A stretch of 64,000 bases of DNA, taken from Orbicella franksi. Its lineage: Eukaryota. The stretch spans positions 7,750,001 through 7,814,000 of the forward strand of contig OZ116698.1 in NCBI GenBank assembly GCA_964199315.1, read 5' to 3'. Each line of letters starts with the position of its first letter. Position 1 is the first letter of the stretch. The notes below the pieces were generated by a model that saw only the letters and a program-made list of their open reading frames with translations, did no database searches and had not been told where the DNA came from. This document shows, piece after piece, positions 1-64,000 of the stretch. The position numbers and the translations under genes are program-made.

Positions 1-1270
1 TACTAAAATAATAATTATTTATTTCGTGATGAAACCTGATGAAAAACTATTTTTCATCAGGTTCTCACTGTTGTATTTTGCAATTTTTGAACTTTAAAAT
101 TGTGTCATGAAGACTCCGAAACGTTGTTGACTTTTATCATTAATTTTTACTTGCTTGTACAATGCAAAACCTTTGTTTATTAGGATTATCACATCAGGAA
201 CCAATTTATTTTACTTTATTTAGTAATAAAGATGAACTAACTAGTCAGAGGAAAATGTCTGACTTAATTGACTTTGATAATTGAAGAGGTAGAATAACAA
301 GCAGTCAGCTATCTGAGATCAGTAACAACTTGCATAAATGGCCAATCCACAAAGGGTCTTTTCAGTAGGAAATACAGAAATACTTTTGCAACAGTGTTTC
401 AGCCAGAAAATTTTACTTGAGGGTCAAAGTTGCCCCTGAAGATCTTTTTTAGGGGCCAATTTTTTAGGAAAGGGGCCAATAAACTGAAAGCTACAGAAGG
501 AAAAAATGCATCAGGGAACCACGGAAAATAAAGCAGTTTATTAGGATCTATGATAAAATTTAATAGTACGTACTTTTTGAAGGGTTTCTACTCAATGAAG
601 TTTCTTTTGAATCAGATACTAGTATGAAGGATCTGTGCATTACAAGAGAAGAATCCTTAGGCCTACATGACGTAGTCAATGATCAAGGGTCTGCAATGCA
701 TTATAGGGCAATTTCAAACTCGGTCAGCCATTTGGAAGTTTTCCGATATGAGAGAATCAATACAGCAAAGCAAAAGGACAGACTGACTTCTTTTCTGATG
801 TTGAATGTTTCAGAAACAAAGATCTTTCAATATGATTTTCTACATGGACATGTGTGACAAAATAACCGTTATTGATCATCAACACAGAGAAATGTAGTCG
901 CCATTATGCCGTACTATGGCAACTAAACCAGAATGTTTGGTCGCCAAGGATGAAATGCTTGTTGCATTGGCAACCATATTGATCACAATTTCCAGCACTG
1001 GGATGGCTTTTAAATTATTATGCCTGTGTTAAGCCTGCAGTCTTGTAAAAGGAAAGGGCCAAATTGGCCCTTTTTTCGTTTTTCTGGGGGCCATCTCTAA
1101 TTGTAACACGAGATTCCCGCAATGGTGCGCTCTGGCGGAAACACTGTGCAAATAAATGAAACTTGGTTGTAAAATTAATCCTAACTGGCAGGAGGTACAC
1201 TAGTTGGTCCTTATACAAGTGTGGTAGAAGAATTGAACTGAAGACTATCAAGAACAGCCCAACTATATTG

Positions 1271-1634
1271 TACAATAGGGCCATTTATACAAGGAAAATA
1301 AGCTATGGATTGTAGAAGACGAGGGTTTTGAGCTTGGCTTAAATAAGCCACAAATTTATTTGAGACACGAAACCACTCGTATAAATGGTATCGTGGCTTG
1401 TTTGCGGCTTACATAAGACGTGAACTCACACTGCGCAAGCGCAATTTTTCCCACACTTGTGTGACAGCTCATGCAATTCCACAATTGCTGTGACAACCAA
1501 CACAAAAGTGAGGCATTGGTCACGAATAAACCATGAACCATTTATACGAGCACTTTGGTCCAGTTTGCGTCTTATGTAAGCCATGGCTTGTGTAAGCTGA
1601 GGCCTATTTTTCTTGTATAAATGGCCCTATTGTA
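1271..1634. mobile_element. MITE with ~28 bp TIRs, possible TA target duplication
   Basis: TACAATAGGGCCATTTATACAAG(G/A)AAAATA at the left end and its reverse complement at the right end. Confidence 0.75.
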
Positions 1635-1798
1635 GTGGCCGTCAAAGTCAAGAGCTTAAACTAGTTCTGTACCACCAGATTTCAGGTCAAGTGGTCTGAC
1701 CACAGTGTCTCCACATCGTATGTACATTGATTAGCTGTTCCTTGAGCTCAGTTTACTGCCCAAGCTGGCCATGCACAAATGATACAGTAGGTACTTGC

Positions 1799-4700
1799 CT
1801 TGGATACTGAGGTGATGCAGAATTCGGACTCAGCGTGGAGTTGTTTGTTGTACAATTTGGTGGAGCTGCTCGCTTGAGTAATCTTGCCCATGTCGCAACA
1901 TTTGTGTTCATTTGACCTGCACGGAGGAAATTCTTGCCTAAAATGAAAGGAAACACAACATTAATTATGGTGGCATTATTCTGCAGCTGTACGAGTGTTG
2001 TAATAAAAGCAATTAAAAGAAATCACCCTGGCCAATCGCAAATTTCAAAGATAATCCAAGGAATCAATCAAAACTTGAAGCAAATTATACACTTGGCATA
2101 CACAAAGCATGGGAAAACATGTGCAAGTACTAAATCATGACTGTTTTTTGGCTTTATTTCTGATTAAATGAGAAAGAGGAACATGTTTTTTATAAGTCAA
2201 TTGCTTAATGTGATAGTGTTAAAACCAAGCAAATGCCCAAAGATTACTTTCAATAATCAAATGAAAAAAGCCCTATTTGCTGCAAAACCAATATTATTAG
2301 TCACATTAGTGCAGTACAGCCCTGCAGCATTGAACTCATGTTAGGGGAAAAACAATTCAGATGAGATTGAGGTAGCTGGAGTTTAAAATTGTCAATGATC
2401 AAGCTGCACTTTCACAGGTATGTAAACAATACTTAATAAACTGGCTAAGAGCAAGTTACACATTGCCTTACAAATGATAAAACAACAAATTATTTAGATG
2501 TTCAAGTGGAAACATTGACTCATATAGTGTCAATATAACATAACTACATTATAAGGGAATTTGGCCTTGTGATTGAGATTAGCAAAATAGTTCACAATCA
2601 GGAATCTGTAACACCACTAATGTTTCAAAACTATTTCACTGTTACATGAATTTTACTGTGCTTTAGAAAATAATTATTTTCTCAACATTTCACTGAATAG
2701 AACTGTCAGCAAAAGGTATAGAGATCACAATCTTATGGTTTGAATGCAACACGGCTGTATCTAATCCACATGTTTCAACAACATGTTAGAGTTCACAGTG
2801 TATTTATAATGTCAGAGTGGATAAATTAAAATCCAAGTTTTACTTGGAATTCACTCAACACAGAATGTACAAATCTGTGTGGAACAACAATTTTTTTTAA
2901 TTAACACATTATGACACTCCCAGCTAAATTAAATCTGCTGTAAGGTCTATAAAAAGGCAGACTACCAGCACTAGCACCAGAGAATTATCTTCAATATAAT
3001 CACAAACTCTCACCTTTTTGAATGTGAAATAGCTTCTTCTGCCGCTGTAGTCTCGGCTTTTTCGTCACCATGGGGTTGAGGAATGTTACCTGATTAACAC
3101 ATTTGAAAGGAAACACAAACATAGTACAGTTTAGAATCATTCTTGAGAAAAACGTAGGCTGTAGGTTAGCTCCATACAACTAGCCTTTGGTTTTTCCTTT
3201 GACAGATGAAATATTAATGCCTCTGAAACAACAGGTGGGAGAAGAACTGAAAACATTCTAGGTTTTCAATTACGCAAACAAAGCAACTTGTAGGGTGAAA
3301 TAACAGAATATTCAACACCTCCAAGGGCTTCAAGTTTACTTGATATAATAGCTAATCAAAGATAACAGAGATTTCTCTGATTGAAAAGACTGTCTGAAAT
3401 AACTTAATAACCTGCTTCACTTGACAAAGTACCAGTTAAAATAAATCAATTCACTGCTGAGGATGAATGTAACAAGAAATAAAATTATATTTTTAAATAG
3501 AAGCAGAAACAATCTTGCTTTAATTTTGCTAGCCTGATCTGTTGTGAACATTTGAAAAAAACAACAGACCAGCTCCCATCGCTTTAATTAACCAGAATTG
3601 AAAAACACCTGATATGACATTTGTTTTGGGAAGCAAAGCTTATTAACTGAAAGACATTGGTTATCCAGAATGGCATCATATACAAATCAAATGAAGAGAA
3701 AACTTGAAAAATATCAGGAAAAAAGTACACTTGTGCAGTGAAATGTTGTACTTTAATGTTCAGTATGTGGAGACATCCTGAAGATTTAAGAGCTTCATGC
3801 CAGCATTGTAATTTTCAACTGAAAGGAAAAGAACTTTATGTACAATTATGAACTGAGGGCTAAAAAAAACAATCAGATAAATTAGAGAGCGACTACATTT
3901 CACTTGAAGAAAAACCCAATACTGTAACAGGAAAAAGGACTTATAATTAATAAGAACTATTGAGGGAGAGGACTCTCTTCTACACTGTCAGCACACGAAT
4001 GCACAACATAACACAGACTGATTAAAATTTCTCAAGCATGTGTTCCTGTTTGCATGGTTAGTGATTAATAACATTCAAATACAATGCTGTTTCTTTGTTG
4101 TGGTTTTAGAATTTGTGATCAAATTGAGCATGACTTGGTTTGAGAAGAATTATGTCAGGTGCTATTGATCAATCTAAGTCCTCTTGCTGAGACATGGTGA
4201 ATCTTCAATGGGTAATTTAAGAATCAATGGTGGAGACTGAAACCATGCTATGACAGACAAAACGAAAAAAAAAACTTAACGCAGCAGAAACAGACTAAGA
4301 AGAAAGCAAGAACCTTACAATAATAATTTAATATCAAATGAAATATTTGCAAATGCTCCAGTGGTGAAATATGCTGCTCAAAACCCATTTGATAGGCAAT
4401 CATTAAAAAATCAGATTTAGCCAAACCTTGCTCAACATTATTTCTGAATAAATTAAATCTACTGCAAGCAACAGACCAAGATGTAAAATAGTAAACAATT
4501 AGCACCTTTTCATAAAGAAGGTAAGAAATTCTCTTTATCTTCCACACCATCACACGGTATCTCTTGATTGTAGGGATGCCAAATTGACCATTCCCTCTTT
4601 TAGTTCGCATGCAAAACTTGTCCGTAAATAAAGAAAACACAAATGTCCTTTGGGAAGCAGATGGTTTTTCAGGAATACAGCCATCAACTGTTTCTGGTGA

Positions 4701-7700
4701 CAATTTTTCCTGTTTTGATGCTCGAGCAGATTTCTTTCGACTAGAGCCTTGTTTCCGTTCCACAGGCTTGTAGTTTCTGTTTTTTCTAGGCTTCACATAA
4801 GCTGCATTTCTGTGTAATACGCGCCTTGGCTTCCTAGGTTTAACCGCATTGTAAGTTCTCTCACTACAGCTGCTGGTGATCGAAGTGGTCGTCTTTGAAC
4901 GCTGGTGTCCCCTCTCTGAAGAATCTGAACCTTTCCTCAAATATCTGTTAGATTCTCGACTCGGTGACCTATCCAGTACCACTAGGTTCTTGCCTAAAGA
5001 TGCTTGGCCTTTTGTATTTGTCACAATCTTCATTGGCAGCCGATTAGAAAGAGGGTTCTCCATAGCAGCACTTCGTGGTCTGTTTTGAGTTCTCGTTGCT
5101 GGCTTACTTTTTTCAGCAGACCCTACATCAATATCTCGTACAATTGCTTTAAAACGATGAGTGCTGTTTTCCAATATTGAACTTTTGGGGCGCTGAGCAG
5201 TTTTCACAGAAAGCATATTTTCACTTCTGGTCCTTGCTCTTGAATTAACATAATTTTCCATAGCAGAACTACGAGGGCGAGATTTAATATTTTTGCCCAC
5301 TATTTCTGCACTCTGGCTAATTTGGCTCCTTGATCTAAGCTTTGCCTGACTGTCACTTCCCGAGGTATGGCTGATTTGTTCGAGTGATGAAGTTTTACCT
5401 CCCTCGTTTGAAGGGGATTTTGTTCGAGTTCTATTTCTTGGTGAACCTGGTGATTTTCTTCCACTAGAAAAATATCCATCACATTTGCTCATAATTCTGT
5501 CACAAGATGCCCTTCTTGACCTATGTGTTGGGGAACCTTGTGAGGGAGATGTGCCTTGTGTTGATAATTTTTCTGGGCTTTTCACATAGATAGTATTGTC
5601 GTTTGGTGTGTACTTTCCTGTTCTAAATGGAGGTGGTGAACCAGACACAACTTTGTCTGAGCCTTCCTTAGATTTTGAAGACAGAGCAACTGGCCGATCA
5701 TTCTGTACAAACACACCACAGGAATACACATCATCTTTAGGGATATACTTTCCAGTGCGGAAAGGAGGCAATTTTTTGTCTTCAACAGAATATTTACCTG
5801 AGAATCCACCAGGTCTAAATGTTTTTTTGCTCATAATTTCTTGCTCATTACTATTCACACAGATGTTTTCTTTCCTTGAGGATTTCCATTCTGATTTAAC
5901 CAAGAATTTTTCATCCTTCCTTGATTTCACACCTCCATAATCATGTTTGGCTAATTCCTTGCTCCACTGCTCGTAGATCTTTTCAATCTTGCGGCTTGTG
6001 ATTCCAAGCCTGGTTTGATAATGGAAGCCATTTTGCTCTTTCCCCACGATATCTTGGCCATCTCGTCTGTAATTCATTGTTGAGCTAATCTGAATTTCAA
6101 TCAGCCTTAATTATTTTCCCCATACATGGCTTTCGGTTGGGTCTCTCATTCTCACCTTTCAAATTATTACTAAATAATGCATTTTAAGTGAAATAGTACA
6201 TTTGCTCACAAAGAGAACAAACAGGAAGCTTCTCAAATCCACCTTTCACTTCATGTGCCCGAGGCAAAATACAGTGGGATGAAAAACTTATCTGTTTTTG
6301 AGCTCTTGACAATCGCCAATGGCAGCCAAATCCCTGTTAATTTCACCTGCATAACCTAGGTGATCAAAAATCAGAATTCTTGACAAGTCCCAACACAATA
6401 ACAAAACTCTTCAGCCTTCTGTTGTAAAGCCGTAAATGCCAAAAACCTCATGAATAAACATCATAAAGAAGATCACAGCAGCTTTGGAGACAGGGGAGGC
6501 ATTTTGAATAATCTTCCTCCCTTTGATAAACCAATCAAGCCAGAAGACTTCACAGAGTATTCAGTTGGTTGCTTCTTAATTGCTTAGAAGTTTTTCATCG
6601 TGTAACCAGCCAATAACATCTTTTCACCTGCCGGAACCTGTCCTAGAATAAGGTTTCATTGGTTCCAATCAGGCAGAAAGAAAATAAACATTGAAACTAG
6701 AAAATCTGGCACCTGTCAAGTCTGAGAAGTATGTAAATTTAATTTTGGTTCCCCTTACAGATTACTAAAAGTGTTTACAATAGGCACCTTGTCAAAGGAG
6801 TGTTTTAGCACTGAGGGGCTATATATCTGAAGCAAAAACACAGAAAATGTGTGTGCCAAAACCAAACAGAAAAAATGTAAATTTGATTTTCTTTAAAACA
6901 AAAATAATTTCCATGTGTGTGGTATTTAAAACCAGCAGCTAAGGATTAGGTCTAGAGCTTGATATTAATCAACCTCTTTTAAAGAGATTACTTCTTTTTT
7001 TTACAACAGAAATATATTATTTCATAACACCTTGAACAAGGGGTCATGAAATTTATGCAAATCTGCATAGAAAAGACTTTGAATACAAACAGAAGTGTCA
7101 AAATGTTGAATTATAATGAGAGTGGAAAATAAAATGGCTGGAGTACTTCAGCACAGCATAATTACATATCAAGGAATTACAAGGAACTTGTAAAGCAAAG
7201 ATATCCATGGTGAATTTATTGCTACCAATTACACACCTTGTAGATCACATCACTTGTGAAGATAAAACAACAAATACTGTCAACAAAATTCATACAGCGA
7301 ACAAAAGCTGGTTTGAACAAAGGAAACCACTGGAGCATTGCAATTAAAAACTGTCCGCTGTATTGAACCAAAACATCCACGTGCAGGCTGAAGAGAAATT
7401 GAATCAGCTTTTTCTGAAATCCCAAACATAAGACCAGGACTGAATTAAAACTACCCTTAATATTTGTTGAAACTTGCTTTATAAGAAAGAAAAATACAGA
7501 GAAGTTTTGCAATGACTCAAAGCTGAAGGAAATTAATTATTGAGAAAAGTAATAGAAAATATGTAAATTATGCTGCAAGAGGCAAAGTGTGAATGTTGAA
7601 TGATATACGTATATGATATAAATGAACTCCCGGCAAAGAAAGCTTAAACATCAAATAATTTAGGAACCATTTACTGGGAAGGAAATTGAATTTGATATAA

Positions 7701-10700
7701 AACTGAAAATTTGATCACATAAACTCTTGACACAAGTACAGAAACAAAACCTAAATATTAAACAACTGCGAATTGGAAGCACACATCTGCCAACAACATC
7801 AACTGTCAAGACTTCAATTAAGACATCTGCATAACTTCAACTACTTTTAGTCTGAGAAATGATTTGAAATTATAGTACTTCTCAATCAATTATTTTTGTT
7901 TAATCCAACTTTTCAAAAAACCTTCAAGGCTTAATTTTTTAAATTTAAATATAGATCTATCATGTCTAAAATTATAAATCAAAAAATTAATTATTCAAAA
8001 GACCACAAAAGTGTATGTTATAAGGCCTTTAAAATAGCAGACATGTAATGTAAGAATTGGCAAAAAAGACTTCCAAAAGAAAAGAGAAAATGAACCTTAT
8101 CTTTCAATTTACTTCAGAATAAAAGTTAGGAAAGGCGATAAATTATGGTATACACTGTAACTGGAAAGACCAGTCCAAAGAATATTGTGAACCATCAACA
8201 CCTGTCTAGCACAGAGCTTATTTAAATATTATCGCATAAAAAGTTGCTACAAATATGACAAAACTAATACTGATTCAGTTGAACTCCTGAACATGGGAAC
8301 CATGCAAGATAACACAAAATCAAAAAGACTCCTTCCCTTAAAATCAGCAGATAGCAAAGACATCATGTATTATTGAGATGCTTAGAGTCAAGCTTTTTCA
8401 TCAAAAAACAAAATCTTGCCTACTAATAATTAGGTAAAACTACTGTGGTGAGAGAACATGTCTTAAATATATATTGAAGCACTACTTAATTTATATATCT
8501 GAAAAGGGCAGTACTACTGAAAGAATAGATTATTTTAGAACATTTGATTAACCACATTTTTTTTTTTTTTTTACTTAAACACTCTTTGAAAAGTTGCTAG
8601 GTCATAGGGTTTGACAATAATTTTGTTATTGCTGTGGTGGTGGTGTCATGCCATTTAATGACAAGAGCAAAGTACACGAATTTCAATTCCTGTTCCCTGG
8701 GTAAACTGACAACAAAAGTCACTTGTAATCTGGGGTTTCAAGTGATTACATGCCAAACAATTTTTCTAGTGAAAAAACAGTCAATGGCCAAAACTTTGCT
8801 GCACCTTTCTACTTGGACAGTAGTTCATGAGACCTTTGATTCACCAAAATGTTTATTTGCATAAGATGCTCCCTTTGAAACGTAACTTAAGGTATTAGGG
8901 TTTAACAAATTAAAAAACTTTTGCTGTTGTTGTTGTGGTGGTGGTGGTGGTGTCACGTTATTCAATGTGAGGAGCAACATTTCAAATGTCACTTTATGGT
9001 ACCAATCTCAATATCAGTGTCAAGAGCAGCATTTCATTTCAAATTCAGAAAAAACAAATATCAATGCGAAGTATAAAAATCATGCAAAATAAATGGCAAG
9101 GGGAAAAAACAAATTTAAAAAAAAGAAAAAAAAAAAACAGTGAGACTAACCTCAGCAAACAGGCAGCCCTGAGGTTCAAGAGGAACTTGAATTTGATGCC
9201 GCTGATTATCGAGAAACTCTTCTAGTCTGAGGAATGCTACTCCACAGAGGGAGCGGTGATCCCGCCAGTACACACCAACTTCAAGCTCTCTTGACTATAA
9301 CATACAAAGACAAGCAATTGTTATAAGACTGAAAATGCACGTAGTATTTACTGTAGTGTTACAGTTAAAACCCGCTATTTAACTCTTGAGGGAACCAAAA
9401 AATAGTTTGAAATGGAGTGGGTTAAAGAAATCCAGTAAATATTGTACAAGGTTCCAACAGAGTCAGGTGGCCTATTTTTGCATTCCACAGCCTCTCCAGA
9501 ATTTCCATTGACCTTCCTTGGGAGGGGGAGGAGGACAGATATTTCCTGAAACTTGGAACACATTAAGTCAAAGTGCACAAGAGTCTCAAGAGAAGCCAAG
9601 AGCACAAGAGAATTTCATATCAAGTAAAAACAAGGATTTCATTTCTAGTATAGTCTTGTTTTAGGTTTCACCAGGCTTTAATTCACTTTGTTTCTATTAG
9701 AATCATTGAAAGCGTTTTACCTTGTCAAGGTCAATATGAAACTGCTGACTCCAACAGTCTTTTCCTAAAGCCTTCCATGAACTTTGTCCCACATAGCAGT
9801 TATCCAGTTTAAGGACAGCGCAGACTTCAACTAAAATCACAGAAAACAAAGCAAAATATATGATGACTGCAGGAAGCAATTACAAAGTTATGCACTTGCA
9901 CTTTGTAATGCAAAGGAGGTGTCCACGGTAAGTAAAGGTTTATCTATATTTTCTACATTTACCTGATAAACTTTCATCCACGTTCCATTTATTGTAACCA
10001 CTCTTCCTTTTGCTGGATCCAGACCGATCTCCTAGCTTGCCATCAGGGCTTACCATTGCTAAACTGACAGTTTTCCTAGGATCTCTATTAGGAACCACTG
10101 CTAAGAGTCTATCAGCACCAACTATGTGGACCTGCAAAAAACACAAGCAGGATTCAGTCTAAATGTTTAAAGACTTACATCTCAAAGTTTTACTCTAAAA
10201 CCAGAAAATTCTACAGCAACTGGAATGTGCACAATAATAAAATTATGGCGCTCTGCTAATAGTGGTGGATCTCCCCCAGCCACTGTACCCAAGAAGATCA
10301 CAACTGGTGAGTTTACCATTAATTTGTAACCCCTCCCCCCACTTCCCCCTTAGAAAAAAAAAATTATAATAATAAAAATAACTCACAAAAACATACACTG
10401 TACAGAAAAGATATTAAAACTTTAAGCCTTGCATACTCAATGTTGTTCATACAGGGACAGATTTTGCCCTTTCCAACCCCTGCAAAAAGGGGTTTTATCA
10501 ACAGGTTTCCAAGATATCGTGGTAGAATGTACAGCGACCATCTTTTTGTGTGTAGTGCATTAAGCTGCGTAATGCTGCAACACAATACTGTACATGTACA
10601 CTGTAGTTAACCAAAATCAACATCTCGTAAAATGTTACATTTGTATCTGGACTATTACTGTCTTTTAGCAGCAAAAGCTATCCCACTAAGATAAGCAGTG

Positions 10701-13700
10701 TTTTTTGGCAAAACATTCATACTCTTAAAGATTTGACATTATGAACAAATGTAATTAGTAGCTTTAAGACAAAAAGGGAGGGCTCCCTTTGGTCTTGGAG
10801 ACTAGATTATGCTGCCTCTTAGTTCTTTCTCACTTCGTTTTAATGGCAAATGACAGATATTTAGCAGTTATTATAATTACATTTAAGACTAAACTCTACT
10901 CCAGTACTCCAGTAATAAATGCCTTTTGCATTACTTACGTACAACTCTCCAGTGAGTGCTGCTGGTTTAGTGATAGCTGTATATTGCTGTTTTCCTAATC
11001 CCACAGCCTTACGATCAGCATAAGATGGCGGTGTTGTTATATAGTCTTTGTAAATACCTACAGCAGCTTGTTCAGGAGATAGCTCTCCCATAAGTCTCGT
11101 AAGTGAACACTGAAGTAAATCTAGTTTTTGACTTGATTCATGAAATCTTCTCTCAGCCTGAAAAATCATAAAGTTTTTAGTACATACATGTAGTCATGTA
11201 AGTTAACATAGCAGAGGTGTTAGCTGTAATTTCTCCCTCTATATACTGTTCAGGCATTTAGCCAGATAGGTGTCCAGGCGACCTGTGGATGGCCACTTTT
11301 TAACAAAACTGTTTTATTATTCATATGTTGTCTTATAAATTGTTTGTTTGAGCAGACCCTATAGCACAATTTGGACACCCACTTTTCAAATCCTGGCTAA
11401 AAGCCTGGTACTTTACCTGCATGATTCAAACTGTGCCTAGCTCCTTCATCCTAAATTTCAACATGAGTAGGAAGATAATGTAAAACCTAACAGACTGGGC
11501 TACTTTCTCTGTAGCCTAATGTTTCTGTTACATGATCAATTTGGAAAATTTAGCTACCCACTCTCCTCTAAAATCTAACCAAACTGAATTACAATTTTCA
11601 TTGCACAGTCTGACTTCTGATTAATAAGGGAGTGGCAAGATTCTTAGTTAAACCTGTGATTTGACACCTCTGAGGGGTAGTACATTTGTGAGTGCTGGTT
11701 AAGTGTTATGGTTAGTGCTGTACACTATGTGTGTACCACAAAGTAGGTGAGGCCTGCTGACAGTATTATGGCTGCACACTGAAGTGTGAGGGTTGATAAA
11801 AAAACTTTCCAGAATCCTGAGATTACTACTGACATTTTTGGCACTGAAGAAAGTAAAAGAACACCAAGTTCTGTTCTATCACTGACTGAGATACAATAAT
11901 GTCATTATTAAAAGCGCCTCCTCAGCTCTTCAATAAGCATACATAATTATCACCATCCACCCTTGAGGCTTTTTACGATAACACTCTGTCCCTAACAATG
12001 TCCTATCACTACATCCTCTCCTGGGTCTCAAAGTTAACCCAGTGCCCTAGGCTGGGTTGTTTGAAACACAACACCTCACCGAGAAGTTACCAAACTGAAA
12101 TCAAAATTCTCGTTAATCCTGGGTTAGCTTAATCAGGCTTTGAACAACCCAGCCCTGGTCTCCTGTGGTCCAAAGAGTCCTGGACATTTAAGAGAAGTTC
12201 AGAAAGACCCTGCATATAAAGCTAGAGTTGCTTTCATCTACACTTTGACTATGTTATCTGTAACCAATTTCCCAAATAACTATGTACATTCCACAAATTC
12301 ACATTCGACTCACTACATCTGTTATTGTATACATTATGGCAAGAAATTAACAAGCTGTCTATGTGACATTTTATAATATGGTTGAAGGCAGCTTGTCAAT
12401 TTCTTGCACCTAAGGAATGTTAAACACTTACCTCTACTAAGCCTTTCTTATCATGACCAGATTTTTGCAAAAACTTGATCATGTTTTTTGCACCCTGAAT
12501 TACTCTAGATTCGATTTCAATGTGATGCCGTACATCTTCTATTCTAAGTTCTAAAGGTGAAAGTCCTAATCCTGGTGCAGCGTTCTCTTTACCACTAGCA
12601 CTACCAGATAACACACCATCTTCCCTTCCTGACGACACACCCTGCTGCTGTTCTCGCAGCAGTGCCATTCGTATAATTTCAATCTTTGTTTTAGAGTCCT
12701 CCAGCATTTGCTGAGCTTCCGCAATGAGTTTACTGTCTTTTTTCTTTGATCCAGCAGCATTGTACATTGCTAACATGTTTTCTGCCCCTTGTTTGACTTT
12801 CATTTCCACAGCAATTTGTTTCTTCAAGGACTCAATTTTACTGCTCCCATCTGGTTCATTTTGCTGGCCATCTGTCTTGTCTGGTGACAAGGCATTATCA
12901 TATTCAGCTGTAAGACAAAAGACAAAGTATAAAAATTTGTGCTCTATGGATGCCCCCCACTTACATGAATTGTGCTATAAGCCTGCGATTACTTCATTTA
13001 CATACAGATGCTTCTGTGCAATAGTTTTCAACACAGAGCTTTACACAGTTGGATGATTTTTTTCTTAGATTGTTTTTTTCAAAACAGGTTTTCTTTTATT
13101 AATAAAAGGAAAACAAATATCTTAAATATACAGTTCATTTTTTTACTTTTTGAAAGTAGGAAGTTACTTTTATAAATTAATAACCAGAATGATATAATTT
13201 AGTATATAAAGATAAACTGAAGTGAGAGTCAAATATGAGCATTAGCAAAACTGAAACTGGGGAGATCCATCCAAGCCTTGAGGAGTTACCAATATTAATG
13301 CCCATCCACAAACAAGTGATTGATTATTACTGTTAGACTAATACTCTTGACAAATAATTATTAGCTGAGACTACAGGTGCAATAGCCGGATTTTTCTGTG
13401 AGCAAGTAGTATAGAAGGCACAGTCAGTTGACTAGTACTTACAGAAAAAAGGTTAGAGTAACTAGTTTAATTATTTTAAATAGACATGTAAATGATTGGA
13501 GTTCCAATCCACATATTGTACTCATTTTGAAGCCAAGAGTTGAAATTAATTTTTCCTTAACAGTAATGTTACATTCCTAGCCTGCAATCATATTCTTATG
13601 GCAAATAGACAACAACACAAGAAACAATCACACTCACATAATTCCAACATAAAATTGTCAGTATCTATGCGAGTAACTGTTCCTACCATGTACAATGTAA

Positions 13701-16015
13701 ATTAGCCAGAGTGTAAAAACTTGAAAATGTCATTTCTCGTGACTCTTTCCTATACCTTTTGGTGATATATGAAAATAACATTTTTAAAATAACTGGTAAT
13801 ACTACTGTTCATGTAATTGCATAACAATGTACAAGCACTAATATATGTAGTGTAAGAAGATTTTAGGTCAATTTTAAAACTGACGTTCAGATCAAGATGA
13901 TGGGATACACTTAAATAAAAGTTGAATAGGCATCCCAAATCTGAGCATGCTGGAAAGGCCATGTCAGTGACAGAGTCTCCTCTTGGATTGACAGGCCTTA
14001 GTAAGTATGAAATAGCCAAGAAAAGTTAGCCATTTACAACACAATAAATCTTTGTTTGTTTTGTAAATCCTGTATAATCCACCTTGATCACCTAGAACAT
14101 AGTGTGCACTAGCACTTTTTAAAGTTTTAAACCCTAGTTAGTGTCTCAGGACTTATTAGATGAGACTCGACTCTGATTCTAATTTTCTGGTAACCCTAGC
14201 ATGAGGAAATCAAGTTGTGTCACAATTACAAATTCCAGAAACTAAGACAAGAAACATATCAAGGAAAACTCCATGCTTCATAAATTTATTGTAACTAACC
14301 CCAGCATATAATTTTATACAGTACATGCATTATTTGGAAGGAAATAAAAACTAACACACTCTCAGTCAGCTTAATATAAATAATTAAGGAAAACAATATA
14401 AACCCCTTGATCTATCAAATCCAAATTTGGTAGACTTTCTGTCAACTCGTATTAGCGAGTGGCTAGTTAGCTGGTAATAAACTTGGCGGAAACTAATATA
14501 TCTTCCAAGTAATCTAACAAAGATGTCGCATAGTTTCTAGAATTTATTAAATACAACTTCAGGCATCATAAATATTAGCCTGCGAGTGTGCCTAGATTGC
14601 ACAGTGGGACGAAACGAACGAAGAGAAAAGCTCAAAACAAGAGGCAAAATGCAAACAAAGGCTCTTCCTTCGATCAAATGTAAACAATCCATGGTTGTTG
14701 TCACAAACACAGGCGAGAAGGCTTCAAATATTTAAAACTACTTGACAGTGGCGAAACTAACAACGTAATTGCCCGAAAATCTCTCAGCCATCACAAGGAA
14801 ACGATTTAAACAATGCCCTAACTTTTACGAATGGTTAACGGCGACAAGTAAATGAAAAATTAAGTCCCAAAGGGTGACGATTAAATACTTAAACAATGTT
14901 CAAGTGTGTTGCGATACGCACCAAGTAGCATATTCGCGACTGAAAAATATCCCGAGTATGATAGCTAAAGGTTATTGTAAACTTTGAACTCTAAAGTAAT
15001 GAATTTTTGCTTCTTTGTTACTTAAGAAAGTCGTGATTTGTTTCCGAAACGCAGACGAGAATTTTTCAATTCCTTCAAAAATGACAGCCATTCCACAACA
15101 CGGAATATCAAGCTGAACTTATCAAAAATATAGCGTGGTTTAGAGTTGTCAATTGGTAATAGTAGATCGACCGGATTGCGCTGTGTTGTGTGTACTATTC
15201 CGTACAAATACAAAGCTGTCCAAAAGAAATACGTCAGTATAATAACAACACGATGAGCTCAGAGCTTATTTTTCACAGGTAGTGTACTGTTTAGTCAGGG
15301 TTTATCTCGCCGCAAATTTACCGACTATTAGAGGAAATGACCAAACATTTTAATCCAAATCAACGACTTCATCTTAACTGCTTGCCTCTAAACCACAGAA
15401 AAAGTGGTACTCCAAAATAACATGACAAGTTCTCATGAACAGAGGAGGAAACTTTGCCCTGTCAAGAGAAATGAACAAGTGTCATTTCTCGAAGCAACGA
15501 AATGCTTGTTGGCTGGTGAACAAGTTGTCAAGGAATGCCATTTAGGATTATTGTATCTGCCATCTAAAAGAACAATTTATATACTTACAGGGCGTATCTT
15601 CCGATACCCTAGCATTGAGGTCTTGCAAATCATCGTGCAAATCTTGAAGTTTAGCAGTAGCCTCTTTCAAAATTGAGTTGCACTGCGCGATAGTCTTCTT
15701 GTCAGTGGCTACTTTCTTCAAGTTTTCTGCTCCTTCTTTTAACTTAAGCTGCTTGCGAATTTCGCTTTTTATTGCCTCCTTGGATTGTTCAAGATCTGTC
15801 TTCAAAAGCGTTTCCGAGCCAGCTCTCTGCATTTTGGCGTGATAGTCGTCTGATCTGCTAGTTCGTCTGTTTCGACCTCCATCATACTGCAAGATATGAA
15901 GATAGTTGTAAACCCAAGGTTTGGCATCAAAAATCAACGCAAAAACACGCCAAATACATAAAATTTTCGACCACTGTTACGATCGTCTCACCATTATGAC
16001 TCCTCCCTGACTCAT
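1799..16015 (-). CDS. PKN: Protein kinase N (PKN1/2/3 family), 5' part; kinase domain lies beyond the left edge of the window
   Basis: Phase-consistent exons 16015-15992 (MSQGGVIM), 15886-15589 (HR1a, [15 protein letters not shown]), 12907-12432 (HR1b/c, [16 protein letters not shown]; [14 protein letters not shown]), 11157-10939 ([11 protein letters not shown]), 10131-9963, 9830-9721 (VCAVLKLDN), 9294-9151 ([21 protein letters not shown]), 3089-3014 ([10 protein letters not shown]), 1937-~1799 ([20 protein letters not shown]). The donor of the last exon is uncertain (possible AG|GCAAGT). Confidence 0.95.
4248..6077 (-). CDS. Unassigned 609-codon S/R/K-rich ORF inside the PKN intron 9150-3090, same strand as PKN (alternative exon or nested gene)
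   Basis: 1.83 kb uninterrupted frame in AT-rich DNA, with internal repeats PPFRTGKY(I/T)P x2 and RP(R/K)S(S/A)(A/I)(M/L)EN x3. No recognisable domain. Confidence 0.5.
   Translation of the reverse strand: MNYRRDGQDIVGKEQNGFHYQTRLGITSRKIEKIYEQWSKELAKHDYGGVKSRKDEKFLVKSEWKSSRKENICVNSNEQEIMSKKTFRPGGFSGKYSVEDKKLPPFRTGKYIPKDDVYSCGVFVQNDRPVALSSKSKEGSDKVVSGSPPPFRTGKYTPNDNTIYVKSPEKLSTQGTSPSQGSPTHRSRRASCDRIMSKCDGYFSSGRKSPGSPRNRTRTKSPSNEGGKTSSLEQISHTSGSDSQAKLRSRSQISQSAEIVGKNIKSRPRSSAMENYVNSRARTRSENMLSVKTAQRPKSSILENSTHRFKAIVRDIDVGSAEKSKPATRTQNRPRSAAMENPLSNRLPMKIVTNTKGQASLGKNLVVLDRSPSRESNRYLRKGSDSSERGHQRSKTTTSITSSCSERTYNAVKPRKPRRVLHRNAAYVKPRKNRNYKPVERKQGSSRKKSARASKQEKLSPETVDGCIPEKPSASQRTFVFSLFTDKFCMRTKRGNGQFGIPTIKRYRVMVWKIKRISYLLYEKVLIVYYFTSWSVACSRFNLFRNNVEQGLAKSDFLMIAYQMGFEQHISPLEHLQIFHLILNYYCKVLAFFLVCFCCVKFFFSFCLS
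12050..12154. mobile_element. Short MITE, same family as 25554-25796
   Basis: TIR GGCTGGGTTGTT...AACAACCCAGCC. Confidence 0.7.
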
Positions 16016-16760
16016 TCTACTCTGATGGAGTCGAAGAAACGCCGGCAATTCTGCAACAGTCTTGAGTCGAGTTGTTGAACTCAACCATGACCGGCCATAG
16101 CTTGTCGGCAAAGCCAAAGTAAACAACGATACAACCACTTGGAGACCGAGCAACGGCCAAGAATAAAGAACTAGGGCAAGGTATAGACTCTAATCTTTGT
16201 TATGGAGGATCTACAATGACTCAAGGAGCTACGGGGAACAAAAAATTGACTAAAAATAGAAAAGAATCGTTGAAAAATTTCGGATACCAGAGTCAGGTAA
16301 CAACCGAAGAAGCTTGTTCGCAGCGCGAAATGTTTGTTGGGACGGCCTCCAAACTCACACGTGACTTGACAGCATTACTGAAATACTCTGCAAATTTCGC
16401 GGTATTTCTAAACAAGGAGGAAATAAAATTAGTGTTTACTTCACGTTTTGTCTCATTTAGGGCAACTTCGTTCTAAAGTATCAAATTCAATCTCATTCAG
16501 CGAGGTAAAAATGGCTCGAAGTTCGTAGATTTGGAGTCGCGATGGATTGAACAATGTTGTGGTAAACCGCTGCCCAATACAGACCTAAAACGCGCCAAAA
16601 TTTGAGGTTGTGAAAGTGGTAATCAAAAACAGATCGTGAGAGGGTCTTCTTCTCGCCAAAGTCAACTTTCTCACTGTTGCAACTAATGATTTTCGCCCGT
16701 GATATATTTCAAAACCATTCCAGCAATTAACTGATGTAGCTGAACTCAATTAGCTTCAAA

Positions 16761-18462
16761 ATGTGTGGGAGAACAGCTTGGTATGAGGAGCAGTTTGTCA
16801 TCACTGAAAATAGCAACTGGAAATTAAGTTATTTCCGAGCGAATCCACTGACCTTTGTTTTGTCAATAACTGTTTGCCATTGTTTTTTTATTCAGTACAC
16901 TCGCGCCCGATGAATTCCCAAAGGCATGCAGATACAAAGGGAAGGACGGCAAGATCCATGAGCCGACTTGGCGTAATGGCGGGGGAAAATATTATCCCTC
17001 CTACAATATCAGCCCGCAATCTTTCACGTGAGTAAGCTTATATCGATGTTGAACTGAAGCATGCCTTTTAATTTGTTTACTTTGTGTGTTATGAACGAAT
17101 TCACTTCTAAAAAATGTTAGGAATGTTGTTGCATGTAACTAAAGAGTTTTGTCACAGAACGAGGAAGTTTTCTATCTATATTTCCTCGATGTCCTGTGAA
17201 CTCCAGACCTTATAAGCTTATTAAAGTTTGATAATACTTCTTATGCCAATTGTTGTTCCTCGCCGCTCATGTTCCCTGTTCAGGGTGACAGCCAAAAAAT
17301 AGCAAAAAAAAAAAAAAAAATTAAGCAAGGGATCCTGTCCAAGTTTTCTTTATTATAATTTGTGCTAAAGAACCACCTCAGTAACTTCTCACCCTAGCCC
17401 CTATCTACCCATACCCCTTGCTACTAAAAACCCCTTTATCATGAACTGGAGCTGGCACACACCCAATAAAAAAAGTAGGAAGGAAACTGTATGACCAAAA
17501 TCACCATACTGTGCATATATTTCATATGCAAATTGCCCTTGTCACTTTCATGAGTACTTCCTGGAGCAATAACAGTAACCAGACATAACTAATTGCTGAC
17601 ATCAATGGCATCAATGATAAATCAATGGGTAATCACCCATATCAATGGATGTTCCACAAAATTTTTAGTCATTGATGTCATTGGTTAGTCATCAGGCATC
17701 TTCGAATGGAATAAAATCCATAAAATCTGCATGCAAATGCAACAAGTTTTGTTGATTTCAAACTTTATCATATTTAATCTCAACATTCTTTCCTGCCGGT
17801 GATGCCAATAATATGCTGGATTCCTCATGGCAGCCTCTCTGTCTTCTGTTGTTGAATCAAACTTTTAGTGTTAGGGACAGTTTACAGAGACTGAGATAGC
17901 ATATGCTACAAAACATTTGTTTGAAGTTACGAGTAGCTGCTGATACTTGCTTGCTCACTCTGAATAACTCTTATACATATCTGTGACCCCAAAATATATA
18001 TTATTTGTACTTCATCCATAGGCCAGTATTGTTGTCCAGCCAACATTTCAACAATGCAACCTCAGAGGACACATCTGAAAGAGTTCTGCAGCCCATGAGG
18101 TGGGGATTGATTCCATCATGGCACCGTGGAGACCCTAAAGAATTCAGCTACAACATGAGTAATGCCAGAAGTGATACTTTGTTGGACAAGAGATCATTCA
18201 AATTGCCATTAGAGAAGGGTAAAAGATGTGTTGTCTTGGCAGAAGGGTACTGTATCCTAGATTATACTGTAACTTAAAGATTTATGTGGCCTTATAAAAT
18301 GTATTTATAATTGACCAGTAGCAACTGGTTACTGGGACTTTAGTGGTCTATCAGGTTACATTGGTGCACACTCAAAGTGACTCTAGCAGATTATTTTTAT
18401 TCCCTGTTGGATTGGATGCACCACAGGCTTACCCTCCCCATGGCATAAATTTTGAGTTCCCT

Positions 18463-18521
<59 letters not shown>

Positions 18522-21500
18522 TTGAGCATATAATATACACGCCATTGAAAAGAGGCACTATGAGAGTAATGTGCCTGCCCTTGGAACACATAACCCTGCC
18601 TCAGGCTTTGAACCTGAATTGCAGAGCATTAGGCCACCCTGCCGTCCACCCATCACGATCACCAGCTGCTAAAACAGTGGACAGCCAGGGGGAACTCCCA
18701 TACAAAAAGGCCGAAGGTGCTGCTGGAAATTTCAAAAAGAACTCTTAAGAGGTAACAAGATAATGTTTTGTGAGTGTGGCTTGAAATTTATTTTACCTCT
18801 AGAAGATACCAATTCTAAAACTGCACATTGACTGACACTGACCTTTTTTGCTCAATACTTTAGAAGGTACCGCAAAAGCTCCAGCTGTGGATCTTTCAAG
18901 GTTGAATGCCCTAAGTGATACCAAAGCCAGTTTTTTAACCCCTAAAGGGTACAACAAGCAACCCTGTCGTTTTTATATGGGAGTTCCTCCCAGGCCATCC
19001 ACTGTTTTATCAGCAGGTGATCATGATGAGTTGCAGAAATCATGTCATAAATCTATCCATTTATCCCATTAGTTAGTCAGTTTGTCTTTCTGTCTGCCAG
19101 TCAGACAGTCAGTCAGTCAGTCAGTCAGAAAGTCAGACAGTCAGACAGTTAAGACAGTCATACAATCAGTCAGTTGATCAATCACACATTCATTCTTTTC
19201 TTAGTGGATTCATTTGTTTGTTGACTGGGTTATTCCCTTATGGGTTGGTTGGTTTATTTGTTTGTTTGTTCCTACATTCTTTCATAGCTGAGAATTTATC
19301 AACGATAGCATCTTATAAACAGACATCAGTCTATCAAAATTGTTTCAACAAAAAGTGCTGATGTGGGTAATACATTTCCACATCAGATTATTGTGTTAAT
19401 TCAAAAGGAGTAATATACATGTAATTGACTAATATATTACAGGTTCTTTGAGTGGGAGACATTGAAAGGAGGAAAGAAACAACCATATTACATCTACTTT
19501 AAGAAAGATGCAAAGGGAAAAATTAAAGAGGAAGATACTTCCAGCCATGAAGATGAAAGATTCCAAGAAAAAGATCCATCATCATGCAAGCCAGATGTAA
19601 AAAATGTCAACATTAAAGATGACTCAGTGGAATTGAGAAAAGTAAAAGAAGAGGATGTAGAACATTGTGGAGATAAACATCTCTTGACCATGGCAGGCTT
19701 GTTTGATTGCTGGCAGGCACCAAAGGTACAAATATATATTCAGAGATTAACTCATATTACAACTTGCAGTAATTAAGTAACTGCAGACATATTTACCTGG
19801 TTTGCTTAATACATAATTTGTATTTTAAAACTCTCCATGTAATTGTATTACATGTAAGTAGGAGGGCAATATTTTCAGAGGAAGAAAAGTTCTGCAGAGC
19901 TTCAATCTGTGATTGTTTATATAATTCACAGGGCAGTGCCAATGAAGGTGAAGAACTTTTTTCATACACTATTATCACAGTGGATGCAGCTCCATCTCTG
20001 AAATGGCTCCACAATAGAATGCCAGTAAGACTTGTATTCATCTGTTTGTGAGTTCATTACTTAGCTCTTATTAACCGAGCAGGAGGTCAGTTTGGGAGAA
20101 TCTTGACTGAAGTCGTGAGTACAGACCGAACGCAGTGAGGTCTGTACACACAACCGAAATCAAGATTCTCCCAGACAGACCAACTTAGCTCAGTTAATAA
20201 GATGTTCATTTATATGGCAACATAGTTAGTGGAGGGGACTAACTATGATGGCAAAGAAGAAACTTCAATTCGTTTAATGTAACTGGTTTGCACTAGCTGA
20301 CATTTTGCTTGCGAACAGCGATGAGCTTACCCCTTAAACCTGCCGAAATTTGCTCGTCCTCTCTACTTTTTTTTTGTCATCAGGCCTTTTGGCACTTCCA
20401 TAAATGACTGAGAAGAAAATAAAATGGTGAACATTTTTGTATTTTAGTTTGCTTCTTTTTCAACGCAAAATGACTAAACAGGTCTAGATGCCAGTCTAGA
20501 TGGGAAAATCTAGACCGTGGTCAATATTGATTTCAGCCAATCAAATTCGTGAATTTGGTGGTTCCCAGTCATTGTGAGACACAGCCGTATAATGAATGTA
20601 GAATATAAATTAGTAGGTTTATATGCTACAAGCATCTGGGAAAAAATATGTGATGTAGTATTTTATATTTAGCTCTTATTAACCGAGCTAAGTATGGGAG
20701 AATCTTGACCAAGGTTGTGAGTACAGACCGAACGCAGTGAGGAGATGTTGGTCTAGATGGGAAAATCTAGACCGCGGTCAATATCGATTTCAGCCAATCA
20801 AATTTGTGAATTCGGTAGTTCCCAGTCCTTGTGAGACACAGCCATATAATAATCAGTATTATTTCAGTAATTTGAGTTAATTATTTGCATTGTAATAATC
20901 ATTTCTCTGATATGGAACAAGACCTATGACCATATTTAAAAATCAAGTTATAATAATTGATTCATTTGTCCCTAGTTCTTTTTGGTTGTTTCTTTTTTTT
21001 CTTCAGTTTGTTCTTTAATTTGGTGTGTTTACAATATTACATTATTCTATTTTAATTATTAAATGTTTACTTATTTCAACACAAATCCATAGTTATCTTT
21101 TTAATTTTAAGGCTGTTCTACATGGTGAAGAAGAGGTCCGTCAGTGGTTAGAATGTGGAGAAGTCCCCTGGAAAAAGGTTGATAATCGTTTTTCTCTTGT
21201 GTTAATTTATATTTCAGCGTTGAAAGTGCTATAATTATAACCAAGGAAACATAATGTTATATCATTTACCAGATCTAGCTGGTCTAGAAAACATAAGTTG
21301 TCATTTTTTCAACAACTGGAAAGTTAATGAATAAAATTGGATAAATGAGCTTTATTTACCATGTCATGATTCAATCAATAGGCTCTAAACTTAGTCACAC
21401 CCAAGGACTGCTTGGAGTGGCATCCAGTCTCCATGATGGTCAACAACTCTAGGAATAAATCACCAGAGTGTATCAAGCCAATTGACTTGTGAGTAATGAG

Positions 21501-22638
21501 TTTTATTATAATTAACCCATTGACTCCTGTGCCACCCGTAACCGGCCGTGACGAGCCTTGGCCTTTGTTCCACTTCTGACGTCATCACCTTTGACCAAAA
21601 TTGGCATCATCTATACTCAACTTCTGCAGGAGGAAAAGATCTTTCCAATGATAGGTACCCAGATCAGAGTGATCAGCTCAATGGAGCCTGAAATGTGCAT
21701 GAAAATGCTCAAAAATTTGAGCAAAAAACTCAGAGCAAAATTTCCTGCGACTACACATGGTAAAAATTGCCTGTCTCAATGATGCTTTCTCAGAATGTTT
21801 TTGAACTGGAAGCAAGCCCAGTAAAAGGTCAATCACTGCAGCAAAAAGATAAGAAAAGGAGAAAAAGGAAAGACAAAAAAAGACAAAAAAAATTACAAAA
21901 AGTAAAAACCTTAAAGAGGTAGGTCACTTCCTGATCCAAAAACTCTCAAAATTTTGATTTCTGTAAAACGCGATGCTAGTAGAAAGAAAGGCATACTGCC
22001 ATGTTGCAAATGCCTTTTTGAGTAGTTTGGAGCTAATCTGATCCATATCCAGCCTGAAAATCTCCAAAATGTCCAAAAAATGCGTTTTTGGCAAAAAGCT
22101 CTGGGAGTCAATGCATTAAATTCTTACAATACAATTTATAATCATATACAGCTTCCTGGGGGTTACTTGTATAATGTAATGTTACTGGGTATAGTCCACT
22201 AAGTAAATAGACTAGCTGGGGAGACAACCAATGGAAACGGTTTAAACTTTTTAATCAGTGGCCTGCAACCTGCTCATTCTGGACACATCATGTGCCACAT
22301 CTCATATAGATTACGAAAATCACATTGGATTTCAGAGCTTTCGGAGCTTTATCAGCTCTCTTCACTTCTGAACATTAACAACCTGTATTTGTATTATGCT
22401 GATGTCACTTCCAGGAACAGACCTTCTACTTTGGTAGTTGAAAACAAAGCATTTTTTCTCATAATTTTGTTGTGTAACTTTTGAATGATGGTGTTTTTCC
22501 AGAACTCAAAAAACAGAGAAGCCAGTTGCTGGCACATTGCTGTCATATTTCAAGAGATCACCCAAAAAAGGAGAGAAAACTTCAAGTAAAGAAGAGCCAT
22601 CAGAAGAACCATCTCAAAAGAAGACAAGACTCCAGTAA
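16761..22638 (+). CDS. HMCES: HMCES / SRAP-domain abasic-site processing protein
   Basis: Exons 16761-16780 (MCGRTAC, N-terminal catalytic Cys), 16896-17027 (PSYNISPQ), 18022-18246 (PMRWGLIPSW, NARSDT, RCVVLAEG), 19443-19725 (FFEW..KQPYYIYF..LLTMAGLFDCW), 19932-20024 (FSYTIITVD..HNRMP), 21112-21177, 21382-21488 (HPVSMMVNNSRNKSPECI), 22503-22638 (TAA stop). All phases are consistent. Confidence 0.95.
18463..18650 (-). mobile_element. Degenerate tRNA-derived SINE with (TTTA)n tail
   Basis: Reverse strand reads GGTGGCCTAATG..GGTTCAAAGCC..TTACTCTCATAGTGCCTC, followed by a (AAAT)n array at 18463-18520. Confidence 0.55.
18685..18994. mobile_element. MITE
   Basis: TIR GGG(G/A)GGAACTCCCATA...TATGGGAGTTCCTCCC. 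Confidence 0.65.
20062..20852 (+). repeat. Two tandem copies of a non-autonomous element (full 20062-20595; internally deleted 20670-20852)
   Basis: Shared TAGCTCTTATTAACCGAGC..GTACAGACCGAACGCAGTGAGG start and shared TCTAGATGGGAAAATCTAGACC..CAGCCAATCAAAT..GAGACACAGCC end. The first copy has an internal palindrome. Confidence 0.75.
21516..22115. mobile_element. piggyBac-like non-autonomous element, 600 bp
   Basis: TTAA|CCCATTGACTCC ... GGAGTCAATGCA|TTAA: TIRs flanked by TTAA. Confidence 0.7.
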
Positions 22639-24378
22639 AATTTGTAGTTTGTATCAAAATAATAGCTTGGTGTTACTCATGAACATAACCACCATGTACT
22701 GTAAGAGGTCTTTTTCCTGTGAAATTATTTTTAACAAAATCCAAAACCACTGGATTATCCATCTGATATCCAAGTAAATAAATTTATTCAATTAGATCTC
22801 TGATAAATACACATGTAGCATTATAAGCCTTCTGTCTTAGTTCATCCGAAACCACATGTACGTGAAAGTTTCCTCAATAAAGATTATTATTAGTCTGGTT
22901 CCTGATGGATGGGTAGTTTTCTAAGGTCAGATAATCCAGTGTTAGTTTACATTATTTTTGGCCATAACTTTAAATCTGTCTCCAGATTAATATCTGCATG
23001 GACAGGAAATCCCTTAAAAGGAGAAAATTCATCCAAGTTAAATTTGGCATTGTTAATCGTTCCTTAATGAGAGTTTCAGATTAAGGGCTTTCTGATAAGT
23101 TTGATTGAAATTATTTCCTCATGGAATGTTCAAATTTGTTTTTCTGGGTGGCTGCAAATTCTTAACATCAATTTTTCACTTTCACTTGAAAATAATCTGT
23201 TTCATTGGCAGAATGCAGTGAAAATCATGAGGGAATAGTTGACACCACATGATCAAAGACAATAAATGTAATTTATAATATTAATAATTATTATTATTGT
23301 TAGGTCTATAAATACCTTGTTCAAGGTGGGGGGTAATTTGCAGTTCAATTTTGGAGGATGGGAAGTGAAATTTTGTAAACCAGTTTGATATTGAAGTTTT
23401 TTGTTTGAGATTATGAAAGTGATTGTCAGACACAGGGAAATACCTGAATAAGGTGCAAGCAAACTGGACTGAAAGTTTCAAACAGCTAACATGTGATTTA
23501 CTGTTGTCCAGGGCTGTCTAGAGAAGTGAGCTGTGATGGCAAATTTAAATCATTTACCCTGTCATCTCAGCTATTCTTCTGATTATTTAGGAAAGATTTC
23601 AAAATCAACCACATACTCCAAGGTAATAGCCTCCCACTTTAACACTTTGTGGCAACCCTGAGGCATCATACAAAATTTGCTCTGGAAGACCTTGGTTAGT
23701 GAGAGATTCTTTTATCAGTTATGTAATCTATTCTGAAGGCATTTGTTTTAAAAAGCATTTACCTTGTTACACAGTACTATTTCCACAGGATACATTATTT
23801 GTACTACACATTTAAGACATGGGAAAGTTGCACAATTCTGCAGAAGTCAGATTTATTATTTAACTACTCATTTGGTATTTTTATTTTTTCATTCTGATCG
23901 GTATTATTTACAGCAAGTGTATTGATCAAGAGTTAAAAGAGACCAAAAATTATGCGGAGTTAATGTTATGAAAAATGTAATTAAATTACATTTGTTTTGA
24001 GCAGTTTTGTTGTGTTGAGAAAGAGATAAGATGTCATATCACAGGCCATTTTGACATTCTGCTGAGTTTTAAGGTTGACAATAATTGTACTTTGAAATTC
24101 CCAGGATTGTATAATGTTGTTATAAAGTCTAGTAACAATCTTGCAGATATCTCTGTTGCTATTTAAAGAGTAAAGATTTGAAAGCTTTATACAGAACAGG
24201 CAGTGTCAACTCAATGTTTGTCCACCAGACCTGTGATCTTCATCACAATAGATACATGCAAGAGAATTATAGGACTTTGCCTTAAACCACAACATTAAAA
24301 AACTATTTGCAAGGGTTGTAAACTGTTAATTTTTCACTCTTTAAGTTAAAAATGCAATCAGGGTCAATTTATTAGTAT

Positions 24379-26503
24379 TTAGCTTTTAGCAGGTTCGTAT
24401 ATTCCATGGCCAAAGGCTCCTTGGCGTGAAGTGCTGTCTGTCGCGTGATGTTCAAAAGCACTCTCTTTGGCTTTGTCTGATCTAAAGGTGCTGAGAAAAG
24501 CTGGGATCTGTGAAGATAAAACAAAATGTGACTCAAGGATAGCTGGTCTCTGTATAGCTGCTGGTTTAGCTAAGAGGAAACCTGAGTATATAATCCTTGA
24601 AACTACATAATTTGTAAGTGTAATAAATTACCTTTTGAAACTTTGGCATTTGCCACAGTGGAGCTGGATCAACAGGAGGTTGATATTTTCGGAGCAGTGA
24701 AGTCCTTGTCTCATAGATGGTCTTATCAACGTGTCTCTAAAGATCAGATGAAAACTTTGTGTTAATATAGAACAGGTGCATCTGGCATTAACAGTACCTA
24801 ATTCACAGTCTATCAGCAGCATGTATTACCTTTTGCTCTTGTCTAGCTCTTGTGGCCTCCTCAGCTTTACGTCTTTCCTCTAACCAACGGTCCTGGTATT
24901 TGTGTCCCAGGAGATCATAAACTGGAGTTGAAGGCCTGGCCAAAAAACAACAACAATATTATTAACACAACTTTTGGACTAACTGCTAGACAATGAATGA
25001 TTCAAAATGGTTAATTTTACATCAGAATCATAAAAATGCCTCTGAGATCTTGATTAATAGCTTACTTTGTAGGAATTCCGAATACCATTGTAGGCGGTAT
25101 CCGTTTGACCTTTAGTGATGTCTTCTCATTGCCAGAATCTTTTCTCCTCATGTCATGAGTCGCACGATACTGAAAATGTTCCTGAGCTGTTGTGAGACCT
25201 GCTTGAACTGCTCCCTTGTTTAAGCCAATAAAATCTCTTGGTGCCTTTTTCTCTTTCAGATAAAGTGGAGCAAGAGGAGCTGATCTCCATACTAGAGCTA
25301 AAAGAAGAGATACAAATGTACTTATATTTCATTAAAATTTCATGCCCGTAATAATAATTTAAAAAGAAAGAAAGGAAAAAGAAATCTGCACTCACCATCA
25401 GCAGCACCACTGTCCTTCCCTTCATTTGGTTTTCCATAAGTGAACCCATCAGCGGGTAGGGTGAAGCAGCGTCTTAGTGGCCTCCCAAGTTCAGACTATA
25501 CAGTATAAAACAATATTAATATAGATTTAGCCAAGCCTAAAAGTGGAGCTCCTGGGCTGGGTTGTTCAAAACCCGATTAAGCTAACCCAGTATAAGTGAG
25601 AATTTCAATTTCGGAGTTTTGTAACTTTATGGTGAGGTTTTCTGTATATATTTTTTGGCCTTCTGTTTTGAGTTTGAATAATCTCAAAATACACAAAACA
25701 AAAGCAGTGAAAAATATTTGTATACAAGAAAAATTTAGACTTCAATTAACTTTTAATCCTGGGTTAGCATTAACTGGCTTCCAAACAACCCAGCCCTGTT
25801 TAACAAGTTAACCTGGCATGAGCCCGCGATGCAATCAAAAACCAGAACTTGGTCAGCGGTCAATGTGTGGTCACTTGATACTGGTCAGCAAATACCTCGT
25901 TTTGACGGGTGTCAATTGACCATAACATGGATGTCCAATATCAAAAAAGGATGCTATAAACCAAGGGTGAATGTCTGTGTCAACTTATTAGCTAGAGTAT
26001 GGCCACCATCTTGGGCAACTCTGTCAATGCTGTTATGCACCATGTGCCCACGAGAAATATCGCTAGCCATGATAACCAAGAGAAAATCAATTCATGGGTT
26101 TCCTCTTCTTTCCTATATGAGTATGGGGTTCTGCCAGAGCTGTGCTATAACAGTAACATTCCATTGGAAGTAGCAACACAAGAAATCCAGGAAAATCAAC
26201 TGATTATTTTATTACTTCAGGGCTATATATATTAAAAAAAAAAAACTAAACAAATACACGGTATGAAAGAAATACTGCTGCTGCTGTTTCTTTTTTCTGA
26301 AATTGCTTTGGTAAGAATTTTTTCTCACTGTAGTCCTGATCGATTTATAAAGTCTTAAATCCCCATTACTTTTAAACTGGAATTGCCCCCCACCACCCCC
26401 TGCGAGGTCAGGAAATGTGAGGCTTGTTTCTTACCTTTTGTAGAAGTGGATTGTTTAGCAGCGATTCTCGTTGAACACCCAATGTTACGTATTCTCTGCT
26501 CAT
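24379..26503 (-). CDS. CFAP77: Cilia- and flagella-associated protein 77 (about 246 aa)
   Basis: Exons 26503-26435 (LGVQRESLLNNPLLQK), 25495-25396 (ELGRPLRRCFTLP), 25297-25066 (RDFIGLNKGAVQAGLTTA), 24935-24830 (PSTPVYDLLGHKYQ), 24736-24632 (IYETRTSLLRKYQPPV..WQMPKFQK), 24507-24379 (RQGAFGHGIY). These match remembered human CFAP77 motifs. A probable 5'UTR exon ends at the donor near 27155. Confidence 0.9.
25554..25796. mobile_element. MITE in CFAP77 intron
   Basis: TIR GGGCTGGGTTGTT...AACAACCCAGCCC. Confidence 0.7.
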
Positions 26504-27271
26504 CTTGAATTGAAGTTTGTATTTCAACTATAATCTGGGCCAGAAAGGGTCTGCAAATTACGGAATACAAGGAAAATTCAGTGGGGCGTAGTTTTGTGCG
26601 ACCTTGAGAATTAATTTTATTGTTCGATCAAATCAAGTTAGACAGTGTTTACTCGCTGAATCATCCGATATATTACTCACACACCCGGGTCGCACAGTAA
26701 CTCATAGTTTTTTAAAAAAGGATCAATTATGTTCGCCAAACCTAGTTTGATTTTCAGCAACAGCAAATAATATAGCTCAAACTATTTGAGCGCTAAGCAT
26801 TTTCTGGTCGAATTTTAAAGAACGGAATGTTTGTTTACCCACCTGAAGGTTGCAAAAAGATTTGAAACATGATCTCGACCGAATTATTCATCATTTTTCA
26901 CGATCATGTATTCCACATTATTCATTACTTAAAAATTACAGATTAAACCTTCAAATGCAAAAAGAAAGACATTTAAATTCTTAAGGTTTTCTGCAGAAGG
27001 AAATTTTTTATTTAAGTTATCCTTCAGATCGGAGAGAAAGCCCAATATCTCGTCTCCCGCGATAATTCGCGAAGACGATCGAGATTTCCTCTTCGAAATT
27101 AACGCGATTTTTCAATTGTAAGACTTTTTCGCATTCAACAAAGGGACAACTTACCTTATATGCAGATTTTACACTCTAATATAGCTCGAATTCTTCAAAA
27201 TATTTCAAGATTTCCTTCCCCGATCCATCTTGTGGTCATCACCAAACATGAGTTGTGAATGTCACCGCGTG

Positions 27272-27285
27272 GTTACTATGGACGC
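27272..27285. promoter_or_regulatory. Candidate RFX X-box in the CFAP77/AK8 bidirectional promoter
   Basis: GTTACTATGGACGC (reverse complement GCGTCCATAGTAAC) has one perfect half-site and lies between two divergent ciliary genes. A second half-site TAGCAAC is at 27342-27348. Confidence 0.5.
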
Positions 27286-27375
27286 CAAATTTGAGCTGCT
27301 GTACCTAATCTGGAAAGATCGCAGGCTCATCTTGTTTATTGTAGCAACTGCGAAACTGCGAGGGAAAAATTCAAG

Positions 27376-30300
27376 ATGGATGCAACCAAGAAACCTTTGT
27401 TAATTCCGCCTGAATTCTCAAACTACGCAGAGAAACACGGCATTTTTCAGATTTATGAGGTGAGGAATCACTAGTCTCTTTACGAAGGTATCGTCAAACT
27501 ACAGCTTTCACACTATTTCTTGATAGAAAATAATGTTTCAGACTAGTTCCCAAATTCAATTTCCCAACTGTCAGACAAACTTTTTTAAGGTTCACCCTTC
27601 CAGAAGAATCGATAAAACTAAAGGACTATATTTTTACCCAGTTAACTTGCAATCTGAACGGAGTAGCATGGAACAATTTACCTATTTATGAAGATGTTAA
27701 TAAAAATAATTTTAAGACTATTGCTCTTGCAGCCATTAAATCTTTTGTATAATGTATATTCAGACGTCCTAACTTATCTCGACGAGATTATACTTACTCT
27801 ATTTTATTTTATCTTTTACTAACTTATAATTTTTGTTGTATATATACATATTGTAATTATTTATTACGTGCTTTTATTATGTTATTTTCAACTCCTAGTA
27901 TAGTTCCACTGTTTCATGAGTATACTTATTAAAGATAAAGATTAAAGGAACATGTTAGGCTAGTGACCTGACCATCTATACAGTTGCTACCTACTGGTGT
28001 ACGTATACTTGGAGTTATATGTACGTACACTGTACTGCACTAAGAGCCGTTCTATTTTGTGTCTTCCCCCTGCTTCCCCCAGATCTCCTGAAGTTGCACA
28101 GCTCTGAGGGTGTTTTAAAGAAACTTGCCTTTGGGTGAAGTGGGGTAGGAGTGGGGCGACAAGGTGAAAAAAATGGGCTATTGCTGAAGAGAACATCCTG
28201 TTAGCACTTTCCATTGGTCTTTGCTCTACGTAGGGGGCCAGTGTGAATTTGACTTGTACTTCATTGGGAAATTAATGGGGAAGGGGAATATAGAGATATG
28301 ATAGAATGGCCCTGAACCACTGCTCATCCTTGGCTGCTACATTGCTTACAATAAGGAATGTTATCTTTCATATTTAGCTCTTCAAATAAATTACCCGCTG
28401 AATATCTTGTGTTTACAGTCACTCTTGACCAGGCTTATCATAGAACGGCCAGCAGACCCTTTGACCTATATGATAGGTCTTCTTGAACAAGAAAGTAATG
28501 GTAAGAAAATAATAATTAATACTGATTTGTTTCCTTCTTCCCATTCTTTAAAGCGTTAAAATTATATTAAATCTCCCTTTAGCTTACTGAGAGCCACATA
28601 TTTCCTTCGAGTCTTTGTCAAATTTATAAGGGCTGCTTTGTCCATTTACCAAAAACCTTGGGTCTTATTACATTTCTGAAAAATCATAGCTGACCCTAAT
28701 TTTTGGTACCCAAAACAACTCATTTATCATTATCCAAAGTTAAAAACAACAGGCATTAGATTTTATTCTCACAAAGTTTGAGGTGACAATTTTCTCAAGA
28801 AAATCATCCTTCTGAACAGATAATTTACTGAAACAATCAATTGGTTGGCCCTGACTAACTGATGATCTAGTTATTTTTAACACCTTGCTGGCCACTTGCT
28901 AATCAGTTATCAATTGAATCAATCAATAATTTTTATTAGACTTTTATAGGCTTAATTGTTATTAGGCTTGTTTCTTATTGAGGGGAATCAGGGGACTGGA
29001 CAGGATGATAGAATGGGCTCAATGTCAAGTTGTGATGTTTAGACTGACCAAAATGAAATCCATAGAAAATGTCCAAGAGCCAAATATTTTGAATGAGATG
29101 GGTGAAAACTTTATTAATGTGTCAGTGTATTTAGCTATAGATAAGCTAATTGGGGACACCAAAGTAAAGTCAATAACTAATAACTAGTTTACAAAAATTA
29201 ATAAATAAATGTTGAAGGTAATTTTCTCAATCTTTATTCTGTGAAATACATTTCACTGATTTACATGTGGTATTTCAGTTATATTGTAAACCTATGTGTG
29301 CCTATTATAAATTTCAGTTCCACAGATAATAATTCATGGGCCTCCAGCAGCAGGAAAAAGAACCATGGTAAGAGAAAATAATAGTATTTTGTGAACAATA
29401 AAAATCTGAAAATCTGAAATCTCTGAAATCTCTGAATCATTGTTTATCTGTGACTTTGGCCCCCATGTATATATGGTTAGTTGATAGACCTGTTGTATTT
29501 GGAACAGTTTAAAGTAAATCACACTTTTTTCTCTTGTCAGAATTTTTTTATTTACCATGGACCAAAAAATGTTCTTTTATTTTAAAAATATATTTATTTT
29601 AAAGCTGTTTTTAATTTCTCTCTTTCAGTCTGTTATGGCAGCTCAGCATTTCAACTGTGTACATATCACACTGGATAAACTTGTGGCAGAATCAGATTCA
29701 AAATCAGCTAATAAGGTACAGTGTATTTGTTAAATTGATCATATTTATACTTCTGTCTCGTACTTATATATAGGAACTTTTAGTTGTAATAAATATCATA
29801 ATTATTATAAACAAGGATTTGGTAGTTTGCAAGCAAGTGATTAATTTAATTTGTCTTTTTACTGTGAAACTTAGAAAACCGTGAACACCAGAAATATTGA
29901 TAGAATGTTTTGGTGTAGCAAGGAAAAAGGACAACTGGGCTTGAGAAAACTACAAACTGCAAACAGCAATGATAATTTGGTTTGTGGTTGATATTAAGTG
30001 CATACCTGTACATTAACAGCTCTTTAGTAGAAGAATTCTGAAATTTGACAAGTTAATGCTGTTATTTTGAATTGATTTTGGTGGTATGATCTTTTTCATC
30101 TTTTTAGGCTCGAGAGTACATATCAGCCAAAGAGGTAATAATTTGATCACATTTAATGTAGTATTTGCATACTTGAGGCATGTTATCATTATAATTGGAA
30201 ATTTAATCATATCCCATGCATGCTTCATTGTCGCAAGTGAGTCACTTAAATGTTTGTCAATTTTTCTGTATTTTCCCATGAAGTAGTCATCCATAATGAT

Positions 30301-33300
30301 GAATTAGCTTTAATTCATTCTCTCACTCTAATTAAAAACAAATTATGTCTGTTTACTTGGATTTATTAACACCAAGTGAGAAATATTAATTGAAGATAAT
30401 CAGTGGAAGTGCTCCATGATCGTTGTCTGATTTCCAGATTTTATATTAGTATAGGTAATCTCATGAATGCAAGTGCAATTAAGAATTTTCACTACAAGTG
30501 ATTTTTGAAAGTTCTCTCAAAATTGCTGCAAATCCTTAAATTATTTGAGCGTTTGTACACAAACATACGTGCATTAAGTTGCACCACAGTGCAAATTAAA
30601 GATTAATGGTAAATTGATCTGCTCTCAGCCAATCGCAATGTTCAGTAATTTACTTGGTCATATAATGAAATAAAATTAATCTTCAGCACTTATATTATTA
30701 ACAGGATTATATTCAAATTATTTTACTTTCAGACAGTGCCTACTCATATTTGGGTTGGTCTTATCAAAGAAAGACTTGAGAAAGAAGACTGTATTAGTAA
30801 GGTAAAGAAATGGATTAGTCAAATTTAACTTTAGTTATTATAATAAAATCTTGACTGCTAATGTCAATAATATTGAAAAAAAATTGGTCATTGACTCAGT
30901 GATATGAAAATTTAAACTATCATTAATAATTAATAAAAACTGTTTAAAATTATATTTGCATTAGTCTATTTCTAGAACATAAATTGGGGTTCATAGCTTA
31001 ATTTAAAATTTAAAAGTTGATTCCTTAATCCAACTGCCACTGTCATCTTGTTATACAGGGCTGGTTACTTGAAGCCTTTCCTCAAACAAGAGAGCAGGTA
31101 ATTCGTTTATTTATAATACATAATTATATAACATTTAATGTAACATCTTTTTGCTGAAAGTTATTAATAAAATAAAATGTGTTCATTGATGATATTCGTA
31201 ATGAATACATTTATGATGAATAACTTTTCACTAGTGAATATATGAAAGATCATATATTTGAACTGCTGAGAAAGATATGAAGACATCATCATATGAACTC
31301 ACAATGTGACCAGCTCCCAGTTGGCTTGATAGCTCAGTTGGTAGAGCACTGCACTCTAGGTATTTGCAGTGGTCATGGGTTTGAATCCCGTCCAAGCCTG
31401 AATTTTTTTAACTGTTTTTAAACAGTTATAAGTGTGTGTATTTATAACTGCAATGATCACTGTCTTCAATTTTTTCACTTTTAATTATTACTTTGTGGGT
31501 TAAGTATTGTAGAAAATTATATACAGTGTCTGTACAACAGGTGGATAGTTTTATTAAGAGCTTGTCTTTGCCTTCATGCTTCAACAAATTTCAATTACGC
31601 TAATGTGAATCCCCTACAAATCCCCCAACCATACCCTATTAATATTCTACTGCATGGCCCTTTTTTGTTGGTCTTTAGGCTCAAGCTCTTCAAGCAGAAG
31701 GAATCAATCCAAAGAATTTTGGTAAGTATCAACTACTGTTCATTTGTAAAACTTATCATGACAATTATTTCAGCTGCAACATTTACAAATGTAATTCTGC
31801 CTTCTCTATATACAAATAATGGGACCATTCTAGAGTGTCAGGCTCAAAATGACATAGACAATTTTTTAAGCAGTTCTCAACATTTGCATTTGAATGGTCA
31901 CATTACTCTAGGGTTTCGTCCATCTCACTCAGAGATGACAACTCAACCTTAGCCTTGATATGAACCTGTGGTCATACAATCTTTTAACACACATGATGTG
32001 CTAATTTTTTCTTCTTTCCCAAGTTCTTTTGGAAGCTCCAGACACGGTACTGATAGAAAGAGTGATGGGAAAAAGGATCGACCCAGAGACTGGGGGTAAG
32101 TTTTCACTTTAGACAGGTACTTACAGGGATTCTAGGTAGTCAATTCTAGCACATCTATTCTAACCTAATAAACTTGGCCTTAGTAATTCTTTATGTTTTA
32201 TGCTTTAAATAAATAATAGTAATTACTCCTATTAATTAAAGGAGTAAATAATGTTTCTGGGAGGATCTAAAAACTACTATAATAGTTGTAATAAAACCTA
32301 ATTTGATTTTATATGTATAATTAAAATGAAGTACCTAACTACATTACTTTATCTTAACAAAACCATCCACGCTAAATAAACAATTGAATAAATTAAAGAC
32401 AGACAAATGACAAGTAATATTAATAAATATATTTTATTTTGCAGATGTGTACCACTCAACATTTGACCCACCAACAGACCCAGCAGTTGTACAACGCCTT
32501 GTTCCAGATTCCAAGTCATCAGAGAAAGTCATGATTGAAAGACTGATGGATTATCACAGGTAATGTCAGGTCATCAACTTATCATTGAGCTCAGGCATTG
32601 ACGAGAAGTAAAACAACACCAAAATAGCTCAAGCAAATTCTTATTATAGCATTTGTAGAAAGTTTTTACTGTTGTCCCAGAGTGAAAGTTAAAGTAAAAT
32701 AAAACTCACAATTTATTTAATTGTCGGCTCCCAGTGGTTTCATAGCTGTACGAGTGGTAGAGCAGTCACACGCACAAGCCCGCAAGAAAAGCGATCCGAC
32801 CTGCGGGGTCTGGTGAAGAGGTGCCAAGGAAGTAAAGGAGTAGAGTCTTTCTCTGTTATGTACGCGATGAGGGTTTGACAAAGAACGTCAATCATGTTTG
32901 TTAAATGTTACCAATTTTATTACCTTTGAATCCTGTTGCAGGCATATTGATGGTATCCTGATGTGCTATGAAAAAATTTACAAATCCATCAATGTCGACC
33001 AGCCAAAAGCAGATGTCTTTTCACAAGGTGAATTAAGTGTTGTTTATGATAGTCTCTCGGACTTGAACAACAGTTCATTTCCTAGTGACCTTTCTTTGCA
33101 TGGAGTATTGTAGAATGGAAGTGGAACTTTTTCTTAAAGCTATCTTTTTGATACAGGAGACCTTATTATTACTAAGTCTGTCATTTTCTGATGTAAGAAT
33201 TCTTTTTAATTTGTAAATGGGCGATAGTGTAGCCCTGTGTATTAAACAGCAAGGCTTTTAGTGCAGCCACTCAAAAATCAACATGAGTGACAATGCACTC

Positions 33301-36284
33301 ATCAATTCATAATCAAGATTGTTCACAGCTGTGACTATGCTATTGTTGTAGTATTGTCCTACTTGAAGATGAAACACCGAGACAGTGCACCCCACACTCC
33401 CCGAGTGATTCTGCTGGGCCCTACAGGGTGTGGCAAGAGCGTCCAGGCAGAGCTGTTGGCCAGTAAATATGGCCTGATAAATGGTAAGAGAATTTATAAC
33501 GCCTTAACTTTAGGACATTAACGGCCTTTGTTACTTTTTGATTTCCCATTCTTTTTATATCTGTACTTTCGGAGAGTCCCTAGCTTCTGTGTAGGGGAGG
33601 AGTCATTCCTTTGGGGAAACACAAATATCACCCCTTCCACGCCTACCGTGTATAGATGTATGTTCTGGTCCATCTTCGAGTTTATCATGTCAAATGTGAA
33701 AGCATGTTAACTAGTTAGTAAATAGATTTTGAGTATGAGCTTTTACCAGTTCTGTTTACAGGCAAATTGTGGAGGGTCGCTCGTTTTTCTGGATCACTAA
33801 GTTATGTTAGGAAGTTGCTACTGTTTTAGGAAATTCACAGTATTCTGCTTAGCATGTTATTTGCTGTATTACGTTTTGTATTTGTTTATATTGTTAATCC
33901 TATTGTGGTTGTCGTATTTAGTTTCCTGTACAGAGCTTATCAAGCAGTCTCTAGTGGATGACTCTAAACTTGGTGAGGCAGTAAGGCCATATGTTGAACG
34001 CAAAATGATGGGTAAGCATGTACACAAATATATTAATATGAAAAGGAACCATTTCAGAGGCTAATGGATTAGCAGGTTGACAGCAATTAACTCTGAGTGG
34101 TTTCCTTAAAGGAGCAGTGTAACAGTTTGTGCATCTTGAAAAGTTTAGCTTAAGTTTTTCAAGTTCCTTGATTGTAATCCGTGTTGATCTTTTCCATCCT
34201 TGTCCATGCTTTTTCCTATATGATTTATTATTGTCTCTCTGGTGTTTTTCTATCTTAGTGAACTACTATTTTCAGGTTCCTTCAATTTTAACTAATTTTC
34301 TACCTCGCCAAAATAACTCAAAACCCGTGACTGAGCTGCTTTCACATGAAGAAGCTAGGAGTAAGTCTTACTGCTATTCCCTCTGAAAAGACAACCCAAG
34401 CATTTTGTGAGACCCCAGCGGACATGTGGCATTGTTGCTTTAATAACTACTGGGTAGAGAGAAACACTGCAGTCTTTTTAAATCCAATGTTCTGTGTTGT
34501 TTTATTACAGTACCTGACGACTTGGTTCTACAGTTACTACAGAGTCGCCTGGCTCAGTTAGACGCGGTGACTAAAGGCTGGGTAATACACGGCTTTCCCA
34601 AAACAAGGGAACAGGCGGAGACACTCACAAAAGCTGGATACGAACCTAACAGGTAAAAACAAACGGCAAGCTACGTGTAGCTTGAATTACATGTAAACTA
34701 ATCCTGTTCAGTACGAAGAACAAATGGCCATTGTAAATTCTTGTAAAATCGCCCGATTGCGAACACTAATTCCAGTTAGAAGATCGTACGAGCACTTGAA
34801 CACGCATGGGTTCCCTCTCATTGACCGATCACAACCTCCTCTGGAAACGATGTTGCAGATACTTAGTGGTAGCGTCTCGTGTTCGATTTCCCAACGACAT
34901 GTGGCTCCCAACTAAGATTTTCATTTATCAAATCAAAGGACACTCATGAGAACGTTGTCGAATCAAAGTGTACTCATGAAAAATCTGTATGTAGGTCGAT
35001 AATTGGGCACAGCACCGTAAAAGTCTTTCACCAAGTTTTATCGTCCAAGGACGTAAGCAGACAAAAAATTGTTTGCTTCTTCGTCAAGGCGCAGACCACC
35101 TTTTGATATAAAGTACAAGCACAAATCGACACACTTTTCATGTGTCTCCTCTTATGGCTGATGAACGTTTGTTACGATTTTATGACGCTGTCAGTCAAAT
35201 GCATATGACAGGGAATAGAAGAAACATCGTATAACCACGGAAAAGTGATTTAGACATGAGAGAATCGTCGCAGCTACGTACAGTAATACGCAGTTGCCAA
35301 AACATAGCCTGAAAAATAGTAGAAATGAAGACATCACACTGCGACCAGTATTAATCCTGTTTATACAACGGTTATGAATGTTTCAGGGTGATCTTTATGG
35401 ATGCGCCAACGGACACCATTCTTGAACGAATGACCCTGCGAAGTGTGGACCCTGTTACTGGTGAAAGGTAGGTTAGAAAAGATACACTGCGGAGAATTTG
35501 TAGTGGTATCTCTGTTGTGCCTTGTAGCTTGCTGGGCACACAGCACAGTTTACATCATAGAGAAAATACAGCTGATCGAAGTTTGTGACCTACTCGGTAA
35601 AACCCGTAAAACCAGTATCGTAAAACAACAGCCTCGTTCCCAGGGCGGAAAGCCCTGGGTAAAACCAGCGGTTAGCCTGATGACTTGACTGAGGTCCGGG
35701 ACTGAGGTTTTCTTCGGGTGAAGAAAAATTGTCCCCAGTAGTGAGGGGAGAGGCGCAGTGGGATGGTAGTGGTGGGGGGGGGGGGAGGGGGGTGATGCAG
35801 GAGCGAGAGGTACTGGTGGTGTGGTCACTGGCGAGCAACAACTTAAGTATATTTTTATATTTTTATATTTTCTGTCTAAGGTCTAAATCGTTCGCTCTGA
35901 ATATTAAAAGTGATTTCTTGGTTTCTCTAGATATCATCTGATTTACAACCCGCCTCGAACAAATGAAGTGAAACAGAGGTTACAAACGGTTAGTGAAGGA
36001 AATTTCTTGAAACTTTCATGTCTGTCATAACCTCGATCGGTGTGCACTGTTCACTCACAGTGTATTTTGTTACTTCCTGGCAGAGCGCGAAAGACGTCGA
36101 GTCAGCGGTTAACTCCCGGATTGCTGATTACCAGGCCTATATCGAGGAGATCGCAGAGTATTACGAGGAGTCCGGCCAGCACATAAACGCCGATCAAGAT
36201 ATCCATACTGTGTTTGAGTGTATTGAAAGTATTATTGTAAATCCAATACCAAGAAAGAACGAGCAAGGCGGGTCATTGATTTGA
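27376..36284 (+). CDS. AK8: Adenylate kinase 8 (N-terminal docking domain plus two AK domains)
   Basis: Starts [15 protein letters not shown]-loops GPPAAGKRT and GPTGCGKS; lids RIDPETG and SVDPVTGE; C-terminus [22 protein letters not shown]. Exons 27376-27459, 28419-28500, 29318-29367, 29629-29715, 30108-30134, 30733-30801, 31059-31097, 31679-31721, 32024-32095, 32445-32559, 32942-33027, 33352-33483, 33922-34011, 34511-34652, 35387-35467, 35931-35988, 36084-36284. Confidence 0.95.
31295..31470 (+). repeat. tRNA-derived SINE-like repeat
   Basis: A box TAGCTCAGTTGG and B box GGTTTGAATCC. Reverse-strand copies at ~48230-48390, ~55130-55300 and ~55430-55590; degenerate head at ~32725-32770. Confidence 0.75.
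34106..34343 (+). mobile_element. TTAA-flanked non-autonomous DNA element (Kolobok-like); second copy at 45522-45752
   Basis: Both copies begin TTAAAGGA and share GTTTGTGCATCTTGAAAAGTTT..CAAGTTCCTTG..CCGTGACT. The superfamily call rests only on the termini. Confidence 0.6.
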
Positions 36285-37482
36285 CGGTTTGAACAGAGAA
36301 ATTTTGCATGCGAAGATGTACATATTAATTTATCTGTTACACTCAGCTCGTATTTTAAACGTTGTATTATAGGTCGAGTGTGTTTTTTTCTCCTTATTTT
36401 CAGCCAACAGTGTCGTTTTACTTGACTTACCTCTGTAATAAGTAACCATGTGGCTGCAATAAATGTTTTTTTTTTTTTTACTATAAATGGCTTGCTCATT
36501 TGTGATAGTGCATCATAAGTAAAAGAACCTAGGATTAGGCGAGTAGATCGGCGCGTCTCCCTTCCTTCCAGCTGAATTATCCGCTCGCTCGCTAGCGTGT
36601 TCAGCCACTCAACCTAACCCTTACAAAAATGAGGGACTGCTCTAATCAAGGTAACCAAGGCAAACAGACTTCAATTCTTCTCTCATGCATTCGAAAAACG
36701 CCTCGGGATTCAAACCGAAAATCACCCGCTGATAGAGTGGCTCCGATTCATGAAGGGACACTGCACGGGTTCATCAATGAGCAAATTTTGGGTCGCGCAT
36801 TGAACTTCGCGTGGGAGAGAAGATTTAGACAAAGAGAAACATGACAATCATACGAAAAGAGTAGCCTCCACGCAAACAGATTTCCGCCTGTTGTGGTCAC
36901 CTTGTTTGATCGCAGCGTCAGATCATGAAAAAAAAGGGAGGATCCTCTGTTCTGAGTTGTGACAGAGACTGATAAAACTTCATATACAGCTGTTTATTTT
37001 CAACATGTCAGGTAGTCTCAAGTCTCTCATTCGATTCCACCAAAAAAATCCCTTCTCCCCAAGAAACTTGCGCTCAAAATTTCACCCGAATAAAGAAAGT
37101 GACCTTTAATGACTGCCACTTCGCGCTGCGAAGCCGCTTCGAAATAAGTTGATGGTCAAATCGAATTGAGCGATGCAGTCTCACATCAGGTGCAGTTCCA
37201 CGGCAAATGTCATAGCTTATACGATTATGAGTTATTATAGGAACAGAGTCAGTTTATGACTATTTGATACTGTGATTCACTGTGGACTTTACTGTGGACT
37301 TGTTCACTCAGCTGTTTGGCGCCAAATCCTGGACTTGGGCCTCGTGCCCAGTTTTCTTACGAATTCGCTGTTCTAGTAACAGGTGTAGTAAATTATTATT
37401 GCATGTATCGTCCACCTTCTGCATTGCATTGTACTAAAGAGAGGGTTTGTAGATAATCATTGTGGGTAACCATTCTCAAGTA

Positions 37483-37670
37483 CAGTGGAACCCAGCCTTA
37501 GACCATCCCGTTAATACGACCACCTTGTTATTACGGCCACTTTATTCTGGCCCCCCAAAAAAAGCTCGGTCAGTCATTTCCTTATTTAAAGAGCCCTTTA
37601 ATAAGACCACCCCGTTAATGCGACCAATTTTCTATGGCCCGAAGGTGTTCGTATTAACGGGGTTCTACTG
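37483..37670. mobile_element. Tc1/mariner-type MITE
   Basis: TA|CAGTGGAACCC...GGGTTCTACTG|TA. Confidence 0.7.
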
Positions 37671-39323
37671 TAGTTTAAGGTCTGGGTCAAAGGCTTTTAC
37701 TGGTGAAAATAATTTATTAATTATATTTCTGAAGGTATAAATGCCAGTTGAACCAGATTTAGCACAGTTAGGTTTTTACGTCCTCAGTGGACATTTTAAA
37801 GTAGAATTGGCACTTCTGACAGGTCACGTGACATGTCACGTGAGTTTAGCGGAAAATTGCCATTACTTGAGGAATTGGTGGTGGTTTTTAGTAATAACAT
37901 CCTGCAAAAACGCGTTTTAACTCGAACTTACAATTTTTTTTTTTTACTTTTCGGTCTAGATAGACTTTGGCGAAATCCAAGCGTGTGGCAAGAGGAAGGA
38001 AACTTTAAAGTCCTGAAACGCTGCTATATCCAAATATATCCAAATAGTTTTTTGCTCTGTTTTGGAAAAGCTGTTAATCTTCAACATATTTGAAACTTAG
38101 AGTGGAGTAATGTAGAGCTCTTGTAAAAGAAGAAGCGGAACACAACTCGGTCAGTGATATAAAGCGGCACATAACTAAATTCAACACTGTCTTACTTCAC
38201 TCAAACTGGAGCAGCTTACGACGAAAATACTGAATTAAAATTCCAGCAGACATGAACGTATTTAGTTGTGGCCCAAAAGTATCAAACATTTCGGGAATTT
38301 CGGACGCCTTTTCCCCGCGCAACATCCGCAAAAATCCTCGCAGCATGTAGGCGCGTTTGCCACAAGGGATCGCGCAATTAGTTCTAAAAATAGAAAAATT
38401 GTCCCATATCATGGGTACAGCCCCAATACTAGAAATGGGGCGCGCTTACAGTCTCCGTCCCCGATTATGGCTCCTGATGCAGGCAGGTCAATGATTGCCA
38501 TTCTCTCACGTTTGGAATGACCGTCCCTCTTTTCAAAGAAAAATTTTATAGGGTGAAAGGTCCTTTTTTCAACAAAGTTCGACTTTTGATCATTTATATC
38601 TTCTATAAACGAAATCAAGGGAGATCATCCCAAACGTAGCAAGGTAGATAATTTAAATTTGCATCGCAAACGCTCATTTATTGATCAATAGAATGAAAAT
38701 TCGCCACCAATTCGCCGATTTACAAATTTTAACAAAATGATCACGTGACGTGTCACGTGGTCAAAATAATATGTTAAGGAGTTAAGGCAAGGTAGGACGT
38801 CGAGTTTTATAATCAGGGAAACGTTCAGCTCGGTAAAACAAATGTAACAAGAGATATAGCTGCCCAACAATAATGCTTGAGTTGATTTTTACGCTTTTCT
38901 AACGTGCTGTCTCTCCTTCTCTGTCTTCTGAGTAACTTACTATGCTTTCAGCTCTGTTCGACAAGGTTCTCAGAACATCTCATTTTGATCTCACCCTACC
39001 TGGGTTGTTACCAGTAAGAACACCTCCTAAGCATTTGTTGCTGGGCGCCAAACGGCTAAATGAACAAGTCCACCGGCAGAAGTGGACGAAAGCATGCTTA
39101 ATTTCGTTCCCCGAGATACAAAGCTTAAAATTTTACAAATCGTTATGAACATGTAAATACTGGGAAAGTTGAGCCTACATTTTATACTTTAACAAACCGT
39201 AACAAACCAAGACATTTTATACTTTTTATAGTACCCAGTCGCTGAACCCTTTACCAGCCGATCTCACCTTACCATGGTTAGTAAGGGACATGGAAATCGT
39301 AGTAACACCTCGTAAGATTCGTT

Positions 39324-40389
39324 GATGATTCACAAGTTTACATCTCATTCACTCCGAACGACAGAGCTGAGCAACTTGCTGTGGTGAGGAACATGGAAGA
39401 CTGCATCAGAGACATTCGGTTTTGGATGTTGAATAATGATCTTAAATTAAACGACGACAAGACTGAATTCCTCATTATTAGTACATCACAACAGCTGGCC
39501 ATGGAAAAGCTAAAGAATATCAGTATTCGAGTGGGTGACTCAGATATTCATCCCGTGCCAATCGCGAGAAATGTTGGTTCTTGGTTTGATTCTATGCTGT
39601 CCATGGTAACACATATCACAAAAGTCTGTGCTTCTTCTTATTACCATATCTATAATATTCGTCGGATCAGAAAGTATATTTCACAGCAGTCAACTGAGAC
39701 TCTTGTCCACGAATTCATGACAAGTCGCCTTGACTACTGCAATGGTCTTTTATGTGGATTACCCGATTGCTTGTTAAATAAACTGCAACGAGTACAGAAT
39801 GCCTGCGCCAGACTGATTTTTAAAGAACAGAAATTTTGCCATGTAACGCCTCTTATTTATGAATTACACTGGTTACCGATTAGATACAGAATCGAGTTCA
39901 AAATACTTTTAATTACTTTTAAGATTCTTAATTTTTTAGCGTCTACTTATTTATCGTCTCTTATTTCTCTTAGGCTCCCATCCAAATATAATCTAAAGGA
40001 ATCCTAGCGATAAACTTTTACTTAGTTATCCGCGTTTTAAATCAAAAGCTACACTAGGTGACCGTTCTTTTACCTGTGCTGCACCGAAACTTTGGAATGC
40101 GATACCATTTGACATAAGAAGCGCCAGCACCGTTAGTATTTTTAAAACCAAGCTAAAAACTCACCTTTTCCGTCATGAATTTTTATCATAGTTGTTTCAA
40201 TTATTGTAAAGTTACTTTTAACTGTAATTTAAGCTTTCTAAAATCACTGTAAGTTTACTTTTAATTGTAATTTTAGCTTTTTAGCCTTTTTATTCCGTTT
40301 TTAATCTTGTCATGCGCATTTGAACATTTTATGAAATTTGCGCATTATAAATGTTATTATCATCATCATTATTATTATTATTATTATTA
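39324..40389 (+). mobile_element. 5'-truncated L2/CR1-type LINE (reverse transcriptase C-terminus plus 3' tail)
   Basis: Begins at DDSQVY (truncated YADD motif), continues LKLNDDKTEFL, SRLDYCN, LQRVQNACARL, LHWLP. Frameshift near 40000, then LGDRSF..APKLWN. (CAT/TAT)n tail at 40355-40389. Confidence 0.9.
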
Positions 40390-40992
40390 AATGTTTATTA
40401 AATATATAATTTACTACCACACATACATGTTATACAGCTTAAGACTCGAAAGCGAAAGACTCGAGTTACACGAATTATTGGGCAATCACGAATCACCAGT
40501 GAGAAGCAAGAAACGAAAGGTAAGTCAACAACGAGAGACGACAAAGATGACATGAGAAACAAGACACGAGAGAGAGAGAGAGACGGAAAGATAGCTTGCT
40601 TTTTACCAAAGCAATGAAACTGATTTCAGACTGGAATATTTATTAGTCTTATGCATACACGTACTCGGCACTAAGTTTGAACGGGTCTCTTGAAGCAGCC
40701 ACATACGGTTTCTACTCTGATAAACTCTTTATATAATTTCCAATTCCAAATTAACTTCTGCTGACTTTATACACATGTCTAACTGTAGTTTACATTTCAG
40801 GAAGAGTGGTAGCCTTATAGCCAGCTCTTTGCACTTGATACATTATGTTTCTTATACAATCTACCAAACAAATAATAATTGACAAAAAAACATTAATCTG
40901 TATACATTGAAGGAACCTCTTCGGCAAATTGTGTTAGCTCTGTAACAAATCTCGTCTTTGTCCGATGAATTTTCTTCACGGCGTGTCGTAAT

Positions 40993-43900
40993 CTACAGGT
41001 CATCATACGAAACAATTTCCCTCGCCTCCTGTGACTGAAGGCCTGCACTGTGCCCTCTAGAATCTGCAGAACACAAAATAACATCCTCTATGGCTTAAAT
41101 ATAACACTTTACACTCCTCACATTACAAAGCAGGAAGCCTCAACAGTTGAATACAGGTCTGAAGAAAATAACTGTAACTTGTAATAAATATAATCTATGG
41201 TAAAAAGTCTTCTTAAGACTTGTTATGTCTCTGAGGGATGCAAAAAAAGGCAACTAAGCCCTAGGGATCTTGTCGGTTATCTGAAGTCGTTAATTCACTC
41301 CCTGGGCAAATTCAGTATTTTTATACCTTTTTTTAAGTCAGATAAACTTGTCTTTTTCAGTTTTTATACCGCCCAACAGCATTCAATCAAACCTAGTTGT
41401 AAAACTAGCCAAACAGTGACAAAGGCAACGAAGATTTCGCTCAACGGGTAATGCAGTTCTTTGTCGTCCCTGGTCCAGTGCATATCAACAACGTGAAATG
41501 ACCAAAATGTCAGATCATCCGACAGACTGATTTTATGTAATTTTAGTTTTTAATTATGTCAATGTGAAATAACTCCTTACCTCTACTTCCTAATCCGGGT
41601 CTTCGATGATGCCCTTGTGTATCTCCCATGTTTGGTTGTCTTCTTGAAAGAGCCACTTTGATATGCACACCAAGAACCAGCATGCCGTTCATCTGACAGT
41701 GACACAGAAGCACATAAATCAACACTTCTATATGTAGCTGTGCTTATTCCTCCACCCCCCTCCCCCGCCCCTTCCGACAGAGCAAAACTTATCCCGATGA
41801 CCTAGTCTTTAGCTAAACACTTTACTCTCGCAGTGTCTCTCTCCACCCTGCTGTATAAATGGGTATTACGTGGGGTAACCATGCGATGGACTAGCATCCC
41901 ATCCAGGGAGAGAGTAGAAATAATCCTAGTTGCTTCATGCTACAGGAATATGAAATAAGCACCAGCCTGATGGGCCACTTGGCTTGTATGCAGACTTTAC
42001 TCACATTATGTGAATGGGTCTTTCTGGTCAATGAAAAAAAAAAAACAATTTAAATCTTTTGTCTCGTTTGCTCGTTGAATATTTTCTTTATTAAAAATTA
42101 CTCTAGGTAGCTTTATAATTCTCTTTTTAAATGCACTACATCTTCTAGTTTCATTTCAGGCAGGTACTAGAAAGTACCAGTGTATGAAGTGCAATTGCAA
42201 TTTACGTTCCATTTACCTCATCAATTGCTTTTTCCGCTGCTTCACAGGAATCAAACATTACAAAGCCTTGGCTAAGGAAAAAAAACAGTGATCAACTATC
42301 AGTTTCTCCCCACAAATTAGTACATTTACCTTTTCAGGAACAAAGGTGAATAAAATAAAAACATTTCTAAGCAAGAAGACATAGTCTTTTTGACGCACTG
42401 CCAAATTCTCACACCTTGCAATAAATAGTAACAATCTAATGTAGTCAATGAGAATTTTTATTTTGAGATTGGTAGTTAAGCCAGTGTAAAACCACTATTA
42501 CCTTTGTGAGTTAATTACTATTGAAATAAATTAATTTACCTCTTGTCCTTTTCAAAGTTGACTTTTTGCACTTTACCTGCAATACATGAATGAAATGCTA
42601 GCAAAATCAAACTTTGAATGCTTATTTTAAAGTAACAGAAATAAACTTTGGTTCTCCTAAACATGACGCTTTTTCAGAAAGGATCAACTTTGATACACTT
42701 TTCAGAGCTGGCAGATGCTTTCCAGCCATATTAACATAAAAAGGCATACCCTTTCCGTATGGTCCATCTATGAACTCACCATATTTAGTAAATGATTCCT
42801 GAAGGATTTTTTCTGTTAGTCCAAAACCTTTTACATAGATGGTGTTACCCTAGGGGAAACAAAATATTTTATTGTTAGTTCTTTTTTCATTATTGAAATG
42901 AGATATGCAGGCAGTCATTATGTAGTAAAAGCATGTGTTCCATAGTTTTTTTCCTCTCTTTTCCCAGTCCGAAATAGGACAGAAAGAATACATAAACAAG
43001 TGCAGAATTGTATTTTACAATAAACAAACAATGTACCTTTCTTGGTTCTTCAGACCAACTTCTTCTACTAGACCCTTGCCCTAAAGTTGGAAGTAACAAT
43101 TTTTCAATAAATGTTTTCACCTTGTATGAAACTTTTTGTTAATAAGTTTAATTTGCGCTTTTTGAAAATAAACTCTATAATAAAAATGTTTGCGTGCAGA
43201 CAAGTCAACACATCTACTTTTTAGATTTACCAATGGTGAGAGTAATTCCAGTTAAGCGCATTTTGCCCTTTATTATTGAATGGTTTTAAACTCTATCATC
43301 AAGGACTCATTGATTACAGATAGTCAGGCAGACGAGCAGGCAGACAGCAGGCCAACAGACTGGCAAATAGACAAGCAGGAGGGTGGGAAGGTAGACTAAC
43401 AGACAGATGGATCATTGGACGGACGGACAGACGGACGGACAGATGGACCGACTGACTGACTGAAGGAAGGAAGGATAATTTAGGATAGATTGATGTGCAG
43501 ATGAACAAATTTGAAACATCACAGAAAGATACTTCATACCTTCAGAAAAGCGTCTGTTCTGTGTAGCTGAGGAGGGTACAAAACTAAAAATAAAAACAAG
43601 ATACAAAAACAAAACATAAATACTCACAACAGTTGAACCTAAATGACTAAATAATCTTACAGTAGTATTGTAGAATGATGTTTCTAAACAGTTTGTCATT
43701 GGCAATGGAATAGAAATTATTAGCTTCACGGCACTGTAAGGTCTGTAGTCACAATTACAAAATTTTACTCTTTTATAAAATAGATGCCAAAAGTTCAATG
43801 AAATCCCCTTGCCTTTCATATAGATTCTTCATTGCTGCAGCACGAGCCTGGAATGACAACAAAACACTGTTTATTCCCTTTACCTTGTACTCCAAGATCT

Positions 43901-46571
43901 TAGTAAATAATCTATTTTCATTGAAATGAAATGTTCTTTACATAATTTATGATAGACAGTTGTAAAATAATGAATAAATTATAATTATTAATCATTCAGT
44001 AGCCTTATAGTGCTTTACCTGCTGCTCATTTCTGTTTGATGGCAGTTGCTGCTGAAACTCCTGCAGTGAACAAAAGTATATTAATTTATACACTAGTGAA
44101 ATACAACCTAATCAAGATATTGTATTAAACAATCTCCAGGCAGAACATTCAGAAGGATGCCTAAAGTTAGGAAATTGAGAGATAATGAATTATGGCAACA
44201 GCAATAATAACACAACTACAAGTGAATTTATTTTAATTAATAAATTAAACTCGAAAACTGAAAATATTTTTACAAGTTCTTCCCACCAGATTCAATTACA
44301 ACAACAACAACAACTTATCTATTACTCACACATTTACAATTTTACAAAAATATAATTATACACTTTACACTAAACACTTTATTATTAAAAATAATTAAGT
44401 TAAAAAAAAAAACTTGACTATGACAACAGTGTGAACCTGCAGGCAGTCTAGGCTAATCTAGATGGGCCACATCTTATCTGATTGATACTACACCTCAGAG
44501 CTATGACTAACTAGAGAAAAGCTAAATGATGGGTAGAAATTAATCAGGCACTAAATTTAAGAATTTGAGTCAGGGTGTTGACTTCAACATAGTAATCCCT
44601 ATCTTAAAGAGTCTCAAATAAAAATCTGCGAATTTGTTTCTTAAAGCTTGGTTAAGATATATCTCCCCAGCCAGGAGAAATTTGATTCAATCCATAATTT
44701 TGCTCCAGTTCTCGCAAAAGAGCATTTGAAAATTTCCAACTTAACTTCTTTCCGAAGATAATTTCCTTTTGCGGCATGCCTTGTGCTGTACCCATGAATT
44801 TCATTTGATTCAATATTTAACTGTCATATACACGCTCCTGACAGTTTGATACAGCATCATAATCACCTGAAGGAAATATCCTATTTACCTTCATGTAGCT
44901 TGCTAAATCTTCTTTATCCCTCCCCCTTTTTACAGACTCTTGAGCTTTTTGATTCAGCATAAAGTATTTATCTAATTTAAATCAAACAATGTTTTGTAAC
45001 CAATCAAATTTTAGATCAATACAATTATTTAATATTTACATAACTACAGTGGAATTCTGTGCAAGTAATATTTAATATCTGAATCATGTTACTAATTAAT
45101 AGTGATAATGAGGTTGATGAGAACTACTGCCAGTGAAGTCATTAATAGAACTAGCAACATGATAAACAAAATAGTGCTAATTATGTGATAAAGTACCTTA
45201 GGTCTTCTTTCTCCACCTTTTGCCCTTTTAAATTCCCTATGGACAGGATCTTTTTTAATCTTTACTTCCTACAGACAAAACATGAGCGTTGTAATTATTC
45301 CCAAGAAGCAAGAACCTTTTAACACGAAAATTTCAGTAGTAAGATCATGAGAAATCCAAGGGGGGGCACCATAACTTACATCTACAATGTTAAACAGTAG
45401 CAACTTGCTATACAAATCAAACTGGCTATCCATGTGGGAGGCATGATGGTAGATTAATGATCAATTCAGTAGATTCTAGGACCTTCATAGTGTAATTCAA
45501 AATAATACCATCAGCAGCAATTTAAAGGAACTAACTCAGGGTTTGTGCATCTTGAAAAGTTTGGCCTAAATGTTTCAAGTTCCTTGTTTATAATCCATGT
45601 TAAATTTCCCTATCCTTGCTCCATTATGGTTTATTAATATCTCTTTGGTGCTTTCCTTTCTTGGTTAACTATTATTTTCAGTTTTCCTTCAATTTAAAGA
45701 TAATTTTGTTTTTGGCCAAAATAACGGTAACTCAAAATACCGTGACTTAGCTTGGTATCATGGCAGAGATTTTGTGTGGGGTCATTAAAAGTCTGAACAC
45801 TGTTAACAGTTACAACATTCAGAGCAACTGCAGAGTACCCGGCCACTTCATTCACATGTGTCGGTGTGCTTTGAAGAATGAGGTATATAACAATAGTTGC
45901 TATTCTTATTCAATAAGATGCAAATATGTGGCCATGTATTCTGCAATTTAGCCCAACATTCAATATTGCATACCCCTGAAGCAATTAGCTTCTTAGCAAT
46001 CTCTTTAGCATCTTCAGGAGCATGGGAAATTTCTGCTGGAGCATCTGAAGAAAATATTTTACACATGTTAACTTTCAGTTTATGGAACCCAAGTCCAGCT
46101 CTCACATCTGACAACATGAGTACCACCCTTTTTTGCGAGTCTGGGGGCATCATGCTCCCTTGAAAAATTCACAAGTATACAGTCAAGCCTCTCCACAATA
46201 GCCACCTTGAAGATAGAGGAAAGTGGCTGTTGTAGAAAGTATGACGGCTTGTAACCAATTAAATGTGTTTATGTGTAATATTGTTGTTGCTAAACAATCT
46301 TTGCCTTTAATGCTGGCTTCGTCACTGACCCCGCTTTGTTCCTGTCTTGACGACAACTGGAGTTTCAGTCTTTTCCTTCGACTTTTGAAGCGCCTTCTTC
46401 TGTAATAACAAGACAGAAAATACACTGTCTAGCAAATGTAATGTGGTAGAGAAAAGTACAGAATAAATCTATACAACAGCAAGAAATTAAACCGAGGTCT
46501 ACCTTTTTCTTCAACTGAGCAAACTTCTTAAGAAGGTATTCTTCCTCCGGGGTTAGATTAGGTAAGCCCAT
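40993..46571 (-). CDS. NELFE: Negative elongation factor E (RRM protein, about 263 aa)
   Basis: Exons 46571-46503 (LTPEEEYLLKKFAQLKKK), 46399-46330, 46044-45974 (AKEIAKKLIASG), 45268-45197 (FKRAK), 44060-44019, 43847-43813 and 43583-43540 (KNLYESFV), 43080-43037, 42849-42780 (RRM start GNTIYVKG), 42576-42540, 42271-42217, 41692-41581 (IKVALSRRQP), 41063-40993 (REIVSYDDL*). The middle small exons are less certain. Confidence 0.88.
41800..42002 (+). mobile_element. SINE 3' body with V-domain-like core
   Basis: ACACTTTACTCTCGCAGTG..GTATAAATGGGTA..GCGATGGACTAGCATCCCATCCAGGG..GCAGACTTTAC. Family recognised from memory. Confidence 0.6.
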
Positions 46572-46756
46572 GGGTCGTCTCTATTGTTTCAGAAAATCAA
46601 CAAAACTTCACAGAAATCGTAAAATCCGCCATGATTATTCGTCCGATGATTCTTCCACCATCTTGGCTTACGGGATGCATGTGAGTCTTCGTTAGCACCA
46701 CACAGCGGACACTCATTCACTTCCTGCTTCCTCCAGAAGCTCGACTTAATTTCATT
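46572..46756. promoter_or_regulatory. Compact bidirectional promoter between NELFE and BCL10a
   Basis: 185 bp between divergent start codons, CpG-containing. ETS-like CACTTCCTG at 46718-46726; YY1-like CCATCTT at 46658-46664. Confidence 0.6.
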
Positions 46757-48938
46757 ATGGCTGCGAACCAATCTGAAGTATACTGGTCTTTAAAAAATGA
46801 AGTTTTAATCGAGCTCAGAGACCTGTTGGTTGATAAACTAGAATATGAAAAGACCTTGAGTTATCTGCGATCCAAGAGGGTGATCGATAGGCGCGACGAG
46901 GAAGATATAAAAGCCGAAAGAACACGAACGAGGAGCAGAGAAAAAATGTTGGATATTTTAAGTGACAAGGGCCCCACGGCTTTCGACCATTTCTGCCATG
47001 CAATAAGAGAGAGATGCACGAATCAACAATACTTGCTGGACAAAATCCTTACCTCATTCGAAAAAAAGAAGCAAGAACGAAGTAAGCACGCTTACATAAT
47101 TATAAGAAGTGCTGAATAGACTATTTAAGCTTAAAATAAGCTTAAGCTTAAGTTAAAACTTATTTTTAGAATACGTGTCACTGATTGTGATTGGGCTTTT
47201 GTCGTAAGCTTGTGTGTCCCTTTCCCAATCACGTTAGATGAGGAAATAGTCTGGTGCAGATCTTGAGGAAAACTAAAATTGATGGCAAGCTTTTTATTTG
47301 GGCAATTTCCGGCTGTCCAGTTTTAAGTTTCAGTTTGAAAGGGACTGTCAATCAATTCACGAGTTAGGGGGTTCGAATTCAAAAACCAATGGGGGGTATA
47401 ACTACATTTTGTAACAACAAGTTCATCCCAGGAATGCTCAACTAAAGACAATATGCAAGAAAAGCAGCCTCCCAATAATTTCCTTAATGATGTTCCATTG
47501 AAGTCCATTGACAGATGCATCATAAGTCAGAGCAGACATAATTTCTCAATTAAACCGTTATGGTGCTTTTCAGTAACACCCGACCTCAGAAATTGAAAAC
47601 CTAACTAACAACTACATCTTTTGCTGCTGCTGACTGCATAATAATGATGGCACTCAATGAACCTTGAAAAGAAGAAACAAACAAAAATGATCAAAATCAA
47701 CGTGTATCAGTCACAACCCTCAAACGTGAGCTTTTGAACCTTTTGCCATGAACATCTGTTTTCTGAGAGGTCCAACATGGTTGACAGCAGCAAAAAATGC
47801 AACCATTGTTTGAGCAGAGTTCACGTATGATTGACAGGCATGGTGAAGGTGTGACACATTTCTTTGTTAGTACCATATCTATAGGGAGTTCCACAGTTGC
47901 AGTTCTCGTAACTAAAATCCTTGGAACATTTTTATTGACAGTTCTTAAAGAACTACCACCAGCTAGCTTACACAGAAACATTTCCAGTCCATCAGAGGAT
48001 TCAAAGCTTGTTGTCATGGTAACTGGTGTGACTGATTTAGATAATTTACCCAGTCCAGGTGATCCTGGAGCTCCAATGCCACCAGATGAAGTGGATGCTG
48101 AGACAGGACACCATAGACCTCAAAGTAATTGAATGTATAACTATTTAATAATAGTTAAGAAGTAGGAAATGGTATGCATCTTTTGAAGCCTTATACAAAC
48201 AGGAAAGAAAAGTTGGGATATTATATTGTAAAGACATGCTTGACCATTGCAGTTTAAAACACACAACTTGATAAGCAGCGGTGAAATAGCTTGGAAAACA
48301 ACAACAACAACAACAAAAAAAAAAGGTGCAGTGCCCTACCAACTGAGTCATCAAGCCAACTGGGACCTGGTCACCTTGTGAGTTTGTAACATACCCATAG
48401 ATGGTAAAATTTATAATGCAAACCTGAGGTTTCCATATTGTATTTTCAAACTCCCCATACCTTCTTGAATGCTTCATCAGGTGATGTACGTAATAAACTG
48501 CCATGTTTTTCCCTTTCATATAGCACAACCAACAAATTTTAATGATACGTCACAACTGTTTTACACAGCCTCATCGTGCCATTTTAATGACTGCACAATC
48601 AATAAGAATGTGAATTTTAAATTGTGATCAAAATTTTGTAATAATTTCTGTTAGAATGAAAAGCCTTTAATTCCCAAGAGTGCGTGATCAACATTTCAGT
48701 CAGATCAATTGCCAGTTGAATTTGAGAATGCAATGTTTCCATCAGACTGCATAAGCATGTACAGTACACTAACCCTCTTATATTTCTTAATTAAATATTA
48801 CTAATAGCAGTTTTGTTCTTTGTGAACTTTTTTTCTGATGTTTTTAATCCTTGTGTTTCAGCTCATCAGGCCAATTCAGCACCAAACACTCCACCACCAT
48901 CATACTCATCAGATTTACCACCACCCTACACTGAGTGA
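46757..48938 (+). CDS. BCL10: BCL10-like CARD adaptor, copy a (about 194 aa)
   Basis: Exons 46757-47081 (CARD: YLRSKRVIDRRDEEDI..LLDKI, compare human HLRAKKILSREDTEEI), 47942-48124 (LPSPGDPGAPMPPD, compare human LPRPGDPGAPPLPPD), 48862-48938 (PPPSY..LPPPYTE*). Splice sites are canonical and phases consistent. Confidence 0.88.
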
Positions 48939-49545
48939 AAAGTATTTACAAAAAGCAGAATTATATTATTACTCAGTGTACAGAAGTTTATAGTAGGTGG
49001 TAAAGATATCTATGCCATTCATTTGTGGTGACAGTGGCTTAAATACCTTTATAAATGTAAATAACTATGTTTCTTTAGCATTTTTATATTTCCTTAAAAT
49101 ATTCTGGTATGCATGGTTTAAAGGAATATTTCCACATGCAGATAATGTCTTGTTCCAGAATTATGGCAAGGATAGGGAGGAGAAAGAACTCAAAGTAGCC
49201 TACATTATATAGAACTATAAAACAAAATCTTTATTTACACAGTGTCCATTTCACATTAGTTTGCTTTTCTAATAATTAGAGCCATACAAATTGCTAATTG
49301 TATTTCAAAGTGTATTACTAAACCCCTTCCTTGACCTCCCCAGCCCCTAAAAAAGTTATCAATCCAATGAAGGCAAGTATTGAAATGATATCCCTTACAG
49401 AAAAAAAAGTTATGTCATCTCCCCCTTGGCCACTCAAGAAATATTTTAAGAAAATTAATTACTGTTTCATGTAAATTACCGGTATAACTAATTAATTATG
49501 GCCCATAGTTAGTAATCAAATGCTATTCATGGCAATTAATGAATA

Positions 49546-49691
49546 GGCCCCAGTTGTTTGAAGGCTGGATGATGCTATCCAGCAGATAAATTACTATCCA
49601 GGGAAAAGTGTCGACAAAACAAGCCACCCTTTCCACTGGATAGTGATTTATCCACTGAATAGCATTATCTACCTTTCAACCAACCTGAGCC
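49546..49691. mobile_element. MITE present in both duplication units (paralogue at 56404-56545)
   Basis: GG(C/T)CCCAGTTGTT...AACAACCTGAGCC termini with internal TATCCA/TGGATA repeats. Confidence 0.7.
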
Positions 49692-49939
49692 TGAACTATA
49701 TATGAGGCACTGTGATTACGAGAGGACACTGTTCATGCATAAGACGATGAACAAGAAGATTTAGAAAGAAGAGAATGAATTTACAGTCATCATCAGATCC
49801 GCTTCTCGATAAGGAAAGCTGATCCAGAAATTTTACTTCTCCAAGACACTCTGTCAGTTGCAACCAGCCCTGCCTCTACCCAAGAACAGTAGTCCATTGT
49901 CATTCGTAATCCATCGTAGTATTGTAAATTCCTCAATTA

Positions 49940-50246
49940 GTTAACAAATAAAGAAGCCTAAGCTGTGTATTGTACTGTGATAAAACACGATGGGCATTTT
50001 AGAACACAAGAGAAATGTAGAAAACACCAGCTGCAGGCGAGTGTTTTCTACATTTCTCTAGTGTTCTCAAATGTCTGGTGTGTTTTATCACAGTGTAATA
50101 CACGGCTCAGGCTTCTTCATTTGCTTAATGATATAGAGGTAATGTGGCAAAAAAACAATAAAACATGCTTTTCTATGCTTTATACTAAGATAAAACATGG
50201 GTTTTTGACCAATCAGAGTGTGCACAGGGTCCTATCTATATTATAA
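49940..50246 (+). repeat. Non-autonomous element with long 5' palindrome, unit 1 only
   Basis: AAGAAGCCT..GTGATAAAACAC is mirrored by GTGTTTTATCAC..AGGCTTCTT (49952-50118). Confidence 0.65.
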
Positions 50247-50525
50247 AGGAATTTACAATACTATGATGAAAAAGATAAAATTATATACATAAGAAATATC
50301 TTTCTTACTTTTGTGATTTTTAATTGTACAGTTATTGAAAACTGAAGACAAACATTTATTTATTTTAACAGCACAACTGTGGAATACTTGAAAAGTTGAA
50401 TACATATACATTTTTTGCTTTTAATGTAAACATTGAAATGGAAATTGTAAGATAAGTATTTCAAAGTTCTACAGTTCAGAAAACAGTTGTTGTTTAAACT
50501 TTGAATGTGCTAAGTAATTTAAAAT

Positions 50526-50750
50526 GAGGGCCTCCCAGAGGGGTAGCATGTTCCCTTGATCATTATAAAATTTCACTGTTTCCCCCTTGTTTCCTGTTAA
50601 TAAATTTCATTATTCTGTATTTTTTTTTGTCAAAGTTCCCTTAAATAGTAAAGCTATCCCCATTTCTCCCTAAACAATCCAAAAATATTCCTCATTCCCT
50701 TGAAATAAATGATCACATTCCCTTGTTCCCTCCTAGCGCAGGAGGCCCTC
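50526..50750. mobile_element. MITE; truncated paralogue at ~56966-57060
   Basis: TIR GAGGGCCTCC...GGAGGCCCTC. Confidence 0.65.
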
Positions 50751-51600
50751 AAAAATTACAGTTGTACATTTTTCTTATTGATACAAGCAAATTAAAAACA
50801 ATAAACAATGGAAAGTAATTACTGAGCACTGGGTGAAATATTTTACTTTCTTTACAAAATTATGAAAAGAGTGCCAGCAGCATATTCAAAAGTACAATTA
50901 AATTACACTTGTAGTTAATTTTAATGGCATCTTAGTGTTAAAAAACATCCATAGAATATTCAGTCTCTGATTAAGTTGGCTCCCTATAGTTTTACAATTG
51001 CACGCACACTGAGGACGAAAGCTCATTAGACAAGTAATCTGCACGTCCTTGAAGTAAAACATCAGTATTTTTCAATATTTTATGATGTCAACATGAGCAC
51101 AAAAAGCAAAAGTGACAGTGAATTTTCTCGCATTCCCTTCGGTGAAATTCTGTAAAATTTGGCAGACTGGTAGTAAATATTTTACTTTAGTCAGAGCTCA
51201 TTTTTCAGGGAAATTTATAAGACCAGTTTTTTTGCAGGGGTAAAAGACAAACATTGGCAAAAATCGAAAAAACAGCCAGTACAAACCCTCCTTTTTTCGT
51301 GTTTAAAATTCGTATCGCGCAGAATGCGATGTGCTGTGAAAATGTTGGAAGACGTCACCAAAGGAAATTCAAGAAAATCACAAGTAAAGCTATTAAAAAA
51401 AAAGTAAAAAACACATTTGCTTGGGCATTTATAATTCAAGACTACAAACCAAAATTTCAACAGAGATGATAGCAAAATACTATCTTATCATTTCTTCTTA
51501 CATGTAATACGTTTGAGAGGACTGGATGTAAAAACAAATGCAAAAACAGCATTCAAAACATAACACTTAGGCGTGCAACACCATAAATTTAAATGATTCA

Positions 51601-52032
51601 CCCCCCCAGGGAGGAAGGGTACTTCCAGAAAAATTGAGTGGGGGTGTGCGGCCCGCTTCCCAAAACCCTTACCCTATTTATGACCGAAATCTGCAATATT
51701 CCCTACCCTATTTATGACCTGACCCTTAAATCAAAACCCTGTTTCAGACCTGCGTTATGACTGGTTCCCAAGTTCAGACCAATGTTAAGTTACCATAAAC
51801 ATAATTTGTGAAGGGCTTTTGTTGTTTTTCTTTTCGATAATGATGAAAAAGTGACTTCCTAAAAACTTACCCATATGAAGGCTAGAGTACAAAAAGCATA
51901 CCCTATTTATGACCAAAATCAGCTAAAATCTATACCCTATTTATGACCAAAGCGGCTGAAAAATCATACCCTTTGGGGCCGCACATACCTATATAGCCCA
52001 TATAAGGGAGTAACTCCCCTCCCTCCCGGGGG
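51601..52032. mobile_element. Non-autonomous DNA element, unit 1 only
   Basis: CCC...GGG ends flanked by repeated GATTCACCC; internal ACCCTATTTATGACC repeated four times; absent from unit 2. Confidence 0.65.
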
Positions 52033-52327
52033 ATTCACCCTTTCTACAAACTTAGACGTCCAAATAATTGTTTTACTGATGCACTAGATGTGCCGAGGAG
52101 TGTGCAGGTTTATTATCATGCATTTGCTGAATTTTGACTTAAGCAACCTGCAAACTACAGATAAATTATCATTTTTATTTAAATTATGTAATTTGATTTC
52201 TTCCCATGTACAAGTAAGTCTTATGTGGTTCAAGTAAGATCAGCTTGTAAACAGTTGAATGTGTATGTTTATGATGCGGTTCTGTTTCTGAACAATCTAA
52301 GCCTATAACGCTCGCTTCATCACTGAC

Positions 52328-52561
52328 CCCGCTTTATTCCTGTCTTAACGACAACCTGAGTTTCAATCTTTTCTTTCGCCTTTTGAAGCGCTTTCTTCTA
52401 CAATAACAGGACAGAAACATACACTAGCAAATCCAATGTGGTAGAGAAAAGTAGAGAATAAATCTTCATAACAACAACAAACCGAGGTTTACCTTTTCCT
52501 TTAACAAAGCAAACTATTCAAGAAGGTATTCTTCCTCCGGGGTTAGATTAGGTAAGCCCAT
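52328..52561 (-). pseudogene. NELFE: Truncated NELFE duplicate (exons 1-2 only)
   Basis: Reads MGLPNLTPEEEYLLE*FALLKEK with an in-frame TAG at codon 16, then an exon-2 copy KKALQKAKEKIETQVVVKTGIKR. No further exons; homology ends in intron 2. Confidence 0.9.
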
Positions 52562-52706
52562 GCGTCGTTTTATTAATTTTTTTTCCAGAAAATCAACAAA
52601 ACTTCACAGAATTCGTCCGCCATCTTGGCATGTGAGTCTTCGTTACTATTGTACAGCGGACTCCATCTCACTTCCGCGACTTCTTCCATTTCAAATCCAT
52701 TTCAAT
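52562..52706. promoter_or_regulatory. Duplicated bidirectional promoter (pseudo-NELFE/BCL10b)
   Basis: 145 bp paralogue of 46572-46756. YY1-like CCGCCATCTT at 52617-52626; ETS/GABP-like CACTTCCG at 52669-52676. Confidence 0.55.
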
Positions 52707-55700
52707 ATGGCTGAGACTTCCGCTCTGGAATCTGAAGTATACTGGTCTTTAAAAACTGAAGTTTTAATAGAGCTCAGAGACCTGCTGGTTGATAAACTAG
52801 ATTATGAAAAGACCTTGAGTTATCTCCGATCCAAAAGGGTGATCGACAGGCGCGACGAGGAAGATATAAAAGCCGAAAGGACACCAACGAAGAGCAAAGA
52901 AAAATTCTTGGATATCCTGAGTGACAAGGGCCCAACGGCTTTTGACCATTTCTGTCATGCAATAGGAAAAAAATGCACAGGTCAACAACACTTGCTGGAC
53001 ATAATCCTTACCACATTCGACAAAAAGAAGCAAGAACGAAGTAAGCACGCTTAAATATAAGAAGTGCTGAATAGACTATTTAAGCTTAAGTTAAACTTTT
53101 AGATTTACGTGACACTGATCAGGCTGTTGTGATAAAATTACGCGTTCCTCTTCCAATCGCGTCAGATAAGGAAACTTCGAAATAGTCTGGTGTAGATCTT
53201 GAGGAAAACTTAACTTGATGGCAAGCGTTTTATTTGGGCAATTTCCGGCTGTCCATCCAGTTTCAAGTTTCAGTTTGAAAGGGACTGTCAATTAATTAAC
53301 GAGTTAGGGAGTTCGAACCACAGAACCATTGGGGAGTACAAACACATTTTGGGATAACTAATTCATCCCAGGAAAGTTCAACTAAAGATAATATGCAAGG
53401 AAAGCAACCTCTGCATTGCTTAATGATGTTCCATTGAAGTCCATTGACACATAATAAGTCCAAGCAGACATAATTTATTAATTAAAATATCTCTATTGAG
53501 CCTTTCACCTTTCATGTTTTGCCGCTGCTGACTGCATAATTACGGTGATGGACAAAACACTGACCCCTAGTCCATGGACTACCCTAATGAACTACCCCTA
53601 AAAAAATGCTATTTCAGATGAGTGGTATGTTAAGAAGCTGCGATTATATACTTATACTGCATGGAGGATGCTTTTCTTTTCACTCCGCAGTGCCTTTAGC
53701 TGCCATTTTGAATAACTATACTGAATAAAATTGATCCAATCCAGACAACTCTTTTCCGAAAACGTTTATCTAGAAAATAAAGATGTTGTTGTTGTTGTCT
53801 GAGACAGTCTCTGGGATGTTGTGGCATGGTAGCTTAATAGCGACTTTGTTGATGATTTGTCCTAGTGTACTGTTTCAAAATTGGTCCATACTCCAGTAAC
53901 AAAGGAGGAGAAAGCTTTGATAGACTACCATATACTGAGTCTCGCAAAACCACAAAAATGTCCACATAATTATAGTCCAGGCCAGCCAAGAATACTACTG
54001 CGTCCACTCCACTCTGAATTTTTGTAGCGTAGTCGTTGGAATTTCCTGCTGTCCCATAGCTTTATCCTCATTCCCATTTCTATTTCATTTTGATAGACTC
54101 AGGAAAAAACCAGAAGAATAGCTGCTTCTGTGCCATAATTTTCGGCACAAAACAAGCAAAACAAATCATGAGTAACGTCCTGAAGATCATTTCGTCTGTT
54201 CAAGAAAGACTGAGCTACTGAATCACATGGGAGCAAGACTGAGTTGTCCACAGAATATTTGATTTGATTTGAGTCTACGCTTTTTGTGTACAGCAGTTGT
54301 TTTATGCAGTATAGTTATTCAAAATGGCGGCTGAAGGTGTTGCGGAACGAAAAGAAAAGCTTCCTCCATGCAGTGTAAGTATATAATCACAGCTTCTTAA
54401 CTTACCACTCATCTGGAATAGTATTTTTTAGGGGTAGTCCATTTTAGGGTAGTCCATTTGGGTAGTCCATTAGAGTAGCCCATGGACTAGGGGTCAGTGT
54501 TTTGTCCATCACCCATAATTACAACAGTATTCAGTGAACCTTGAAAAGAAGAAACAAACAAAAATGATCAAAATATATCACTCACAACCCTCAAATGTGA
54601 ACTTTTGAACCTTTTGCCATGAACATCTGTTTAGTGAGAGGTCCACACAGATGATTGACAGCAGCAATAAATGCAACCGTTGTTTGAGCAGAGTTCACAT
54701 ATGATTGACAGGCATGGTGAAGGTGTGACACATTTCTGTGTTAATATCATATCTATAGGGAGTTCCACAGTTACAGTTCTTGTAACTAAAGTCCTTGGAA
54801 CATTTTTATTGACAGTTCTTAAAGAACCACCACCAGCAAACTTACACAGAAACATTTCCAGTCCATCAGAAGATTCAAAGCTTGTTGTCATGGTAACTGG
54901 AGTGACTGATATGGATGATTTACCCAGTCCAGGTGACCCTGGAGCTCCAATGCCACCAGATGAAGTGGATGCTGAGACAGGACACAATAGACGTCAAAGT
55001 AATTGAATGCATTACTATATGTAGCTGTGTAATAATAATAAAGAAGTAGGAGATGGTATGCATCTGTTGAAGCCTTATACAAACAGGAGAGAAAAGTTAT
55101 CAAGTCAAAGGGATAATTTATTGCAAAGACACGACTGATCATCACTGATAAACACACAACTTAAGCAGCTGTGGATTTAAAGCCTGTAAAAAAATTCAGG
55201 CTTCAACAGGTTCAAGCCCATGACCTCTGTGATACCAGTGCACCTGCTCTATCAGTTGAGCTATCAAGCCAACTGGGAGCTGGTCATGTTGTGAGCTCAT
55301 AGATTGTAAAGGTTATACAGACCTGAGGTTTCCATATCATACTTTCAAACTCTCCTGTACCTTTTTGTATGCTACATCAGGTGATGTATGTAATAAACTG
55401 CCATGTTGGGATAATATATTGTAAAGACATGATTAATCATTGCAGTTAAACATGCAACTTAAGCAGCTGTGGATTTAAAGCCTGAAAAAAACGTTCAGTC
55501 TTGAACGGGATTTGAACCCATGATGTCTTTGATATCAGTGCACTTGCTCTATCAGTTGAGCTATCAAACCAGCTGGGAGCTGGTCACACTGTATTGGGAG
55601 CTCATGGATGTTAAAGTTTATAGAAACGTGAGGTTTCCATATTATACTTTCAAACTCTCCCATACCTTGTTGAATGCTGCATGTACATCAGGTGATGTAT

Positions 55701-56128
55701 GTAATAAACTGTCATGTTTGTTTCCTTTCATGAAGTTCAACAACAAACTGTAATGATATGTCATAATGACAATCAATAAGATTCAATCAATAACAATGTG
55801 CCTTGCAAATTGTGATCAAAATATTTTTGTAATAATTTCTGTTCAAATGAAAAGTGTTAAAAATTATAATGCTGAAGCGTGGTCACATTTGAATAAGATT
55901 TATTGCCAGTTGAATTTGAGATTGCAATGTTTCAGACTGAATTTAAGCATGTACACTAACCTCTACATATTTCTTAATTAAATTTCCCTAAATAGCAGTT
56001 TCATTTTTTAAACACTTTTTCTGATCTTTTTTTATTCCTTTTTTTTTTCAGCTCATCAGGCCAACTCAACACCAAACATTCCACCACCATTATACTCATC
56101 AGATTTACCACCACCCTACACTGAGTAA
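52707..56128 (+). CDS. BCL10: BCL10-like CARD adaptor, copy b (about 197 aa)
   Basis: Exons 52707-53040 (CARD), 54816-54998 (LPSPGDPGAPMPPD), 56052-56128 (PPPLY..LPPPYTE*). Frame and splice sites are intact and paralogous to copy a. Confidence 0.88.
53544..54513. mobile_element. Mutator-like non-autonomous element with 9-bp target duplication, in BCL10b intron 1
   Basis: TIR GGTGATGGACAAAACACTGACCCCTAGTCCATGG and its reverse complement; CATAATTAC on both sides; empty site in BCL10a at ~47636. Confidence 0.8.
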
Positions 56129-57821
56129 AGAGTGTTTACAAAAAGGAGAATTATTTGTGTAAATACTTATTACTCGGTGTATATATAGTAAATGGTAAAT
56201 CCAATTATGGCTGGAGACTATTGGAATGATATCCTTAAGAGAGAGAAAAATTGTTATGATCTCTCCCTTGGCTGCTCAACAAATATTTTAAGAAAATAAT
56301 AATTTGTATTTAGATGTAAATTATACATAATTGAATTTTTAGCTAATTGAAGTTTATGGCCCAGGTTTGGCAATCGAATGCTTTTCATGGCAGTTAGTGA
56401 ATAGGTCCCAGTTGTTCAGAGGCAGGATAATGCTATCCAGTGGATAAATTGTTATCCAGATGATAAGTGTTAACAAACCACGCCATCTGCTGGATAGTGA
56501 ATTATCTAGTGGATAGCATCATCCACCTTTGAAACAACCTGAGCCTGAACTTTTAGGCACTTCAAGAAGATTAAGACATTGTTCATGCATAAGAGGACGA
56601 ACAAGATGATCTAGAAAGAAGAAAATGAATTTACAGTACTACAATAAATAAGATAGAATTATTGACTGAATAAGAAATTTGGCGCATTTGAAAACATTTG
56701 TGTAGATATTTGTGCCTTATAAGTTTTGAAATTACTAAATTTGCCTTTCTTATTTTCATGATTTGTAATTGTATAGCTACAGAAAACTGAAGATAAACAT
56801 TTATTTATTTTAACAGTTCAACTGTAGAATACTTGAAAAGTTGAATGTACAGTTTTCACTTTTTAATATAAACATTGAAGTGGAAGTTGTGAGATCAGTA
56901 TTTCAAAGTTCCACAGTTTAGAAATCAGTTGTTGTTTAAACTTTAAACGTGCTAAGTAATTTAAAATGAGGGCCTCCCAGAGGGCCATTAGCATGTTCCC
57001 TTGATCCGGTTAAAAATTCAGATTTTTTTGTTCTTCCAATTCATAAATTCCATTATTCTCTTAAGACAATTAAAAGTGGAATTAGTTACAGAGTGTCGAG
57101 TGAAACATTTTGCGTGTTTTACAAAATTATGAAAGAGTGGCAGCAGCATATTCATAAGTACAAGATTGCAATTATAGTTACATTTAATGGAATGTTAGTG
57201 TCAAACAATTATGGTAAAACTATTCAGTTTCTAAAATGGATACTGTCTACAAACTTTGACGTCCAAATTAAAATTTTATTGATGTTCTTTAAGTGCTGAG
57301 GAGAGTATGGTTTGATTTTCATACATTTGCTGAATTTTGGCACAATAATCTGCAAACGGCAGAGAAATTCAGATTTTTTTTCATAATTTAATTTCTTCCC
57401 ACGCATGCAAGTGATTCAGATATTGCGGAAGGGCCTTGTTCACTCAGTTATTGGACAGTATATGTTATCTTATATGCTATGTTGTAGGAGAGTTTCACTT
57501 CAAGGGGTTTCATATCTCTTGTGTTGGGCAAACAATCAACTGCAGCTGTGGACAGCTAGTTTGTTTCCCAAAGGAGGGGGAGACTCGCCTATGGAAAGAT
57601 CGCGGACACTCATCGGAAAATTTGAATTAAACCCCTAAAGGAGACTGACACTTTGATAACAACCACACACTGCTAGGTTGTGCTCATTACAATAGAAGAG
57701 ACAGTGAGCAGAGTAGCAAACAAGAGAACGGCATTTATGATAGAACGCTGGTAGATTTATACTAAGAATGGACAGTTTCTGATTAATTGCAATTCAATAT
57801 ACATCGCCACCAGTAACCTGT

Positions 57822-60793
57822 CTATGGCAGCATGTCGTATTTTGTTACACATCTTGAGTTGTTTCGTCTAGTAACATTACCGTGTAACCCCTGCCCAAAG
57901 TCAGCCCACCCCACAATATATCCTGGGTGTGGATATTCCTTACAGTGCATGCTTAAGCTGGTAATAACGCTGTCTTCCAAGTCAGCGTTCCAGATGTACA
58001 AGTGGGTCATTTCCCCAATAAAACTCTGTGCCAGATCGAAGGCGCCTCCGATAACATCCTGGTCTTGTCCCACAATAAATTTCCCAGAACCAGGAATCAT
58101 TCCATGTATTGATTTGTCACCAGTTAGCTTGTTCTCTCCGTCCACAAACAATTTTACGACACCGTCACGATTGGCCCATTTGCCGCACAAATGGTGCCAG
58201 GTTCTATCGTTAACATATCCCGTCTGACCATGTCTGTAAAATAAAACATTTCCCGTGATTAAACTGAAACTAGAGTCGAACCCCCAATTTACGTACCCCA
58301 TCAATGGAAATAAGAGTGGCTTGAAGGGTTAATTACCTACTCCACTGGGAAAATGACATTTGCGTCACTAGCAATGGGAACGACAAACAAAAACGGGGAA
58401 ATCAATGGGACTGGGGATTGGGCAAAAAAGAGGCTGACAAATGGGATTTGGTCAAATTTTAGGCTTGGATATGGTATTTAGAAACCCACCCACCCAACTT
58501 TAGGACCCTCAATTAAATGCGACGCTGAGATTTCGCATTCACACGATGCCAACTGCATTATCCCAGCACGTCTGAAAGAGACACTCCTCTTTAAACGGAA
58601 CAGGTAAATTCTTTATATTCGCCTGGGATTCGATAAAAAACGCACTAATACGGACAAATTTCCTCCAGCTAGTGTGTTTATTCGATCCCTTTAGCGGAGG
58701 ACCCCAAGAGGTAATATCTTTCTATTACATCACCAAACACTGCGATCGGTACACACCACCATAAAAGGAAAACAAGCGCTTACAGAATCTGACAAGGCTA
58801 GGGAAGTGTAAATTAAAAAAAAAAAAAAAAATTGAAAACGTGTGACTTCCAAGGGTTAAGAGAACAAGGGAACATGTCTTACATTTCAAGGGAACAAGGA
58901 ATAGTGTTGGATCATTTTTAACTCGTGATTGCGATAGCAAGTTACGAGCTGTAGTGTGTGATCAGATTATTGGAAACAAGGTATATCTTTACTATCACGT
59001 GAACTTTGCGCGATAAAATAAAATTCGCTATTTAAGTTCGTTCTTCTTTTCGTTTGCTCCCTCACTCACTCGTTTGTTTGTTTGCTCACTTACACTTGTT
59101 CATCAAGCACCAGAAATCGAAACAATCCAGTTGAAGACAGAAACATCATGATGGCATCGGTGAAGGATTCCGTGGCGTAAGACAGAAAAACCAGCTGTTG
59201 TTCCCAAGCTCTGAACCAAAGGCACACAGTGAAGGCTGACAGATCTTGTGCAGACATGTCAAGTTCGACAAAGTTTGTTGTGTTGCGATCTTGAAATAAC
59301 AGGTCAAAAGAAGGGCTGGAATCTGTTGGTTAAATCACATGACGAGAAAGACTTTATAAAGGATTTGACTCAAACATATATCACCTCGTTCGACATTCAA
59401 TCGCAGTTTGAACGTTTCTTTCTTTTCTGTGATTAGACTGAGTTATGTCTCCAAACATTGTTAGACTTCTGTAGAAATGACGTCGTCATTCGATGCCATC
59501 GTGAATTAGCTATATGCCCTCGGCAAATGAGAGTAGAAATAGTGACCAAATGTATTACGTATGTCTCTTTGATATGACCAAGGGCTAACTCTCAAAACGT
59601 CAGCTTCACAAACCCGCCACGGCGTTTCATTTATATTATAATTACATAGCTGTGTTAGTTCTTTTTCCCGCCTACATAGCCCACCCAGTTTCTTTAGAAA
59701 CTATAATACCTTTGTGTATTGATACTATATCGTGTTTATTTATACCTCCTCCGTTCTTCATGTTACAAAAGGTGACATACGGGTCCTCAGTTCCATTGGA
59801 ATTCAACCAGTAAAACCCATTCGCTGCAGAATCCTCTTTAGATAAAATTTCCTCGCATGTTCTGCCTGCTACAGATCTTTGTGAGCCTAAAGATACTGAA
59901 AGAATAAAAACAAACAAGACAAAGCCGGAGATGACACCAGGTTGTATAATCATGGAAAAATTTTTTTAGCCTGCTCTCGAAAGGACAAATTTAACCAACA
60001 GTTCAACCCCATATAATTTCTCTTGAAACTTCTGTTTCGGTCGTTTAACGTGCTCAAGAATTTTTAAATACATGGTAAAGTTCACAAGAGGCACAGCTAT
60101 CTAAAAGCTGCAGCTAGCTGCAAAAGACTGTCTTTATGAGTATTCTGATCGATCTTGCGTCGTTATTCTGGTTACATATCACAGAAATAGTTCTTTTTTC
60201 TATTAGTAAAAGTACTGCAAGTCACAACTTTGAAGTTTCGTCCTTTTATATTAAAGCGATTCAGCCGTGGAGCGAGGTTAGAAAGTAATAATATTGCTTA
60301 CGTATACTGGATCGCCTTTCCATAACGTTTTTAGATAAAAAGAAAACTCTCTTTACTTATTTACGCCGTAGAAGAATATATATGTACGTCAGTAAAGGTT
60401 TTTGTCTAGTGCGCACTGAGAGGTGAACTATATATAAATTCAAGCTAGAATGTTCCAATATTATCATTTACCTCGGTAACGGCTTTCAAGATATAACGAG
60501 AAGGGATTTTCCATTATGTCGTCGGGTTGTAACGTTCTGGTTGCATTATTAAGCTCGCAGCGCGTTTGGTCGCCATGGTAATTCAAACTGCGACACTTCG
60601 GTTCATCTGCCTTACATTTCTCGTAGCACTGTTGAAAGTCCTGCACGGGGAAACTTGCGTACACATGTCCAGTGAGGTACACGCCTGTTCCTGATGTTAC
60701 GTTGCAATCAGCGCTCGCTTCTGCCGATGTGAAAGTGATAGCGAGATCTACTACGACACTAATAAGAACTTGGAAAACGCCAGGAAATCCCAT
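57822..60793 (-). CDS. Secreted PAN/apple + short fibrinogen-like segment + pentraxin-domain protein (about 370 aa)
   Basis: Exons 60793-60472 (signal peptide; PAN: CYEKCKADEPKCRSLNY..CELN), 59895-59746 (RTCEEI..NGFYWL..FCNM), 59322-59094 (LSAFTVCLW, FLSYAT), 58233-57822 (WHHLCGKW, LFVDG, IVGQDQDVIGGAFDLAQSFIGEM). Phases 1/1/2 are consistent. Confidence 0.88.
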
Positions 60794-62304
60794 CTCTACA
60801 CAAAGGCGAGACCGTACGTCGCAGGACGTCTGGGCGAAAATTTATTCAATGAGGCTTTCCTAAAACGATAGTAATTAAAAAATTAAAAATTTACGGTTAT
60901 CTTTTCAGTCCTTTAGGTATAAAAACGTCCCTTGTGTAAAATTAATTATTTGGAAGTAAACACCATTGTTTTAAGTGATTGAATCGGGAAAATGTATAAG
61001 GATATTAAATCATAAAGAGGTAGGATAGAGGTTTTCATTTTATTTTCAGAATGTGTGGTGATTCCGGCAAACCATTCAGTTTGTTTAACATAAATTCTAC
61101 GGACTGTCAAATTCAGTTTAAGATAACCTAAATCAACAGTGTAGCTTCACATCTGAAAACTAGTTTGTGGCGATCGCTAAATTTGTTTGTGTCTTTATAT
61201 GCACACAGTTCTCTTTCCACAGAGCATAAATAATATTGATAATGAATTCAATTGGGTAAATAATTCTAAATCCAAGTTATGCTTTTTAATCAAGAATGCG
61301 ACCAAGTAAGCGACCACCTAAAAGTCAAGTAAACGATAACTATTTCAACAACAATTGTTCTTGCTTGTAATAAAATATTTTTTGTCTTTTTCAGCAGGAA
61401 GAGTCTCTGGCCGGTTGATCGTGCCTTGGCAGAATTACTAAATTCCATTTGTCTTCCAAGAACCCTAGTTGATTAATATTGCTTCTTGCTTTTTGCGAAT
61501 ACAAATAACATAACTAAGGGACTGACTTTTACGCTGAACAAATACCAATGAGAAGTGAGGTTCCCGTTTTTGTGAACCTGAAGAATCTAAAAGTGATGGG
61601 CTTTACAATGATTCGCTGAAAGTAAATAGAATCAAGAGAACGCGCAAAGTGCACTTTACCAATATTTTTTACGGAAGGGAACTAACGCTTAATTTCTCTA
61701 TCAACTTATCGGCCGAATATCGGTATAATTTCAGTCAGAATACTTGTATTTTAGGTCGAAATACCTTTAACAAAACCCACCTTGCCTAAGTTTGGTTAGG
61801 TCCTGATTACCACAGAACGAAGATGCCTACTAGCTTTTCTCCGCGATAACTTTGTTCACCGTTATATCCCACAGCGTCAACTAAGCGCATCAATAATTAA
61901 TGATAAAGTAATGGTGTTGTGTCACTCGGAGTCAAGGATACATTTCTCCTGCTGTATTACGTTTTGAATATTTAGCAAGCCGTACTATCTTCTATTTTTT
62001 CGTGATGGTTGCATTTGTTCAGAATCATGATAAATCAGTTAATGCAATAATTAATTCATCTCCTTCACTTACGTGGCGATAACGTCCCTGTGAAGGCCCC
62101 AAATTTGAAAAAGCACACCTCTGGAGGTAATATGATTAATTCAGGGCGTTTCGTGGCAAAAATGCATATAAAAAGTATAATTGACGAACAGTCTACTTTT
62201 CAGGTATACTTCAGAACCTACAGAATGCGTGGCAATCATTTGCCCTCATTCTGTAATGAAAGCAGTCTTCCAATTTCCTCACGACTGGTCGATCGATCGA
62301 CCAG

Positions 62305-63952
62305 GACCAAGAGATTATCAAGGTAAGAGAGTGAATCCCTCCTATAGGTCCTCTAACTAAGGTAATCCCTCTTAAGTCATTTTTAGACATTGTACCCAGG
62401 CCAGTTCGTCCGCGGATCACTCGTGCCTTACGTGGATGTTTTCGTGGAGGATCTGTTTATGTTTCGTTTCATTTCGTTTCAAAGCAAAGGAAAACCTCCA
62501 ACGCTGTGGGAATGTCTTTTTTAATATTTTTATTACAAGCAAAGGAGCTTCGGCTCGAAATGCCCAAACACAAGCTATGCAACCGAACAAACAGATGGTC
62601 GAAAGTGCAGGAAGACGCTCGCTACCCAAGTAGCAAAAACATGTTAAGGTGGCTCAAAACAGTGTCCAACACTTAGATTTGGATGGGTCGTTATAACCAC
62701 TCTTTATCACTTGATGCTACAATCATGGTATCAAAAAACTGCCTAATCATTGGTGAACACGTTGGTATTATTTTCGTGACACAATAGGTTACCATAGCAA
62801 CAATATGACCTCCTAAAAACACCCTTAATTACAGCTTTAGGGGCTTATAATTCAAAACCGGCACGGTGAAATTTTCTTTAATTATCAACTTTTGATAGGC
62901 ATGATAAGACACAACTTTTGGCAAAGTTTAAAAAAATTCTGTACATGGGGTTCAGAGCCACCTTAAATTTTCGAAAATTTAAGATGGCTCTGAACCCCAT
63001 GTACAGAATTTTTTTAAACTTTGCCAAAAGTTGCGTTTTATCATGCTTATGAAAAGTTGATAATATAAAAAGATTCACCGTGCAGTTTTTGAATTATAAG
63101 CCCGTAAAGCTGTAATTAAGGGCGTTTTAGGAGGTCATACTGTTGCTATGGTAACCTGTTGTGTCATGAAAATGATGACAACGTGTTCACCAATGCTTGG
63201 GCAGTTTTTTGATACCATGATTGTAGCATCAAGTGATAAAGAGTGGTTATAACGACCCATCCAGATATAAGTGCTGGAAACTGTTTTGAGCCACCTTAAG
63301 CAGCAACTGCAACAACGCCAAAGACAACATCGATTAAAAATCGACTTAATATTCAACCCAACAATCTCGCGAGAATTTAGAATCACTCAGTTTGTCTATG
63401 CTGTCAGAAATATCCCAAACTGAATATGTAAGACAGCGTCAAAATTCGAAAAAGAAAGTTTAAAAACTGTACGTCGTATAGTTCACGTTCTCTCGAATAT
63501 GCAGAATGTGGCTATTTTACGTTGTTGTTGCGTGACCTTTTGTGAACAAAGGCAAAGAAATGAACAAAGATTCATAACTCACGCTTACACAACCATTGTA
63601 CTCGTTGCCGTTGCCGTTAAAGTTCGCATAATAAAACTCCGTAAAACAGAATAAACGACAAAATACTGAACAGCCCAACGAGCACAAAACAAACGAAAGC
63701 CCGGCCGAACAAAAAGACGGCCGAGAGTGCAGAAAACATTACTGCTATGAAACGAAATCAAAACATAAAATGGCGTTCCCGCCATTTCGTCTCAGGTAGT
63801 TTCGAGAAAGTCGCTTCGGCTGTCCACGCATCGCGCGAGTAGCATCCTCGGAAGAACTGGGTACCATGTCTAAAAATAACTTAAGAGGGATTTCCTTACT
63901 TAGGAGACCTATATGCGGGATTCACTCTCTTACCCTGATAATCTCTTGCCAG
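62305..63952. repeat. Inverted ~120 bp repeat pair (62305-62425 and 63835-63952)
   Basis: CAAGAGATTATCA(A/G)GGTAAGAGAGTGAATCCC..TTTTTAGACAT.GTACCCAG on opposite strands. Confidence 0.7.
62644..63299. mobile_element. Fold-back element made of two inverted ~320 bp MITE halves
   Basis: Each half runs TTAAGGTGGCTC...GAGCCACCTTAA; the palindrome is centred on TTTTCGAAAA near 62972. Confidence 0.85.
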
Positions 63953-64000
63953 AACCGAATAAACTACGCAAATTTTCAGTTCTTGCTTCTCGGGGCGCCG

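Follow-up and report, generated by a model that had tools for sequence, protein, structure and literature searches.

In the coral Orbicella franksi the BCL10 protein ends in a short spliced tail with two conserved PPxY (PY) motifs, and on balance this tail is probably a docking site for WW domains, the likeliest partner being a ligase of the NEDD4 family, which would link BCL10 to ubiquitination. The window analysed is a stretch of 64,000 nucleotides (contig OZ116698.1, positions 7,750,001 to 7,814,000 of the forward strand), and positions below are counted from its first letter. BCL10 is the CARD adaptor of the CARD-CC/BCL10/paracaspase (CBM) signalosome. By polymerising, it acts as the switch in an immune signalosome older than the split between cnidarians and bilaterians, and a conserved PY tail on it would be a concrete and cheaply testable link between the adaptor and ubiquitin ligases that may also explain the NEDD4-family link to mammalian BCL10 despite the PY motif missing there. 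Components of the CBM complex have been connected with the bleaching responses of corals (PMC5978004). Public databases already contain these proteins, and the novelty lies in recognising on them a candidate WW ligand that is conserved and restricted to one lineage.

By domain, PDB match and motif comparison the assignment of the gene as a BCL10 orthologue, in two tandem copies (a and b), is sound. The exon 1 product, P0001, has a CARD domain (PF00619) and its best PDB matches are the human BCL10 CARD (8czd, 6bze and 2mb9; E 1.6e-7), followed by RAIDD at 8e-5; for the orthologue P0014 the best PDB match is likewise the human BCL10 CARD. In both copies there is a LPSPGDPGAPMPP segment, matched in the alignment by human LPRPGDPGAPPLPP, and an LPxPG(D/E)PGAP motif is common to the coral, vertebrate and invertebrate proteins, a proline-rich motif of this kind being shared by all Bcl10 homologues (Staal 2018, PMC5978004). 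The nearest named proteins, from Porites lutea and Montipora capricornis, stand at NCBI as 'B-cell lymphoma/leukemia 10-like', in trees the gene falls with named BCL10, and a search of the genome returned the two tandem BCL10 copies only, the remaining CARD matches being no more than 43% identical.

Each copy has three exons and phase-1 introns (read by eye and assembled by script), all on the plus strand. Exon 1 of copy a (46757-47081), with the CARD, runs from the ATG to a phase-1 donor, GTAAGC at 47082, and exon 2 (47942-48124), with RNA joints at both ends, encodes the linker containing LPSPGDPGAPMPP and closes at a donor, GTAATT at 48125, that sits just 5′ of an in-frame TGA (48130-48132). 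Exon 3 is coding over 48862-48938, its stop TGA being at 48936-48938, and the assembled coding sequence is open for 585 nt and specifies 194 aa. The 3′UTR (48939-49500) has an unbroken RNA depth of 6-10 to the end of the mapped region and extends past 49500. Copy b, whose product is 197 aa, has its CARD in exon 1 (52707-53040), with the same GTAAGC donor; exon 2 (54816-54998), with acceptor and donor as in copy a, is 94% identical to its counterpart, and exon 3 (56052-56128) closes with TAA.

Exon 3, joined in frame, is the principal final coding exon in copy a, because RNA joints and the JGI contig L028 link 48124 to 48862. RNA reads were mapped on 46300-49500 at 97% likeness. In two raw PolyA RNA-seq runs the joint from 47081 to 47942 (GT..AG) is crossed by 16 and 14 reads, and the phase-1 joint from 48124 to 48862 (GT..AG) by 10 and 14, those with a C>T variant at 48862 included. 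The contigs of a third run give the same joints; across the runs the joint from 48124 to 48862 is present in X23, X24 and X8, and L028 is 47061-48124 fused to 48862-48983 at 100% identity. Full splicing at homologous junctions is also seen in the Logan contig L029, which comes from a related coral and encodes protein P0009. An earlier note on this DNA had proposed exon 3 from the letters alone and had said that transcripts ending at the TGA of 48130-48132 would speak against it; the reads from 48124 to 48862 and L028 pass that codon by, and the splicing of copy a for which the note had looked to transcripts is present in both RNA runs and contigs. For copy b the splicing of exon 3 is predicted, as splice sites and frame are intact and L029, encoding P0009, has the same junctions. 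The exon 2/3 junction pattern of either copy was absent from the metagenome contigs, a collection from which near-genome records were possibly omitted.

The RNA depth in intron 2 is 1-3 versus 8-10 in the exons, and therefore spliced RNA predominates. A minor unspliced fraction retains intron 2 (48125-48861), and the protein from it would end ...RPQSN* with no PY tail. This RNA may represent pre-mRNA, or else a minor isoform lacking the tail, and because some RNA keeps the intron the tail is possibly absent from some of the protein. P0064, a BCL10-like protein of 159 aa from a Logan contig, groups beside Nematostella and stops directly after the LPLPGQPGAPPLP motif; it probably stems from an intron-retaining transcript without the last exon, like the unspliced form in the window. 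The reads also have variants at 48862, 48937, 48940, 48944 and 48945, of which the C>T at 48862 makes the junction codon Ile in place of Thr and the G>A at 48937 changes the stop from TGA to TAA, the letter being that of copy b. They are probably alleles of copy a and possibly include traces of gene conversion between the copies. Cross-mapping of copy b reads as the source of the variant letters at 48937, 48940 and 48944 was rejected because the 3′UTR of copy b, at 52-61% identity, is too diverged for the 97% threshold.

The first residue of exon 3 in copy a, Thr, is specified by a split codon, A 48124 with CT 48862-48863. Beyond it 48864-48938 translates as HQANSAPNTPPPSYSSDLPPPYTE*, and in copy b, whose exon 3 reads (T)HQANSTPNIPPPLYSSDLPPPYTE, 56054-56128 translates as HQANSTPNIPPPLYSSDLPPPYTE*; both exon 3 stretches are preceded by a pyrimidine-rich tract and AG. 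The PY motifs of copy a are PPSY (48894-48905), kept as PPSY or LPSY in seven coral sequences, and PPPY (48918-48929), the terminal PPxY kept from corals to Hydra and Clytia, while those of copy b are PPLY (56084-56095) and PPPY (56108-56119). All satisfy (L/P)PxY, the pattern of class-I WW ligands, and the two motifs are set four residues apart, with 8 from Tyr to Tyr. The copies differ by a Ser-to-Leu replacement (TCA to TTA) at the free x position. The earlier note had placed this change at the variable position with both PPxY surviving in both copies, and the codons agree; its translations of the two last exons match exactly. When the 25-residue tail was shuffled, two or more PPxY arose in 0.2% of trials, and the two-PPxY tail exceeds the chance expectation so calculated. 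An ORF over exon 3 in an alternative frame (48838-48993, LIRPIQHQTLHHHH...) was excluded because the RNA junctions fix the phase.

Among the sequences gathered, PPxY is found in every cnidarian BCL10 identified and in no bilaterian BCL10 identified. Both major coral lineages are represented among the seven coral sequences with (P/L)PSY-x3-4-(x)PPPY near the C-terminus, and the NCBI models of Porites and Montipora finish with the same tail. Nematostella vectensis BCL10 (XP_001625400; P0029) has two PPPY and ends ...PPPPPYTSLPPDDPPPPYDEPR. There is one motif in the BCL10 of Hydra vulgaris (XP_012563591), which ends ...EPPPPYYE, and one in that of Clytia hemisphaerica (...EPPPSYAESTLKYS). Because hydrozoan BCL10 has a single PY, on these sequences the tandem pair is a hexacoral or anthozoan state, a single terminal PPxY being the pan-cnidarian feature.

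Six further proteins from metagenomes or transcriptomes, with no species name, each have one terminal PPxY. They were assigned to cnidarians by the tree alone, supplemented for P0046 by Tara contig names; the alignment for the tree was cut from the LPxPG motif onward, so that the tail itself was excluded. In this tail-free tree five of the six join the named cnidarians, and P0031 is basal to the clade with its placement unsettled. A constraint that unites every PY-bearing protein in one clade is not rejected by the AU test (p-AU 0.34). The gene for P0046 is intronless and lies on Tara coral-reef metagenome scaffolds.

On the bilaterian side a profile search supplied 113 vertebrate BCL10 proteins, from sharks to human, and none has a PPxY; four have an unrelated LPxY in mid-protein. 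Named invertebrate BCL10 was taken from the members of sequence clusters, and PPxY is absent from those of Branchiostoma, Ptychodera, Lamellibrachia, Liolophura, Lottia and Haliotis. The earlier note had taken the human protein to lack PPxY, which the tail of human BCL10 (P0189/P0243; ...LPRPGDPGAPPLPPDLQLEEEGTCANSSEMFLPLRSRTVSRQ) bears out. It had also pointed to alignment over Cnidaria, lophotrochozoans and chordates as the way to judge its proposal, with absence from other corals as a reason to abandon it. The seven coral sequences carry the motifs, and among the BCL10 sampled over those groups PPxY is cnidarian only. Its picture of a tandem PY tail in cnidarian BCL10 that mammals lack holds for presence in Cnidaria and absence in mammals, and is refined for hydrozoans, with their one PY.

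Comparison of the copies and of the tails shows the PY motifs to be under constraint. Exon 3 is the same in the two copies at 72 of 77 nt (93.5%) and free of indels. Identity is 72% (82% without gaps) over the final 300 nt of intron 2 and 52-61% over the opening 60-300 nt of the 3′UTR. In the alignment of hexacoral and hydrozoan tails P-P-x-Y is kept, x is free (S, L, P or A) and the flanks vary. The tail is predicted to be non-globular, the setting typical of short linear motifs in disordered tails. AF2, given a 23-sequence alignment (A2), models the CARD of the close orthologue P0009 (residues 1-104) at pLDDT above 94 and residues 105-187 as coil, where pLDDT is 53-76 and climbs a little in the final 20 residues.

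Between the copies exon 1 (46757-47081 versus 52707-53040) is 89% identical, versus 94% for exon 2, and in a tree of the CARD copy b joins the orthologue of another coral (support 100/90), copy a being more diverged. The duplication may be older than a speciation; alternatively, evolution may be faster in copy a. Head to head with copy a on the minus strand is a neighbouring gene with its first exon at 46571-46503 (MGLPNLTPEEEYLLKKFAQLKKK) and an intron at 46502-46400, the joint of which has 23-28 reads per run. Its 5′ block (46300-46620) is repeated upstream of copy b (52301-52616) at 84% identity with the ATG kept, and therefore the tandem duplication also took the 5′ end of the neighbour and the shared promoter region. 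A 106-aa ORF on the opposite strand (47697-48017, minus) overlaps both intron 1 and exon 2 in copy a and has a 118-aa counterpart in copy b (54631-54987); the raw-read runs have no RNA depth ahead of exon 2, and for neither of these opposite-strand ORFs is there evidence of a gene.

The genome encodes at least one candidate partner of the required type. WW domains of NEDD4-family HECT ligases pick their targets via PPXY or LPXY (PMC3842946), and two reviews count BCL10 among the targets of NEDD4 and ITCH (PMC3842946; PMC4679856 citing Scharschmidt 2004), in line with what the earlier note had said of mammalian BCL10. At G000:C13:22886579-22904913 (+) there is an ITCH/WWP-like ligase gene with matches to four WW domains and then to HECT on one strand, and in a PDB search its WW4 is most like WW4 of ITCH and WWP1. 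The ligase loci are L009, L011, L013 and L015; the first residues of WW1-3 are split off by an intron, and WW4 is whole within a single exon (L009:1480-1608). A complex prediction for this WW4 with the last 40 residues of P0020 (85-124) scored 0.08 and was counted neither way.

As proposed, the non-globular end of the tail bears two class-I WW ligands, PPSY or PPLY and PPPY, with which it would dock WW domains, the likeliest being those of a NEDD4-family HECT ligase such as the product of the ITCH/WWP-like gene. The ligase would then ubiquitinate BCL10, or proteins on the BCL10 filament, and so would set the level of BCL10 or the duration of signalling. The tail may, as the earlier note had suggested, be a built-in degron. 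In vertebrates NEDD4 and ITCH would have to act on BCL10 via other contacts, because the PPxY is gone.

NDFIP proteins and alpha-arrestins are PY adaptors that recruit HECT ligases or switch them on. The coral motifs could in like manner bring a HECT ligase to the BCL10 filament for signalling chains or for activation of the ligase, and not for the destruction of BCL10; the evidence of motif and conservation is the same as for docking that leads to ubiquitination of BCL10, and we consider this unlikely while giving it some weight. Paracaspases from before the jawed vertebrates are without the TRAF6-binding sites of MALT1 (Staal et al. 2018, PMC5978004) and those of Nematostella are without NF-kB-activating scaffold function (PMC5978004), and therefore there is room for another E3 entry point; the tail, if it served as one, would be the part by which the cnidarian signalosome recruits an E3 as its output. 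Against this, the C-terminal proline-rich region was dispensable for MALT1 activation in human-cell assays (Staal et al., PMC5978004). A bolder version, a shade less probable, would have the terminal PPxY as an ancestral E3-recruiting module of the CBM signalosome in cnidarians, the PY array of polymerised BCL10 capturing and activating an ITCH/WWP-type HECT ligase in place of the ubiquitin output that vertebrates draw from the TRAF6 sites of MALT1, with the action of NEDD4 and ITCH on mammalian BCL10 as its remnant once the motif was lost.

The assignment to a ligase is not specific because PPxY is read by many WW proteins, YAP, KIBRA, MAGI, Salvador and WWOX among them. Coupled tandem WW domains typically bind pairs of PY motifs that lie close together. 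A non-ligase reader (YAP/Yorkie, KIBRA/WWC, MAGI, Salvador or WWOX) would tie BCL10 to Hippo or junctional scaffolds, and to this we give the same small but real chance as to ligase recruitment for signalling. Such class-I WW domains recognise the same motif and lie near the coral WW4 in the PDB search, and at least 23 WW matches occur in the genome, two of them as a tandem pair (G000:C2:21812269-21812596). The literature search gave no link of BCL10 to these proteins, however, and it is NEDD4 and ITCH that are recorded as ligases of mammalian BCL10.

Less probable again is a use of the tail that WW domains do not read, whether as a proline-rich ligand of SH3, EVH1 or profilin or as sites of Tyr phosphorylation. 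All BCL10 have a proline-rich C-terminus, which has been called of unknown function (PMC5978004), and Pro, Ser and Thr are abundant in the coral tail, but the exact P-P-x-Y is kept from hexacorals to hydrozoans amid a free x and variable flanks, and this is the signature of a PY ligand and not of general proline richness. That exon 3 is not translated in this frame, through a stop at 48130-48132 or use of another frame, with the motifs there by chance, is scarcely credible: the low depth across intron 2 does reflect some unspliced RNA, but in two raw-read runs the spliced joints exceed intronic coverage, the phase-1 junction gives an open coding sequence, and independent spliced contigs and the models of Porites and Montipora share the outcome.

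Bcl10 of Nematostella has received experimental attention. The function of its CARD is conserved with human MALT1 (Staal et al. 2018, PMC5978004), and CARD-CC and paracaspase binding and filament formation have been shown for it (PMC5978004, PMC9342958), the work of Rodriguez Gama et al. 2022 (PMC9342958) being on its CARD only. PPxY, WW domains and NEDD4 have no mention in Staal et al. 2018 or Rodriguez Gama et al. 2022, and a full-text literature search found no paper on a PY motif in BCL10. Nematostella Bcl10 (XP_001625400) belongs to the same orthologue group as the coral proteins and has two C-terminal PPPY as in coral, but the spacing is wider, Tyr to Tyr being 12 residues versus 8 in the window.

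Like the coral proteins, vertebrate BCL10 (human O95999-type) has an N-terminal CARD and, in a C-terminal half that is not globular, an LPxPG(D/E)PGAPxLP motif. In vertebrates it serves as adaptor in the CARD-CC/BCL10/MALT1 complex. The coral proteins (194 and 197 aa) are shorter, and the vertebrate tail is longer and Ser/Thr-rich, with a conserved F(L/Q)PLRSR end that is absent in cnidarians and with no PPxY. Tandem PY motifs are frequent among the clients and adaptors of NEDD4-family ligases. The comparison on the ligand side is with NDFIP1/2, the alpha-arrestins and TXNIP, Smad7, ENaC and EBV LMP2A, in whose disordered tails the WW domains of HECT ligases read a single (L/P)PxY or a pair of them (PMC3842946). 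These are unrelated to BCL10 and none is a CARD filament former, and the binding demonstrated for them is what the conserved coral tail leads one to predict for BCL10.
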